A stretch of 64,000 bases of DNA from Bacilli bacterium (lineage in GTDB: Bacteria; Bacillota_I; Bacilli_A; RFN20; CAG-826). The notes below the pieces were generated by a model, which was not told the origin of the DNA, did not search any database, and saw only the letters and a list, made by a program, of their open reading frames with translations. Positions 1-64,000 of the stretch are shown here, in pieces. The stretch covers positions 19,676-83,675 of the forward strand of contig JAKSVK010000002.1 in NCBI GenBank assembly GCA_024408075.1, given 5' to 3'. A program made the translations under genes and the position numbers. The first letter of the stretch is position 1, and each line of letters begins with the position of its first letter.

Positions 1-430
1 ATAATGGATTTTTCTCGACTTCAACTTTTCCAGAATAAACATCAGCAAAATAAGAAATACCTTGAAGAGTAAAAAACGAGATTCCAAGTGGAACTCCAAC
101 TGTAGAAAATACTCCACTAAAAGTTGAAACATTGTATTGTCTAAATATATAGCTTAAATATTTAAAAAATAATAAAGGTAATAAGGATAAAACAATTCCT
201 AAAATCAATGTCCATTTTTTCTTATATTTTTTAATTAAAAATGAATACCCATAAAAATATGCAATTATGGCAACAAATATTCCTAAAGCAATAAAGCCTC
301 CACCAATAGAATAGAAAACTAAGTTTGCTAAAAGTAAAAGAGGTAATCTCACTTTTGCTTTCTTAACAAAAATAAATATCACCAATATGGCAATAAAAAA
401 TATTAAGAATTCGAGTGAGAAAAAGTTCAT
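1..430 (-). CDS. MBOAT-family membrane O-acyltransferase (AlgI/DltB-like), N-terminal part; gene continues beyond the window start
   Basis: Own translation of the reverse strand from ATG 430-428 gives MNFFSLEFLIFFIAILV...VGVPLGISFFTLQGISYFADVYSGKVEVEKNPL, open to the window edge. The GISFFT-Q-ISY--DVY-G block is the AlgI/DltB signature. It is absent from the ORF track because it is truncated. Confidence 0.6.
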   Translation of the reverse strand, partial: MNFFSLEFLIFFIAILVIFIFVKKAKVRLPLLLLANLVFYSIGGGFIALGIFVAIIAYFYGYSFLIKKYKKKWTLILGIVLSLLPLLFFKYLSYIFRQYNVSTFSGVFSTVGVPLGISFFTLQGISYFADVYSGKVEVEKNPL

Positions 431-455
431 AAATAATAATAAATTATTTAAATTT

Positions 456-532
456 TGGCGCGCTTGAGACGATTCGAACGTCCGACCCCTTCCTTAGGAG
501 GGAAGTGCTCTATCCAACTGAGCTACAAGCGC
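456..532 (-). tRNA. tRNA-Arg (anticodon CCT), CCA encoded
   Basis: The reverse complement is GCGCTTGTAGCTCAGTTGGATAGAGCACTTCCCTCCTAAGGAAGGGGTCGGACGTTCGAATCGTCTCAAGCGCGCCA. It has a 7-bp acceptor stem GCGCTTG/CAAGCGC, an anticodon arm CTTCC-CTCCTAA-GGAAG, a T-loop TTCGAAT, and is locally GC-rich. Confidence 0.9.
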
Positions 533-544
533 ATAAAGATACAA

Positions 545-1561
545 CTATTTGTCATATCCTTTTGGGTTGTTTTTCTGCCAATTCCAAGAATCACGGCAAG
601 CATCAACAATATTTAGTTTTGCTTTCCAACCCATTTCTTTAAATGCTTTAGTTGCATCAGCATAATTTTCATCAACATCACCTGGACGTCTATCACAAAT
701 TACATAAGGAACTTTGATGTTATTTGCTTTTTCAAATGCATTAACTAAGTCTAATACTGAGGTACCAGTTCCTGTACCTAAGTTATAAATAACTAATCCA
801 GGTTTTTCTTCAAGTTTTCTAAGAGCAGCTAAGTGTCCTGATGCTAAATCAACAACGTGAATATAATCTCTTACACCAGTTCCGTCATGGGTTTTATAGT
901 CACTACCAAAAACATTTAAGTGATCACGTTTTCCAACTGCAACTTGAGTAATATAAGGCATTAAGTTATTTGGAATTCCTTGAGGATCTTCACCAATTAA
1001 ACCACTTTTATGAGCACCAATTGGATTGAAGTATCTTAAAATTGCAATATTCATATCCTTATGTTGTTCAGCTTCATATTTAAGGATATATTCGATATCT
1101 AATTTTGTTTCACCATACGGGTTAGTACATCCACCAATGTTATCATCTTCTTTAAGAGGCACATGGTCAGGTACACCATATACCGTAGCGCTTGATGAAA
1201 AGACAATATTCTTAACATTAAACTCATGCATAAGTTTTAAAAGTGTTAAAGAAGAACCAATATTGTTTGAATAATAGAGGCCTGGTTTTTGAGTAGATTC
1301 ACCTACACTTTTTAATCCAGCAAAATGAATAACATCTGTAATTTTTTCTTTCTCAAAAACAGTTCTTAAACCTTGCTCATTACATACATCAATTTCATAA
1401 AATCTTGGCTTTTTGCCGGTGATTTTGAAAATTCTGTTTAAAACTTCTGGTTTTGAATTTACATAATTATCAACTATCACAACATCATAATTGTGTTCTA
1501 ATAAATCAACAACTGTGTGGCTTCCAATATAGCCTGTTCCGCCTGTTACTAATACTGCCAT
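545..1561 (-). CDS. galE: UDP-glucose 4-epimerase
   Basis: 338 aa. N-terminal Rossmann motif VLVTGGTGYIGSH, a YGETK catalytic-type block and full-length GalE-like sequence. Confidence 0.9.
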   Translation of the reverse strand: MAVLVTGGTGYIGSHTVVDLLEHNYDVVIVDNYVNSKPEVLNRIFKITGKKPRFYEIDVCNEQGLRTVFEKEKITDVIHFAGLKSVGESTQKPGLYYSNNIGSSLTLLKLMHEFNVKNIVFSSSATVYGVPDHVPLKEDDNIGGCTNPYGETKLDIEYILKYEAEQHKDMNIAILRYFNPIGAHKSGLIGEDPQGIPNNLMPYITQVAVGKRDHLNVFGSDYKTHDGTGVRDYIHVVDLASGHLAALRKLEEKPGLVIYNLGTGTGTSVLDLVNAFEKANNIKVPYVICDRRPGDVDENYADATKAFKEMGWKAKLNIVDACRDSWNWQKNNPKGYDK

Positions 1562-1564
1562 AAT

Positions 1565-2989
1565 TTATCTCCTATTCATTTCTTCAATAATGAGTTTGCT
1601 TGTTAATGATGGGTTTGCTTTTCCTTGTGTTTGTTTCATTACTTGACCAACAAAGAAACCAAGAACTCTATCTTTACCAGCTTTATAGTCTGCAATTAAG
1701 TTTGGATTAGCATCTAGTAAAACTGTAATAATTGGTAATAATGCACTTTCATCACTAACTTGAGAAGTACCAGATTTTGAAATAATAGTTTCTGGATCTT
1801 CATTTGAATTTATCATTTCAGCAAAAATGTCTTTTGCTTGTTTACTTGAAACCTTGCCTTCACTAATAAGGTTTACTAATTTTCCTAACATAAGAGGATC
1901 AACTTTAAAGTTAGAAATTGAAATATTATTTTTATTTAAATAAGATTGGACATCACCAATCACCCAATTAGCAATTAGTTTAGGATTAGCTTTGCTAAGT
2001 AATGCCTTATCAAAATAATCAGATGTCTCTTTATTAACAAGAAGTAAAGAGGAATCGTAATCGTTTAAACCAAGTTCTTTATATCTAATAAGTCTTGCTT
2101 CTGCAAGTTCTGGAGAAGACTTAATTGCGTCTTCAATAAATTCTTTGCTTAACTTAATTGGTGGAATATTTGGTTCTGTGAAGTATTTATAATCAACAGC
2201 ATCTGTTTTTAAACGCATAATAACTGTTTCTTGACTACCTTCATCAAATCTTCTGGTCTCTTGTTCAATTTTTCCACCACAATCAAGAACCAGAGCTTGT
2301 CTATTAATCTCAAAATCAATTGCAGTTTGAATATTTGCAATACTATTTAAGTTTTTGATTTCAACTTTTGTACCAAGTTTATCGCTTCCTTTTTCTTTGA
2401 TAGAAACGTTAACGTCACATCTGAGTGATCCTTCTTCCATTTTTCCATCACTAACATCAAGGAATGAAACTATAGAACGAATTTTTTCAACATATTTAGC
2501 TGCTTCTTCACCACTTGTTAAATCTGGTTTAGAAACAATTTCAATTAAAGGAATCCCTGCGCGATTGTAGTCGAGTAAAGAGAAATCCCAAGAGTGTAAT
2601 TGCTTACATGTATCTTCTTCCATGTGAAGTCTTTCAACTCTAATTTTCTTCTCACCATTAGATGTATTAATGGTTAAGTAACCATTACTACCAATTGGTC
2701 TAAATTGTTGAGTAATTTGATAGCCTTTTGGTAAGTCGCTATAGAAATAATTTTTTCTTTCAAAAATAACTGTGTCATCAATGGACATATGAAGAGCATT
2801 GCTAACTCTAATTGCATTAATGACTGCTTGTTTATTTACAGTTGGCATTGTTCCAGGGAAAGCCATATCAACTACGCTAACATTTGTATTTGGATCAAAG
2901 CCATAAGAAACAGGAGATGAGGAAAACATTTTTGATTTTGTTTTCATCTCAACATGGATTTCAAGACCAATAACTGCTGTATATTCCAT
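1565..2989 (-). CDS. gatB: Asp/Glu-tRNA amidotransferase subunit B
   Basis: GatB-like along the whole length (MEYTAVIGLEIHVE...). The start is set at ATG 2989, preceded by AGGAG; the track ORF start at 3010 is an in-frame upstream extension. Confidence 0.9.
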   Translation of the reverse strand: MEYTAVIGLEIHVEMKTKSKMFSSSPVSYGFDPNTNVSVVDMAFPGTMPTVNKQAVINAIRVSNALHMSIDDTVIFERKNYFYSDLPKGYQITQQFRPIGSNGYLTINTSNGEKKIRVERLHMEEDTCKQLHSWDFSLLDYNRAGIPLIEIVSKPDLTSGEEAAKYVEKIRSIVSFLDVSDGKMEEGSLRCDVNVSIKEKGSDKLGTKVEIKNLNSIANIQTAIDFEINRQALVLDCGGKIEQETRRFDEGSQETVIMRLKTDAVDYKYFTEPNIPPIKLSKEFIEDAIKSSPELAEARLIRYKELGLNDYDSSLLLVNKETSDYFDKALLSKANPKLIANWVIGDVQSYLNKNNISISNFKVDPLMLGKLVNLISEGKVSSKQAKDIFAEMINSNEDPETIISKSGTSQVSDESALLPIITVLLDANPNLIADYKAGKDRVLGFFVGQVMKQTQGKANPSLTSKLIIEEMNRR

Positions 2990-2990
2990 A

Positions 2991-4448
2991 TTATTTCTCC
3001 TTCCCAGCAACTAATGAACTGAGTCCAGTTGCTTTTTCGAGTGAATTTGCAATCTTTAATAAATTTGATTCATCGAAAGGTTTTGCTGTTAAGTTAGCGC
3101 CAAATGGTAATCCATTTTCAAATCCAATTGGTAATGTAATAGATGGGAAACCACCCATATTTCCATAGGCCAAATAGTTATCAGCAATTAAGTATTCATT
3201 AGATAAGGTATCTGAAACGCTATCCATTAAAGGAGCAGCACTTGGAGAAGCAGGGCAATAAATTGCATCATAGTTCTCAAAAACTTTATTAAATGCATCA
3301 ACAATTAATCGTCTGCATTTTTGTGCTCTTATAAATAACTCGTTAGCGTTTTCACTTAAAAGTGAGAAACTGCCAATAACAAATCTTCTTTTAATTAATT
3401 CTGAGAAGCCATTATTTCTGGTATTTATCATAACTTGTTCGAATGAATCACCTTCAATACGATTACCAAATTTAATACCATCTAAATTAGCATTGTTGCT
3501 AGTAGCTTCTGCACAAGAAATAATAATGTAAGTAGGATAAATAGCTTTTAGCAATTTAATATCAACACTAACTTCATCAACAATCGCTCCATTATCACGA
3601 AGCATATTAATGCTCTTGTTAAATGCATCAATTATTGTTTTGTTATTTATGCTATCTACAATTTCTTTTATTACTGCAATTTTTTTACCTTTAATAGAAT
3701 CATTAATGTTTTTGACAAAGTCAACAACTGGAACTAATGAAGAAGAAGCATCTTTTTCATCACGTCCAGCCAAGACATTTAATGTTAAAGCTGCATCCTC
3801 AACTGTTCTATTAAAATAGGCAACGTGATCTAATGATGTTGCAAATGGGAATAAACCGTATCTCGAAATTCTTCCCCAAGTCGGTTTAAAACCAACAAGT
3901 CCAGCATTATTAGCAGGTTTTCTTACTGAGTCACCAGTATCAGAACCAACTGCAAATGGGACAATTCCACCACTTATTGCGGCAGCACTTCCACAGGAAG
4001 ATCCACCAATTAAGTGTTGATGAGTAGGATCCCAAGGATTAAATGTAGTTCCAAGATGTCCGGTAGTTCCACTACCACCCATAGCTAATTCATCAAGTGT
4101 AGTTTTTCCAATTAAAATTGCACCAGCTTTTTTAAGTCTTAATGCAACCTCACTTGAAAATAAAGGGATATAGCCTTTTAAAATATTGCTTGATCCTGTT
4201 GTCGGAATATCTTTTGTAGAAAAATTATCTTTGATAACAATTGGGATACCGTAAAAAATAGAATCCTTTAGTTTTGGATCTAAATTTTTAACTTCTTCAA
4301 TTGCTTCTTTTTCACAAATATATTCAAAAGCATTGTTGTTATCTTTTCTAGCTAATTCTAAAGAATCTTTTACTAATTGTTCGGGTGTTACTTTGCCAGA
4401 AACAATGAGATTATGAAGTTCAACGAGAGAAAGTGATAAGTAATTCAT
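2991..4448 (-). CDS. gatA: Glu-tRNA(Gln) amidotransferase subunit A
   Basis: 485 aa with the amidase signature (GGSSCGSAAAI, GSDTGDSVRKPA). It sits in gatC-gatA-gatB order. Confidence 0.9.
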   Translation of the reverse strand: MNYLSLSLVELHNLIVSGKVTPEQLVKDSLELARKDNNNAFEYICEKEAIEEVKNLDPKLKDSIFYGIPIVIKDNFSTKDIPTTGSSNILKGYIPLFSSEVALRLKKAGAILIGKTTLDELAMGGSGTTGHLGTTFNPWDPTHQHLIGGSSCGSAAAISGGIVPFAVGSDTGDSVRKPANNAGLVGFKPTWGRISRYGLFPFATSLDHVAYFNRTVEDAALTLNVLAGRDEKDASSSLVPVVDFVKNINDSIKGKKIAVIKEIVDSINNKTIIDAFNKSINMLRDNGAIVDEVSVDIKLLKAIYPTYIIISCAEATSNNANLDGIKFGNRIEGDSFEQVMINTRNNGFSELIKRRFVIGSFSLLSENANELFIRAQKCRRLIVDAFNKVFENYDAIYCPASPSAAPLMDSVSDTLSNEYLIADNYLAYGNMGGFPSITLPIGFENGLPFGANLTAKPFDESNLLKIANSLEKATGLSSLVAGKEK

Positions 4449-4753
4449 TATCCCACCACCTTTGGAAGTCTGATTTGTCCATCGACAACATCCTTCGCAT
4501 TTTTTAATGCATCTTCTCTTTTAAGAGGTTCGCTTGTTTTATCTTCCCTAAGGAATGAATTTGTTACATCAAAAGGAAAAGTCATTGGCTCGACTTTATC
4601 AACATTTTCGATCTCCCCAATTAATTCCATTTGTTTAATTATGTGTTTAAATTCAATTAGCAAGCGTTGAACTTCGTCATCTTTCAGAGAAAACATGAGT
4701 TTATTAGCTGCTTCTTGTAAAACACTCTCATTTACTTCTTTCATATTAATCAC
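4448..4753 (-). CDS. gatC: Asp/Glu-tRNA amidotransferase subunit C
   Basis: 101 aa, directly upstream of gatA with a 1-nt stop/start overlap. GGTGA lies 5 nt before the ATG. Confidence 0.8.
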   Translation of the reverse strand: MINMKEVNESVLQEAANKLMFSLKDDEVQRLLIEFKHIIKQMELIGEIENVDKVEPMTFPFDVTNSFLREDKTSEPLKREDALKNAKDVVDGQIRLPKVVG

Positions 4754-4792
4754 CGATTAATGATTTTATCAAAGATAAGATTTTAAAGGAAT

Positions 4793-4821
4793 AAAAAAAG
4801 CATTTAGTTTAAAATAAATGC
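4793..4821 (-). terminator. Rho-independent terminator after ligA
   Basis: Stem GCATTTA/TAAATGC (4800-4806 / 4815-4821), followed on the minus strand by a 7-T run (forward A-run 4793-4799). Confidence 0.6.
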
Positions 4822-4855
4822 TATCTTTTTAAATTTTATAAATCTACTAGGTAGG

Positions 4856-9057
<4,202 letters not shown>

Positions 9058-9063
9058 AGCAAT

Positions 9064-9092
9064 ATACTATCACAAAAAATTGTCTTATTCAA
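9064..9092 (-). promoter_or_regulatory. sigma-70-type promoter of pcrA; the -10 box ends 6 nt before the ATG (leaderless candidate)
   Basis: The reverse strand reads TTGAAT (9092-9087), a 17-bp spacer, TGATAGTAT (9072-9064), attgct, then ATG (9057). There is no Shine-Dalgarno sequence. Confidence 0.55.
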
Positions 9093-9103
9093 TTGAAACA
9101 AAT

Positions 9104-9529
9104 TTATTTGTTCTCTATGAATACAGTAATAGCTGATTTACCCAGAAAATAATTGGAAACAGCATTTTTCGTAATCTCAATTAAAGAAGGAATCCCAACA
9201 ATACCAAACTCACTTATTTCATTACAGCCAATAACAGAATTAACGTTTTCTTTATATATAAATCCATCGGTCACATTACAGAAATATAGCACGTTAGTTG
9301 TTGTTTGATTGTACTCTAACATTTGAGCTTTTAGATTGGCACAATATCCACAAGTAAGACTGTAAAAATAAACATAATATAGTTCATCCTCTTGTTTGAG
9401 CACATCTTCCCAAACAATATGAGATTCTTGAGGGTAGTCTAAAACTAAAGGCTGTTGGTAAATTTCTTGATCCGCAGTTCCACAGCCAGTCAACAAAACT
9501 AATAAAGGAAATAGCTTAAATAATTTCAT
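9104..9529 (-). CDS. thioredoxin-fold lipoprotein (CxxC)
   Basis: Signal peptide with lipobox LLTGC, a CGYC motif in a thioredoxin-like context, and a strong SD (GGAGGGG) before the ATG. Confidence 0.6.
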   Translation of the reverse strand: MKLFKLFPLLVLLTGCGTADQEIYQQPLVLDYPQESHIVWEDVLKQEDELYYVYFYSLTCGYCANLKAQMLEYNQTTTNVLYFCNVTDGFIYKENVNSVIGCNEISEFGIVGIPSLIEITKNAVSNYFLGKSAITVFIENK

Positions 9530-9603
9530 ACCCCTCCACTTATATATAGTCTATGAAAAGCGATTTTTAGGTAATTTTTTTGAAAAATTGTTATTATTGT
9601 CTT

Positions 9604-10515
9604 ATGAAATTCTTTAATAAAAAGGAAACTATAGTTGAAAATATCTCGTTTTTTTCAATCATGTCAGCTATCAATGTCATATTTGTAATGCTGACAGCTA
9701 TTTTTCCTCCATTAATGTTTCTTATAGTATTTATTCTTCCTTTAACAAGTGCTGTAGTTACATTACTTTGCAAAAAGAAATACTATTTTATTTATTTTAT
9801 AGTTACAGTTGGTCTTTGTTTACTTTGCAGTTTTGGTATCTACATGTATGATACTTTTTTCTATGTTATACCTGCTTTAATAACTGGCCTTATCTTTGGA
9901 ATTTTAATAGAAAAAAATGTTCCTCCAATCCACATTTTAACAGTTACTACTATAATTCAATATGTGCTAACTATTTTAACCTTCATTATATTAGATAAGA
10001 TACTACCAAGTTTTGATTTCTTTTCTCGACTATACAACATCTTTGGTTTAAATAATTTCAAATTTAAAGACGAGTTTTTCCATATATTTTGTTTTCTTTT
10101 AGCCTCAATTCAAAATTTATTTTCATTTGTATTTATATATTATTTCTTAAAAAGATTTCAATTTTCATTTAACCTTAAAAGTGATAACAAGTTATTAATA
10201 AATATCGGTTCTTTTTGTACATCGGTTCTTGCAATAATCGGTTACTTTATTTATTCCCCACTAGTCTATATTGGTATATTCCTTTCAATGTTTTATTTTG
10301 TATATCAAACGATTGAGTTAATACTAACAAAAAATAAGGGTTTAATAATTTCATTAGTAGTAATGTTCATAATAATGCTTTTTGCATATCCACTACTTTA
10401 TAGCTACCCAAAAAGACCGCTAGCAATCATCTTACTTCTCATTTTAATTGGACCTGTTAATATACTTGACCTTTGTAATAATACTTTATTAAAACGCCAA
10501 GTTTATATAGAATAG
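9604..10515 (+). CDS. polytopic membrane protein, unknown function
   Basis: About 8 hydrophobic helices. The start is set at ATG 9604 (MKFFNKKE...); the track start at 9580 is a TTG. Confidence 0.5.
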   Translation: MKFFNKKETIVENISFFSIMSAINVIFVMLTAIFPPLMFLIVFILPLTSAVVTLLCKKKYYFIYFIVTVGLCLLCSFGIYMYDTFFYVIPALITGLIFGILIEKNVPPIHILTVTTIIQYVLTILTFIILDKILPSFDFFSRLYNIFGLNNFKFKDEFFHIFCFLLASIQNLFSFVFIYYFLKRFQFSFNLKSDNKLLINIGSFCTSVLAIIGYFIYSPLVYIGIFLSMFYFVYQTIELILTKNKGLIISLVVMFIIMLFAYPLLYSYPKRPLAIILLLILIGPVNILDLCNNTLLKRQVYIE

Positions 10516-10519
10516 TGTC

Positions 10520-10948
10520 ATGGGAAAATTTGTAAAAAGTATCTTGAAGGGACTCCTATATGTTGTTTGTTTTCCTGCTTTAGTTGCAGGCATTTTATTA
10601 TTTGCAATTTTTTCAATTTTTATTTTTCTTTTCCAGCTTGGTAAATTAATTTATTTATTTTTCACTGGAAGAACATTGTTTTCAGATTTAGATGAAGATA
10701 TTAAAGCCAAACAAATATTAGCAGGCGAACAACCTAAAGATAATCAACCTGTACCATCTTCAAGTCCTTTTTCTATGTATCCAAATGAAGAAGAACTTTT
10801 TAATGAACAATATCCTGAAGCAGAAAGTAACAAAGAAACTCCTCAGGAAGAGCAACCACAAGAAGATGCTAATTTTGAAGAAGAACCAAATGTTGAATCA
10901 AATGATCAACAAATAGATAACAATGAGGAGGGTGAACATGAAAATTAA
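10520..10948 (+). CDS. small membrane protein with acidic low-complexity C-terminal tail
   Basis: 142 aa with two N-terminal hydrophobic helices followed by an E/Q/N/P-rich tail. It starts 4 nt after the preceding gene. Confidence 0.5.
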   Translation: MGKFVKSILKGLLYVVCFPALVAGILLFAIFSIFIFLFQLGKLIYLFFTGRTLFSDLDEDIKAKQILAGEQPKDNQPVPSSSPFSMYPNEEELFNEQYPEAESNKETPQEEQPQEDANFEEEPNVESNDQQIDNNEEGEHEN

Positions 10949-11615
10949 TATTCTGCTTTCACTTTCTGAATCAGATAAAAGACTAATATTTGTCCTTATC
11001 TTAGTTATTCTTTTAGCTTTAGCTATTTTAGGAATTTTAAGCTATTTAATTGTTAAACTTATTAAGCATCAAGGTAAAAAAGCTGACACTTTAGTTCATG
11101 ATGTTGTTGTAACCAAAGTTATAACTGATAGTCGTCATTTTAAAAGTTATGCAAGAAAGAAAAACTGGGCCAAATTCTTCAAACAAGCATATATCCCTGT
11201 AATTATTTGCGTTGTCGGAATAATCGTCTGGATAATCAAATGCGCAATTATTAAAGATTTTAGTTACAATCCATTTAATACAAAAGATGGATTTGGCACT
11301 ATTTTCTACACATTTAGATATTCTAATGAATACACTGGTGGTTTCTTAATTAGATTTAATAAACTAGTTGTTGATAATTACCCACACATGGTCAAAGAAG
11401 GTTGGGCAGGATACATTTGTGGACCATTATTTATTGTTTCTACACTCTGGTATTTAGGTGTAGTAACCGCTTTAATTGGTAGAAGTATTAAATTAAGAAA
11501 AAGAGCATCAACATTATTTGAAAAAAGCCTTGATGGATATAACCAATCAAAGGCTTTAGATTCAATGGCTGATCAAGATAACTCAACTGGCCAACAAAAT
11601 AATCTCAATAATTAA
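10938..11615 (+). CDS. membrane protein, unknown function
   Basis: The start is set at ATG 10938 (MKINILLSL), preceded by GAGGAGGG. There are 3-4 predicted helices. Confidence 0.5.
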   Translation: MKINILLSLSESDKRLIFVLILVILLALAILGILSYLIVKLIKHQGKKADTLVHDVVVTKVITDSRHFKSYARKKNWAKFFKQAYIPVIICVVGIIVWIIKCAIIKDFSYNPFNTKDGFGTIFYTFRYSNEYTGGFLIRFNKLVVDNYPHMVKEGWAGYICGPLFIVSTLWYLGVVTALIGRSIKLRKRASTLFEKSLDGYNQSKALDSMADQDNSTGQQNNLNN

Positions 11616-11726
11616 ATAAATTAAAAGTAAAGCATCAACAGTAAGAATTAGCCAAAACATACGACGTTTAGCTACCTCTTTTCTTTTTGCTTTAACTTCA
11701 TCAAGATTAAGATTTTGTTCTTCCAT
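11583..11726 (-). CDS. candidate 47-aa tail-anchored membrane peptide downstream of asnS
   Basis: Own translation: MEEQNLNLDEVKAKRKEVAKRRMFWLILTVDALLLIYLIIEIILLAS. The ATG lies 2 nt after the asnS stop (TAA-tt-ATG). It overlaps the 3' end of the convergent gene by 33 nt and has no SD. Confidence 0.3.
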   Translation of the reverse strand: MEEQNLNLDEVKAKRKEVAKRRMFWLILTVDALLLIYLIIEIILLAS

Positions 11727-11728
11727 AA

Positions 11729-13102
11729 TTAATATTTAATTGAGTTACTTGTACGTGGATATGGTTGGACATCACGAATATTTTGCATGCCTGTTACATA
11801 CATTAATAATCTATCAAATCCAATTCCAAATCCAGAGTGAACACATCCACCATATTTTCTAGTATCGAGGTACCATTCAAGACCTTCAGTAATACCTAAT
11901 TTGTCCATTTTTCCTTTTAAGACATCATAGCGTTCTTCTCTTTGGCTTCCACCAACAAGTTCACCAACAGCAGGTACTAATAAGTCACAAGCTGCAACTG
12001 TTTTTCCGTCAGCATTTTCTTTCATATAAAATGCTTTAATTCCGCTTGGATAATCAATTAAGAATAAAGGACCTTTTACGATTTGTTCAGTAAGATATCT
12101 TTCGTGTTCAGATTGTAAATCCATACCCCAGAAAATATCGGAATTTTCAAATTTTACGCCATTTTTGACGGCATTTTTGAGAACTTCTATACCTTCAGTG
12201 TATGTCAATTTTTTGAATTCAGAATTGACAACATGTTTTAATCTTTCAATTAATGTATTGTCAATCATTGTGTTGAAAAATTCCATTTCTTCAGGACAAT
12301 TTTTCAAAACATAATTTATACAATATTTAATACAAGCTTCAATAACTTCCATGTTTCCATTTAAATCACAGAAAGCCATTTCAGGTTCAATCATCCAGAA
12401 CTCACTAGCATGTCTAACAGTATTAGAATGTTCTGCTCTAAATACAGGACCAAAGGTATAGACATTTCTAAATGAAAGAGCGAATGGTTCAACATGTAAT
12501 TGACCAGTAACTGTTAAGTTTACTTTTCTTCCATAGAAATTAAATGGATCTTTTGTATCATGAGTTGTGACATCAAAAACGTTTCCTGCTCCTTCGCCAT
12601 CATTAGTAGTAATTTCAGGTGTATGAACATATAAGAAACCGCGTTCATTAAAGAATTGATGAATAGCAAAAGAAAGTACACTTCTAATTCTAAAAACTGC
12701 TTGGAATGTATTTCCTCTTGGACGAATGTGAGCAATTTCTCTTAAGAATTCAAAACTATGTCTCTTCTTTTGAAGAGGATAATCGTCATCACAATCTCCA
12801 GCAAGTACAACTTCATTAAGTTCAATTTCAAAAGGTTGTTTATTTTCAGGAGTTAATTTTACTGTACCAGTTAGTTCAATAGCAGCACCATTTCTAAGTC
12901 CTGCAACAACATCATGATTTTTTGTATCTTTACCATAAACTAATTGGACATTCTTAAAGAAAGTACCATCATTAAATTCAATGAATCCGATATTGCCATT
13001 ATCACGATTGGTTCTTATCCATCCTTGAAGAGCAACATTTTTATTAGCAAACTCTTTAAAGTTTGTAAATAATTCTTTGTTTGTCGTTTTAATACTTTCC
13101 AT
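11729..13102 (-). CDS. asnS: asparagine--tRNA ligase
   Basis: 457 aa with class IIb motifs (FRAEHSNTVRHASEFWMIEPEMAF, GFGIGFDRL). AGGAG precedes the ATG. Confidence 0.9.
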   Translation of the reverse strand: MESIKTTNKELFTNFKEFANKNVALQGWIRTNRDNGNIGFIEFNDGTFFKNVQLVYGKDTKNHDVVAGLRNGAAIELTGTVKLTPENKQPFEIELNEVVLAGDCDDDYPLQKKRHSFEFLREIAHIRPRGNTFQAVFRIRSVLSFAIHQFFNERGFLYVHTPEITTNDGEGAGNVFDVTTHDTKDPFNFYGRKVNLTVTGQLHVEPFALSFRNVYTFGPVFRAEHSNTVRHASEFWMIEPEMAFCDLNGNMEVIEACIKYCINYVLKNCPEEMEFFNTMIDNTLIERLKHVVNSEFKKLTYTEGIEVLKNAVKNGVKFENSDIFWGMDLQSEHERYLTEQIVKGPLFLIDYPSGIKAFYMKENADGKTVAACDLLVPAVGELVGGSQREERYDVLKGKMDKLGITEGLEWYLDTRKYGGCVHSGFGIGFDRLLMYVTGMQNIRDVQPYPRTSNSIKY

Positions 13103-13148
13103 AATTTTTTCTCCTTTTTAATTATGATATATGAAATCAAGAATGATT

Positions 13149-14162
13149 TCAAAACTTATTCCATTCCTCTATTGACCAGTTTGGGTCTGCTCCGATAGAT
13201 AAAGGTGCAAAAATCTTTAGTTGATAAAGTTTTTCAGCAACCTTTGCAATCATTGATGCATTATCAGTGCAGCACCACATTGGTGGAATATTTATATCTA
13301 CATTCATTTCATTCATTGCATTGGTCATTTCACTTCTTAAATAAGAATTAGCAGAAACTCCACCAGCAAGAATTACTTGTTTTATATCATATTGTTTAAC
13401 AACTTTTTTAGTACGATCAATAACTAAAGAAACAGCAACATCTTGGAACGATTTGCACATATCAGCAACATTAACTTTTTCACCTTTTTGTTCTAAATTA
13501 TGAACTAAGTTAATAACATTAGTTTTTAATCCTGAATAAGATAAATCTAATGTCTTTTCACCTTTTAAAGGTGTAGGCAAATTATATGTATGTTTTCCTT
13601 CTTTAGCTAATTTATCAATTGGAATTCCTCCAGGATAAGGCAAACCAAGTACTCTAGCCACTTTGTCATAGCACTCTCCAATTGCATCATCTCTAGTTTC
13701 TGCTACTACTTTAAAGTCTAAATGATTTTTCATTAAAACTAATTCGGTATTTCCTCCCGAAACAACAACTGCTAAAAGAGGGAATTTAAGTTCACTTACA
13801 TATTCATTAGCGTAAATATGACCAGCTAAATGATGGACAGGAATTAAAGGAATTTTATATAACATCGCAATAGTTTTAGCAGCTTGAAGTCCAACATGAA
13901 GAGCACCAATTAAACCAGGTCCTCGAGTGACTGCAACTGCATTTAAATCTTCAAATTTACAGTTAGCTGTTTCCATTGCTTCTTTTATAACTATTGAAAT
14001 ATTTTCAGCATGTAATCTAGAAGCAATTTCTGGCATAACACCACCATACTTACGATGTACTTCAATTTGTGTAGAAACTACATTCGAAAGAAGCTTGCCG
14101 TTTTCAATAACACTAGCAGCTGTTTCATCACAACTTGACTCAATCGCTAAAATTTTAGACAT
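13149..14162 (-). CDS. tsaD: tRNA N6-adenosine threonylcarbamoyltransferase
   Basis: 337 aa, Kae1/TsaD-like (ILAIESSCDETA, HHLAGH). It is the last gene of the tsaE-tsaB-rimI-tsaD operon. Confidence 0.9.
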   Translation of the reverse strand: MSKILAIESSCDETAASVIENGKLLSNVVSTQIEVHRKYGGVMPEIASRLHAENISIVIKEAMETANCKFEDLNAVAVTRGPGLIGALHVGLQAAKTIAMLYKIPLIPVHHLAGHIYANEYVSELKFPLLAVVVSGGNTELVLMKNHLDFKVVAETRDDAIGECYDKVARVLGLPYPGGIPIDKLAKEGKHTYNLPTPLKGEKTLDLSYSGLKTNVINLVHNLEQKGEKVNVADMCKSFQDVAVSLVIDRTKKVVKQYDIKQVILAGGVSANSYLRSEMTNAMNEMNVDINIPPMWCCTDNASMIAKVAEKLYQLKIFAPLSIGADPNWSIEEWNKF

Positions 14163-14631
14163 TATTATTTACCTCTAAAATCATATACAAAGCATCTTCA
14201 CCATCAGAGTAATAATTAGGTTTAATGTGAGATACCTTAAATCCGTTTTTTTCATAAAATTTTATAGCAAATCCGTTACTTTTTCTTACTTCTAGAGTTA
14301 AAGTAACAATTTTTTTAGCCATACAATCTGAGATGATTTCATCCATCATTGCAGTCCCTAATTGTCTATGTTGTAATGATGGGTGAACTGCAATTTTTGC
14401 AATTGTTCCTGAATTAAATGTATGCCAATAATCACAAAATCCAACAACTGCTGGTTGTGCATTTTTTGCACTTAATTCAACAACCCAAACTTCACTAACT
14501 GGATTATCATTTAATTCATATAAAAAATCATGTTCTTTCCAAGGAGAGTTGAAACACAAGTTTTCAATTTCTAATACACTCGGTAAATCTTTTACAGTCA
14601 TTGGTCTAACTTCTACGTTTAAAAATTCCAT
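14155..14631 (-). CDS. rimI: ribosomal-protein-alanine N-acetyltransferase (GNAT)
   Basis: 158 aa GNAT fold (HRQLGTAMMDEI). Its position between tsaB and tsaD matches other Bacillota. Confidence 0.8.
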   Translation of the reverse strand: MEFLNVEVRPMTVKDLPSVLEIENLCFNSPWKEHDFLYELNDNPVSEVWVVELSAKNAQPAVVGFCDYWHTFNSGTIAKIAVHPSLQHRQLGTAMMDEIISDCMAKKIVTLTLEVRKSNGFAIKFYEKNGFKVSHIKPNYYSDGEDALYMILEVNNNV

Positions 14632-14632
14632 A

Positions 14633-15217
14633 TTAGTCCTTCATGTAAATAGGCTTTAAGCCAAGTGAATCATCCATTGGTTTTAAGAATGGTTTTAAAG
14701 ATATCATTTGTTTACAAATGTTATTATCTACATTATCAAAACCTAAATATCTAGCATCACCACAAATAATATAGTCAGGATGCTTATTTATATAATCTTT
14801 TACTTCATCATTACTTTTAATACAATCATCAACAATAATTTCGTCGCCTTTAAAAACACCAAAATATGATCTCTCACTACGTGCATTTATTAAACATATT
14901 GATGGAAGATCATTAGATTTAAGTACTCTTAAAGAAGAAACTGGATAAACAGGAACATTAAGTGCTAAAGCAGAAACTTTCGCAATAGTTAAAGCAATTC
15001 TTACTCCTGTATAACTGCCAGGTCCAATTGAAACGATAATTGAGTCAATTTCATTTCTTGAAATAGAATATTTTTTCATTAATTTATCAATCTCTGGAAT
15101 CATATATTCTGATTGAGTTTGCCATGCTTCATAAGAAGTAGAACAAACTAATTCATTTTCTTTAGAAAATCCTACAGTTAAAAAACTTGAAGAAGAATCT
15201 AATAATAACGAGTACAT
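14633..15217 (-). CDS. tsaB: tRNA threonylcarbamoyladenosine biosynthesis protein TsaB
   Basis: 194 aa with the GPGSYTGVRIAL motif. Confidence 0.85.
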   Translation of the reverse strand: MYSLLLDSSSSFLTVGFSKENELVCSTSYEAWQTQSEYMIPEIDKLMKKYSISRNEIDSIIVSIGPGSYTGVRIALTIAKVSALALNVPVYPVSSLRVLKSNDLPSICLINARSERSYFGVFKGDEIIVDDCIKSNDEVKDYINKHPDYIICGDARYLGFDNVDNNICKQMISLKPFLKPMDDSLGLKPIYMKD

Positions 15218-15663
15218 TAGTCTAGTTCTCCTTTCAAAGTAATATTTCCAGAAACCACTATTTCTCTTTTGTCTTCGCCTAGGTTTGTAATTTTAATTTC
15301 AATATGTTTTTTAGGAATTAGTGATGAAATATACATTGGCCATTCAATTACAGTTATTCCTGTCTCATATCCAATATATTCATCAAGACCAATATCAGAA
15401 TTTACATCTGCAAGCCTGTAGGCATCGATATGAATTAACGGTTTTGTCCCTTTTAGATATATCTTCATAATATTAAATGTTGGTGATTGAACAACTTCTT
15501 TAATATTCAAAGCTTCTGCTAAACCACGAACAAACGTGGTCTTACCAGCTCCTAAATCACCAAGTAAACAAATAACTGTCCCATCTGGTATTAGTGAAGA
15601 CAGTTTTTTAGCAAATTCCTTAGTTCCATGTTCGCTAGTAGAAATAATATTTATATCAGTCAT
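15217..15663 (-). CDS. tsaE: tRNA threonylcarbamoyladenosine biosynthesis ATPase TsaE
   Basis: 148 aa with Walker A GDLGAGKTTFVRG. Confidence 0.85.
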   Translation of the reverse strand: MTDINIISTSEHGTKEFAKKLSSLIPDGTVICLLGDLGAGKTTFVRGLAEALNIKEVVQSPTFNIMKIYLKGTKPLIHIDAYRLADVNSDIGLDEYIGYETGITVIEWPMYISSLIPKKHIEIKITNLGEDKREIVVSGNITLKGELD

Positions 15664-16192
15664 GTAGTTTGGTCACCAAGGAAAGAAATTTATTGTAGTA
15701 AGATTTAATTCTCTCATCAATAAATGGGAAAACTCTCTCTTTCATCTTTTTCACAATTTCTTTAGTTTGATATTTTAAAACTTCATCTAATTCATTGCTG
15801 TAATGATAAAGTTGTTTATGTTTTAGATATTCTTTTTCATCTAAGATTTTAATCTCGTTGTCAGGAAATAATTTGGCATCTAAATCATAATCTATATATC
15901 TAATATTTGTATTGTTAACAATACAAGGTGATGCAATATTACAGTAATAACATATGCCGTCTTCTTTGAACATGCATATGACATTCCACCATTCTTTCTT
16001 TGAAAAAATAGTCACTGCAGGTTCACGAGTAAACCATTTTCTGCCATTATTTTCGACAACTTTAGCTTTTTTAGTTGCAACAACTACAAAATCTTCATTA
16101 TTAGCAAGCACTAAACCACGGTCCCAACATCTATGAATAGAACCGTCGTGTTTATAACAATTAATAGCTAACCAATGATTAAAAAGTGACAT
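15656..16192 (-). CDS. DUF402-family nucleoside tri/diphosphatase-like protein
   Basis: YgaC/Ntdp-like sequence (YKHDGSIHRCW..., IDYDLD). The start is set at ATG 16192, preceded by AGGAAAA; the track start at 16207 is a TTG. Confidence 0.65.
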   Translation of the reverse strand: MSLFNHWLAINCYKHDGSIHRCWDRGLVLANNEDFVVVATKKAKVVENNGRKWFTREPAVTIFSKKEWWNVICMFKEDGICYYCNIASPCIVNNTNIRYIDYDLDAKLFPDNEIKILDEKEYLKHKQLYHYSNELDEVLKYQTKEIVKKMKERVFPFIDERIKSYYNKFLSLVTKLHD

Positions 16193-16193
16193 T

Positions 16194-17162
16194 TTATTTT
16201 CCTGCAATTAATTCAAACATATCTTTGATATCGCCTTTTAAAGTAGCGTAACTATTCAAATCAATAGCCTTATCAAAAGGAATTGCTACAATCGAGTCAT
16301 CATAACTCATATATGCAATCGTATGTCCTGGCCAAAAAACGATATTTAAATTTAATAAAGGTTCAACACATTTAATACGTTCTAAAGACTTAAAAATTCC
16401 TTTTCCTAAATCTTTTTCAATATTTCCATTTGAAGGTCCATAAATAGTCAAACCATTTTCATCTTTTAACAAAGTTAAATCTTCAATATCAGTAGGTAAA
16501 TCAGTAGGATTTGATCCTTTTATGTTAATGATATAACGATCTTGGAAATGTAAATTATTCATCATTTCAAGTCTTCTACCAACAAAAATTACTTCTTTAG
16601 AACGTTTTCTTTCGCCTGCTTTATAGTAAGCAAGTTCACCAAAGGTAAATGGTTGTCCATTATAGTTACCAAAAACAATATTTCTGCTAGCAGAATCAAT
16701 AACATCTTTATAAACTCGATCAGCAAGAACATCACTGATTACATATTTTTTATCTGTATCTATTTGGCAATCAGTAAACTTACTATCAAAGAACAAATAT
16801 TCATTAGTTGATTTCCAGAAAATTTTAAAATACTTCTTAGAAGCGTCAGGATATTTATTCTTTGTTAATATATAAAAGAGGACCATCCCAACAAAACATA
16901 TTGCTATTAAACACCAGCCAATAATCGTTAAAGCTTTGTTTTTTTGAACAATCATTATAAATGACGCAACAAAACATGTTACCGCAATAGCCATTATAAT
17001 ATTGCTCATTTTTTGAGTTTTTCTATATAAAGTAAATAAACCTTTTCTTTGAGCATCAACAACATCCTGTAGAGGCTGTTGTTCATTGTTTTTTTCTAAA
17101 ATAATAAGCGTAGAATTTTCTTCAACTTTTTTATTATCTTTTTTATTTGATACTTTCTTCAT
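16194..17162 (-). CDS. membrane protein, unknown function (two central TM helices, C-terminal soluble domain)
   Basis: The start is set at ATG 17162 (MKKVSNKK), preceded by GAGG. The longer track ORF (to 17255) runs into the IS inverted repeat and is treated as an artefact. Confidence 0.5.
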   Translation of the reverse strand: MKKVSNKKDNKKVEENSTLIILEKNNEQQPLQDVVDAQRKGLFTLYRKTQKMSNIIMAIAVTCFVASFIMIVQKNKALTIIGWCLIAICFVGMVLFYILTKNKYPDASKKYFKIFWKSTNEYLFFDSKFTDCQIDTDKKYVISDVLADRVYKDVIDSASRNIVFGNYNGQPFTFGELAYYKAGERKRSKEVIFVGRRLEMMNNLHFQDRYIINIKGSNPTDLPTDIEDLTLLKDENGLTIYGPSNGNIEKDLGKGIFKSLERIKCVEPLLNLNIVFWPGHTIAYMSYDDSIVAIPFDKAIDLNSYATLKGDIKDMFELIAGK

Positions 17163-17234
17163 AGGCAACCTCGCACGATACATAATACCATAATTTCTCA
17201 CAGAGTGAGTACAATTATGGATATTTTTTGTAAG

Positions 17235-18621
17235 ATGACAGAATCGTTGCAACAAATTGATTTATAATGATGTCTCCTGCTGCTAGAAAGGAGAAAATTA
17301 TGTCGAAAACGCGATTAAAACTAGATGATCGCATTAATTTACAGGCAGCGATTAATAAAAATTATTCACTTGAAGAATGCTCAGTTCTTCTGAAAAAATC
17401 AAGATCTACAATCTACAGAGAAATAGTTAATAATAGCTATTACAAGCAATGTAGACACAGTTGTTCTCACTGTGCGAACAGCTGCTCAACAAAGAAGCTT
17501 TTTATAAATGGAGAATGTCGAGATTTTCGAGCTTATAAATGCGAAAGATGGAAAAAATTTCCATACACTTGTAATGGGTGTGAGCATTGTCAATTCTGTA
17601 CAAATTTGAAACGTTATTATGATTGTATTGAGGCTGAAGAAACTTCAAAAAGAAACAGAATACAACCTAGAGTTTATTCAAACATTTCAAATGAAGATAT
17701 GCATGCGATGGATGAAGAATTAATTCATGGAATCAGAGACAATGGGCAATCACTTCATCATCTTTATGTTTCAAGCAATTTGCTCCAATTAACGTGTTGC
17801 GAAAGAACTATTCGAAGATATATTTATAAAGGTTATATGACTGTTAAAGCACACGAATTGCCAAGATATGTCAGATATTCGCACAAGTATGATTACACAA
17901 AAAAGAAAATCGTGAATGTTGAAAGGATGTTAGGAAGAACATATTCAGACTTTTTTAACTATGTTAAGGACAAACCTTGGATGAAAGTGTGGGAATATGA
18001 CTCTGTAGTTGGGAAAATCGACGATAAGAAAGCGATTTTAACGATAACTTTCCCTGAAACAAGATTTCAATTTGGTTTATTAATAACTAAAGAAAGTGCA
18101 AGATCTGTTAATGCAAAAATCAGAAATTTACAAGCCAGATTACAAAATTTATATAGCCAAATCTTTGAAGTAAATTTGTCAGATAACGGCGTCGAATTTG
18201 CTAGATTTCATGAACTAGAAGTCGATGAATATGGAGAATTTATCGCAAAAGTCTTCTTTACAAATCCGTATAAAGCAACTGATAAACCACATTGTGAAAG
18301 AAATCATGAATTTATTCGATACATAATTCCAAAAGGTTTAAGTTTGGATTTTCTAACACAAGAAAAGGTTAATTTAATGTTTTCTCATATTAATTCATAT
18401 GTCAGAGCATCGAACAAAAATAAAACTCCTTACGAATTAACTGTTGAGTTGTTCGGAGAGGAGTTCATGAACGCGATTGGTATTAAGCGCATCAACGCGA
18501 AAGATGTTTGTCTTAAACAATCGCTAATTAGGACTAAGAAATAATAGTCCATTAATTTTATAGCAGCAGGAATTGATTTTTGAAACTTATCACAAACAAG
18601 TTGTTGCAATGAGTTAGTCAT
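17235..18621 (+). mobile_element. complete IS30-family-like insertion sequence (~1.39 kb)
   Basis: Terminal imperfect inverted repeats: left ATGACAGAATCGTTGCAACAAATTGATTT (from 17235), and right end reverse-complemented ATGACTAACTCATTGCAACAACTTGTTTG (ends at 18621). They enclose a single transposase ORF. Confidence 0.75.
17300..18544 (+). CDS. IS30-family DDE transposase with Cys-rich insert
   Basis: ATG 17300 is preceded by AGGAG. There is an N-terminal HTH (SRSTIYREI), DDE-type blocks WEYDSVVG / SDNGVEF / PHCERNHEFIRYIIPKG, and the IS30-like C-terminal N-x-R/K-TPYEL block. Confidence 0.75.
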   Translation: MSKTRLKLDDRINLQAAINKNYSLEECSVLLKKSRSTIYREIVNNSYYKQCRHSCSHCANSCSTKKLFINGECRDFRAYKCERWKKFPYTCNGCEHCQFCTNLKRYYDCIEAEETSKRNRIQPRVYSNISNEDMHAMDEELIHGIRDNGQSLHHLYVSSNLLQLTCCERTIRRYIYKGYMTVKAHELPRYVRYSHKYDYTKKKIVNVERMLGRTYSDFFNYVKDKPWMKVWEYDSVVGKIDDKKAILTITFPETRFQFGLLITKESARSVNAKIRNLQARLQNLYSQIFEVNLSDNGVEFARFHELEVDEYGEFIAKVFFTNPYKATDKPHCERNHEFIRYIIPKGLSLDFLTQEKVNLMFSHINSYVRASNKNKTPYELTVELFGEEFMNAIGIKRINAKDVCLKQSLIRTKK

Positions 18622-18824
18622 TATTCAAAGCTCAACTCTTTTTGCTATGGAAACAATATAAAAGAAACGCTGCAAAATTGCAATTTTTGTCAAACTAAAC
18701 GCAACAAATCAGTTGTAAACTTTATCGCTAGTTTAAATTTGCTTATTTTGTTGCATCGACTTTTTCATCTAACATTATGGATATTTTTGCTTATTGAAAA
18801 TTAAAGAAACTATAATTATGATAA

Positions 18825-18945
18825 TTTTGGGAGTTAGGCGAACCTGACTGAGAGGATTCTTCTTCGAATCGACCGTACCTGATCTAGGTAATGCTAGCGG
18901 AGGGAATCGTTTTATTTAACGTCTCTGCTATGCGGAGATTTTTTA
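18825..18945 (+). promoter_or_regulatory. TPP (THI-box) riboswitch with terminator-type expression platform
   Basis: Contains the conserved CTGAGAG and ACCTGATCTAGGTAATGCTAGCGGAGGGAA blocks. A hairpin TCTCTGC-tat-GCGGAGA plus a T-run follows and overlaps the SD (GGAG) of thiT. Confidence 0.85.
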
Positions 18946-19968
18946 ATGAAAAATAAAACCAACATTGTAGAAACGATTACAGAAATTGGGCTATTTGCAG
19001 CACTTGGCTTTGTTCTTGATGAACTACAAGGAATTATTGCAAAAGGTATTTTTGTTAATGGCGGATCTATTGGTTTTGCAATGATTACTGTAGTAATAAT
19101 ATCATTTCGTCGAGGCATTATTCCTGGATTTTTAACTGGAATAATTATTGGATTATTTGATATGGCAACTGGATCTTTTATTATTCATCCAGCACAACCT
19201 TTACTAGATTATATTTTGCCTTATGCATTAGTTAGCATCAGTGCATTATTTGCACAAAATTATAGAAAGAATACTAACAAAAATCTTTGGATTATTATCG
19301 CTGTAACTGTAGGTGGTTTATTTAAATTACTATCTCATTATTTATCAGGCGTTTTATTTTGGGGAAATAGCAATAATTTTGCATGGAATTTATCTTACTT
19401 ATCAGCACCTGTTTATTCCTTAATTTATAATTTTGCATTCATCGGTCCAAGTATTGTAATTTCAATAATCATATTAATTTTAATTAATAAATCGTCACAA
19501 AAGATATTAAATCCAGAAATAAAATTTTATGAAAATGTTGATGACGAAACAGCTTCCAAACAAAACTTAATTTGGCCAATAGCTATTACTACTTTAGGAA
19601 CTGCAAGTTTCGTTTATTTTTTAATTAGATATATAAAAAGCTTTGAAATGTTAACCAATCCTGATAGTAGTATTGAATATGCTTTTAATTCTGATTGTAT
19701 GGTAATGTTTTTAACTGGACTTTCTTTGACAATTATTGGAGTCTGTTATCTTTTGTTTGCTCTTAAGAAAAAAGCAAAAATCAAATCAGTTTGTTATAGT
19801 CTAATAATTGTTGATATTTGCTCATTAATTTATTCACTTTCAAGACTAATAAGAGTTTATCAAAAATCACTCCAAAACTACATATATTGGATATGGTTTA
19901 GTTCATGCATTATTTTATTAGTATTTTTAGTTTTTATAATTTTAAAGAATAAACAAAAGAAAAATTAA
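18946..19968 (+). CDS. thiT: thiamine ECF-transporter S component ThiT fused to an extra C-terminal 4-helix membrane domain
   Basis: Residues 1-180 align by eye with ThiT (ITEIGLFAALGFV, SFRRGIIPGFLTGIIIGLF, LDYILPYALVSISALF, KLLSHYLSGVLFWG). It lies directly behind a TPP riboswitch. The ~160 C-terminal residues are additional. Confidence 0.8.
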   Translation: MKNKTNIVETITEIGLFAALGFVLDELQGIIAKGIFVNGGSIGFAMITVVIISFRRGIIPGFLTGIIIGLFDMATGSFIIHPAQPLLDYILPYALVSISALFAQNYRKNTNKNLWIIIAVTVGGLFKLLSHYLSGVLFWGNSNNFAWNLSYLSAPVYSLIYNFAFIGPSIVISIIILILINKSSQKILNPEIKFYENVDDETASKQNLIWPIAITTLGTASFVYFLIRYIKSFEMLTNPDSSIEYAFNSDCMVMFLTGLSLTIIGVCYLLFALKKKAKIKSVCYSLIIVDICSLIYSLSRLIRVYQKSLQNYIYWIWFSSCIILLVFLVFIILKNKQKKN

Positions 19969-20624
19969 TTTTTTAACCAATTTATAGTTTTTAACCCATT
20001 TTTGCTGAGAAATTCATTGGTTTTTATAAAATGATTACAACCAAACCATCCACCTTTATTAGCACCAAGAGGAGATGGATGAGTAGCATATAAAACCAAA
20101 TGATTTTTATTTGTTAAATACTTGCTATATTGTTGAGCATTATTACCCCATAGCAAGAATACGATTGGTTGATCTAATTCATTTAGCGTTTTTACGATAT
20201 CACTACTTAGCATTTTATATTCTTTTATATTATGAGAAAGTGGTTGATGTTCACGAACAGTAAAAACTGTATTAATTAATAACACGCCTTGCTTACATAA
20301 ATAGGTTAAATCTCCACCTATATTCAACAAAGGTACATTATATTCTTGTTGGATCTCAGAATATATATTTACCAAAGAAGGAGGAAGTTTACATGAATCA
20401 GGAACAGAAAAAGCTAAACCCATTGCTTGTCCAGGTTCATGATATGGATCCTGTCCTATAATAACCACCTTTACTTCATTCATTGGAGTTAGTTCAAAAG
20501 CCTTAAAGAGGTTTTCTCTTTTTGGGTAAATAACATGGTCAGAATATTCTTTATCAAGAAAATTCTTTAGCCTAATCATGTATTCTTCTTTATTAATTTT
20601 GTTAAAAAAATCTTCCCAAGTCAT
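19965..20624 (-). CDS. ung: uracil-DNA glycosylase
   Basis: 219 aa with family-1 UDG motifs VVIIGQDPYH and HPSPL. Confidence 0.9.
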   Translation of the reverse strand: MTWEDFFNKINKEEYMIRLKNFLDKEYSDHVIYPKRENLFKAFELTPMNEVKVVIIGQDPYHEPGQAMGLAFSVPDSCKLPPSLVNIYSEIQQEYNVPLLNIGGDLTYLCKQGVLLINTVFTVREHQPLSHNIKEYKMLSSDIVKTLNELDQPIVFLLWGNNAQQYSKYLTNKNHLVLYATHPSPLGANKGGWFGCNHFIKTNEFLSKNGLKTINWLKN

Positions 20625-20679
20625 AAAATAATCATATCATTTTTCTACAAAAGTAGAAATTATTAGGTATAATTATGCT

Positions 20680-21756
20680 ATGAAAGTTTTGATTGTATTC
20701 AATCATCCAGCACCATATAAAGTTAGAATTTTTAATGAACTTTCTAAGTTTGTTGATTTAACTGTTATATTTGAAAGAACAAAAGCTAAGGATAGGCCAG
20801 ATATTTTCTATAATTGCAATGACTATCAATTTAAAACTATTTTTGTCAAACATGGTTATGTCGGAAACGAAGGAAGCATATCAAGCGCTGTTAAAAAATA
20901 TCTTAAAAAGAATGCAAAACAATTTGATCAAATCATAATGAATGGCTATTCTCATTGGTCAGAAATCAAAGCTATTAAATATTTAAACAAACAAAAAATC
21001 CCATATACACTTTTAATCAATGGCGGAATCATAAATAAAGATGAATCTTCATTTAAGAGAAAATATAAAACCAAAATTATTTCAACCGCCTCTAAATATA
21101 TGTCTCCATCACAAGAATCTACTAACTATCTAATGTACTATGGAGCCAAAAAAGAAAATATAAAACAATATCCTTATAGTAATCTTTCAACAAATGATAT
21201 TAAAAAAGAAAATGTTGATAAGAACTTAATTCGTAGAAAGTATAGTTTACCTGAAAATGGGAAAATTTTTGTTAATGCATCTCAGTTTATTACAAGGAAA
21301 AATAACTTAGAGTTAATTAAGAATTTTGAAAAACGCAAAGACTATCTTTTATTAATCGGACAAGGCCCAGAACTTTCTATTTATGAAAACTACATAAAAG
21401 AAAAGAATCTAAATAACGTAATAATCAGACCTTTTGTAGAGAAAAAAATATTATTTGAAATACTAAGTTGTTGTGATGTTTTTGTTACACTTGCTTTGCA
21501 AGATATATTCGGACACACCACACTTGAAGCTCTTGCAAATGGTTTACCTGTTGTTTCTTCTAACAAAGTTAATAGTTCGCTTGAATATATTAAAAATGGC
21601 GTCAACGGTTATGTTGTTGATTTTGATAATCTAGATAATATCCAAGAGGTTCTTGATAATTCTCTTAAATTAAAAAGAGAAGATGCTATTAATTCATGTC
21701 TAAATAATACATTTGAATCATGTGGAAAGGCTCTCTACGAGATTTTAAAAAAATGA
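20680..21756 (+). CDS. glycosyltransferase family 4 (GT-B)
   Basis: 358 aa with a C-terminal GT1/GT4 block (FGHTTLEALANGLPVVSS). Confidence 0.75.
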   Translation: MKVLIVFNHPAPYKVRIFNELSKFVDLTVIFERTKAKDRPDIFYNCNDYQFKTIFVKHGYVGNEGSISSAVKKYLKKNAKQFDQIIMNGYSHWSEIKAIKYLNKQKIPYTLLINGGIINKDESSFKRKYKTKIISTASKYMSPSQESTNYLMYYGAKKENIKQYPYSNLSTNDIKKENVDKNLIRRKYSLPENGKIFVNASQFITRKNNLELIKNFEKRKDYLLLIGQGPELSIYENYIKEKNLNNVIIRPFVEKKILFEILSCCDVFVTLALQDIFGHTTLEALANGLPVVSSNKVNSSLEYIKNGVNGYVVDFDNLDNIQEVLDNSLKLKREDAINSCLNNTFESCGKALYEILKK

Positions 21757-22877
21757 ATAGGATTATTTATTTGACTACCGCTCAAAGCCAAGAAGATTTT
21801 GCAAACAATCTCTCTTTTTGGAAAGCGGCTCCAAATACATCAAATCAAAACTTCCACAATAAAGTAATTAGAGCCCTAGCTTTAACAAATCAAGTGGATG
21901 TAATTTCAGTCCGACCAATAAATAAAAATTTCGAAAAATCAGTATTAAACAAAGAAACAAAAATTAAAGACAATATTACCTGGCATTATGTAAAGGTTAC
22001 ACAAAGTAAAATACATAAATTGTTGTTCTTAAATAACTCAATAAAAAACACCATCAAAGTTAATAATCAAGACATCATATTAGTTGATACTTTAAACTTA
22101 AGATTATTAAAGTGTGCCAAAACCATATCCAAGCAAAATAATGCAAAAATAATAGGGATTTGCACGGATTCTCCGCAAAATATCTCATTTATTTCTAAAA
22201 ATTATAAAAAGAAATTAATTGATTTAGGAAGAAGTTTAGAGGGCTATGTTTGCTTAACTGAAAAAATAAATTCTCTTTATAATATTCACAAAAAACCATA
22301 TCAAATTATAGATGGTATTAACGAAGAAATTAGTGACTATGGAAAACCTCTAGAACAAGGCAAATATATTTACTTTGGTGGATCACTAATGCATGAGTAT
22401 GGAGTATTTAATTTAATCAAAGCTTTTGAGGAGTTAAATCTCAATGATATAAATCTTGTTATATGTGGACACCACGAACCCGCAGATTTTAAAGAAACCA
22501 TTAAAAATAAAACTAATATTCACTATCTAGGTGTTAAGTCATATAACGAGGTTGCTAACTTAGAACATTATTCACTTATGGCAATAAATCCACGTCCAAT
22601 TAATTTATCAATAGATGAGTATTCTATTCCAAGCAAAACATTAGAATTTATGATGAATGGCGCTTTAACTGTTTGTGTAACAAACAATTTACTAAGTCAC
22701 TACTCAAACTGTTTAATATGGTCGAAAACCGGAAACAAGCAAGATTTAAAAGAAGCAATTTTAAAAGCTTTAGATTCAGCTGTAGATAGAGAGCAAATGA
22801 TAAACTTAGCAAAAGAAAAAGTCCTAAATAGAACTTCCTTTAAACATATTAATAAAACAATCAGCAAATTATTTTAA
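21753..22877 (+). CDS. glycosyltransferase (GT-B, GT4-like)
   Basis: The start is set at ATG 21753, which overlaps the upstream stop as ATGA. The C-terminal half is typical of GT4 enzymes. Confidence 0.6.
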   Translation: MNRIIYLTTAQSQEDFANNLSFWKAAPNTSNQNFHNKVIRALALTNQVDVISVRPINKNFEKSVLNKETKIKDNITWHYVKVTQSKIHKLLFLNNSIKNTIKVNNQDIILVDTLNLRLLKCAKTISKQNNAKIIGICTDSPQNISFISKNYKKKLIDLGRSLEGYVCLTEKINSLYNIHKKPYQIIDGINEEISDYGKPLEQGKYIYFGGSLMHEYGVFNLIKAFEELNLNDINLVICGHHEPADFKETIKNKTNIHYLGVKSYNEVANLEHYSLMAINPRPINLSIDEYSIPSKTLEFMMNGALTVCVTNNLLSHYSNCLIWSKTGNKQDLKEAILKALDSAVDREQMINLAKEKVLNRTSFKHINKTISKLF

Positions 22878-24044
22878 AGATTCAATAATCTTATTAGTAA
22901 CTTCTTCGACAGAAAAATGACTTTGATAATATTGAGAATTCATTTTGCCAAACTGTGCTTTTGCTGCTTCACTCATATTATCGATTGCTAAGATAGCATC
23001 TTTAATTGACTCAGGATTTTCGTCTGCAAGCACAGCACCACCAGCTTCATTTAAAATTTTACGACCATCACCTTTTAGCACGCCAATAATTGGCTTTCCA
23101 AATGCTAAGGCCATCATCAATTTATTTGGTATCGTTTTTCCAACAACGCCATCATCCTTCAAAGAAACATAAATAGCATCAGCGCTTTTAAAATAGGAAG
23201 CAGCCCTACTAGCAGCCATTGGTCCATAATAAATAATGTGCTCTCTTAACCCACTATTTTCAATATCTTTAATTAATTTATCAGTTAATGGACCCATACC
23301 AATTACATGAAAATATATTTTTTTATCTTTCAATAATTTCATTGTTTCTGGGATTAAATCAATCAACTGAATCAAGCCTAAATTACCGCAAAAAAGAATA
23401 TTTGTTCCTTCTTGATATTTGTAAGGGGTCACATCAGTATTTGTTACTAAAGCACATTGAGGAACAAACTCTAAATTTGTTGTTGGTAATTTTAAAACTT
23501 TCTCAAAATACTCTGCAAAACTTGGAGAACCTATAAGAATTTTGTCTGCTTTTTTGTAAATTGATCTAGACCATTTATAAAGTAGTTTGTATGCCAATGA
23601 TGACTTTCGAACAGCTTTAGTTACTAATACACTTTCAGGCCATAGATCTACACAATGAATAATGTGTTTTACATGATGTTTTTTCTTATACAAATTACCT
23701 GCACAACAAATAGTAACAGGAGATAAGCTCATTGAATAAACAACATCATATTCTGTTTTACAATGTCTAACCCACTTTTTAGAATTCTTCCAAAACGAAA
23801 GATAATTCTTAATAATAGAAAATCTAGTCTTTTTTCTAGCACATAAATTAACTCGATGAACATTCACACCATTAATAACTTGCTCTTTAATGTGAATATA
23901 TTCAGGAAGAATATGATTGTATCCATAATTTGGTTTGCCAGTTAAAACATCAACATCGTGGCCACATTTTACAAGTTGTTCAGCAATATTAGTAACAACG
24001 AAATTTTCAGGGTAGTAAAACTGACAAATTACTAAAATTTTCAT
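22869..24044 (-). CDS. glycosyltransferase family 4 (WcaI/WbuB-like)
   Basis: 391 aa with the N-terminus MKILVICQFYYPE...LTGKPNY, typical of this subgroup. Confidence 0.75.
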   Translation of the reverse strand: MKILVICQFYYPENFVVTNIAEQLVKCGHDVDVLTGKPNYGYNHILPEYIHIKEQVINGVNVHRVNLCARKKTRFSIIKNYLSFWKNSKKWVRHCKTEYDVVYSMSLSPVTICCAGNLYKKKHHVKHIIHCVDLWPESVLVTKAVRKSSLAYKLLYKWSRSIYKKADKILIGSPSFAEYFEKVLKLPTTNLEFVPQCALVTNTDVTPYKYQEGTNILFCGNLGLIQLIDLIPETMKLLKDKKIYFHVIGMGPLTDKLIKDIENSGLREHIIYYGPMAASRAASYFKSADAIYVSLKDDGVVGKTIPNKLMMALAFGKPIIGVLKGDGRKILNEAGGAVLADENPESIKDAILAIDNMSEAAKAQFGKMNSQYYQSHFSVEEVTNKIIESLK

Positions 24045-24135
24045 ATCGATATAATAACAAAAAAGATATTAAAGATAAATAACTACCATTTTGAAATTAT
24101 TTCAAAAAAAACAATTATTAAATATAATATAAGAC

Positions 24136-25653
24136 GTGGAAGACAAAACAAGAACTAATGTAATTGTAAATATTGTTAGAACTTTAGTTTTAACAATTTT
24201 ATCTTTTATAACATTCCCTTGGGTCTGTAGATATTTAGGATCGAATGCTGTTGGAGCATATACTTGGGCTAATACTTTCGTATATTATTTTTTAATTTTG
24301 GCAAAGATTGGTATTCCTAATTTGGCTATTAGAGAGTGTGTAAAAGTTAGAAACGATAAAGAAAAATTGTCCAATAAAGTACAAACATTCTTTATTATCC
24401 AATTAATCACCACTGCAATTTCATTTGCTTTAATGACTGCTCTTGTTTTTTCAGTCTCTCAATTTAGAGATTCTAGCCAATTAATATTCATATTGTCTTT
24501 AAACTTTTTAGCTGGAGCATTTTCATTTGAATGGTTATTTATCGCACTAGAAAAACAATTCTATATGTGTGTTAGAAGCATCATTGTTTTAACTCTTTCT
24601 GCAGTTTTAATTATTGTCTTCGTTTCAAATCCATCAGATATTTATATTTACTCATTAGTAACGATTTCAGTCACTGTATTAACAACAATTGCTAACCTTG
24701 TTTACTCTAGAAAATTTATTTCATATAAGAAAACTATGCCTTATGAAATAAAGCCATTAATAAAACCATTGCTTGTCATTGGAGCAATTTCATTAACAAT
24801 TGCCTTCTATAACCAAACTGATACTTTAATTTTAGGTTTTATTGATGAGACAAAAAAAGAAGTAGCAAGTTACTCTGTAGGTATTAAAGGAATAGATATT
24901 ATTATTGGAATCATCACTGCTTTATCGACAGTATTTATTCCAAGAGCTGCAATATGTTATTCAGTTGAAGACAAAAAATACTTTAATAGATTAAATGCTT
25001 ATTCAATGAACATTTGTTTATTTATTGTTTTACCAGCAATAGCTACGATGACAACTCTTTCCAAGCCTATTACTGGTCTCATCTCTGGAAACTTCTCTGG
25101 AGATCCTTCATTAGGATATATAAATGCACCATTAGTATTAACTATTCTTTCATTAATGATGCTTACATATACAATCAGTGACATTATTTATGGACAAATA
25201 CTATTGCCTACTAAACGTGAAAATTACTATTTATATGCAATATTAGCTGGTTCAGTTCTTAATGTTGTTTTCTCAATTGTTCTTGGAAAATATGTGTTTA
25301 AAAATAATCCTTCTATAGGAGTAGCAATGGGAACTACATTAACTGACCTTTGTATTGTTATCTTTATGATTGCTACATCATGGAAATGGGTCAAGAAAGC
25401 TATATTTAATAACAACACAATTAAATTAGTTGTAGCTGCCTTACTTGTTCTTGGACTATCAATATTAATTAGAAATCCAATCCTTAACTTAACTTATTCT
25501 ATAACTCATTCTTTATCTACAGCAATGACAATTGAGCTTATAGGTGTTGTTCTTATTGATGCAGTTTTGTATATAGGCTCATTATTAATAATGAAAGAAG
25601 ACTTAGTCTCTTCTATCTTTCTTAGAAAGAAGAAAATAATTGATGAGAAATAA
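24136..25653 (+). CDS. Wzx-type oligosaccharide flippase (MOP superfamily)
   Basis: 505 aa with about 12-14 TM helices. The only possible start is GTG 24136, because an in-frame TAA lies 6 nt upstream. Confidence 0.7.
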   Translation: MEDKTRTNVIVNIVRTLVLTILSFITFPWVCRYLGSNAVGAYTWANTFVYYFLILAKIGIPNLAIRECVKVRNDKEKLSNKVQTFFIIQLITTAISFALMTALVFSVSQFRDSSQLIFILSLNFLAGAFSFEWLFIALEKQFYMCVRSIIVLTLSAVLIIVFVSNPSDIYIYSLVTISVTVLTTIANLVYSRKFISYKKTMPYEIKPLIKPLLVIGAISLTIAFYNQTDTLILGFIDETKKEVASYSVGIKGIDIIIGIITALSTVFIPRAAICYSVEDKKYFNRLNAYSMNICLFIVLPAIATMTTLSKPITGLISGNFSGDPSLGYINAPLVLTILSLMMLTYTISDIIYGQILLPTKRENYYLYAILAGSVLNVVFSIVLGKYVFKNNPSIGVAMGTTLTDLCIVIFMIATSWKWVKKAIFNNNTIKLVVAALLVLGLSILIRNPILNLTYSITHSLSTAMTIELIGVVLIDAVLYIGSLLIMKEDLVSSIFLRKKKIIDEK

Positions 25654-26551
25654 AAATCTTAAAGAAAATAAATTTAAACGTTTTATTGCAGTCACATTAC
25701 GTGGCTCTATTAAACTTGTTTCTAAGAAAAAATATATTGAGCTCCAATATAAATACATTACTCATCACAAGTTACATTTTAATAATCCAGTCAGATATAC
25801 TGAAAAGCTCCAATATTTAAGATACTATGTATATCCAAAAATGCCTCTTGTTAGTAAATGTGCTGAAAGAGTTGGCGTTAGGGATTTTCTAATAGAAAAT
25901 AATCTTGAAGAATACTTAATTCCAGTTATTGGAATATATGATAAGTTTGATGATATTGATTTTGATAAACTTCCAAATCAATTTGCAATGAAATGTTCTC
26001 ATGGATGTGCCATGAATTATATTTGTTTTGATAAAACCAAAATAAATAAACAAGAGTTAAGAAAAAAGTTTAACAAATATCTAAAAACAAACTACGGCAA
26101 AAAAACTGTAGAGCTACATTATTCACCTATAAAACCTCAAATTATTATTGAACAACTTATGCTTCAAGATGGTCACCTTCCAGATGAATATAAAATCCAT
26201 TGTTTTAATGGAAAAGCTAAAAATTTGTACCTAGTTACTGGAAGAGGAAATGATATTAGATATACGAACATGTATATTGATTGGACACCATTTGATGGAT
26301 CACAATTTAATGGTTGGAAGAAGCTTGATTATATGCCTGAAAAACCTGGAAATTTTTCAGAAATGATAAAAATAAGTGAACTTTTGTCAGCAAAATTCCC
26401 ATTTGTTCGTGTTGATCTATATAACATCAATGGAAAAATTTATTTTAGTGAAATGACATTTACTCCAGCAAAAGGAACATTGATTCTTGATGATGATCAA
26501 TGCGACTTTGAAATGGGTAAATGGTTAAATATTAAAAATTATTTAAATTAG
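25643..26551 (+). CDS. TupA-like ATP-grasp protein (teichuronopeptide-type glycan modification)
   Basis: Contains the family-typical blocks NPVRYTEKLQYLR, FAMKCSHGC, YKIHCFNGK and VRVDLY...YFSEMTFTP. ATG 25643 lies one codon inside the track ORF. Confidence 0.65.
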   Translation: MRNKNLKENKFKRFIAVTLRGSIKLVSKKKYIELQYKYITHHKLHFNNPVRYTEKLQYLRYYVYPKMPLVSKCAERVGVRDFLIENNLEEYLIPVIGIYDKFDDIDFDKLPNQFAMKCSHGCAMNYICFDKTKINKQELRKKFNKYLKTNYGKKTVELHYSPIKPQIIIEQLMLQDGHLPDEYKIHCFNGKAKNLYLVTGRGNDIRYTNMYIDWTPFDGSQFNGWKKLDYMPEKPGNFSEMIKISELLSAKFPFVRVDLYNINGKIYFSEMTFTPAKGTLILDDDQCDFEMGKWLNIKNYLN

Positions 26552-27414
26552 TTCCAACTTGTGTAAGGAAGGAACATTTCATATAAGAACAAAGCATAAT
26601 CTAAGGACTCAGGAACACCTGGAACACCTTTATTATGATTAATTAATTCATCATCAACTGTATATGTAATTGAGAAGCCAACCATTCTGGATAAATTTTC
26701 GTTCTTTAAATCAAAAGCAAAGAATATATAATGACTTCCATTATTTGTATCTTTATTTTGAATACTTGCTGTATAAGAATTTCTCACAAGTTCATTAGCA
26801 GCATTTTTTGTATATAAACTAATTGTTAAGTCAATGACTGAATTATGATATAAGCTTGATTCACCATCACCTGCTGTTGGATTATTATGTACTCTAACAT
26901 TTTCAGGTCCTGATTCATCCATTCTTAAGCAAGGAAGTTTACTATCGGTTGTAGATTTAAATTGCAAAGCAAAGTATGAAAGTTCAGAACTTTCTTTTTC
27001 AAATGATCCAGAAAATCCATTTTCATCAATTTGAATTCTAGATAATTGGAAATATCCACCACAAACAATTTGGCCATCGAATAACTTAGATTGATAACCG
27101 TAATTAAATTGTTTATCTATATTATTCATTTTGTATTCTTTAGCATAGTCAATTTCATCATACATATCAGGTTTAGTAATCATACGAGCATCATACTTGT
27201 ATAAATCATTAAATGATGTAATAAATTCATCTTCTCCTAATCTCTTTTCAACACCTTTTTTAGCATTTTTATATGTTGGGTCCCAGTACTTATAATAATT
27301 TTCCTTATATATAGGAGAATTGTATTTGTTTCCTTCAACTAAATAAGATAATGAATATCCACAACTAGAAACAGCAATTAATGGAAGAAATATTAATAAT
27401 TTTTTAAGTTTCAT
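26548..27414 (-). CDS. lipoprotein, unknown function
   Basis: Signal peptide with lipobox AVSSC. The start overlaps the upstream stop (ATGA). Confidence 0.55.
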   Translation of the reverse strand: MKLKKLLIFLPLIAVSSCGYSLSYLVEGNKYNSPIYKENYYKYWDPTYKNAKKGVEKRLGEDEFITSFNDLYKYDARMITKPDMYDEIDYAKEYKMNNIDKQFNYGYQSKLFDGQIVCGGYFQLSRIQIDENGFSGSFEKESSELSYFALQFKSTTDSKLPCLRMDESGPENVRVHNNPTAGDGESSLYHNSVIDLTISLYTKNAANELVRNSYTASIQNKDTNNGSHYIFFAFDLKNENLSRMVGFSITYTVDDELINHNKGVPGVPESLDYALFLYEMFLPYTSWN

Positions 27415-28784
27415 AATCTACCTCCATTACTATTTGTTCCTCTAGCGTTCATATAAAACAAAATTAAGACAACAATCATAAATGGTCCAGTCATATAAAT
27501 TGGTGAATAAATTTGATGGAAGATTCCATATTCACCTTCATAGAAGAATAAACACATAAATGCAAAGAAAATAACAAATGCAAGTAAGGCTAAGAAATAA
27601 CGCTTTTCTTTCATTTCTAAATATTTATTTTTAGCAAATCCTTTAAACCCAAAGAAGAATAATGAAACAAGCATTATTACTCCAATAAATCCTGAAGTCA
27701 TAAAGCTATCAAAGAATGCTGAACCAGTAAGGTGAATTTCAATTGTATCCCAAGGAGTAATTTGTTCAGCACAGAATCCAAAGATTCTTTGTGAAGTGAA
27801 AATATCTCTTATTCCTTCGTTATATCTTCTTACAATCCTATTTGTATTTAATAATTTATTTAATAAACTGCTTTTAGAAATTGCATTTGCAACTGATGGA
27901 ACATTCTTATTTAAGATCATCACAAGTACAACGATTAATGCTAAGGCAAGTCCAACATACATGATAATTTTAGGCCATTTATGTCTGCCTATTTCAAATT
28001 TGTTATATAAGTAAATAATTAAGATAATTAATCCCACTGCTATAGCAAATACTAGTCCAATTAAAGAAGGAACAAATAATAAAGCTAAAATACCTAAAAC
28101 AATAAATCCTACATAAGTTAAGAATATTGTTTTGTTCTCTTTATATTTGGTATAAATAAGAGCAATCCCACTAGTAAGTAACATCGCAGGATACATTGCG
28201 TAATGAGACATTTTAACTTCAATGAATTGGAAGCCTTCAAGAGCATATGCTAATTGGCTAACTTCAACTTCACTTCGTTTGCCTCCATAATACATATAAT
28301 ATCCTTTATATTTTAAGGAATAGAACCAACCGAAGTTGATTAAATTTATTAATAAATTAATAAATACTAATAAAGCTAAAGCAGAAAACATTACTAATAC
28401 AAAGGTAGATAATTTGAATGTCTTATTCTTAGCTAGAATATTTCCACATAGAGCAATAGAAAGTAATCCTAATGGAATAAAAATAAGTTGGCCAATATTA
28501 AAATCATTAATACGTAAATGACCAACTGAGTAATTACTTAAAGCAGTTAATAAAACAAATAACATCAATGGGAAAAATAACTTGATTGAAGACATAAACC
28601 CATCAACTTTTAATTCATTAAAAGAAAGTAAGGCAAGTAAAAGAAGTAATACAAGACTCAGAATTCCAAAAAATAAGAAACTATTTCCAAATGAAAAAAT
28701 AATAAATGCAAATACTTCAATAGCTAGAAATGAACCTAGTATTGCATAATTTGATAGTTTTGCTAACTTTTCTTTTAATTTCAT
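27411..28784 (-). CDS. polytopic membrane protein, possible O-antigen polymerase/ligase (Wzy/WaaL-like)
   Basis: 457 aa with at least 10 TM helices, located in a glycan locus that otherwise lacks a polymerase. The assignment rests on context only. Confidence 0.35.
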   Translation of the reverse strand: MKLKEKLAKLSNYAILGSFLAIEVFAFIIFSFGNSFLFFGILSLVLLLLLALLSFNELKVDGFMSSIKLFFPLMLFVLLTALSNYSVGHLRINDFNIGQLIFIPLGLLSIALCGNILAKNKTFKLSTFVLVMFSALALLVFINLLINLINFGWFYSLKYKGYYMYYGGKRSEVEVSQLAYALEGFQFIEVKMSHYAMYPAMLLTSGIALIYTKYKENKTIFLTYVGFIVLGILALLFVPSLIGLVFAIAVGLIILIIYLYNKFEIGRHKWPKIIMYVGLALALIVVLVMILNKNVPSVANAISKSSLLNKLLNTNRIVRRYNEGIRDIFTSQRIFGFCAEQITPWDTIEIHLTGSAFFDSFMTSGFIGVIMLVSLFFFGFKGFAKNKYLEMKEKRYFLALLAFVIFFAFMCLFFYEGEYGIFHQIYSPIYMTGPFMIVVLILFYMNARGTNSNGGRL

Positions 28785-28803
28785 TTACTTATATATTATA
28801 TAC

Positions 28804-28828
28804 AAAAAATAACGAGGAAATACTCGTT
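28804..28828 (-). terminator. Rho-independent terminator
   Basis: Stem AACGAG/CTCGTT (28811-28816 / 28823-28828), with a T-run on the minus strand (forward A-run 28804-28809). Confidence 0.5.
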
Positions 28829-28853
28829 ATTTATTTATCTTATTTCTGAATAA

Positions 28854-28985
28854 TTATTTTTCAGTTGAATAATCATTAAAGTAATCTTCATCTAGATCAT
28901 AAGATTCTCTACATTCTTCAATAACTTCAAGAATCTCAATTGTTTCTTCGTCAGCAATGTTTTCTTTGTTTCTTGGATCTAACAT
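28854..28985 (-). CDS. 43-aa acidic protein, unknown function
   Basis: Own translation: MLDPRNKENIADEETIEILEVIEECRESYDLDEDYFNDYSTEK. GGGAG lies about 9 nt before the ATG, and the gene has its own terminator downstream. It is not in the ORF track, presumably because it is short. Confidence 0.45.
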   Translation of the reverse strand: MLDPRNKENIADEETIEILEVIEECRESYDLDEDYFNDYSTEK

Positions 28986-29096
28986 AATAATTACTCCCTA
29001 ATGATGTATAACTTGCTAAAAGATTACCATTTATATTTATATAACTCAATCTAAATTTCAATATGATTGGACACTGTCCAGTTTACTTAAAAATAG

Positions 29097-29945
29097 TTAG
29101 ATTTTACCACCGTCGTTAATGAACAAAATTCCAATACATTTAGGTCCACAATGAGAAGAAATTGTTCCCCCAGCGATAGTTACATATATTTTTTTAAATC
29201 CTTTTTCTTTTAATTTATTTTTACAAAGTTCAATCATTTCATCAGTTGCGTGTGAATGAGTAACAAACCCAACTGACAAATCTGGGTTAGCAAATTCTCT
29301 TAATGTATCGTTACAATATTCTTCAACACAAGAAAGTTGTTTGCCCATATATTTACCACCGGGATTCATTTTCCCATCTTTAACAACAATTTGAGGTCTC
29401 AGCCTTAAAAGCTGAGCTCCTAATTTCGCTAAAGAACTACATCTGCCTCCCTTATGAAGATAATCAAGTGTAGAAACAACAAAGCTTGCTTGAACAAAAG
29501 GAATTCTCTTTTTAACAAGTTCAACAATCTCATCAGCATTTTTTCCTTCTTTTACTAAGTTAGAAGCATAAATAGCAAGTAATCCAATTCCTGTCGATAA
29601 ACTTCTTGAATCAATCACATGAACATGTTTATTCTCTTCAGCAACTAGTCTTGCATTATTATAAGCAGAAGATAATTCGCTACATAAAGAGATGTGAATA
29701 ACTTCATCATAATCTTTTAATAATTTATTAAAATGCTCTTCGTATTGAGCAGAGTTAACTGCACTTGTTTTAGGTAATGTGCCAGTCATATCTACATAAT
29801 CAAATATTTCAGTCGTGTCCATGTCTCCATCTTTGTAAGTTTTATCTCCGAGAAGAATAGAGAATGAGCAAGTTTTAATGTTATATTCGTCTAAAATTTC
29901 TTTGCTTAAATCAACAGTTGATTCAGCACTAATACAAATTTTCAT
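29097..29945 (-). CDS. DegV-family fatty-acid-binding protein
   Basis: 282 aa, DegV-like throughout. GGAGG precedes the ATG. Confidence 0.85.
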   Translation of the reverse strand: MKICISAESTVDLSKEILDEYNIKTCSFSILLGDKTYKDGDMDTTEIFDYVDMTGTLPKTSAVNSAQYEEHFNKLLKDYDEVIHISLCSELSSAYNNARLVAEENKHVHVIDSRSLSTGIGLLAIYASNLVKEGKNADEIVELVKKRIPFVQASFVVSTLDYLHKGGRCSSLAKLGAQLLRLRPQIVVKDGKMNPGGKYMGKQLSCVEEYCNDTLREFANPDLSVGFVTHSHATDEMIELCKNKLKEKGFKKIYVTIAGGTISSHCGPKCIGILFINDGGKI

Positions 29946-29983
29946 AGGATTTCCTCCGTTTTTTATATTATCAAATAATTAAT

Positions 29984-30012
29984 AAAATTAAAAGACTAGC
30001 AACTGCTAGTCT
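29984..30012 (-). terminator. terminator of ssrA
   Basis: Palindrome AGACTAGC-aact-GCTAGTCT (29993-30012), followed on the minus strand by a T-rich run. Confidence 0.6.
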
Positions 30013-30022
30013 AATATCCATC

Positions 30023-30411
30023 TGGTGGAGTCGGTGGTATCGAAACCACGTCCGAATAGGGCCATACAACAACTTCTACAGCTTAGTCATATGTTTATTA
30101 TTAACTATAAGAGAAGATATGAGTACTCTTTATAGCGAGATTAACAGGGCTTCGCGATAAATTAACTAATCAACTTTTTACCACTAGTCTTTTGGTATGA
30201 CACCTTTTCCAAGCGTGAAAGACTAAAACCTTGGAAAGATGCTCTGTTCTAACTAAAGAGTTAGATCCCTATGTCGGGTAGACTATGCTAAGCAGAGAGA
30301 TTGAGCTCTAGGAGCTCTGAATAAACTGTTGCCAGTTATTAATTTTGGTTTAAGGTTACCAACCGCTGCAGTTATTGCCCTGCCACAGTCCGTCGAATCC
30401 TTTTCGACCCC
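30023..30411 (-). ncRNA. ssrA: tmRNA (SsrA)
   Basis: On the reverse strand the 5' end is GGGGTCGAAAAGGATTCGACGG and the 3' end is GGACGTGGTTTCGATACCACCGACTCCACCA, giving the tRNA-like acceptor and T-arm. A tentative tag frame at 30333-30283 reads GNSLFRAPRAQSLCLA-stop. Confidence 0.9.
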
Positions 30412-30479
30412 ATGTGCTGAATTATATTAACACAATCTATATATAAATAGAAAGAAAACTCTAAGAATTTTCTTATTTT

Positions 30480-33248
30480 CTATTTAATAGTTTTTCTCTT
30501 TTTAATAACAATAATAGAAACCAATAAGCCAGTTAAGACAGAAACAAATGAAATGAGTATTACAATTAAACTATTGTTAGATCCATTATCAATTTTTGAT
30601 GTATTCAAATTTATTAATTTATTTTCAACAGGTAGTTCAAGAATTATTCTTTCACTTGCATCAACATGTAAGTTATATTCATAAGCCATTCTTATTATCT
30701 TATTAAGATAGGATGTAGTAATTTCTCCTGTATCAACAAAAGTCTCGTTCCACTTATTTGATAATTTAGCCTCTTCAATCATCGCGTTATATTCAATAAT
30801 GGCTTGTTTCATACTAATTTTGTTTTCACTAGAATAACATGTGCCAATTTTCTTAATAAAAATAATAGTAGCAGAAGCCTGTTCTTCACCCGTAAAGTAT
30901 AGTTCACTGGAATTTACATTAGTCACATCCACAAAAAATTCACAAGTTTTACTAATAGAATTTTCACTATAAGTAGCTAAAAGTTTTTTCTGACCTAATG
31001 AATTGCTATCAAAACCATCAGCGAATCTAATAGATGTTGGGTTAACAATACTTTCACTTTCATCATTATAAGATGCAACAAAAGTGTAATTAGTAATGTT
31101 TGGCTCTTCTTTAAAAGGGACATCTTTAGCAGTATTTAGTCTAATATCAATCAAATATTTGTCGCTCACAACAAAGCTACATGTATCAGTAAATCCACCA
31201 TCTTCAGTAGTAACAGTTATGACACCTGATCCAGGTGCAATTGCAGTAACTAATCCTGTATTACTAACCGTAGCAGACGATGTATTATTTGAACTCCAAG
31301 AAACATTCTTATTTGTGGAATTTACCGGCAAAACCTGGACATTTAACTGAAAATTTCCGCCTTTTATTAAAGAAATTTCACTATTTGAAATGCTACATCC
31401 TTCAACAGGAATCGTGCTTGAACTTCCTACATAATTAACATCAATTGAATCCACATAACATACACCAGAAGTTGATGTATAACGTAAATAAAAGTACGAA
31501 TCTTTTGCCCCACTTGTATCAATAGTCAAATTCTTATTTTTAGTGGTACCAGTATAGGTATGAACAGTCCCGCTTGTACTACCTGATTTGTCAAAAACTT
31601 TGTCGCTAGTTTTTAATTCGAAATCTTTTGAGTCATCAGAATCTTTATTTAAATCAATCGAAACTGAGTAAATGTTTCCAGGTACATCAACTTCATTAAA
31701 AAATCTGCCAGCTTTATCACTCTTATTAAACTGCATACAGTTAGTTTTTCCGGCATAAATATAGCCTTGACCTGAAACTTTATTGTTTGACCAGTTATAC
31801 CAATTGTAAGATCCGCTTGCAGAAGAGAAAGAATCACGTGTAATTGAAATCTGCCCATCAACCTTTTGTTTATGAATAACAGTAATATCTACAGTATCAG
31901 TTTTAACAATTGAATTTTGTGTAGCAGTAGCAGTGATAATTGCTTTACCTTGGCTAACACCAGTTACAAGACCATTACTATCTACTTTTGCAATGGAATT
32001 ATCGCTTGAAGTAAACGTATATGTTGGAATTGGGTAAGAATCTTCAGGATAATTAGCAATATTTATTTGAGTTGTGTCTTCTGTATAAATTTCATCTGTC
32101 ACGGCAGTCGCAGTGATACTTTCAAGTTTAACGCTTTGAGGTTCAATAACAGTGACATTGCAATAAGCTTTAACATTAGTGTCTATCACAGATGTAGCTG
32201 TAATTTTCGTATAGCCAGTACTTAAACCAGTCAAAACTCCTTCACTAGTAATTGTAGCAACACTTGGATTTGATGATTCCCAAGTGACATTCTTATTTGC
32301 ACTTTCTGGAGTAACTGATTTAACAAATAATGTTTGAGTACTTCCCAAAACTAATGCTAAAGCATCAGTGTTTAATTCTATATCGGTAGGTTTTGATGCA
32401 ACATAAGGATCTTTAGAACAAATCGATCTAGTTTTATCATTTGTGTTACCCCAAACTTGACATACATATTCAGGGTGATCAACAAAAGGATTTCTATTTC
32501 CTTGTAAGTATTGTCCACCATTATTTCTATTAACTTCTCTTTCATTAATTGGATTATCAACGTGCCATTCAAGTAATGAAATTAAGTCGCCTATAGAGTT
32601 GTTATAGCTCATATCAGCGCCTTCTTTAATCTTTAAAGATGGATTTGCAACTGCACAATAAAAAATGATACGAGCACACTCGCCTCTAATAGAGTCATAA
32701 ACACCAATATTATCAGCAAATGCTTTTACTGGATCCCATCCATTTGCTGAATGAGCCATACCAGTTACATAACTTGAATTGCCACGATTGCTATTTTCAC
32801 TACTAATAGTTGGTCTAGGCATGAAAATATCTGAATCGACACTTCCACCACCTCTAGAATCTGGCCAGACGTGTTCTCTATTCCAACCAGTAGTTGATTT
32901 TCCGGAATAAAAACTTAGAATTTTAGTTCCATAAGGTTGACCATTAGAATCATATACAACAGTGCTAGGATCATAATCGGTATATTTAAACATACCTGTT
33001 GGACTTGTTCCCATTGAGCTATAGCCAACATTTTTCCTTTTCATTCCTTTATTTAAGGATTGAAGTTTACCAAGTAATGATGTTCCTGAACCTGAAATTC
33101 CATTGTAGTACGTTGAAACATCTACAGGATAATGATCAACTGCAAAAGTTTGTTTATAATCGTTATTTTTAATTAAACCAATTGTTCCTAGAAGGGTTAA
33201 TGTTATTGCTCCTAGAGTAAGGAACTGAATTGATTTAATTTTTTTCAT
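30480..33248 (-). CDS. membrane-anchored extracellular endonuclease I family nuclease with three Big_2 Ig-like domains
   Basis: 922 aa with an N-terminal signal/anchor. It carries the endonuclease I blocks NREHVWPDSRGG and GNRNPFVDHPEY, three VTWESSNPSVATI-type Big_2 repeats, and a C-terminal TM helix plus KKRK. Confidence 0.8.
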   Translation of the reverse strand: MKKIKSIQFLTLGAITLTLLGTIGLIKNNDYKQTFAVDHYPVDVSTYYNGISGSGTSLLGKLQSLNKGMKRKNVGYSSMGTSPTGMFKYTDYDPSTVVYDSNGQPYGTKILSFYSGKSTTGWNREHVWPDSRGGGSVDSDIFMPRPTISSENSNRGNSSYVTGMAHSANGWDPVKAFADNIGVYDSIRGECARIIFYCAVANPSLKIKEGADMSYNNSIGDLISLLEWHVDNPINEREVNRNNGGQYLQGNRNPFVDHPEYVCQVWGNTNDKTRSICSKDPYVASKPTDIELNTDALALVLGSTQTLFVKSVTPESANKNVTWESSNPSVATITSEGVLTGLSTGYTKITATSVIDTNVKAYCNVTVIEPQSVKLESITATAVTDEIYTEDTTQINIANYPEDSYPIPTYTFTSSDNSIAKVDSNGLVTGVSQGKAIITATATQNSIVKTDTVDITVIHKQKVDGQISITRDSFSSASGSYNWYNWSNNKVSGQGYIYAGKTNCMQFNKSDKAGRFFNEVDVPGNIYSVSIDLNKDSDDSKDFELKTSDKVFDKSGSTSGTVHTYTGTTKNKNLTIDTSGAKDSYFYLRYTSTSGVCYVDSIDVNYVGSSSTIPVEGCSISNSEISLIKGGNFQLNVQVLPVNSTNKNVSWSSNNTSSATVSNTGLVTAIAPGSGVITVTTEDGGFTDTCSFVVSDKYLIDIRLNTAKDVPFKEEPNITNYTFVASYNDESESIVNPTSIRFADGFDSNSLGQKKLLATYSENSISKTCEFFVDVTNVNSSELYFTGEEQASATIIFIKKIGTCYSSENKISMKQAIIEYNAMIEEAKLSNKWNETFVDTGEITTSYLNKIIRMAYEYNLHVDASERIILELPVENKLINLNTSKIDNGSNNSLIVILISFVSVLTGLLVSIIVIKKRKTIK

Positions 33249-33250
33249 AA

Positions 33251-36187
33251 TTATTTACACTCCTTCTTATAGTAATATGTGAAGCCAATAAGACTACCAA
33301 TAATTATCAAACTGAATATTGCTATCAAAAGACTATTTTTGTTATCAGACACTAGAGAAATATTCTGCGTATTTTTAGTTAATAAATTATTGAAATTAAA
33401 GCTTTCTCCATGATGTTTAGCCCACATAGTCATTCTTTCGCGAGCAGTGCTAATTACATAATCTGTTGAGGACATAAATTCTTCTCTTTGTGAGTCAGAC
33501 ATTTTATTAAATTGAGTTTTTGCGATTGAATATTTAGTTTCGCATTGGTTATCTATATCTTCAAACATTACATAATTAGCAACATTTAAAGCAGTTTCTT
33601 CATTAGAGTAATTAATGGTTATTTCATCAAGATATAAAGCGTTACTATTAGAAATAATACCAATAAATTTATATGATTTGGTTACAGAAATCGAAGTAGG
33701 CTCCCCGTTATTATAAATTATTGAACCAATTAGAGTTCCTTTCTTATCTGCAACAAACAAATCATTGGTTTTTTGGTAAGGTGTGTCACTTCCAAAAATG
33801 TTTATAGTACGTGTTAAAGTTGTATGAGTATTCCAAACAACACTAATTGATTCGAGTTTTCCTCCAGAAACATTTGTATAAATTCCCCTATTATTATTGT
33901 TTGATGTAATTTGAATAGCACCATAACCTTTAGCTGTACTTCCACAATAATTAGCAGTGGATTCAATCGTATCGTTGTTATCACGATTTTTATCAGAAAA
34001 ATCAACGTATTCTGATCTTGTTGCGTCAAAAGTGTCACAAGTCAACACATCAGAATAAGTATCAATTTGAGAATATTCGTTCCTGGAAACATAGACACTT
34101 AAAGAACAAGATAAGTCTTTATAATGTACGGCATTTTCAAATGTTTTATTTGTTCTTGCACCACCAGAAAGCGCATCGCCATAAAGAAATTGATAACCAT
34201 CTGAATCAAATGTAAACCCTGGTAAAATATTTCCAAAATTATCAACGACAGTAATATCATCAGTTGAAATAAATTCACCCACTTTAAAATCCTTATTAAC
34301 CATAGCACTAATGCTGGTTACTTTTTCATAAGTTGAATAGTATATTTTAGCTGAAATGTTTCCAGATGTATCATTATGAACCGCACTAAATACGTCACTT
34401 CCATCAATAGGTGTTATTATAGTAGTTTTATTAGTACCTTCTGCTATTGCATTAGTCCACGTAGACTCTTTCATTGCATTAGCAAATCCCTCTGTTGTTG
34501 ATGTAAACTCAACTTTATCTATTTTGTATCCTTCAAGAGGAGTAAAAATAAGGGAATTGCCAGTATAAAATCTAGTTGACTTGTTTTCATCTTTACCACC
34601 CAAATAATTATCAACTGGTGTCCTACCTTTTTCAGTTTTTTTAGCTTCCATTGTTGCAAAACTTGAACGCCAAATAACAGAATCAGTTGTATATTTTGGA
34701 TCGTAAGATGCTATTGATAAGTCCCATGTAAATGTTCCACTAGTTTTAGTAGTGACAGTCAATAAATAAGATGCAGTCCTTGTAATACCTTTCTCGTTAT
34801 ACGTTACAACAACAGTATATTTACCAGGCTTAGACATATCATATCCACTAAAAGAGGAAGAATAAGTAACATTAGAAGAAGTATTGTTTGTGTAATGTGC
34901 AGTGACAATTCCGCCAAATGAAAACTCATCATTTGTATTTAATTCAGTAGTTTGCCCGGAAATAGTAATATAATCCAGTTCTCTATCAACTGGAGGTTCA
35001 ATATTAAAATCATTTATTGTATCTAAAAGAGGCTGAGCATAGCCAGTTGAAGAAGGAGAATAATTTCCAGAATCACAAGTTCCCCAAATGTATTCAGCCC
35101 ATTCAGGAAAATCAATAAATGGATTTCTATTATTAGTAAAATTTTTAAATACTAAATTATTTCTATGAATTTCAAACTCATCTGGTGGATCTAATCTATT
35201 CCATTCAAGTAAATCTTGAAGGATACCAATTTGACCCTTTTTTGCAGTCGAAGAGGTATATCCTGACATTCCGGTATTCCAATTTAGTTCATTAATAATT
35301 TCTAAATTTGGATTTCCAGCATCAATCCCATCACTATCATTGCCGGAATAGTAATTGTATCTCGCAGCCATATAAAAAATAGCTCTAGCAATATCTCCTT
35401 TGTCAGAATCTTGTGGTTCAAATACATTATAAGTAGAATTTTTAAATGTTTTTGATGAACCAACCAAATTTCCGCTTAATGTTGATGCATAATCTCCGGC
35501 ATCAGTATATTTTTTTGACTTATCAACATATCCATAATAATTGTTACTATGAATAGCACCGTTTACTTTGCCGTTGCCAGCCCATAAATGCATTAAATCT
35601 CCACGTGCGCCAACAGCTTTTTCTTTATTGTCAAATCCACAAGATTTTTGCCATATATGTTCTTGATTAATGCCCCATTGATCTTGGTTATGATTTCCCC
35701 AGGCTTGAGTATTATTATCAACGTCTCTATTTACGTACAGTGCATGAATATAAGGATTAGAACCAGGATTTGATTCGTTTTTACCATACTGATAATTGCT
35801 AATGATATTAGATTTAGCATTGTAACCAGTTATAGCAGTTGCAGGTGATTTTTCCCAATCACGATCAATAATTTCGTATGCTTGCCAAACAGCAGTAGTA
35901 GCACCACTTCCATAAGAAAAATATTTTTGTCCATTCTTTAATATTGGTTTTAAATTCTTTAATAAGTTCGTACCACTCTTTTCATTGTTTGAAAGACTAT
36001 TTAAATTAGAATAATACTCCCTAATTTCATCATCACTACAATCATTCAAATCAATATTTGTAGGTACTGTATTCAAAACATAACTGCTCGCTTCAGTTTT
36101 ATTGGTTGGTTTTTCCCCTAAAAAAGCAACACATCCCAATGAAAAAGCAAATAATAAAGGTAATGAATAAATCCCAATTTTTTTCAT
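33251..36187 (-). CDS. membrane-anchored extracellular endonuclease I family nuclease (paralogue)
   Basis: 978 aa with a signal peptide and possible lipobox FSLGC. It carries the blocks INQEHIWQKS and NNRNPFIDFPEW, a long beta-rich middle region, and a C-terminal TM helix. Confidence 0.75.
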   Translation of the reverse strand: MKKIGIYSLPLLFAFSLGCVAFLGEKPTNKTEASSYVLNTVPTNIDLNDCSDDEIREYYSNLNSLSNNEKSGTNLLKNLKPILKNGQKYFSYGSGATTAVWQAYEIIDRDWEKSPATAITGYNAKSNIISNYQYGKNESNPGSNPYIHALYVNRDVDNNTQAWGNHNQDQWGINQEHIWQKSCGFDNKEKAVGARGDLMHLWAGNGKVNGAIHSNNYYGYVDKSKKYTDAGDYASTLSGNLVGSSKTFKNSTYNVFEPQDSDKGDIARAIFYMAARYNYYSGNDSDGIDAGNPNLEIINELNWNTGMSGYTSSTAKKGQIGILQDLLEWNRLDPPDEFEIHRNNLVFKNFTNNRNPFIDFPEWAEYIWGTCDSGNYSPSSTGYAQPLLDTINDFNIEPPVDRELDYITISGQTTELNTNDEFSFGGIVTAHYTNNTSSNVTYSSSFSGYDMSKPGKYTVVVTYNEKGITRTASYLLTVTTKTSGTFTWDLSIASYDPKYTTDSVIWRSSFATMEAKKTEKGRTPVDNYLGGKDENKSTRFYTGNSLIFTPLEGYKIDKVEFTSTTEGFANAMKESTWTNAIAEGTNKTTIITPIDGSDVFSAVHNDTSGNISAKIYYSTYEKVTSISAMVNKDFKVGEFISTDDITVVDNFGNILPGFTFDSDGYQFLYGDALSGGARTNKTFENAVHYKDLSCSLSVYVSRNEYSQIDTYSDVLTCDTFDATRSEYVDFSDKNRDNNDTIESTANYCGSTAKGYGAIQITSNNNNRGIYTNVSGGKLESISVVWNTHTTLTRTINIFGSDTPYQKTNDLFVADKKGTLIGSIIYNNGEPTSISVTKSYKFIGIISNSNALYLDEITINYSNEETALNVANYVMFEDIDNQCETKYSIAKTQFNKMSDSQREEFMSSTDYVISTARERMTMWAKHHGESFNFNNLLTKNTQNISLVSDNKNSLLIAIFSLIIIGSLIGFTYYYKKECK

Positions 36188-36325
36188 AGCGTATTCAAAT
36201 TATGCTCTTTTTAATTGATAAAATCAATAAATATAGTTCAATAATCGATTCAATCAAGTATTTTACTTTACAAGAAATAGTTTTAACTATACACTTTTAT
36301 TGCTTATTAAAAATAGGAAATAGTT

Positions 36326-37453
36326 ATGTCACAAGTAAAAAAATTAAAGAAAACAAAAAAAGGAATGTCGCCTGAAGCTAAGGCTAATTTAGGTTTAACA
36401 TTTAAAAGTATTATCTCTAACCAAGCCTGTGTTGACGGTGGTAAAGATGCACCATGGTGGATTGCTGTTATATTCCTTATTCTTTCAATTTTGCTTCCAT
36501 TAATTCCTATTATGACAAAGACTAACAAATTAAGTGGTTCATCATTTTTAGAAGGATACAATTTCAAAACTGATGAAGGACTTTACGAAACTACAAGAAA
36601 CCTTGTTGAAGATCAAAAAATTAGAGGTGTTGTTGTAGGAAACTTACTTTCATTTTATGAAGAAGATGAAATTGGTCATAATGAATTAATTGAAGACGGT
36701 GATCCAAGACTTGCAACTTTAGATGAAGGTGGATTAGTTCCAGTAGCAACTGTTATTACTGAATTTGGTCCAGATCAGGGATCTGAATATACTTTTAGAA
36801 TGTTTATTACTAACTTAACTGGTTCAGCTTTTGAACTCTTAGTTAATCGTTTAGCTGAAGATAGATTTGTTCAAGGTTCAATTAAACCAAGATCAATTGA
36901 AGATGATATTACTACTTTATATTACACTCCTAGCTTTATAGCTATTGGAAAAGATTCAGCTTGTATGGCTTTATTTGGTAGGCATCAATTAAATCCATCT
37001 GCTTCTTCTCCTGCAGGAATTGATTACACACATACAATTAACGGAGAAGATATCTTCTATTCCTTATTAGGAAGTGGAGAAAGCATTAATGAAAAAATTG
37101 GAACTACATTAGTTAAGTACCAAACATTCTTCAAAAATGGTTATGTAAATGCTAAAAGTGTATTGTTTAGAAAAACAACTTTAATATACTTAGGTGTTTA
37201 TGCTGGTCTAGTTTTATTCCTTGGTGTTATGGTATTTATCTTAACTCGTGGTAAAAATAACGTATTTAAATTCTTATCATTCTTCACTTGTGAAAAGATT
37301 GCTTGGTGGGCAGCATTTACACCAGGTTTATTAGGAATGATATTAGCCTTTATTCTTCCAGGAACAAGCGCGATTGGTCAAATGGCATTCGTTGTACTTG
37401 TCTCACTTAGAATCATGTGGCTCTCAATGAAACAGTTAAAACCTGTTCAATAG
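36326..37453 (+). CDS. membrane protein, unknown function (1 N-terminal + 3-4 C-terminal helices, ~210-aa loop)
   Basis: 375 aa with a lysine-rich N-terminus. It is transcribed divergently from the nuclease pair. Confidence 0.5.
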   Translation: MSQVKKLKKTKKGMSPEAKANLGLTFKSIISNQACVDGGKDAPWWIAVIFLILSILLPLIPIMTKTNKLSGSSFLEGYNFKTDEGLYETTRNLVEDQKIRGVVVGNLLSFYEEDEIGHNELIEDGDPRLATLDEGGLVPVATVITEFGPDQGSEYTFRMFITNLTGSAFELLVNRLAEDRFVQGSIKPRSIEDDITTLYYTPSFIAIGKDSACMALFGRHQLNPSASSPAGIDYTHTINGEDIFYSLLGSGESINEKIGTTLVKYQTFFKNGYVNAKSVLFRKTTLIYLGVYAGLVLFLGVMVFILTRGKNNVFKFLSFFTCEKIAWWAAFTPGLLGMILAFILPGTSAIGQMAFVVLVSLRIMWLSMKQLKPVQ

Positions 37454-37458
37454 AAAAT

Positions 37459-37482
37459 AACGACTAGCAATTGCTAGTCGTT
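37459..37482. terminator. bidirectional terminator between convergent genes
   Basis: Perfect palindrome AACGACTAGCAA/TTGCTAGTCGTT, flanked by an A-run upstream and a T-run downstream. Confidence 0.65.
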
Positions 37483-37486
37483 TTTA

Positions 37487-37825
37487 TTAATCTCCATAAT
37501 CACTTCCGCGTGATTTATCTTCAACAAATATCTTGAGTGGATTTGTTATGTCTTGGATCTCTAGAATTATATATCCAGGGATTTCAAATGTATTATCTTC
37601 AAAGTCACCTACAAAAATAACTTTATGATTTTGTTTAACTCTTTTAATAATTGAGTCAATTATGAGTTGATATGATTCTTTATGTCTTTCTTTAAATCCA
37701 TCAAGTTGAGAATAAAAAATAGGTTCAATGTAAAAGTCATTATCCTTATCAATAATATAATGATCAATTAAAGGATATTCACTTTCATTCACTAATTTGA
37801 ACTGTTTAAATTCTTCTCTTTTCAT
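37487..37825 (-). CDS. hypothetical protein (112 aa)
   Basis: The ORF overlaps the rlmH stop by 4 nt. No motif was recognised. Confidence 0.45.
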   Translation of the reverse strand: MKREEFKQFKLVNESEYPLIDHYIIDKDNDFYIEPIFYSQLDGFKERHKESYQLIIDSIIKRVKQNHKVIFVGDFEDNTFEIPGYIILEIQDITNPLKIFVEDKSRGSDYGD

Positions 37826-38298
37826 TTGTGGTATGTCTCGTTATTCAATATTTTAAAACTGCGATAAATTTGTTCAAGAAGTATTAGTCTACTCATCTGA
37901 TGAAGGAAGGTAAATTTTGATAAAGAAATAAAGTCATTACATCTATTTTTTAGTTCATCACTTAAGCCATAAGAACCACCAATTACAAATGAAATTGAGC
38001 CTGCATAAATTTGGAACTTTTTCTCTAAATACGCTGCAAATTCTGGAGATTCTAATTGTTTTTTGCCTAAATCTAGTCCAATTAAAAATTCATGACACCC
38101 TACGGATTTTAAGACTCGTTGTCCTTCAATATCTTTTGCTTTTTTAATCTCTCCATCACTCGGATTATTAGGCAATGATTCATCTTTAAATTCAATAACT
38201 TCTACATTGCAATAAGGTGTAATTCTTTTAACATATTCATCAACACCTTCTTTGTAAAAGTCTTTTATTTTTCCAATCGCATAAATTTTAATTTTCAT
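37822..38298 (-). CDS. rlmH: 23S rRNA (pseudouridine1915-N3)-methyltransferase
   Basis: SPOUT RlmH-like sequence (MKIKIYAIGKIKD...GGSYGLS). The start is set at the internal ATG 38298 rather than the track start 38334. Confidence 0.8.
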   Translation of the reverse strand: MKIKIYAIGKIKDFYKEGVDEYVKRITPYCNVEVIEFKDESLPNNPSDGEIKKAKDIEGQRVLKSVGCHEFLIGLDLGKKQLESPEFAAYLEKKFQIYAGSISFVIGGSYGLSDELKNRCNDFISLSKFTFLHQMSRLILLEQIYRSFKILNNETYHK

Positions 38299-39040
38299 AA
38301 TTTCCTCCGATAAGTGGAGTCCACTGATTTGCACATCTTAATTTGAATTTATTTAAGTCTAAATTGCAGTAATCAAAAACTTTTTTATAAGCGTTCACTG
38401 CATGTTCAGGTGTATTACATTCTTCACTTAAATGAGCCAAGATAATTTCACTTGTTTTATCACCAATAATTTCTTTAGCTGCAAAGGCACTGTCTTCGTT
38501 ACAAAGATGTCCGCATTCTCCTAAGATTCTTTTTTTAAGTTCCATTGGTCTTAAACTAGCCATCAACATTTGAATGTCATGGTTTGACTCAATAATTAAA
38601 TAATTAGGATTATTAACTAATGAATTATTTTCACTTAAATAAATTCCTGTATCAGTCATATATACTAATTTCTCACCTTCAGAAATAAAAACATATCCAC
38701 AAGGATTTATCGCATCATGACTTGTTTTAAAAGGGACTATAATATCATTTAAAATTTTAATTTCTTTATTTAAATAAATAACATTAGATAATTTTCCTGG
38801 AATTGTCCCTTCTAAAGCATAAAGTTTTTTAGGTGAAAATGTTTTAATATTTTTAATATGATCTGTATGATTATGAGTTACAAAAACAGCATTAATATCT
38901 GTGATTTTTTTATTAAATTTTTTAAGTTCTTCTTCTAAAGTTGCAATTGCTATTCCCATATCAATTAGGAATAAATTATGCTTAGTAAAAATAAGTGTAG
39001 CGTTACCTTTAGATCCACTTGCAACTATATCAAAAAACAT
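38288..39040 (-). CDS. MBL-fold metallo-hydrolase (YycJ/WalJ-like)
   Basis: 250 aa with the HxHxDH motif (THNHTDHI). It sits in the dnaB-yycJ-rlmH neighbourhood. Confidence 0.75.
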   Translation of the reverse strand: MFFDIVASGSKGNATLIFTKHNLFLIDMGIAIATLEEELKKFNKKITDINAVFVTHNHTDHIKNIKTFSPKKLYALEGTIPGKLSNVIYLNKEIKILNDIIVPFKTSHDAINPCGYVFISEGEKLVYMTDTGIYLSENNSLVNNPNYLIIESNHDIQMLMASLRPMELKKRILGECGHLCNEDSAFAAKEIIGDKTSEIILAHLSEECNTPEHAVNAYKKVFDYCNLDLNKFKLRCANQWTPLIGGNYEN

Positions 39041-39042
39041 TT

Positions 39043-40569
39043 TTATTCTTGTTCAGCAATTTCGTTCATTGCTGCTTCCCATTCAGGAGAAGGTTGATCA
39101 AATTTTAAATAATCTTTATAGAAGAATAATCTAGCAGTACCAGTTTGACCACTTCTATTTTTAGCAACAATAACTTCTGTATAAGAAGCATTGCCAGGAA
39201 TTTCTGCTCCAAGTTCAGCTTCTTTTTTAGCTCTTACTAATTCGTATTTATCTCTTTCACTTAGTTGAGCACCTTTTTTATTAGCAATTTCATTAACTCC
39301 GTTTTTCTTAGAAGAATCATAATAGTCTCCTCTATATAGGAGCATAACAATATCAGCATCTTGTTCGATGTTGCCACTATCACGAAGATCAGACATCATA
39401 GGTCTTTTTGTATCCCTTTGTTCAACCGAACGGTTCAATTGAGATACAACAATAACAGGCAAATTCAAGTCTCTTGCTAATGCTTTTAAAGCAAGTGAAA
39501 CTTGTCTAACTTCTTCTTGTCTATTATCCGCACCTTTACGATTTGAATTACTAATTTGGACTAAACCTAAATAGTCGACAATAATTAAGCCTAAATCTGG
39601 TTCATGACTTGCAAGTTTTGTACTCTTAGCGATAATATCGCTTAATTTATTACTTGGTGTATCATCAATATAAATTTTAGAATCTGCAATTTCTTTAAAA
39701 CCAGACATTACTTTTGTATATTCATTAGCACTTCTAATTTTTCCTGCATTAATTTGTTTACAGTTAACACATGAAGAGATGGCAACTAAACGATTAAACA
39801 ACATTTCTTTACTCATTTCGAGTGAGAAAATAGCAACTGCTTTTTTAGCTCTAGTTGCAATTCGATGAGCAAAATTTAAACATAGAGCAGTTTTACCAAC
39901 TGAAGGACGAGCAGCAACAATAATCATTTCACCACCTTTAAAGCCTTGAGTAATTTGATTAAGTTTATCGTATCCTGTTGTTAAACCAATAACATCACTA
40001 TCAGTTTCTCCGTCTTGTAAAGTTTGTAAATTAGCTTCTACAACTGGAGCAATATCTTTAGTAGGAATAAATGAAGAAACATGTCTTCTTGAAACACTAT
40101 CTTTAAATGCAGCTTCGCTGTCTAAGATAAAATCATTAATATTTTCAAGTTCTTCGCCTTGATATTTACTATCAATATCTCTAATAGTTTTAAGCATTTT
40201 TCTTAAAACTGAGTTATCTTGAACAATCTGAATGTATTGGCTAAGTGTAGAAGAAGCAACAACTGTTGCAGTACATTCACCTAAATACTTTGCACCACCA
40301 ATATTTTCAAGTTCTTTATAGTTTTGAAGTTGTTCAGCAACAGAAAGAACATCAACATCTTTATGTTCAATGAACAATGTCTTTATTGCTCTAAAAATAA
40401 ATTGATGTTTGCCAAGATAGTAATCTTCTTCTTCAGTTGAAGAAACAACATCATTAAGGAAGTCTTTTTTAAGCATTGCACTACCAAGAACAATCTTTTC
40501 TGCTTCTTGGTTATAAGGCAAAAGAGAACTTGCTTTTTTAATAGTTACATTCTTTTTATATTCAGCCAT
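39043..40569 (-). CDS. dnaB: replicative DNA helicase
   Basis: 508 aa with Walker A ARPSVGKT. It follows the rplI-dnaB synteny and carries a ~35-45 aa insertion near the C-terminus (see findings). Confidence 0.9.
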   Translation of the reverse strand: MAEYKKNVTIKKASSLLPYNQEAEKIVLGSAMLKKDFLNDVVSSTEEEDYYLGKHQFIFRAIKTLFIEHKDVDVLSVAEQLQNYKELENIGGAKYLGECTATVVASSTLSQYIQIVQDNSVLRKMLKTIRDIDSKYQGEELENINDFILDSEAAFKDSVSRRHVSSFIPTKDIAPVVEANLQTLQDGETDSDVIGLTTGYDKLNQITQGFKGGEMIIVAARPSVGKTALCLNFAHRIATRAKKAVAIFSLEMSKEMLFNRLVAISSCVNCKQINAGKIRSANEYTKVMSGFKEIADSKIYIDDTPSNKLSDIIAKSTKLASHEPDLGLIIVDYLGLVQISNSNRKGADNRQEEVRQVSLALKALARDLNLPVIVVSQLNRSVEQRDTKRPMMSDLRDSGNIEQDADIVMLLYRGDYYDSSKKNGVNEIANKKGAQLSERDKYELVRAKKEAELGAEIPGNASYTEVIVAKNRSGQTGTARLFFYKDYLKFDQPSPEWEAAMNEIAEQE

Positions 40570-40572
40570 CTC

Positions 40573-41025
40573 TTAATCCTTCCTTTCTGATATATGTACT
40601 TTAATTTCACCAATGATACCTTTATATAATTCGATTCTAAGTTTGTAATAACCAACAGTATCAAGGTTACCTTTATCTACAAATTTTCTTTTATCAACAA
40701 CGATGCCATATTTAGCTTTAAGTTCTTCTTCAACTTGTTTAAGTGAAATGGATCCAAAAGCTTTTCCATTTGATCCTACTTTAGTTTGAAATTCTAGTGT
40801 AATTTCAGCTAATTTATTCTTAATAAGATTTGCTTCTTTTTTTGCATTTTCTTCAGCAATTCTGGCATCTTCTTTCTGATTTTCAAGAATTTCTATACTT
40901 TTTTTACTCACTGGAACAGCAAGTCTATTCTTTATCAAAAAGTTATTAGCATATCCATCACTAACAGTAACTTTTTCATTCTTTTTTCCGAGCTTTTTAA
41001 CATCTTGTAATAATATAACTTCCAT
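40573..41025 (-). CDS. rplI: 50S ribosomal protein L9
   Basis: 150 aa beginning MEVILLQDVKKLGKK. Confidence 0.9.
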   Translation of the reverse strand: MEVILLQDVKKLGKKNEKVTVSDGYANNFLIKNRLAVPVSKKSIEILENQKEDARIAEENAKKEANLIKNKLAEITLEFQTKVGSNGKAFGSISLKQVEEELKAKYGIVVDKRKFVDKGNLDTVGYYKLRIELYKGIIGEIKVHISERKD

Positions 41026-41027
41026 AA

Positions 41028-43058
41028 CTACACCTTATGTACATTTTGTGCATCACTCATTGCATCATTCAAATATTTATCAACAGTCTCAATTAATAAT
41101 TTTTCGACCTCTTCAATATCACTCTTATAGAAAGTAGCAGCAGCCATAGTAAAATGACCTCCACCACCCATTTTTTCACAAATGAGAGAAACATTAATTA
41201 ATCCATCACTTCTAGCAGATAGTTTAATTTCTTTAGATGAAATTCTTCCTATAACAAATGAAGCATGAACACCTTTCATTGATAAACAGGTTGTTGCAGC
41301 TTTTGAAATTGCGACATTATCATAATATGTATTTTTATCAGCGATTGAATAAACAACACCTAAATTAAGTGTTTTAACATTGCTTAATAATGAAGTTGTT
41401 TCTTTATATTCTTCATAATCATCTTTAAGTAAGTCATCAGCTAAAGCATTATTAGCACCAAATTCTTTAAGAATTGTTGAACTTTCAAATGTTCTGATAC
41501 CTGTGTTATTACTCTTATAGAAGTCACTATCTAAGAAAATTCCAGAAAGCATAATTGTCGCATAAGTTGGAGAAACATCAATACGAGGTGAAATAGAAGC
41601 ATATCTAATTAATTCAGTAATGATTTCTGTTGCACTACTAGCACTTGGATCAATATAATCAAAGACTAATGACTCAATATATTCTTCACCACGACGGTGA
41701 TGATCAATAACAACAATACGACCACTCTTTTCAAGTAAGTTAGGTGCCATAACCATGTTAGGTGTATGAACATCGACAACAACAATTAATGTATTTGATT
41801 CAACTAAACCTTCAGCAGCTTTAGAAGAAACAATTAATTTTTCTAATTCTTGTTTATTAAAGCATGAAGTAATTGCGCTTCTGGTTTTACCTTCGGTAGC
41901 TTTTAAATCAATAACTAAATTAGATGGGACATCACATCTATCACAAATAGCTTTAATTCCTAAACAGGATCCAAGAGAATCCATATCTAATTGAGTATGT
42001 CCCATGATAAGTACATTACTAGCATTACTTATTAAATTAATAAGAGAATCAGCTAAAACACGAATACGTACACGATTACGTTTTTCTTGTGCTTCAGTTT
42101 TTCCTCCATAGAATTCCATTTCACTACCATAAACACTTACAACAACCTGGTCTCCACCACGGCTCATTGCAATACTTAATGCTGCTGTAGCAAGTTCATT
42201 TAATTTAACAACATCAGGGAAGGAGGTAGCTAATCCAATGGAAAGAGTTAATGGAATATGCTCGCCTTCACTAGCTTCTCTAACTTTATCAATAACCGAG
42301 AAATGATCTTCCTTCATTTTTTGGAAAGATTCATTAGTACAAAGCATTGAATAATTGCTATCTTTAAATCTTCTTAAAAGAATTCCAAAGTTTTTAGCAT
42401 AATCAAAAATAATATTTTTAACTTTTGAAATTGTATCGTTATAGTCTTCTTCACCTTTAACAACTTCATCAAAGTTATCAATAGATAAAATTCCAATTAC
42501 AGGAGCTTGTTGTCTGCTGTAAGTATAAATTTGTTCGTAATCAGTATTGTCTTTAAAGATCCATAATCCTGCTTCAGGGAGATATTTTACTTCGTAATTT
42601 CTGTTATTAATCATAATTTTAGAAGTGCTATCAATAGAATTATTATCTTTAAGTTCAGCTAAACGAGGCTGCCATTCAAGAATGTTTTCTTCAATAATAT
42701 CGATATGACGTTCTCTGAAAAGATCATTAGTCCAAAGAATGACATCATTTTCATCTGTAATAACAAGTCCAAGCATTGCAAAGTTATATGCTTCTTGAAT
42801 ATCTTCTCCAATAACTTCTGCTGCTTTTAAGTCTGATTTATTTCTATAAGAAGAATAAATAATTCCAATTACCCAACAGTAAATAGCACATACACCAATA
42901 ACGCAAACTAAAGTAATGATGAGATATTTTTCTTCAAGTAAATCAGCAAAACCGCCGGCGTTAGTGAAATAACATCCAGCAATTGCAGCTGCACCTAAAA
43001 GTAAAACAACTACCAATACATAAGTTACGATGCTTAAAGTGTTTAGTTTCTTCTTCAT
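41028..43058 (-). CDS. gdpP: cyclic-di-AMP phosphodiesterase GdpP (DHH/DHHA1)
   Basis: 676 aa with two N-terminal TM helices, a PAS/GGDEF-like middle region, DHH (VIDHHRRG) and GGGH motifs. It lies upstream of rplI-dnaB, as in Bacillus yybT. Confidence 0.85.
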   Translation of the reverse strand: MKKKLNTLSIVTYVLVVVLLLGAAAIAGCYFTNAGGFADLLEEKYLIITLVCVIGVCAIYCWVIGIIYSSYRNKSDLKAAEVIGEDIQEAYNFAMLGLVITDENDVILWTNDLFRERHIDIIEENILEWQPRLAELKDNNSIDSTSKIMINNRNYEVKYLPEAGLWIFKDNTDYEQIYTYSRQQAPVIGILSIDNFDEVVKGEEDYNDTISKVKNIIFDYAKNFGILLRRFKDSNYSMLCTNESFQKMKEDHFSVIDKVREASEGEHIPLTLSIGLATSFPDVVKLNELATAALSIAMSRGGDQVVVSVYGSEMEFYGGKTEAQEKRNRVRIRVLADSLINLISNASNVLIMGHTQLDMDSLGSCLGIKAICDRCDVPSNLVIDLKATEGKTRSAITSCFNKQELEKLIVSSKAAEGLVESNTLIVVVDVHTPNMVMAPNLLEKSGRIVVIDHHRRGEEYIESLVFDYIDPSASSATEIITELIRYASISPRIDVSPTYATIMLSGIFLDSDFYKSNNTGIRTFESSTILKEFGANNALADDLLKDDYEEYKETTSLLSNVKTLNLGVVYSIADKNTYYDNVAISKAATTCLSMKGVHASFVIGRISSKEIKLSARSDGLINVSLICEKMGGGGHFTMAAATFYKSDIEEVEKLLIETVDKYLNDAMSDAQNVHKV

Positions 43059-43194
43059 AGTATAACTATTATATATTAATATTATACGAATTGCGATTTA
43101 ATAATCGCAAAATAAAAAAATCTCGATACAATCAAGATTTTGTTGTTGTTATTATTTTATATATAAATAATATTTCTATCAATACAATATATCC

Positions 43195-43225
43195 AAAAAA
43201 TAAAAAATCTCTTCAAAGAAGAGAT
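43195..43225 (-). terminator. Rho-independent terminator
   Basis: Stem ATCTCTTC/GAAGAGAT (43207-43214 / 43218-43225), followed by a T-run on the minus strand. Confidence 0.6.
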
Positions 43226-43245
43226 TAATTAATCTATTAATGCTT

Positions 43246-43887
43246 TTATCTTAAAACAAGAGTACAAACAAGAGCTAAGCAAGTCATCATCACAGGGATG
43301 TATGGCTTTAAAATAATCTTATCTAATTTAATATTTGGTGTTTTAACAAATGTTTTGATTAAGTATGCGATTAAACCAACGACCAAGGTATAACCAATAG
43401 CAATTAAGTTAGAGTAAACTGCATATTCAATCCATTTTGCACTTCCGTATTGGAATGGAGCAAATTGAATAAAGCTTGCTGATAATAAATAAACAGTATT
43501 TGCTAAAGCAAAACAGCCAAACATTTTCCAAGAAATTAATTCTTTTGGTTTTACAAATGCAACCACTCCAGCAAATGCTAATGATTCAAGAAGAATATAA
43601 GCACAAGGTCTTAATGAAAGAGCAAAAATAGCACATACAATTGCTTTAATACCAGCAACTAAAATTCCCATATAAGCAATACCACGAGCATTGCCTGATT
43701 GTTTGTAATACATTCCCATAATTGCAAAAGCAATTGGAACTAAAATTGTTGTAGCGCCACCCCAAATACCAGCAATTCTAATAGCAGGCAAATGTAAGAT
43801 TGTTCCAAGTGTAGCTTCAACTATTCCCCAGACTGCGCCAAAGAATAAAACAGTTAGAAAAGTTTTCATGTGATTGTTCTTTTTCAT
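43246..43887 (-). CDS. polytopic membrane protein, unknown function (possible small-molecule transporter component)
   Basis: 213 aa with about 6 helices. GAGGTG precedes the ATG. It is divergent from the XdhC-family gene. Confidence 0.45.
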   Translation of the reverse strand: MKKNNHMKTFLTVLFFGAVWGIVEATLGTILHLPAIRIAGIWGGATTILVPIAFAIMGMYYKQSGNARGIAYMGILVAGIKAIVCAIFALSLRPCAYILLESLAFAGVVAFVKPKELISWKMFGCFALANTVYLLSASFIQFAPFQYGSAKWIEYAVYSNLIAIGYTLVVGLIAYLIKTFVKTPNIKLDKIILKPYIPVMMTCLALVCTLVLR

Positions 43888-44047
43888 AAAACACCTCGTA
43901 AATGACTATTCTTATTTTTCTAAATTAAAGGAAAATTTTCAAGAATAAAATTTTTCTCGCACGCGCAGTCATTAACCTTAAATGACACGCTCATAAAAAT
44001 ATTTTTTTAGTTATAAATTAGACTGATTATTTTGTTAAAATGGTAGC

Positions 44048-44899
44048 ATGCAAAACATATATGAAAAAATCAATGAGTTAAGAAAGCTTGGCAAGGATCT
44101 TGTTTTAGTTACTGTGACTGAAAAAGAAGGCATGGGTCCAGCTGATGTTGGCAAAAAAATGCTTGTTGATGAAGATAATAATGCTTTAGGAACTGTCGGC
44201 GGAGGAGCAATTGAGTTTTACGCTAGAGAAAAATGTAAAGAAGTTCTTAAAGAAAGAAGATCATTCTCTGAAAAATATCTACTTTCTGGTAAAGAGGTAT
44301 TTGTTGATAAAGAAAATGTAGTACTTCCAATGGCATGTGGAGGGAAAGTTACTTTATTTTATGAATTTGTTGGTCCTAAACAATATTTATATATATTTGG
44401 AGCAGGTCATTGTGGAGCTGCACTAGCAAGAGTTATTAAACCTTTAGGTTTCCACACAACTATTATCGATGAAAGACAAGTAGTTATTAATCAACTTGAT
44501 GATTCTGCAGATATTAAAGTAGCAGAAGGATTTGTTGATTACATTCATAATCATGGTTTAAGAGAAAACGCTTATATTGTCGTTTGCACTCCTAGCCATA
44601 CAAATGATTATCATGTTTTAAATGCAATATTAGAACAAAAATATAAACCAGCCTATTTTGGAATGCTTTGTAGTAAAAAGAAAATTGCTGAATATATGGA
44701 AAAGGCTTATGAACAATTTGGCCATGATATTAAGCTCGATAATTTCTATTCTCCAATCGGTCTTTCAATTGGTGGCAATTCACCTGAAGAAATCGCCATT
44801 TCAATTGCAGCCGAAATACTTTCTGTTTACTACGGAAAAGAAGATATTAACTCTCATTTAAGAGATACATTAGATAAAACTATTTTGCCTAAAAAATAA
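44048..44899 (+). CDS. XdhC/CoxI-family accessory protein
   Basis: 283 aa with an N-terminal XdhC_CoxI-like region (LVLVTVTEKEGMGP...GTVGGG) and a Rossmann-like C-domain (LYIFGAGHCGAALARV). Confidence 0.7.
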   Translation: MQNIYEKINELRKLGKDLVLVTVTEKEGMGPADVGKKMLVDEDNNALGTVGGGAIEFYAREKCKEVLKERRSFSEKYLLSGKEVFVDKENVVLPMACGGKVTLFYEFVGPKQYLYIFGAGHCGAALARVIKPLGFHTTIIDERQVVINQLDDSADIKVAEGFVDYIHNHGLRENAYIVVCTPSHTNDYHVLNAILEQKYKPAYFGMLCSKKKIAEYMEKAYEQFGHDIKLDNFYSPIGLSIGGNSPEEIAISIAAEILSVYYGKEDINSHLRDTLDKTILPKK

Positions 44900-44927
44900 A
44901 AAAATACGTTGTTTTTGCAAGGAAATT

Positions 44928-45611
44928 CTAATTATTTCCTATTTTTTTCACACATTTATAAGTTATAGGAAGCATTAAAACTTCAATTACAATTTCGATT
45001 CCAGCATAGGTTAACGCACAAAATAAACACTGCACAAATGTCCAATGAAAACCATCCAAAAATATCGGTGCAAAAATCATGAAAGTAAAGATATTGAAGA
45101 TTAAATTATCCAATAAAGTAGAGGCGGCTGTTGAGCCGATAACTCGTGTTGTTATTGCTACTTTATTTTTTGAATCTTTAAATCTATTTCCTATGAAGTG
45201 ATTAAGAATTGCATCAAACGAATTGGAACAAACAAATGCTATTGCACTACTAATTATGACAAACCATGTTCCACTAAATACTTTTGTGTAAATGTCACTA
45301 TTCTTAACCCCAGGTATAAAAGAAATTAAATAGAGAATTAAACTAACAAATAAACTTGTTGCTGTAGCAAGAATTGTCATTTTAATTGTAGCTTTAGGGC
45401 CACGAGTAATAGTTACAACATCAGAAATAACTACTGCAACCCATGTAATAATAATTCCACCATCAATAGCGATAAGATTATTTTGGTATATAGTTTGTCT
45501 AGCAAATATATTCATTAAAATTACAGTTATGATAAAAAGCCCAAGAAGAATTCCAGGAATGGTTTTTATATCAGCTATAAAATTTCTAAATATATTTTTA
45601 ATTTTTGTCAT
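44928..45611 (-). CDS. VUT-family (YhhQ-like) queuosine-precursor transporter
   Basis: About 227 aa with 6 TM helices and YhhQ/DUF165-like blocks (VISDVVT, STLLDNLIFN). The start is set at ATG 45611; the track start is 45659. Confidence 0.55.
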   Translation of the reverse strand: MTKIKNIFRNFIADIKTIPGILLGLFIITVILMNIFARQTIYQNNLIAIDGGIIITWVAVVISDVVTITRGPKATIKMTILATATSLFVSLILYLISFIPGVKNSDIYTKVFSGTWFVIISSAIAFVCSNSFDAILNHFIGNRFKDSKNKVAITTRVIGSTAASTLLDNLIFNIFTFMIFAPIFLDGFHWTFVQCLFCALTYAGIEIVIEVLMLPITYKCVKKIGNN

Positions 45612-45710
45612 GAATCTATTATAAATATATCTTTTAAACCTGTATATTGATTTAATCAATACATTAAATATTTAATGACAATCTTAGGTATATACATTAA
45701 AATATACCTA

Positions 45711-48224
45711 ATGAATAACATTTTTAACCACTTAAAAGTTACGCTTATCAATAATGATATTTTAAGGTTTGAATATTGCCCAAATGACAACTTTTCAAAT
45801 CAAGAATCACTATTTATTTCAAACAAAAAAGCAAGCAATAATCAACTAACATTTAATAAAATGGACGTTGTTTCTTTTTCATACAATGATTTTGAAATTT
45901 CTTTTTTAGAAAGTGATCCACTTAATACTTTAAAAGTTAGTAAAGATAACAAAGTTATTTATTCATATCACAATATTAAAAATACTGGTGAACTTGCTTT
46001 ACCAAATAAGACACCTGAAGTTTTTCCTTTAATGGATTTTCCACGACTTCTTATTCCTTATGATGGATATGTAAAAAATAATGATGGTTTTATTCTTCAA
46101 AAAGATGTTAAAGATTTATACTTATTACTTTGTAATCATGATTATAAAAAATTAAGAAAACAATTTATTTACTTAACAGGCAAAAATGAAATGCCTAGAC
46201 TTAAGAATTTTGGATTATTCTCTTCTAGATATTATAGATATAGCCAAAAAACTGCTATGGATATGATTAGAAATTATGAAAAACACAAAATTCCACTAGA
46301 TACATTTATTTTAGATACTGACTGGAGAGATATGGAAAAACTTCAGGGATGTGGATATACAGTAAATAAAGAACTATTCCCAAATTTAAAAGAATTTTTC
46401 CGTTTTGCACATTCTCATAATCTCCAAGTTATGATGAATGATCATCCACTACCACTTAGAAATGATTTAACTGTATTAGATGAAGAAGAAATCGAATATC
46501 GTCAATCAAATTTAACTTCATTTTATAATCAAGGTCTTGATGGCTGGTGGTATGACCGTAACTGGATTTGTAAATTAAATAGTGTTGATAATCTTATCGC
46601 TTCTGAATCCTTAGGAAATTATCTTTTCCATGATGTAACTAAACAATTCCATTTAGGATTTGTCATTGATCAAGAAGTTTATAAGCGTAGCTTAGTTATG
46701 AGCAATATCAATAATATTCATAACGGACAATATAAAGAAATTTTAGATTCAAGAAGCCATAGATATTCACTTCAATGGAGCGGAGATACTTTCTCTGATG
46801 AACAAACTCTTAGAAATGAAATTGTTAGCTTAAATAAATGTGCTAATAACATGATTGCATATTACTCATCTGACATCGGTGGTCATATGGGCAATCCAGA
46901 TAAAACTCAATACATTAGATGGATGGAATATGGAGCATTTTCTCCTGTTATGCGCCCACACTGCACATGTGATGTAAAGAAATTCAGAGAGCCATGGAAT
47001 TATGATAAAACAACCTTAAATATATGCAGAGACTATATCAATATGCGTTATCGTTTATTGAATGTTTTCTACACTGCTGCATTTAAGAATGTTGATTCAG
47101 GATTAGGTATCTGTTCACCTTTATATTTAACTTATACAAATGATAAAAAAGCATATAAAGAAGAAACTTCTTATTTAATTGGAAACTCAATCTTAGTTTC
47201 TCCTATTTCAGGGGCAGGAAAGCCTCATTCATTAACTAAGAGTAACTTTACTAATAAATTAAGATTAACTATATATCCAAATGATAAATTCCAAGGACCA
47301 GTAAGTTATTCAAAAACTGTTTCATCTTTTAAAGATATAGAAAAATTCTATAAAAGTGTTAAAACTAAAAATCCTAAAGTTAAAAAATTCTCATTTAGAT
47401 ATAAAGGAAATTTACTTTTCAAACATGATTATCAATTATCTTTGCAACATAATGTAGAAACTAGAATATATATAAATAATAAAGAAATACTTAATGATTT
47501 TGGTCACTACTATCCATGGTTTAATGAACTTTCAAGATGTAAAAAGAATAAACAATATCATTTAGTTGTTGAATCAGTTCAACCAAGAAAGACTAAGTTA
47601 TTAGATCTAATCTATTATCCAATTTATAAAAATTCTCATAAATATAAATTTTACCTTCCAGAAGGTGAATGGTTTAATATCTTCCACCGTAATGTATATC
47701 AAGGAAAACGTTATATTAAAGAAAAATATAAACTAAATGAGACTCCTGTTTTTGTTAAGGCTGGTTCTTTACTCGCTTTATATAAAACAGTTGATAACAT
47801 TTCTAAAATGTCTCTTAAAAATATTGTTTATGATTATTACACTTCTAAAAAAGAAGACATTAATGATTTCTTCTATGAAGATGATGGGATTACTACTGCC
47901 TACTTGGTTGGTGAATACCGTAAAAATGAATATCACACATACTTTAAAGATAATAAGTACATTATTGAATTAAAAAAGACTAACAAGATATTAGATGATG
48001 ATATCAAATTTAGGAACGTTATATTCAAAGCTCATATAAGAGATAATGAAACTATTGATAAAGTATTAATTAATGGCGAAGAAATAAAATTTAGACGTCA
48101 TGATCACAATAAAAATTCATTGCCTTTTGTAGACAATGAATTTTCGAAAGATTCAAAAACACTTACTTTTAAATTTAGACAAAATATTTTTGAAAACTAT
48201 ATTATTGAATTAAAAATAAGATAA
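45711..48224 (+). CDS. glycoside hydrolase family 31
   Basis: Contains GH31-type blocks KIPLDTFILDTDW, GLDGWWYDRNW and WSGDTFS. No signal peptide is present. An alternative upstream ATG lies at 45675. Confidence 0.7.
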   Translation: MNNIFNHLKVTLINNDILRFEYCPNDNFSNQESLFISNKKASNNQLTFNKMDVVSFSYNDFEISFLESDPLNTLKVSKDNKVIYSYHNIKNTGELALPNKTPEVFPLMDFPRLLIPYDGYVKNNDGFILQKDVKDLYLLLCNHDYKKLRKQFIYLTGKNEMPRLKNFGLFSSRYYRYSQKTAMDMIRNYEKHKIPLDTFILDTDWRDMEKLQGCGYTVNKELFPNLKEFFRFAHSHNLQVMMNDHPLPLRNDLTVLDEEEIEYRQSNLTSFYNQGLDGWWYDRNWICKLNSVDNLIASESLGNYLFHDVTKQFHLGFVIDQEVYKRSLVMSNINNIHNGQYKEILDSRSHRYSLQWSGDTFSDEQTLRNEIVSLNKCANNMIAYYSSDIGGHMGNPDKTQYIRWMEYGAFSPVMRPHCTCDVKKFREPWNYDKTTLNICRDYINMRYRLLNVFYTAAFKNVDSGLGICSPLYLTYTNDKKAYKEETSYLIGNSILVSPISGAGKPHSLTKSNFTNKLRLTIYPNDKFQGPVSYSKTVSSFKDIEKFYKSVKTKNPKVKKFSFRYKGNLLFKHDYQLSLQHNVETRIYINNKEILNDFGHYYPWFNELSRCKKNKQYHLVVESVQPRKTKLLDLIYYPIYKNSHKYKFYLPEGEWFNIFHRNVYQGKRYIKEKYKLNETPVFVKAGSLLALYKTVDNISKMSLKNIVYDYYTSKKEDINDFFYEDDGITTAYLVGEYRKNEYHTYFKDNKYIIELKKTNKILDDDIKFRNVIFKAHIRDNETIDKVLINGEEIKFRRHDHNKNSLPFVDNEFSKDSKTLTFKFRQNIFENYIIELKIR

Positions 48225-48293
48225 GGAAATATTTACTTTTATAAGAAAAATATACGGGTTTTACTGTTATTTTTAATATTTTTAAAATTAAAG

Positions 48294-48614
48294 CTAAAAA
48301 TTAATTAAATCACTAACTAATTTATTTTCTCTTCTTGAATCAAGAAATTTATCTACAAAAACTGTTGTTTCATTTACGCTATACAAAACAATATATCTTC
48401 CATTAGGCAATACAAATTTCCGAATTTGCTTTCCTAAAACAGTCAAGCCTTCAACAACTTGGTACCGAAAAGGAAATTCTTCTAAAGATTTGATTTCTTT
48501 AAAAATAACACTCAATTCTTTATCTGCAGAATTTTTATTTACATTTGCTAAAAATCTTATTGAGTCCAATATTGAATTTTTAGCATCTTCTGAAATAACA
48601 ACCTTATATATCAT
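48294..48614 (-). CDS. type II toxin, RelE/ParE family
   Basis: 106 aa, overlapping the antitoxin stop by 4 nt. Size and sequence are typical of this family. Confidence 0.65.
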   Translation of the reverse strand: MIYKVVISEDAKNSILDSIRFLANVNKNSADKELSVIFKEIKSLEEFPFRYQVVEGLTVLGKQIRKFVLPNGRYIVLYSVNETTVFVDKFLDSRRENKLVSDLINF

Positions 48615-48874
48615 AATTTTAAAATTTTTCTAATATCTTCTTCAGCATCACTCAAAGAACAATCTTTTGCACCAGTTAATCTTTTATATTCAATATCTAA
48701 TAATTCTTCTTTTAATTTTAATAATCTTTCTTTTCTTTCAAACGCTTCAATTGACATTAAAACTAAATCGCCTTCTCCATTTTTTGTTAGGTAAATAGGT
48801 TCATTTATTTTTTTGCATTTTCTTGATATTTCGTTGTATTTATTTCTTAATAATGTTGATGCAATAATTTCCAT
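48611..48874 (-). CDS. type II antitoxin, Phd/YefM family
   Basis: 87 aa with the N-terminus ...EPIYLTKNGEGDLVLMSIEAFE, typical of Phd/YefM. GGAGTG serves as the SD. Confidence 0.7.
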   Translation of the reverse strand: MEIIASTLLRNKYNEISRKCKKINEPIYLTKNGEGDLVLMSIEAFERKERLLKLKEELLDIEYKRLTGAKDCSLSDAEEDIRKILKL

Positions 48875-48930
48875 AATTCACTCCATTAATTTTATTGATA
48901 TAATTCTATCATTATTTTTGTATTAGCACA

Positions 48931-48959
48931 ACAAAAAGAGACCTTATTTCTAAGATCTC
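48931..48959 (-). terminator. terminator of the GGGtGRT operon
   Basis: The minus-strand RNA forms GAGAUCUU-agaaau-AAGGUCUC (one G-U pair), followed by UUUUUG. Confidence 0.55.
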
Positions 48960-48981
48960 AAATTTTAAAACAATCAGGTTA

Positions 48982-49986
48982 TTATTTTGCTAATGCTTGA
49001 GCAACTGAAACAGCAACAGCAACTGTGGCACCAACCATAGGGTTGTTTCCCATTCCGATAAGTCCCATCATTTCAACGTGAGCTGGAACTGAGGATGAAC
49101 CAGCAAATTGAGCATCACTGTGCATTCTTCCCATTGTATCTGTCATACCATAGCTTGCAGGTCCTGCAGCCATGTTATCTGGGTGAAGTGTACGTCCTGT
49201 ACCACCACCTGAAGCAACTGAGAAATATTTCTTGCCTTGTTCAATACATTCTTTCTTGTATGTACCAGCTACTGGGTGTTGGAATCTAGTTGGGTTAGTT
49301 GAGTTACCAGTAATAGAAACATCAACACCTTCCATATGCATAATTGCAACACCTTCACGAACATCATCAGCACCATAGCAACGAACTGCTAATCTATCTG
49401 GGTTATTACCATATTTTGTTTCTTTAACAATTTCAACTTTACCAGTGAAGTAGTCAAATTTTGTTTCAACATGAGTAAATCCATTAATTCTAGAAATAAT
49501 CTTAGCAGCGTCTTTACCTAAACCATTTAAGATAACTCTAAGTGGTTCTTTACGAACTTTGTTTGCTTTTTTAGCAATACCAATTGCACCTTCAGCAGCA
49601 GCGAAACTTTCATGTCCTGCTAAGAATGCAAAGCATTTTGTTTCTTCTGATAAAAGCATTGCGCCTAAGTTACCATGACCTAAACCAACTTTACGATCAT
49701 CAGCAACTGATCCTGGAATACAGAATGATTGTAATCCAACACCAATCCATTTAGCAGCTTCAGCAGCATTTTTTGCTTTGTTTTTAATTGCAAGAGCAGC
49801 ACCGACTGTATAAGCCCAACATGCGTTTTCAAAACAAATAATTTGGATGTCTTTTACCATTTGGTAAACATCTAAACCTTTGTCTTTACAAATCTTTTCT
49901 GCTTCTTCAAGTGAAGCAATGCCATTTTCATTTAAGCACTTATTGATTTGTGCGATTCTTCTTTCATAACCTTCGAATAAAGCCAT
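48982..49986 (-). CDS. GGGtGRT-family protein (function unknown)
   Basis: 334 aa containing the eponymous motif SVASGGGTGRTLHP and a Gly/Ala/Met-rich C-terminus. AGGAGG serves as the SD. Confidence 0.75.
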   Translation of the reverse strand: MALFEGYERRIAQINKCLNENGIASLEEAEKICKDKGLDVYQMVKDIQIICFENACWAYTVGAALAIKNKAKNAAEAAKWIGVGLQSFCIPGSVADDRKVGLGHGNLGAMLLSEETKCFAFLAGHESFAAAEGAIGIAKKANKVRKEPLRVILNGLGKDAAKIISRINGFTHVETKFDYFTGKVEIVKETKYGNNPDRLAVRCYGADDVREGVAIMHMEGVDVSITGNSTNPTRFQHPVAGTYKKECIEQGKKYFSVASGGGTGRTLHPDNMAAGPASYGMTDTMGRMHSDAQFAGSSSVPAHVEMMGLIGMGNNPMVGATVAVAVSVAQALAK

Positions 49987-49998
49987 TGTCAGAACCTC

Positions 49999-50694
49999 CT
50001 ACTCTTTACGTGGGTCAATGAACTTGACACCATCATCATATCTACCATATTGTCCTTTAGCTTTTTCTAAAGCAGCTTCAGGAGTTTCACCCTTCTTTAA
50101 GAAGTCAGTGAATTTACCAAGTGATAAATATTGATAACCAATAATTTCATTATCTTTATCTAATGCCATAGAAGTAATATAACCTTCGGTTAATTCAAGA
50201 TAACGTGGTCCTTTTTCTTTTGTGGAATAAATTGTTCCAATTTGTGAACGTAATCCTTTTCCAAGATCTTCAAGTCCTGCACCAATTGCAAGTCCATCTT
50301 CTGAGAAAGCTGATTGAGTTCTACCATAAATAATTTGTAAGAAGAGTTCTCTCATAGCTGTGTTAATAGCATCACAAACTAAGTCAGTATTAACTGCTTC
50401 TAAAAGAGTTTTACCAACAATAGCTTCGCTAGCCATAGCAGCTGAGTGAGTCATGCCTGAACAGCCTAATGTTTCAATTAAAGCTTCTTCAATAATGCCC
50501 TTCTTAACATTTAATGAGATTTTACATGCACCTTGTTGTGGAGCACACCATCCAATACCATGAGTAAAGCCACTAATGTCTTCGATTTTTCTTGAATATA
50601 CCCATTTACCTTCTTCAGGAATTGGAGCACAACCATGAGAAGCACCGCAATTGACTTTGCACATGTTTTCTACATCTTTTGTATATTTCATCAA
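49999..50694 (-). CDS. NifU/IscU-like Fe-S scaffold homologue (atypical)
   Basis: 231 aa with a Cys-rich N-terminus (C12, C16, C22, C50, C57) and an IscU-like block IETLGCSGMTHSAAMASEAIVGKTLLEA. GGAGGG serves as the SD. Confidence 0.65.
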   Translation of the reverse strand: MMKYTKDVENMCKVNCGASHGCAPIPEEGKWVYSRKIEDISGFTHGIGWCAPQQGACKISLNVKKGIIEEALIETLGCSGMTHSAAMASEAIVGKTLLEAVNTDLVCDAINTAMRELFLQIIYGRTQSAFSEDGLAIGAGLEDLGKGLRSQIGTIYSTKEKGPRYLELTEGYITSMALDKDNEIIGYQYLSLGKFTDFLKKGETPEAALEKAKGQYGRYDDGVKFIDPRKE

Positions 50695-50766
50695 TATATC
50701 CCTCCTAATGTAACCATAAATATATTAAATATTTAATTAAATAATGTAAACAAAAAGGAAAAAGAT

Positions 50767-50955
50767 TTATACTTTTTCAATTTTTCGAAATGTTAATTTT
50801 CTTTTTTCCCCACATTCAATGTTATTTGCAAGTTCCCATCCTTCTTTTAAATGAGACTCAATTACTGCATTAGACTCATCACTAGTCACTAATACAGTTT
50901 TGCAAGTAACATGTTTTTCCATTATTGATCTAATTTGATCATCGGTTAATTTCAT
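50767..50955 (-). CDS. 62-aa hypothetical protein, first gene of the GGGtGRT operon
   Basis: A TATAAT box (reverse complement of 50962-50967) lies 6 nt before the ATG. No terminator is seen before the next gene. Confidence 0.5.
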   Translation of the reverse strand: MKLTDDQIRSIMEKHVTCKTVLVTSDESNAVIESHLKEGWELANNIECGEKRKLTFRKIEKV

Positions 50956-51042
50956 AAGTCAATTATACTTTATTGGTTAATAAAGATATATAGTTAATCA
51001 AAACATGTTTATACTTTTTATCAAAAATCATAAAATTATTGT

Positions 51043-52035
51043 ATGAGAACTTATTACATCACAGGTATAACAGGTTTTGTTGGCTATAATTTTTACTTAA
51101 AAATCAAAGATGAAGATGTAAAAATTATCGCTTTTACGATGAAAAATGATAGAAATAAAAAACTCTTTGAAAATGACAAAAAAGTCACTTTTGTTGATGG
51201 AGATATTTCTAACTTTAATGATGTCGAAAAGTTCTTATCTACAAAATCTGAGGGAGAAAAATATATCATCCACATTGCAGGTAAAATCACTACATTAAAA
51301 AATGGAGATCCTTTAATAGACAAAATCAATTATGTTGGAACTAAAAATATAGTTGATGTTTCAAATAAATATGACTTCAAAAAAATACTTTGTGTCTCTA
51401 GTGTTGACGCGATTGAAGTAAATAAAAAAGATAATAATAAAATCTATGAGCCTTCATACTATAATGAAGAAAAAGTTGAAGGAATCTACGCGAAAAGTAA
51501 AGCTAGAGCTAATAATTACATCATAGATCACTGTAAAAACTACATTATCATATTACCTAGCGCAATTGTTGGACCAAACGACTATACGGGTGCACCAATA
51601 AATGTTGCAGTTAATAAAGTTGTATCAAACAAAATGAAGGCATATGTTTCTGGCGGATATAACATCGTAGATGTAAGAGACGTTGTTGATGGCATGCTTG
51701 CTGCTATAAATTCTCCTTATGTTAATACTTCATATCTATTTGTTGGTCATAGACTTTCAATAAAAGAAGTACTAAGAAAAACAGCAAAATTAGCTTGTGT
51801 TAGTAATCCTCTTTTTGCAGTTCCACACATCTTTGTTAAGATGGTTTCGCCTTTTATTGTTTTATCTGCAAAAAGGAAAAAGAAAACCCCATTATTTACA
51901 GGGTTTGCTATGAACTGTTTAAAAGTTAATCCTAATTTTTCACCAGATAAAGCAATTAAAGAATTAAATTACAACGTTCGTGATTTAGATTTATCTATAA
52001 AAGATACAATCGAATTTATTAAGCATAATAATTAA
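51043..52035 (+). CDS. NAD-dependent epimerase/dehydratase-family SDR
   Basis: 330 aa with a Rossmann motif ITGITGFVG and a YAKSK catalytic motif. Confidence 0.7.
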   Translation: MRTYYITGITGFVGYNFYLKIKDEDVKIIAFTMKNDRNKKLFENDKKVTFVDGDISNFNDVEKFLSTKSEGEKYIIHIAGKITTLKNGDPLIDKINYVGTKNIVDVSNKYDFKKILCVSSVDAIEVNKKDNNKIYEPSYYNEEKVEGIYAKSKARANNYIIDHCKNYIIILPSAIVGPNDYTGAPINVAVNKVVSNKMKAYVSGGYNIVDVRDVVDGMLAAINSPYVNTSYLFVGHRLSIKEVLRKTAKLACVSNPLFAVPHIFVKMVSPFIVLSAKRKKKTPLFTGFAMNCLKVNPNFSPDKAIKELNYNVRDLDLSIKDTIEFIKHNN

Positions 52036-52936
52036 CAGGAATTTTCATATTATTTTTAAGCAATAATTCATCCTGTCTTTTGAAGTACTTTTTAAAGAAT
52101 TTGAAATAACCTTTGGTGTTTTTATTTACATAGTTATCTTTAATAGAAGGATCTTCTACTAATTGTTGATATTTGAATGGTCCATTTACTACCCAATGAT
52201 TGAGAATGCCCATATTAATCGCATCTTTTGGACAGTTATAACAGCATCTCATACAAAGCGCACAACTTGTTTTTGCTCTGATCTTCCCTTTCTTATTAAT
52301 ATATAAAGAATTAGTAGGACAGTTATTCACACACATCATACATCTTGTGCATTTTTTCTTTTTAACATGAAGAAGAGGTTTATTCACAAAAGCTGCAATC
52401 CATTCAATTCTAAACAGAAATGAACAAATATGACTACCAACACCATGTTTAATATGTTCAGGATTATTTTCAAGAATTCCTTTAACAAAAACTTTACATA
52501 ACGGCTCTAAATATAGATACATTTGTTTAGCTAATTCATCCTTATATCTAAACATGATGTTATAAGGCATAAGGAAATGTTTCTCAGCTATTAAATGTAA
52601 GTTTTTCCTCTTTAATAATCTAAGTGGTTTACAACTACTTGAGTTGTTCATTGGAAAAGGTTCACCACTAACTTTGTAAATAAATAATGGAATTTTTTTA
52701 TTTGCTTTTTTAAGTGTTTTTAAAAACTTATAAAATGGCTTTGCAATGTTAAAAGCATGAATCGGATAGCCTATTCCAATCATGTCAAAATCATCTAAAT
52801 TATACGCAAATCCCGTATTTTTTTTATAAATATAGTGAATTACTTCATGATTAAAAGATTCAAATTCTTTTTGAATGTAATTCCCACAAAGTAAAGTATT
52901 TCCTGTACCAGTAAAGGTTATTAAAAGAATTTTCAT
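52019..52936 (-). CDS. EFR1-family ferredoxin (flavodoxin-like domain + 2x[4Fe-4S])
   Basis: 305 aa beginning MKILLITFTGTGNT, with two Cys clusters CTRCMMCVNNCP and CALCMRCCYNCP. Confidence 0.7.
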   Translation of the reverse strand: MKILLITFTGTGNTLLCGNYIQKEFESFNHEVIHYIYKKNTGFAYNLDDFDMIGIGYPIHAFNIAKPFYKFLKTLKKANKKIPLFIYKVSGEPFPMNNSSSCKPLRLLKRKNLHLIAEKHFLMPYNIMFRYKDELAKQMYLYLEPLCKVFVKGILENNPEHIKHGVGSHICSFLFRIEWIAAFVNKPLLHVKKKKCTRCMMCVNNCPTNSLYINKKGKIRAKTSCALCMRCCYNCPKDAINMGILNHWVVNGPFKYQQLVEDPSIKDNYVNKNTKGYFKFFKKYFKRQDELLLKNNMKIPVNYYA

Positions 52937-52942
52937 TAAATG

Positions 52943-53959
52943 TTATTTATAATCTCCTGGATTTGGATAACATCTATCCATTGTTTCTTTAATTGATTCT
53001 TCAAGTCCACCACGAGAAATATGTAATTCTTCGCAAACTTCATCAAGAACTTTTTCAGGGACAACTAAGTCTTTTGACATGACTTCTTTCATGACTAAAG
53101 CATAGTCAAGTCCACCTTCTTTTCCTTGTTTATGGAATCCTTTTTCAATATGTTTAGCTCCCATAACGCACATCCAAGTAGGAGGTAAAACGACTTTCTT
53201 TTTAATTCCTTTGCATTCACTCATATATTGAAGCATCCATTTATATGATTTATTTTGATCACCAACTGGATATCTTGCTCCATCTTTACCATATTCTAAA
53301 GCTCCAATTGCTGACTCAGCAATATGAGTAATGCTTGTCATAGTTGTACTCCCTTTTGAGAAATAAACTATCTTATGTCCATTAACATATCTATCTAGGA
53401 AAACATCTCTCCAAATTGGGAGTCTTGCTTCCATTGAACCAAAGATGTATGGATATTCGAGAACAACAACTTCCATATTTTTCTTTTGTTTATTTAACAA
53501 TTCAGCTTGTTCGACCCTACATCTAACATAAGGATGTTTTTCTTTAAGTTTCATTTCAGGATGTTCACGATCAAAATATGCGAAATATGAGTTGCATACA
53601 GCAGCTTTCTTGATACCAGCTTTTTCTGCAGCTCTAAAAACTTTTGCACAACTTTCAACTAATCTAAAATGGAAGAATTCATATGCTGGTTTCTCTGGTG
53701 TATATCGATCATCTGGTCCAACAGCATAAAACATATAATCATAGCCTTTTAATAAAGGAACTAATTCTTCTTCAGTAGCAGTAAAAACATCACAAATGGT
53801 ATTCTTAATTTCTTTTGGATACCAACTTGCTAAATCTTTATTTACTAAATCATCATCTAAAACAGAAATAGATGCAACTTCATAGCCCTTGCTTAAAGCA
53901 AGTTTTGCAGTGTAGTAACCGATAAAACCAGTACCACCAATAATAATTAGTTTTTTCAT
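52943..53959 (-). CDS. NAD(P)-dependent SDR/epimerase-family oxidoreductase
   Basis: 338 aa with a Rossmann motif IIIGGTGFIG. AGAGGT serves as the SD. Confidence 0.65.
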   Translation of the reverse strand: MKKLIIIGGTGFIGYYTAKLALSKGYEVASISVLDDDLVNKDLASWYPKEIKNTICDVFTATEEELVPLLKGYDYMFYAVGPDDRYTPEKPAYEFFHFRLVESCAKVFRAAEKAGIKKAAVCNSYFAYFDREHPEMKLKEKHPYVRCRVEQAELLNKQKKNMEVVVLEYPYIFGSMEARLPIWRDVFLDRYVNGHKIVYFSKGSTTMTSITHIAESAIGALEYGKDGARYPVGDQNKSYKWMLQYMSECKGIKKKVVLPPTWMCVMGAKHIEKGFHKQGKEGGLDYALVMKEVMSKDLVVPEKVLDEVCEELHISRGGLEESIKETMDRCYPNPGDYK

Positions 53960-54084
53960 TCAAGTACCTCTTAAAATAGATTTATACATATATAATAACG
54001 GATTAAGATTTATAAATAAAACTTAAATATATTCGATAAGAAAGCAAATAAGCTTTGATTTCAATAAAGATTTGGTCTAGAAAG

Positions 54085-54951
54085 TCATTTTTCTTTTATC
54101 ATATTTACTGAAACCATAAAAGTCTCTTTATTAAAACCTGAAATAATAGAGTCATTATTTTTAATAAAACGCAAAACGTCTTTTTTGCACTCATCAAAAT
54201 TGACTTCATTAAATTTATCTATCAAAACTTTTTTCAAAGTATCGAGTGAAAATTGTTCATTGCTATCCAAATAGCCAAATTTTCTAAGACCATTATTTAA
54301 AAATGATAAATTCACTTTAGTATCTTTTGACAAATAAAATAGGTAATCGTAAAAATCTCTGCCCTTTAATCTTGAATCCCATTTTCTATTTAAAATTGCA
54401 ATCAATTTTGAAGCAAATAAAGTTTCCATATCAAAAGTTTTCACGAAACATAAATTCGGCTTAAAGAGTAAAAGATTCTCAAAATTTCCTTCAAAAATGC
54501 CATTTTTTCCAATTTCTACTTTTACTGATAGAATTTCATTAGAAATAATTTTTCTTGTAAATTTTGGATAAGTTATCTCAACCAACATTTTAAGATTAAA
54601 ATTAAAAAAATATGATTCAACTGAAGTTTCTTGTTTTTTCTGTTTACTAGAAAGTTCACATTCTAATCCAAATGAACTCAACGTTTCTTTTGCTTGTAAT
54701 AAATATTTTTTAAAATCAAATTCTGTTGAACAATTCGTCATTAAAAAATCTAAGTCTTCAGAAAATCTTGGTAATCCTCTAAATATACGTAAAGATGTCC
54801 CTCCATAAAAAACTGCATTTCTGAAAAAATCATCTTTTGCAAGACCACAAAGTATGATTCTTTGTATTACTTCTTTCATTGAATTTTTAATATCTTCAAG
54901 AGTAATTGGTTCATACTCTTTAATTAATGATAAAAATGAATAATTAATCAT
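54085..54951 (-). CDS. AbiEii/AbiGii-family nucleotidyltransferase toxin (type IV TA / abortive infection)
   Basis: 288 aa with the hallmark NTase block FYGGTSLRIFRGLPRFSEDLDF. It overlaps the upstream antitoxin fragment by 8 nt. Confidence 0.8.
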   Translation of the reverse strand: MINYSFLSLIKEYEPITLEDIKNSMKEVIQRIILCGLAKDDFFRNAVFYGGTSLRIFRGLPRFSEDLDFLMTNCSTEFDFKKYLLQAKETLSSFGLECELSSKQKKQETSVESYFFNFNLKMLVEITYPKFTRKIISNEILSVKVEIGKNGIFEGNFENLLLFKPNLCFVKTFDMETLFASKLIAILNRKWDSRLKGRDFYDYLFYLSKDTKVNLSFLNNGLRKFGYLDSNEQFSLDTLKKVLIDKFNEVNFDECKKDVLRFIKNNDSIISGFNKETFMVSVNMIKEK

Positions 54952-55177
54952 GTAATTCTCCTTTTAAATACATATTCATAAACAAATTAACGTTAGACGA
55001 GTGATAATAAGGCTGTAATTCAATCAATATATTTTTGTCTAGCCTGTCTAGTACTATTTCACTAATTCGCATGTTTTCAAATAAAAATCCCAACATTTCT
55101 TTTTTGGTTCTAATAATCGGCTTAACTTTGTATAAAAAATCTAATAATGCTTTTTCTTTTAAAGCAATTCGATACAT
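54944..55177 (-). CDS. AbiEi-like antitoxin, C-terminal fragment only (N-terminal wHTH missing)
   Basis: 77 aa from the first ATG, and the frame stays open upstream to 55288. It occupies the position and overlap expected for AbiEi but is less than half the usual length. Confidence 0.5.
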   Translation of the reverse strand: MYRIALKEKALLDFLYKVKPIIRTKKEMLGFLFENMRISEIVLDRLDKNILIELQPYYHSSNVNLFMNMYLKGELHD

Positions 55178-55200
55178 ATATTCGCCATCAGAAATATAGT

Positions 55201-55863
55201 TTACAGCAAGAGGAAAAACTTCAGCAGGAACATCACAGTAAGTATGTATGAAGTCCCATTTGCTAAGTTGTATGCATCTAAATCTTCTTCAGCAATTGAA
55301 ATAATATTAATACCTTGAAGAGTAAAGAAGTCTTCATTATAGTAAAGCATTGTTGGATTAGATAATTGTGGAAGAGCATAAAGGTTTTCACCTTCTCCTT
55401 TCCATTTAGTCGCATAATTTAATCTATATCTATCAAGAGAATTTTGAGAAAAATCAGCAAGATCTAAAACTCTTTCACCATTAGCATCATAAGTTATTAG
55501 TGATTCATCCTCAAAATAAGGATCTAAATTTTCAAAGAATTTATCTTCAACAGCCTTAATCATTACTTGATCATAAAGTGGATGAATATCAACTTCAGTA
55601 GGTTGTTTTGTAAAATCAGCAATATTTAGAGTTTCAGCAATATTTCCTGTTCTATAAATTAATTTCACATCAACTTTGTCGATAATACCTTGACCACTAT
55701 TGTATGCGTCTACAACGCTTTTAATCATATCTGCATTGTATCTATTTCGAGTGGTCCACAAAGTAATGGTTACTCCATTATTTGACTTATTCTTTCCACA
55801 GCCAGCTAAAGCAAATAATGTAGCAGGTAAGACTAATCCTAATAATACTTTCTTATTTTTCAT
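55201..55863 (-). pseudogene. sugar ABC-transporter substrate-binding lipoprotein, 3'-truncated
   Basis: Lipobox LFALAGC and an SBP-like N-terminal ~205 aa, followed by a nonsense hydrophobic tail (ILTVMFLLKFFLLL) where the AbiE cassette begins. Confidence 0.65.
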
Positions 55864-55880
55864 AAAACGAAATCCTCTCT

Positions 55881-56525
55881 TTAAAATTTATTAAAATCTT
55901 TATTTTTATTAACTACTGCTTTATCGCTCATTATGCTGAAAGTAGATTCTTTATCGAATAAATGAATAAATGATTCTTCAAAACCAATACAGACAGTTTC
56001 ACCAATATGTGATTCAACTCGATATGGAACTTTAACATTTATAAGTTGATTGTTAAACCCATCTAACAATAATTGAGTTTCATTACCAAGGTTCTCAATA
56101 TCTCTAATTACGAATTGTAACCCATCCTTATTTGGAATAATATTTTCACCCCTGATGCCAAGAATTACTTCATGTTCAAATCCATCAATGTATTTTTCAT
56201 TGATTTCACGTAACATTTTAAGTTCGTAAGTGAATTTGAAGTTATTGTCAAATGTAAAAGTAACTCTATCTTTATCTGATTTCATTACAACATTAAACAA
56301 ATTCATTTGTGGTGTCCCAATAAAACCTGCTACAAACAAATTTTGTGGGAAATCAAATAATCTAGTAGGAGTATCAACTTGTTGAATCACTCCATCTTTC
56401 ATTACAACAATTCTATCTCCCATTGTCATGGCTTCAACTTGATCGTGAGTAACATAAATAAATGTTGTTTTTAAATCATTATGTAATTTCGTAATTTCGC
56501 TTCTCATCGATACACGAAGCTTTGC
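55881..56525 (-). pseudogene. MsmX/UgpC-type ABC ATPase, 5'-truncated (no Walker A)
   Basis: Homology starts at [33 protein letters not shown], which covers the Walker B, D-loop and H-loop, and includes the C-terminal regulatory domain. The N-terminal ~160 aa are absent. Confidence 0.7.
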
Positions 56526-57054
56526 ATGCACTATATGATAATGATGGCAAACGAACATCATATCCTTGAGTAATAGAATCACCATAAAAAAGAAATTTAA
56601 TAGGTTTTTGCACAGGTTTTACAAAAGATTTCTCATCTATTTCAATATAATCAATATCCAATTTATATAAGCAAGGTAAGTAGATTGTTACTCTGGCAGG
56701 AGTCTCATAAAGCTTAAATTCGAATTCACCACTTCTTCGCGAATAAAACTCTTCTCCATGATGAGCAATAATATTATTATTTACTAAAACATCTATATAC
56801 CAAAACAATCGTGATGATGCACTTTTAACATTTTTATAACCAATTTTAATAAATTCTGAGTTAGTGTAAAAATCAAGAACAACATTGCAAGTTGCATGTG
56901 ACCTTTTTTCATAATCTTCTCTAATCCAATCACTATTAGTGAAATCATTAATAGTTTCATCTTTCATTCTTTCAAAATGAACTAAATTATTTTCTAATGA
57001 GATGGACTCGTAGCCAGAAGAAATTTGTTTAATAGTTTCAAATGATAATTTCAT
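56479..57054 (-). pseudogene. SGNH/GDSL (CE2-like) esterase, 3'-truncated just after the GDS motif
   Basis: An N-terminal beta-sandwich-like ~150 aa is followed by [13 protein letters not shown]. The reading frame then runs into the ATPase fragment and stops. Confidence 0.6.
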
Positions 57055-57231
57055 AATTAAAATTTTTCCTCTTCCTCTTTATATATTTGACCCAAAGCTC
57101 CATTTGGATGCCATTTAATATATTATTTTGTATTAATGAGTTTATATAAGAAAACTTTTTTTTGCAGTGAAGTTAAGAGAAAAAATAATATTTTGGTACA
57201 TAATCTTAATAAATATTTAAAGTTTTTTTAA

Positions 57232-57267
57232 GAAAAAAACAAAAGGACCTACCAAAAGATAGATCCT
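57232..57267 (-). terminator. terminator of the rpsF-ssb-rpsR operon
   Basis: The minus-strand RNA forms a 10-bp stem AGGAUCUAUC/GGUAGGUCCU (two G-U pairs), followed by UUUGUUUUUUU. Confidence 0.65.
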
Positions 57268-57293
57268 ATAAGTTTTACTAAATTTACTTCAAA

Positions 57294-57521
57294 TTAGTCA
57301 GCAACATATGGTAATAAAGCCATATATCTTGCATTTTTAATAGCTACTGCTAATTCTCTTTGATGTTTTGCACATGTTCCAGTAGCTCTTCTTGGTGAAA
57401 TTTTACCATTTTGAGCAATGAACATTTTTAACATTTCTACATCTTTATAATCAATATATTTAATATTGTTTTTCTTGAAGTAACAGACTTTTTTATGTGG
57501 TCTAACTTTTTTAAATGCCAT
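57294..57521 (-). CDS. rpsR: 30S ribosomal protein S18
   Basis: 75 aa, S18-like ([17 protein letters not shown]). Confidence 0.9.
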
Positions 57522-57538
57522 TTTATTAATTTCCTTTC

Positions 57539-57979
57539 TTAGAATGGAAGATCGTCATCGGTAATTTCAATGCTATCTACATTCTCTTCTTTAGTTTCTT
57601 CATTAGCTGGAGTGCTGTCATCAAATGGTGGAATATCCATCTCTTCGTTTTCGACAGCTTCTCTTCTTTCTAAGAATTGAACTGAGTCACATAGGACTTC
57701 GATAACACTGGCTTTTGAACCATCACTTTTTACATAACTTCTTTGATTCAAACGACCTTCAATACCTACTAATAATCCTTTACGAGCAAACTTACTCACA
57801 TTGTCTGCTGAAGCTGAGAAGACAACGCAAGGAATAAAACTTGTTGTTTTAGTTCCATCTTGTGCCTTTGTTCTGTTATCAACAGCAACAGTGAAAGTGC
57901 ATACTGCGTTTCCGGAAGTTGTTTTTCTGAGTTCTGGATCTCTTGTTAATCGACCCACTAACACGATTCGGTTAATCAT
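57539..57979 (-). CDS. ssb: single-stranded DNA-binding protein
   Basis: 146 aa with an OB fold ([18 protein letters not shown]) and the acidic tip DDDLPF. Confidence 0.9.
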
Positions 57980-57990
57980 AGATTACCTCC

Positions 57991-58281
57991 TTATTTGTCT
58001 AAATTGACGATTAAATGACGAATGACTTTTGCATCAATACGAACTAAACGATTGAATTCATCAATTGCTTTGTTGTCCATTAATGTCTTTAGTACAACGT
58101 AGTAGCCTTTAGTTTCCTTATTAATAGGATAAGCTAATTCACGTAAACCCATTGCTTCACTAGTTTCTTCAACCTTACCACCATTATCGGTAATGATTTT
58201 AGAAAGTTTAGCAATTTCTTCTTTACGAGCTGCTTCATCTAAATCGGCTTTTAAAATGTACATAATTTCATATTTGCGCAT
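57991..58281 (-). CDS. rpsF: 30S ribosomal protein S6
   Basis: 96 aa beginning MRKYEIMYIL. GGGAGGG serves as the SD. Confidence 0.9.
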   Translation of the reverse strand: MRKYEIMYILKADLDEAARKEEIAKLSKIITDNGGKVEETSEAMGLRELAYPINKETKGYYVVLKTLMDNKAIDEFNRLVRIDAKVIRHLIVNLDK

Positions 58282-58353
58282 TTTTTTACCCTCCCTTTGG
58301 TCTAACGGCTGTTATTTATTAACAGCAGAGATTTGCTAATATTTAGCATATGT

Positions 58354-58382
58354 ATTATACATATACCATATAATCTTGTAAA
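58354..58382 (-). promoter_or_regulatory. promoter of the rpsF operon
   Basis: The reverse strand reads TTTACA (58382-58377), a 17-bp spacer, then TATAAT (58359-58354). This leaves a leader of about 65 nt. Confidence 0.5.
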
Positions 58383-58522
58383 GAAAAGTATTCGTCTATT
58401 GATTTGTTATTAAAATGGCAAAATAACTCCTCTCACTATTTATATAGTCAGAAAAGTATCGATTTTGATTAAACTTTTTTATTTATAATCCTGTTGCATA
58501 TAATGCAAAAAATATTTTTCAA

Positions 58523-58549
58523 CAAAAAAAGATTGGCAAAAACCAATCT
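58523..58549 (-). terminator. terminator after rubrerythrin (bidirectional shape)
   Basis: Stem AGATTGG/CCAATCT (58530-58536 / 58543-58549), flanked by A- and T-runs. Confidence 0.6.
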
Positions 58550-58570
58550 TTTTTAAAAATTTCCGCTATT

Positions 58571-59110
58571 TTAATAGTTCTTTGCTTGTCTTTCAAAGTA
58601 GCTTTTTGCATGTGCACAAGTTGGACAAACTTCTGGAGCTTCTTTGCCTACATGGATGTGTCCACAGTTACGGCATTTCCAGATAACTACATCTTCAGCA
58701 ACAAACACTTTATTGGAGTTAACTTTCTCAAGTAATGCTCTATATCTTTCTTCATGAACTTTTTCAATCTTTGCAACTAATTCAAATTTAGTAGCAATTT
58801 CTTCAAAGCCTTCTTCACGAGCAACTTTTGCCATTTCAGCATACATTTCTGTCCACTCAAAATTTTCTCCAGTTGCAGCATCTAATAAGTTTTCACTTGT
58901 TGATGGAACTTTTCCGTCATGAAGATATTTAAACCAAAGTTCAGCATGTTCTTTTTCATTAGCAGCAGTTTCTTCAAAGATAGCTCCGATTTGTTCATAG
59001 CCTTCTTTTTTAGCCTTACTTGCATAATAAGTATATTTATTTCTTGCTTGAGATTCTCCAGCAAAAGCGGTCATTAAATTTTTTTCAGTTTTACTTCCTT
59101 TTAAGTTCAT
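58571..59110 (-). CDS. rbr: rubrerythrin
   Basis: 179 aa with a ferritin-like diiron domain (two ExxH motifs) and a C-terminal rubredoxin-type CRNCG...CPTC. AGGAGG serves as the SD. Confidence 0.9.
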
Positions 59111-59167
59111 AGTAAACCTCCTTTATTTATATTAATAATATATATCTATTCATGAGAGAAATGATAA

Positions 59168-60259
59168 TTATTTAGCGTTCCAAATTGAAACTGGTCCACT
59201 TTCATATGTCTTACCAGTAGACAACAAATTAAATAATCTAGAAGCAGCAATTTTATTATTGTATAAGTCACTGATAGTCTTATTTGCTTCTTTTGAAATA
59301 TTCAATAATTTATCATTTTCTAATTTAGTTACTACAGTAATAACTTTAAGCAAATCTCTTTTTGTCCCATTGAAAATAAATCCATTTACTCCATCTTTAA
59401 TAAGAGTTTTAGTTGATCCAGCTTTTCTATTAGCAATGACAATATTACCTCTTGATAAGGCTTCATTAAGAACAACACCCCATCCTTCTTGATGATTTGA
59501 TGTAAATAGATAAATACAATTAGATTCCATTTCTTTTAACAGTTCATCATGAGATAAGAAATTATGCCACTTTATCTTACTTTCACATCCTAACTTTTTA
59601 GCATGTTTATGTGACTCATCTAAATATGGTCCTTCTCCAACAAATATGTTTTTGTTGTTTGTCAATTTAATAAGAGCGTTCATTCCATCAATAGCTAAAT
59701 CTGGTCGTTTCCAATCTAAGCATCTTCCTGAAAAAATAGCATTAAAGTTAATTGATGTTCTTTCTTTAATCTCAAGTGCAGGGAAATATCCAAAATTAAA
59801 AATATGATCTTTCTTTAATAAGAAACGACGATATTCAACTCCTGCATAATAGGAATTGCAAAGAGCAAATTTTTCAGCTTTTCTTAAATAGAAATGTAAT
59901 AAATAAATTCTTTTTAGATATACCAAGAAATTAGTTGGTTTCCATTTTTTAAGAAAATGCTCGTTATTGAAATAAATTCTCTTCACTTTTTTACAAGCTT
60001 TATAAATTCTTTTATCTGAGATATGACCTAAAATAACTGAATTAGCGGAAGTTAACATTTCTTTTAATTGATCAAAAGAATAATCACTTGATTGTTTAAT
60101 ATAAGGACGAGTTAATTCTTCATAATGCATCTTTTTTCTTTCTTCAGAAATATGATCGGTAGCAAGAAAAATAAAATCTACATCGTTTTTAACAAACTCA
60201 TCCCACAAGCCTAGTTGATGAAAGTTAGGATAATCAGATACAAAAATTACTTTCTCCAT
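59168..60259 (-). CDS. glycosyltransferase family 4-like (GT-B)
   Basis: 363 aa with the block EGWGVVLNEALSRGNIVIA...DGVNGFIF. Confidence 0.7.
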   Translation of the reverse strand: MEKVIFVSDYPNFHQLGLWDEFVKNDVDFIFLATDHISEERKKMHYEELTRPYIKQSSDYSFDQLKEMLTSANSVILGHISDKRIYKACKKVKRIYFNNEHFLKKWKPTNFLVYLKRIYLLHFYLRKAEKFALCNSYYAGVEYRRFLLKKDHIFNFGYFPALEIKERTSINFNAIFSGRCLDWKRPDLAIDGMNALIKLTNNKNIFVGEGPYLDESHKHAKKLGCESKIKWHNFLSHDELLKEMESNCIYLFTSNHQEGWGVVLNEALSRGNIVIANRKAGSTKTLIKDGVNGFIFNGTKRDLLKVITVVTKLENDKLLNISKEANKTISDLYNNKIAASRLFNLLSTGKTYESGPVSIWNAK

Positions 60260-61233
60260 AATTTTCCTTTCACCTTACTAATAAATTCTTTTCTCTGATA
60301 TTTTTTAAAGAATTTAGCTCTATTTTTTTGAAATAATTCAAAGTCTTTAATAACCTTTTTATCCTTAGATAGATGAGCAAATTTATTAAAGCTATCAACA
60401 ATTTTGTTATATGCTTTTTCATCTTCATCCCTAACTTCAACAGGCATTTCTAAAGCAACTACAATACATGTACTTAAATGATGCTCAACTGCTAAATCTA
60501 ATAACTGTGGTCTTTTATCTTTAACAAAATCTACACAGAACTCACTAGATTCAAGTAAATAAGTTTTATTAAATGAGAAGCTACAAGTCTCCGTGCTATT
60601 TTCATGAATTCTTACAACATAACCTGAAACATTTGAAAATATAGTTTTAGGATTTTCACTAAAAAGTTTTGCTAAAAAGTATGTATCTTCTCTTGCTCTA
60701 AAAGCAGGGAATAATAATTCATGTTCAATGATAAATTTACGGGAAATAATTTTTGCGCAAGCCCCAGTAAATATTTTTCCATCAGCTAAGAATATTTCAA
60801 ATGGATCAGAAACTTTAATAATTGGTTCTTTATAAAAGCTAATTGTCCAACTTTTACTATCATTAATAAAGTTAACATTATGACATAAAACATCACATGG
60901 ATTATCTGTCAAAATTTGAACTAAATTAGATAAATAATCATTCTTTAAATAATCATCAGAATCTAAGAAAGTAATGTAATCTCCATTACCTCCTTTTATT
61001 CCTAAATTTCGAGCAATACCTTGTCCTTCATTAGCTTTATTTATTACTTTAATATTATGGAAATTTTCTGCAAATTCATTGCAAATCTCCAGTGAATTGT
61101 CAGTAGAACCATCATTTATTAATATTAAATTCCAATTCTTATAAGTCTGATTAATAACTGAAAGAATGCACTCTTTTAAATATGCACTTGCGTTATAAAC
61201 AGGACAAATAATATCAATACTAATTGGTTGCAT
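60247..61233 (-). CDS. glycosyltransferase family 2
   Basis: N-terminus IDIICPVYNASAYLKECILSVINQTY...LINDGSTDNS with a DSDD motif. The start is set at ATG 61233; the track start is 61293. Confidence 0.8.
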   Translation of the reverse strand: MQPISIDIICPVYNASAYLKECILSVINQTYKNWNLILINDGSTDNSLEICNEFAENFHNIKVINKANEGQGIARNLGIKGGNGDYITFLDSDDYLKNDYLSNLVQILTDNPCDVLCHNVNFINDSKSWTISFYKEPIIKVSDPFEIFLADGKIFTGACAKIISRKFIIEHELLFPAFRAREDTYFLAKLFSENPKTIFSNVSGYVVRIHENSTETCSFSFNKTYLLESSEFCVDFVKDKRPQLLDLAVEHHLSTCIVVALEMPVEVRDEDEKAYNKIVDSFNKFAHLSKDKKVIKDFELFQKNRAKFFKKYQRKEFISKVKGKLWRK

Positions 61234-63820
61234 TTTTCTTCTTCTTAAATTTTGAAATAATTTGTTTAATTGTTTCTCTTTCAAAGATAGCAAGTAAACC
61301 TAAATAAATAACTAAGAATATACCAGCATAAATAAAGACTTGAGCAAGAGAAGCAACATTACTAGGTACAGCATAAGATACTCCAATAGCTGCTCCTACT
61401 CCAGCCGCAGCAAATAGACAAATCTTAAATAAGTTAAGGAAATATCTTCCCATTGGTAAACCAATTGCTTTCTTATTATATATATTAAGAATAATACAGT
61501 TACCAATAACCACTGAGAATACAGTTCCAAATACAGCACCCCAAATAGCTTTTTCAGGTGGAAGTATTTTAATAAATAAGATAGACAAAGCGACATTAAC
61601 CAAAGCTAAAGCAATATAAAGAACTGCTCTAAACTTATGTTTGTTCATTGCTCTTTGAGCTTCAATACCCAAGTTCGCTGTTAATGGAATAATGTTTATA
61701 GCAAGCAAGACACAAGCATATCCATAAATTTCTTGATATCCCTCACCTAACCAAACATCTATAAATGGCCGTCCACAAGCGATATACCCACCAACAGAGG
61801 CCACTACCACAATACACTGCATTTTACAGACATCTAAAAATACTTTATGTAGTCCTTTTTGATCTTTATTTTCAACAAGTTCATGAATCTTAGGAGTAAA
61901 TGCTCCTGAAATAGAAATGCTTAAAGTTAATAAATAAGTATTAAAGAATTGGGCAAAAGAATAAATTGTAACACTCTTTGCGTCAACCATACTTCCGAGT
62001 AAAGTTTTGTCAACATCTCTATCAATTTGATCTACCACAACGTTAAGTAAAATGAAACTTGAGAAAATACAAATCTCTTTTAGCAAAGGGAACTGTTTTT
62101 TAACTGTAGTTTTCTCAAATTCCATCTTCTGATGACGCATCGCATAAATAACTGTAGCCAAAGCTGAAACTCCACTTAAAACAGTTGCCACTATGGCAAT
62201 GGAAATTATTGACTTAGTTGTAACCGCAAAAATCAAGTTACATCCAAAAGTTAATATTGAAATAATCAATGATAACAATCGTAAGAATATAAACTGGTTA
62301 CTATAAGTAAGATAATGAGAGAATATTGAAAACATTATCGTTATTGCAACGTTAATTGTAGAAATTAAAAGTAATAAATAGATTAAATTATTTTGAGCAT
62401 CTGTATATTGACTAATTTTAAAGTTGCACGCATATAAGATACCGACAACTGCAAACATTGCAATCACAATGAAGATTGAAAAGAAGGTATAAATCTTAAA
62501 ATATAGTGTATTTACAGAACCAATCTTGCCCGTTTCTTTTTTTACTTTTGTTGCAAACCTTACATAAGAAGTGGAAAGTGCTCCAGTAATAACTGTTAAC
62601 CAAGAAGTGATTGATCCAACGAAAGAATATAAACCATATTGTTCATCACCTACTGCTGCTAAAACTTTTGGAGTTACAATTAAAGTCGCAATAATCGAAA
62701 CTGCTAAAGCAACATAAGAAATACCAATTCCTATTTTGATATTTGTGTTTTCAGAAGCATAACCACTATTTTCAAAGAATAGTTTCCATAAATAGTTAAA
62801 TACTTTACTTACACCAAACACTAATATTGCAGTAGTCACTATACAAGCTGCTAAGTAAGCGTATCTATTTTGCAAGAAACTAACATCTTGAAAGATTTCC
62901 ATTGGAAGCATTTGGAGCATATATATCCAAAACACATTCTTACCAAGAACAGTTAATATCTTGCTCTTGAATGAGAATAATTTAAGGAAACAAACAATAC
63001 ATAAATCAAAGAATAAATTTAAACATGCATAATCAAAATCAGTATTTAATGTTGTGTAGTTAGGAAATACATAGAAGAAAACAAATAATAAAACTCCACT
63101 AATAAGAAAAGTAATAATCGTCGCTAATCTTGTCTTAGTTAGCTTATCAAATTTATCTTTCCAATAAGAGAAACAAATGCCTAAGAAATATGAAAGCATG
63201 GTGTTGTACCAATGAGGTCCCCAACCTGCTTTATTAAGTAATACATAAAACAACAAAATTAAGATTGCTTGATAGAATATAAACGCCTTATGATTATGGA
63301 ATATTTTAATTGAAACATAGGTTGTTAAATATAAAACAATGATGACAAAAACATACCATCCAGTATTACCAATATCTCTAATAGCAACTAAAGAAAGAAG
63401 GTAATCTGCAACTGAAAAATCATAGTTTTTATATAAAGCAACAATCGCAAATAATAACCAACATAGAATAAACATCAAATAGACTTTGAGCATTCTATAT
63501 TTAGGAATGTGCCTTGAATATTCTTTGCCTCTTAACTTATATTGCTGATGAATTCCATAACCACTAAAAAATAAAAAAGGAGCAACCATAAGTTGACCCA
63601 AATTGCCCGTGATAAATACTGATGGCTTATCTAATACTCCCAAACTTTCTTTAGGGATAAAATTTGTGAAATGAGAAATAAAAATAAGAACAGCAAAAAT
63701 ACCTAAAAGACAAATTGTGTTCTCTTTCGATAAATAATCAGTATTACATCCATTAGCAAATTTTCTTGGTCTTAGTCCAATTAATGCAATAACAAATATA
63801 GCAGCTAATACAATAATCAT
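61220..63820 (-). CDS. fusion protein: acyltransferase-3 (OafA-like O-acyltransferase) domain + Wzx/MOP flippase domain
   Basis: 866 aa. Residues 1-350 look like an AT3 domain (about 10 helices, ISHF, PFLFFSGYG). Residues ~360-866 look like a polysaccharide-biosynthesis/flippase protein (GISYVALAVSIIATLIVTPKVLAAVGDEQYGLYSF...). It is a single uninterrupted frame. Confidence 0.7.
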   Translation of the reverse strand: MIIVLAAIFVIALIGLRPRKFANGCNTDYLSKENTICLLGIFAVLIFISHFTNFIPKESLGVLDKPSVFITGNLGQLMVAPFLFFSGYGIHQQYKLRGKEYSRHIPKYRMLKVYLMFILCWLLFAIVALYKNYDFSVADYLLSLVAIRDIGNTGWYVFVIIVLYLTTYVSIKIFHNHKAFIFYQAILILLFYVLLNKAGWGPHWYNTMLSYFLGICFSYWKDKFDKLTKTRLATIITFLISGVLLFVFFYVFPNYTTLNTDFDYACLNLFFDLCIVCFLKLFSFKSKILTVLGKNVFWIYMLQMLPMEIFQDVSFLQNRYAYLAACIVTTAILVFGVSKVFNYLWKLFFENSGYASENTNIKIGIGISYVALAVSIIATLIVTPKVLAAVGDEQYGLYSFVGSITSWLTVITGALSTSYVRFATKVKKETGKIGSVNTLYFKIYTFFSIFIVIAMFAVVGILYACNFKISQYTDAQNNLIYLLLLISTINVAITIMFSIFSHYLTYSNQFIFLRLLSLIISILTFGCNLIFAVTTKSIISIAIVATVLSGVSALATVIYAMRHQKMEFEKTTVKKQFPLLKEICIFSSFILLNVVVDQIDRDVDKTLLGSMVDAKSVTIYSFAQFFNTYLLTLSISISGAFTPKIHELVENKDQKGLHKVFLDVCKMQCIVVVASVGGYIACGRPFIDVWLGEGYQEIYGYACVLLAINIIPLTANLGIEAQRAMNKHKFRAVLYIALALVNVALSILFIKILPPEKAIWGAVFGTVFSVVIGNCIILNIYNKKAIGLPMGRYFLNLFKICLFAAAGVGAAIGVSYAVPSNVASLAQVFIYAGIFLVIYLGLLAIFERETIKQIISKFKKKKNATN

Positions 63821-63912
63821 ATTTGCTTAATCATTTTATCAAAATGATATAAATAAAGAAATATATTATCTATTTCTTATAAGTATTTCATATCTTATAT
63901 TCTAAATAAAAT

Positions 63913-63941
63913 TTGATTGTTAAAAATTTAATTTTTATAAT
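63913..63941 (+). promoter_or_regulatory. sigma-70-type promoter, -10 box 6 nt before an ATG
   Basis: TTGATT (63913-63918), a 17-bp spacer, TATAAT (63936-63941), gttcgt, then ATG 63948. Confidence 0.5.
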
Positions 63942-63947
63942 GTTCGT

Positions 63948-64000
63948 ATGTCACATAAAAAATATCTTAATTTAAGAATTTTTACGATGGGTATCGGTTT
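63948..64000 (+). CDS. 5' end of an unidentified gene (MSHKKYLNLRIFTMGIG...), runs off the window
   Basis: The frame is open from ATG 63948 to the window edge, behind a consensus promoter. It is too short to classify. Confidence 0.3.
   Translation, partial: MSHKKYLNLRIFTMGIG

What the first reader, a model, noticed from the sequence alone, without database searches (positions are those of the whole stretch)
48982..50955. Three-gene operon: 62-aa protein + atypical NifU-like protein + GGGtGRT protein - a conserved system of unknown function
The 334-aa protein carries the invariant motif GGGTGRT (SVASGGGTGRTLHPDNMAAGPASYGMTDTMGR). It belongs to the family that RefSeq names only 'GGGtGRT protein', which has no assigned function. 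Directly upstream, 12 nt away and with its own strong SD, is a 231-aa protein. It combines a Cys-rich N-terminus (CKVNCGASHGC...GWCAPQQGAC) with an IscU/NifU-like core (ETLGCSGMTHSAAMASE), but is about twice the size of IscU and lacks the usual IscU context of cysteine desulfurase and chaperones. A 62-aa ORF with a leaderless-type promoter heads the unit, and a hairpin terminator (48931-48959) closes it. The tight pairing suggests a dedicated metallocluster- or cofactor-dependent enzyme system that has not been characterised experimentally, as far as I know. Redox genes lie nearby: an EFR1 ferredoxin, SDRs and an XdhC-like gene.
Basis: partly seen in the sequence, partly recalled or inferred. 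Interest (0 to 1): 0.7.

Follow-up and report, generated by a model that had tools for sequence, protein, structure and literature searches.

The report
Candidate iron-sulfur enolase gene pair
Two tightly coupled genes, one for an IscU-like iron-sulfur protein and one for a "GGGtGRT" protein, form an extremely conserved, abundant and uncharacterised module of anaerobes, and its gene neighbourhoods and published proteomes make it a testable candidate for the glycolytic enolase step that many rumen and gut bacteria appear to lack.

Summary
The sequence features are real: a GGGtGRT gene (48982-49986, minus strand; Pfam PF14057, E=3e-193), a 230-aa IscU-fold gene 12 nt upstream, a 62-aa ORF and a terminator. 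The conserved unit has two genes, not three. In 158 of 160 loci from at least 8 phyla the NifU-like gene sits directly upstream of GGGtGRT; the other two loci are cut at a contig end. The 62-aa ORF occurs only in close relatives and is not adjacent there. The nearby redox genes are not conserved with the pair. GGGtGRT has no sequence or fold match in PDB. The NifU-like subunit keeps the IscU core but lacks Asp39, His105 and LPPVK, and has four invariant Cys. The pair evolves much more slowly than Pgk or Tpi. The only recurring single-copy neighbours are lower-glycolysis and glycogen genes: pgk-tpi-gpmI followed by the pair, the pair followed by pyk, and apgM with His_Phos_1. Enolase-negative Prevotella brevis and Butyrivibrio all carry the pair, and in P. 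brevis it ranks 19th and 24th in the proteome. My best reading (about 0.4) is an iron-sulfur 2-phosphoglycerate dehydratase, that is, a non-homologous enolase. No biochemistry exists yet.

The parts
48938..48959 (-). Intrinsic-terminator-like hairpin (9-bp stem, T-run) 22 nt after the GGGtGRT stop codon; it closes the unit
   Evidence: sequence
48982..49986 (-). GGGtGRT subunit gene (334 aa): N-terminal helical domain, central alpha/beta domain, nearly invariant C-terminal block
   Evidence: PF14057, 641 bits; AF2 pLDDT 83, pTM 0.83; 156 positions at least 98% conserved in 77 sequences
49039..49218 (-). Hyper-conserved block, residues 257-316 (VASGGGTGRTLHPDNM...GNNP). It holds the Gly-rich S259-x5-R265-T266 loop after a beta-strand and is His/Met/Ser-rich. 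AF2 predicts it with pLDDT below 50, so it probably orders only with a partner, cofactor or substrate.
   Evidence: the phosphate-cradle reading is inference from the motif
49453..49539 (-). beta-alpha-beta element, residues 150-178, with G155-x-G157-x-x-A160 and D178 (Rossmann-type nucleotide-binding fingerprint); all are at least 98% conserved
   Evidence: secondary structure; conservation; weak Foldseek hits to NAD(P) Rossmann domains. Nucleotide binding itself is inferred.
49987..50000 (-). 12-nt intergenic spacer; the Shine-Dalgarno AGGAGG (49995-50000) overlaps the TAG stop of the upstream gene, an arrangement typical of translational coupling
   Evidence: a short gap (mostly 8-40 nt) is conserved in 158 loci
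49999..50691 (-). IscU-fold ('NifU-like') subunit gene, 230 aa from the ATG at 50691 (ORF listing gives the TTG at 50694); SD AGGAGG at 50701-50706
   Evidence: homologs are 230 aa
50329..50571 (-). IscU-like core, residues 41-121, carrying the invariant C49 (50545-50547), C56, C77, C106 and H44, H82: the putative Fe-S cluster site
   Evidence: hhalign E=6e-6 to E. coli IscU over residues 56-104; rmsd 2.9 A over about 96 residues
50722..50750 (-). Promoter-like site TTTACA-17-TAATAT just upstream of the pair. This is a weak consensus match only, and the region is not conserved in relatives.
50767..50955 (-). 62-aa ORF: a real but lineage-restricted small gene that is NOT part of the conserved module
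   Evidence: no Pfam, NCBIfam or PHROG hit

Best explanation
The locus is a bicistronic operon, with gene spacing that suggests translational coupling, for a two-subunit iron-sulfur enzyme. The 230-aa subunit uses an IscU fold to hold a permanent Fe-S cluster through invariant Cys49/56/77/106. It does not hold a transient assembly intermediate. The 334-aa GGGtGRT subunit supplies the substrate site, including a Gly-rich anion- or phosphate-binding loop.

I propose that the complex works in lower glycolysis as an oxygen-sensitive, iron-dependent 2-phosphoglycerate dehydratase (2-PG <-> PEP + H2O). That would make it a non-homologous enolase. It would work like Fe-S L-serine dehydratase or class I fumarase: the unique Fe of the cluster activates the C3 hydroxyl, and a base removes the C2 proton. 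It would be an isozyme in enolase-positive anaerobes and the only enolase in enolase-negative Prevotella, Segatella, Butyrivibrio and Lachnospiraceae.

Shown: the conserved pairing, the IscU fold with altered ligands, extreme conservation, high abundance, iron-responsive expression, and the glycolytic gene neighbourhood.
Inferred: physical complex formation, cluster type, substrate and reaction.

My graded confidence is about 0.85 for a conserved heteromeric Fe-S protein, about 0.6 for a role in lower glycolysis, and about 0.4 for enolase activity.
For: (1) Obligate pairing. The NifU-like gene lies directly upstream of GGGtGRT in 158 of 160 loci from Bacillota, Bacteroidota, Actinomycetota, Spirochaetota, Lentisphaeria, Myxococcota, Vibrio and Methanobacteriaceae.

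(2) Unbiased neighbour clustering over 177 loci and 78 lineages. Apart from large multi-copy families, the recurring neighbours are His_Phos_1 (6 lineages), apgM (4), a clade-restricted uncharacterised membrane protein (4), pyruvate kinase (3), pgk, tpi and gpmI (3 each) and glgB (3). The order is pgk-tpiA-gpmI-pair in L033, L043, L047 and L177. L153 has pair-pyk with a 24-nt gap. Together these are the slot that eno occupies in the canonical gap-pgk-tpi-gpmI-eno operon of Firmicutes (own knowledge). A divergent clade keeps apgM, gpmI and His_Phos_1 around the pair despite rearrangement. No enolase or GAPDH signature was found in any locus.

(3) The missing-enolase puzzle. Enolase-negative isolates are under 0.5% of more than 30,000 genomes and are mostly rumen Butyrivibrio, Prevotella and Lachnospiraceae, and no substitute is known (PMC6118326, PMC11187502). 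PF14057 is present as exactly one copy in both eno+ and eno- Butyrivibrio (Suppl. Table 6). It is 1.72-fold over-represented in rumen isolates, where the enolase Pfams are at 0.83-0.84 (Suppl. Table 11).

(4) P. brevis GA33 has every EMP enzyme except enolase in both genome and proteome (Table S3). In its cell extract GGGtGRT ranks 19th and the NifU homolog 24th by spectra, among the glycolytic enzymes. P. ruminicola 23 has an eno gene, but Eno was not detected in any of 6 proteome sets. S. copri DSM 18205 lacks eno, and GGGtGRT from S. copri is the antigen of a monoclonal antibody raised against that species.

(5) Iron-responsive like other Fe-S isozymes. Expression falls 11- to 12.8-fold in iron-limited B. 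thetaiotaomicron. In C. pasteurianum the proteins are 7.1x and 2.4-3.7x higher with iron.

(6) Transposon insertions in BT0173-4 came out of the same glucose-signalling screen as pfkA.

(7) The IscU core lacks the scaffold features Asp39, His105 and LPPVK.

(8) The pair is far more conserved than Pgk or Tpi in the same genomes: 80-93% and 75-92% identity, against 48-89% and 44-78%.
Against: There is no biochemical or genetic test of any activity.

The pair is kept, and is extremely conserved, in thousands of enolase-positive anaerobes. B. thetaiotaomicron insertion mutants grow normally on glucose and show only a 2-fold reporter effect.

A dehydratase needs no dinucleotide, yet GGGtGRT has a conserved Rossmann-type GxGxxA...D element. 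Fe-S hydro-lyases use three Cys ligands, whereas four Cys are invariant here. A catalytic cluster on an IscU fold has no precedent.

Glycolytic neighbours occur in only about 10 of 78 lineages, and some of these share ancestry. With about 0.4 lineages expected per single-copy gene, it is the shared theme that is significant, not each count. I did not screen other uncharacterised families for the same phyletic pattern, so the candidate is not shown to be unique. Absence of enolase from the loci rests on a PROSITE-pattern scan only.
Confidence: 0.4

Rival explanations
1. The pair is a lower-glycolysis enzyme but catalyses a different reaction. One option is a ferredoxin- or NAD-linked, non-phosphorylating oxidation of glyceraldehyde-3-phosphate to 3-phosphoglycerate, a pterin-free analogue of GAPOR/GapN. 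Another is some other conversion at the phosphoglycerate node.
For: The neighbours are phosphoglycerate mutases of three types, plus pgk and tpi. GGGtGRT has a Rossmann-type GxGxxA...D element, an invariant Cys203, several invariant His and an anion-binding loop, which resembles the GAPDH tool-kit. In C. pasteurianum GapN rises 2.7x under iron limitation while the pair falls. The gap gene is also absent from the pgk-tpi-gpmI-pair operons.
Against: The adjacency to pyruvate kinase and the position after gpmI fit the 2-PG/PEP step better. GAPDH is present and is the most abundant protein in P. brevis, so no gap exists at that step, whereas enolase is the missing one. No flavin or pterin site is evident that could couple a two-electron oxidation to an Fe-S cluster.
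Confidence: 0.2
2. The pair is a dedicated Fe-S cluster scaffold, carrier, repair or storage system. The NifU-like protein assembles or stores clusters, and GGGtGRT is its partner (sulfur or iron donor, or a nucleotide-dependent transfer factor).
For: The IscU fold and core motif are present. Databases name the protein 'NifU' or 'Fe-S cluster assembly scaffold'. Expression is iron-responsive. The NifU homolog is abundant in gut metaproteomes.
Against: The scaffold-defining features are missing: Asp39, His105, the LPPVK chaperone site and Cys37 in register. NCBIfam equivalog scores are 27 against 187.9 and 20 against 192. No cysteine desulfurase, chaperone or SUF gene recurs nearby. The pair is repressed, not induced, by iron limitation (own knowledge: stress-responsive assembly systems such as SUF are typically induced). 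Its abundance is at the level of glycolytic enzymes. The glycolytic neighbourhood is left unexplained.
Confidence: 0.12
3. The pair is an abundant redox or stress-defence oxidoreductase of anaerobes, acting on oxygen, reactive oxygen species, NO or some small molecule. It is unrelated to glycolysis, and the glycolytic neighbours are a coincidence of synteny.
For: It is restricted to anaerobes and facultative anaerobes. In gut proteomes it is reported together with rubrerythrin. There are occasional neighbours of this type: rubredoxin (L094); TlpA, OsmC and nitroreductase (P. distasonis); DJ-1/PfpI. A possible NAD-binding element sits next to an Fe-S subunit.
Against: None of these neighbours recurs across lineages, whereas the glycolysis genes do. 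No Rex, PerR, Fur, HcpR or FNR boxes are enriched upstream. This reading does not explain the enolase-negative genomes.
Confidence: 0.15
4. One reading: a three-gene operon in which the 62-aa protein is a functional component of a metallocluster or cofactor system linked to the nearby ferredoxin, SDR and XdhC genes.
For: The three ORFs are co-oriented with no detected terminator between them. The 62-aa ORF is a real gene with homologs in close relatives.
Against: The ORF is absent from 160 loci in other taxa. In the 96-97% identical relatives it is separated from the pair by other genes, and in one case by an opposite-strand gene. The flanking redox genes are separated from the pair by toxin-antitoxin modules and are not conserved with it.
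Confidence: 0.03

Closest known systems
Orthologous pairs already noted in the literature: B. thetaiotaomicron BT0173-BT0174, C. pasteurianum F502_05012/F502_05017, P. brevis T433DRAFT_01350/01351
   Same: The same two families in the same order and with the same sizes. They are about 75-85% (GGGtGRT) and 63-77% (NifU-like) identical to the window proteins, judged from orthologs of the same phyla. They are iron-responsive and abundant.
   Different: Nothing essential; the window carries an ordinary ortholog from a Bacilli/Erysipelotrichaceae-like genome. None of these pairs has an assigned function.
IscU / NifU N-terminal domain Fe-S scaffolds (PF01592, TIGR01999)
   Same: The fold of residues about 41-121 (Foldseek probability 1.0, TM about 0.5 on the target, rmsd 2.9 A). 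The GCxx motif (Cys63 equivalent) and a Cys at the start of the C-terminal helix (Cys106 equivalent).
   Different: Cys37 and Asp39 are replaced by a C-x6-C pair (C49, C56). His105 and LPPVK are absent. There is an extra C-terminal domain of about 110 aa with no fold match. There is no desulfurase or chaperone context. The obligate partner is GGGtGRT. Scores are far below the equivalog cut-offs.
Two-subunit Fe-S hydro-lyases (L-serine dehydratase SdaAA/SdaAB, class I fumarase, tartrate dehydratase TtdAB)
   Same: The proposed chemistry (loss of an alpha-H and a beta-OH from a carboxylate on a [4Fe-4S] cluster), a two-gene operon of about 200 + 300 aa, restriction to anaerobic or iron-replete conditions, and coexistence with a metal-cluster-free isozyme (FumA/FumC).
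   Different: No sequence or fold similarity was detected. The cluster would sit on an IscU fold. The activity is untested.
Canonical enolase (PF00113/PF03952, Mg2+-dependent)
   Same: The proposed reaction, the position in glycolytic operons between gpmI and pyk, and the high abundance.
   Different: No homology. The proposed enzyme depends on iron-sulfur rather than Mg2+, has two subunits and is presumably oxygen-sensitive.

Membership tests
GGGtGRT protein (Pfam PF14057) | Full-length HMM match above the gathering score | tested here: met
   641.4 bits against a cut-off of 27; residues 4-331 match profile positions 1-327
GGGtGRT protein (Pfam PF14057) | GGGTGRT motif and a length of about 330-345 aa | tested here: met
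   Motif at residues 260-266, length 334 aa; the motif is invariant in 94 aligned members
GGGtGRT / NifU-like two-gene module | A 220-240-aa IscU-fold gene directly upstream on the same strand | tested here: met
   12-nt gap in the window; the same arrangement in 158 of 160 loci
IscU/NifU_N Fe-S assembly scaffold | HMM score at or above the curated cut-offs | tested here: inconclusive
   Pfam NifU_N 22.3 bits against 22 (borderline). NCBIfam equivalogs: 27 against 187.9, 20.2 against 192.4, 17.8 against 92.5
IscU/NifU_N Fe-S assembly scaffold | IscU alpha/beta fold | tested here: met
   Foldseek probability 1.0 to IscU structures, rmsd 2.9 A over about 96 residues. The model is only moderate (pLDDT 70)
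IscU/NifU_N Fe-S assembly scaffold | Ligand set Cys37, Asp39, Cys63, His105, Cys106 (E. coli numbering) | tested here: not met
   Only the Cys63 and Cys106 equivalents are kept. Cys37 and Asp39 align to Gln and Ala, flanked by C49 and C56.
IscU/NifU_N Fe-S assembly scaffold | LPPVK chaperone-binding motif | tested here: not met
   The segment is deleted: NTDLVCDAIN in the window against NTDIAEELELPPVKIHCS in IscU
IscU/NifU_N Fe-S assembly scaffold | Genomic association with a cysteine desulfurase, chaperones or SUF genes | tested here: not met
   No such family recurs among the neighbours
Fe-S hydro-lyases (SDH_alpha/beta, Fumerase, Aconitase, ILVD_EDD) | Sequence or fold homology to a known hydro-lyase family | tested here: not met
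   No Pfam hit other than PF14057 and NifU_N; no PDB sequence or fold match. The resemblance is to the proposed mechanism only.
Fe-S hydro-lyases (SDH_alpha/beta, Fumerase, Aconitase, ILVD_EDD) | A [4Fe-4S] cluster with three Cys ligands and a substrate-binding Fe | not testable with these tools
   Four Cys are invariant; cluster type and ligation need spectroscopy or a structure
Enolase superfamily | Enolase N-terminal and TIM-barrel domains | tested here: not met
   No PF00113 or PF03952 hit; the predicted fold is different
Rossmann-fold NAD(P)-binding proteins | beta-alpha-beta element with GxGxxG/A and an acidic residue at the end of beta2 | tested here: inconclusive
   The motif (G155, G157, A160, D178) and the predicted beta-alpha-beta are present and conserved. 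Foldseek matches are only partial and weak (probability 0.9-0.97, TM about 0.24, E above 0.02).

The most novel reading that the evidence does not exclude
The NifU-like/GGGtGRT pair is the long-sought replacement for enolase in enolase-negative rumen and gut anaerobes. It would be an oxygen-sensitive iron-sulfur 2-phosphoglycerate dehydratase whose catalytic cluster sits on a re-purposed IscU fold. It may be the main enolase of many strict anaerobes under iron-replete conditions. This would be a new, non-homologous enzyme for a core glycolytic step that is thought to be universally conserved.
Probability: 0.4. Interest if true: 0.95.

Novelty: categorically new. Interest (0 to 1): 0.85.

Why it matters
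Enolase is regarded as one of the most universal enzymes. Its absence from Butyrivibrio proteoclasticus and many Prevotella, Segatella, Butyrivibrio and Lachnospiraceae genomes has been an open problem since 2010, and a 2024 review still lists it as unsolved (PMC11187502).

A two-protein, iron-sulfur-dependent enzyme that fills this step would have several consequences:
- It would close a gap in metabolic models of dominant rumen and gut fermenters.
- It would add a new enzyme family and a new catalytic use of the IscU fold.
- It would explain why 'NifU homologs' and GGGtGRT proteins are among the most abundant proteins in gut and rumen metaproteomes.
- It would tie glycolytic flux in anaerobes to iron supply and oxygen exposure.
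- It might provide a fluoride-insensitive route that is specific to anaerobes.

Even if the enolase idea is wrong, the pair is one of the most conserved and abundant uncharacterised protein systems in anaerobes, with a median of 80% identity across phyla. The family is already catalogued (Pfam, RefSeq) and the pairing has been noted before. What is new is the evidence-based functional hypothesis, and the demonstration that the main subunit resembles no characterised protein.

Tried and rejected
1. PDB sequence and profile searches for GGGtGRT found nothing. Foldseek against PDB found nothing significant (best E 0.02, TM 0.25). The C-terminal domain of the NifU-like protein also has no match.
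2. A riboswitch or leader search with Rfam on 22 loci found none upstream of the pair.
3. Known regulator boxes (Rex, Fur, PerR, cre, FNR/CRP, IscR, HcpR) were scanned in 130 upstream regions and showed no enrichment over shuffles.
4. The upstream promoter region is not conserved even among close relatives.
5. A mobile-element explanation for the high identity is not supported. Plasmid hits are chromids or misassigned chromosome pieces, all non-mobilizable. The 'phage' hits are unannotated faecal virome contigs. A phage integrase is adjacent in only 3-4 lineages.
6. The longer 'homologs' (P0001, P0024, P0121, P0241 and others) were examined as possible natural fusions that could stand in for a complex model. 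They are assembly chimeras with internal duplications.
7. The metagenome scan seeded with the divergent clade returned only main-clade loci.
8. The 62-aa ORF and its relatives have no Pfam, NCBIfam, PHROG or PDB match.
9. The FtsZ/tubulin GGGTG signature and Walker-A readings of the motif were considered. Neither has fold support.
10. A Cu(I)-binding reading of the Met/His-rich block was considered. There is no evidence for or against it.
11. Literature searches for BT0173/BT0174, PF14057 and NifU together with glycolysis genes found no functional study.
Full report
**1. What is in the window**

On the minus strand there are three ORFs: 50767-50955 (62 aa), 49999-50694 (231 aa from a TTG) and 48982-49986 (334 aa).
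- The 334-aa protein matches Pfam PF14057 'GGGtGRT protein' end to end (641 bits, E=3.2e-193). It has no NCBIfam model.
- The upstream protein barely reaches the Pfam NifU_N threshold (22.3 bits against 22) and is far below every NCBIfam IscU/NifU/SufU cut-off.
- Nearly all homologs of the upstream protein are 230 aa and begin M-x-Y. The real start is therefore probably the ATG at 50691.
- The two genes are 12 nt apart. An AGGAGG overlaps the upstream TAG stop, 8 nt before the GGGtGRT ATG, which suggests translational coupling.
- A terminator-like hairpin follows at 48938-48959.
- Promoter-like matches in the region are no more frequent than in shuffled sequence, so nothing can be said about promoters.

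The closest relatives of both proteins are in Erysipelotrichaceae, Bacilli and Acholeplasmatales MAGs from gut samples.

**2. The unit has two genes, not three**

I fetched 80 loci from GTDB species genomes and 80 from metagenomes using GGGtGRT as bait. A NifU-like gene lies directly upstream on the same strand in 158 of them, mostly 8-40 nt away. The two exceptions have fewer than 155 nt of upstream DNA.

The taxa include Clostridia, Erysipelotrichia, Bacteroidales, Collinsella and Eggerthellaceae, Treponema, Lentisphaeria and Myxococcota/'Deltaproteobacteria' MAGs. They also include a Methanobacteriaceae MAG and Vibrio chromosome 2.

The 62-aa ORF has no homolog in any of these loci.
- Its exact sequence occurs on only three contigs of the same organism.
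- In relatives whose GGGtGRT is 96-97% identical, 33-49% identical small ORFs exist. They are separated from the pair by one or more genes, and in one lineage by an opposite-strand gene.

It is a real, fast-evolving, lineage-restricted small gene of unknown function, and it is not a member of the system.

The window's other neighbours are a Phd/ParE toxin-antitoxin pair, a GH31 glycosidase, two SDR epimerases, a flavodoxin-4Fe4S protein, AbiEii and XdhC. They are not conserved with the pair: 114 immediately flanking genes from other loci hit 199 different Pfam families, and none more than four times.

**3. Conservation**

An exhaustive HMMER search of 1.84 billion cluster representatives (50% identity) returned essentially two full-length clusters, at 77% and 53% identity to the window protein. 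The remaining hits are fragments or chimeras.
- Median pairwise identity among 153 GGGtGRT sequences is 80%; among 122 NifU-like sequences it is 76%.
- In genome pairs whose Pgk is 48-68% and Tpi 44-61% identical, GGGtGRT is 80-91% and NifU-like 75-77% identical.
- Residues 257-316 of GGGtGRT are almost invariant.

Plasmid and phage databases give no sign that the pair is mobile-element cargo.

**4. Anatomy**

GGGtGRT. AlphaFold2 on a 94-sequence alignment gives pLDDT 83 and pTM 0.83. The model has an N-terminal helical domain (residues 1-113) and an alpha/beta domain (118-260). The invariant block 260-306 is predicted with pLDDT below 50, and a C-terminal helix follows.
- Foldseek against PDB finds nothing significant. 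The best E is 0.02 and TM is about 0.25, with partial hits to Rossmann-type domains.
- PDB sequence and profile searches find nothing.
- Two motif-level inferences follow. Strand 150-156, G155-L-G157-K-D-A160, helix 158-168 and strand 171-178 ending in D178 have the spacing of a dinucleotide-binding beta-alpha-beta element. Strand 255-259 followed by S259-GGGTG-R265-T266 resembles phosphate-cradle loops of the CX5R(S/T) type.
- Cys203 and His104, 125, 237, 268, 289 and 303 are conserved.

NifU-like. The model is moderate (pLDDT 70).
- Residues about 41-121 superpose on IscU structures (probability 1.0, rmsd 2.9 A, 20-24% identity).
- hhalign to E. coli IscU covers only residues 56-104 (E=6e-6).
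- The invariant residues are C49, C56, C77, C106, H44 and H82.
- IscU Cys37 and Asp39 are not conserved in register, His105 is Val, and the LPPVK segment is deleted.
- The C-terminal domain of about 110 residues has no fold match.

Loss of the cluster-labilising Asp and of the chaperone site, together with four invariant Cys, argues for a permanently bound cluster rather than a scaffold. This is inference.

**5. What the literature already holds**

- The pair is BT0173-BT0174 in B. thetaiotaomicron. Expression drops 11- to 12.8-fold under iron limitation (PMC10434189).
- Transposon insertions in BT0173-4 came out of a screen for loss of glucose-dependent inhibition of the regulator Cur, together with pfkA. 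The effect was 2-fold and growth on glucose was normal (bioRxiv 10.64898/2026.04.10.717545).
- In C. pasteurianum, GGGtGRT is 7.1-fold and the adjacent NifU-related protein 2.4-3.7-fold higher with excess iron (PMC5395762).
- The proteins are highly expressed by chicken-gut, rumen and human-gut anaerobes.
- Two papers from 2024-2025 state that the function is unknown.

**6. The only recurrent genomic theme is lower glycolysis**

I clustered all ORFs within about 6 kb of the pair in 177 loci (78 lineages at 93% GGGtGRT identity) and annotated the top clusters. Besides multi-copy families (ABC ATPases, response regulators, integrases, SDRs), the recurrent neighbours are:
- histidine-phosphatase/dPGM-like proteins (6 lineages);
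- apgM (4 lineages);
- an uncharacterised membrane protein restricted to one clade (4 lineages);
- pyruvate kinase (3 lineages);
- pgk, tpiA and gpmI (3 lineages each);
- glgB (3 lineages).

In more detail:
- L033, L043, L047 and L177 have pgk-tpiA-gpmI followed by the pair on one strand.
- L054 has the pair followed by SpoU-pgk-tpiA.
- L153 has NifU-like-GGGtGRT-pyk with a 24-nt gap. L134 and L046 have pyk in two other arrangements, with Pyk only 43-50% identical among the three.
- A divergent GGGtGRT clade (52-59% identical to the window protein) keeps apgM (above its equivalog cut-off), a His_Phos_1 gene and, in one case, gpmI around the pair despite rearrangements.
- His_Phos_1 also sits next to the pair in the window's closest relatives and in [Eubacterium] hominis.
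- No enolase or GAPDH signature occurs in any locus (PROSITE patterns only).

A caveat applies. With about 0.4 lineages expected by chance for any given single-copy gene, counts of three are not individually compelling, and some lineages share ancestry. The signal is that nearly all recurrent single-copy neighbours belong to one short pathway segment. In operons the pair sits after gpmI and before pyk, the place of eno in the canonical gap-pgk-tpi-gpmI-eno operon of Firmicutes (own knowledge).

**7. Link to the 'missing enolase'**

The Hungate1000 study found enolase-negative strains in under 0.5% of more than 30,000 isolates. They were concentrated in rumen Butyrivibrio, Prevotella and Lachnospiraceae, and no complementing function was found (PMC6118326). 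A 2024 review still lists this as an open gap (PMC11187502).
- In that study's Supplementary Table 6, PF14057 is present as exactly one copy in both enolase-positive and enolase-negative Butyrivibrio (ratio 1.003).
- In Supplementary Table 11 it is 1.72-fold over-represented in rumen relative to human-gut isolates (q=5e-7), while the enolase Pfams are at 0.83-0.84.
- Prevotella brevis GA33 has every EMP enzyme in genome and proteome, including GpmI, ApgM and PK, except enolase (PMC10542786 Table S3).
- In its glucose-grown cell extract, GGGtGRT is 19th and the NifU homolog 24th by spectral count (115 and 104). For comparison, GAPDH has 302, PGK 268, FBA 143 and PPi-PFK 88 (Table S5).
- P. ruminicola 23 has an eno gene, but the protein was not detected in any of six data sets, although all other glycolytic enzymes were (Table S4).
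- S. copri DSM 18205 also lacks an annotated eno (bioRxiv 10.64898/2026.06.02.729653), and the GGGtGRT protein of S. copri is the antigen of a monoclonal antibody raised against that species.

**8. Interpretation**

The most economical reading is that the pair is an iron-sulfur 2-phosphoglycerate dehydratase. The chemistry is that of the Fe-S hydro-lyases (established knowledge for aconitase, class I fumarase and L-serine dehydratase): removal of the proton alpha to a carboxylate and of a beta-hydroxyl bound to the unique Fe. 2-PG is the 2-phospho analogue of the serine and malate type of substrate.

This reading accounts for:
- the operon position and the abundance;
- the restriction to anaerobes;
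- repression under iron limitation (compare FumA/FumC);
- dispensability where enolase is present;
- the co-isolation of BT0173-4 and pfkA insertions in the same glucose-signalling screen;
- the tolerance of enolase loss in lineages that all carry the pair.

It does not explain:
- the Rossmann-like element;
- the fourth invariant Cys;
- why the pair is so strongly conserved in enolase-positive organisms.

No activity has been measured. I put about 0.85 on 'conserved heteromeric Fe-S protein, not an assembly scaffold', about 0.6 on 'lower glycolysis' and about 0.4 on 'enolase'. The rivals are another reaction at the triose-phosphate/phosphoglycerate node (0.2), an unrelated redox or stress enzyme (0.15), an Fe-S scaffold, repair or storage role (0.12), and the three-gene reading (0.03).

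**9. Novelty and verdict**

The locus itself is an ordinary ortholog of a catalogued family, and the pairing has been noted before. The system resembles no characterised one. GGGtGRT has no homolog of known function or structure, and the IscU-like subunit fails the scaffold's defining features.

The new element is a specific, cheaply testable hypothesis bearing on a 15-year-old open question.

Noticed in passing
window 50767-50955 (-); L089 3402-3581; L084 3007-3189: The 62-aa ORF belongs to a small, fast-evolving protein family (33-49% identity) found only in close relatives. There it is followed by different genes, for example an overlapping 93-aa ORF in L084. It has no Pfam, NCBIfam, PHROG or PDB match.
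   Followed up: partly
window 48294-48874 (-) and 54085-54951 (-): A Phd/YefM-ParE type II toxin-antitoxin pair lies directly downstream of the unit, and an AbiEii toxin gene lies 3 kb upstream.
   Followed up: partly
window 30023-30411 (-) and 456-532 (-): A tmRNA gene with the tag peptide GNSLFRAPRAQSLCLA, and a tRNA-Arg(CCT).
   Followed up: no
L182 4800-4991 (Parabacteroides distasonis NZ_OY725823.1): A 63-aa ORF with two predicted membrane helices is annotated between the NifU-like and GGGtGRT genes, with a 193-nt gap. A few other loci also have gaps of 150-190 nt (L047 and two metagenome loci). It is unrelated to the window's 62-aa ORF.
   Followed up: partly
L090 6957-7958; L095 6992-7972; L097 2067-3065; L099 3808-4770: In the divergent GGGtGRT clade, a conserved 317-333-aa protein with an N-terminal membrane segment and no family match always follows GGGtGRT, before the His_Phos_1 gene. 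The NifU-like protein of this clade lacks the N-terminal Cys-rich segment, and its stop overlaps the GGGtGRT start.
   Followed up: partly
L075 5245-7014 (-); L033 3692-6202 (-); L134 5293-6900 (-): Long antisense ORFs (535-836 aa) span the pair in high-GC genomes. They are probably artefacts of strong codon bias in highly expressed genes, and they misled my first greedy ORF caller.
   Followed up: partly
proteins P0001, P0024, P0025, P0121, P0122, P0241: The top-scoring 'homologs' in the protein collections that are longer than 334 or 230 aa carry internal tandem duplications of 45-160 residues. They look like metagenome assembly chimeras, not fusions.
   Followed up: yes
L002, L023, L077, L113 (for example L023 7116-8414): A tyrosine-recombinase (phage integrase) gene lies next to the pair in 3-4 lineages. 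I found no other sign of mobility.
   Followed up: partly
L181 5254-6963 (Vibrio sp. THAF191d, 1.85-Mb replicon): Marine Vibrio (a facultative anaerobe) and Persicobacter carry the pair at 68-76% identity, so it is not confined to strict gut anaerobes.
   Followed up: no
PMC10542786 Table S4 (P. ruminicola 23, PRU_1102): The canonical enolase gene is present, but its product was not detected in any of six proteome data sets from glucose-grown cells, although all other EMP enzymes were. The authors did not comment on this.
   Followed up: partly
L021 3243-3321 (-): A ZMP/ZTP riboswitch lies about 2 kb upstream of the pair on the opposite strand. It is not associated with the pair.
   Followed up: no
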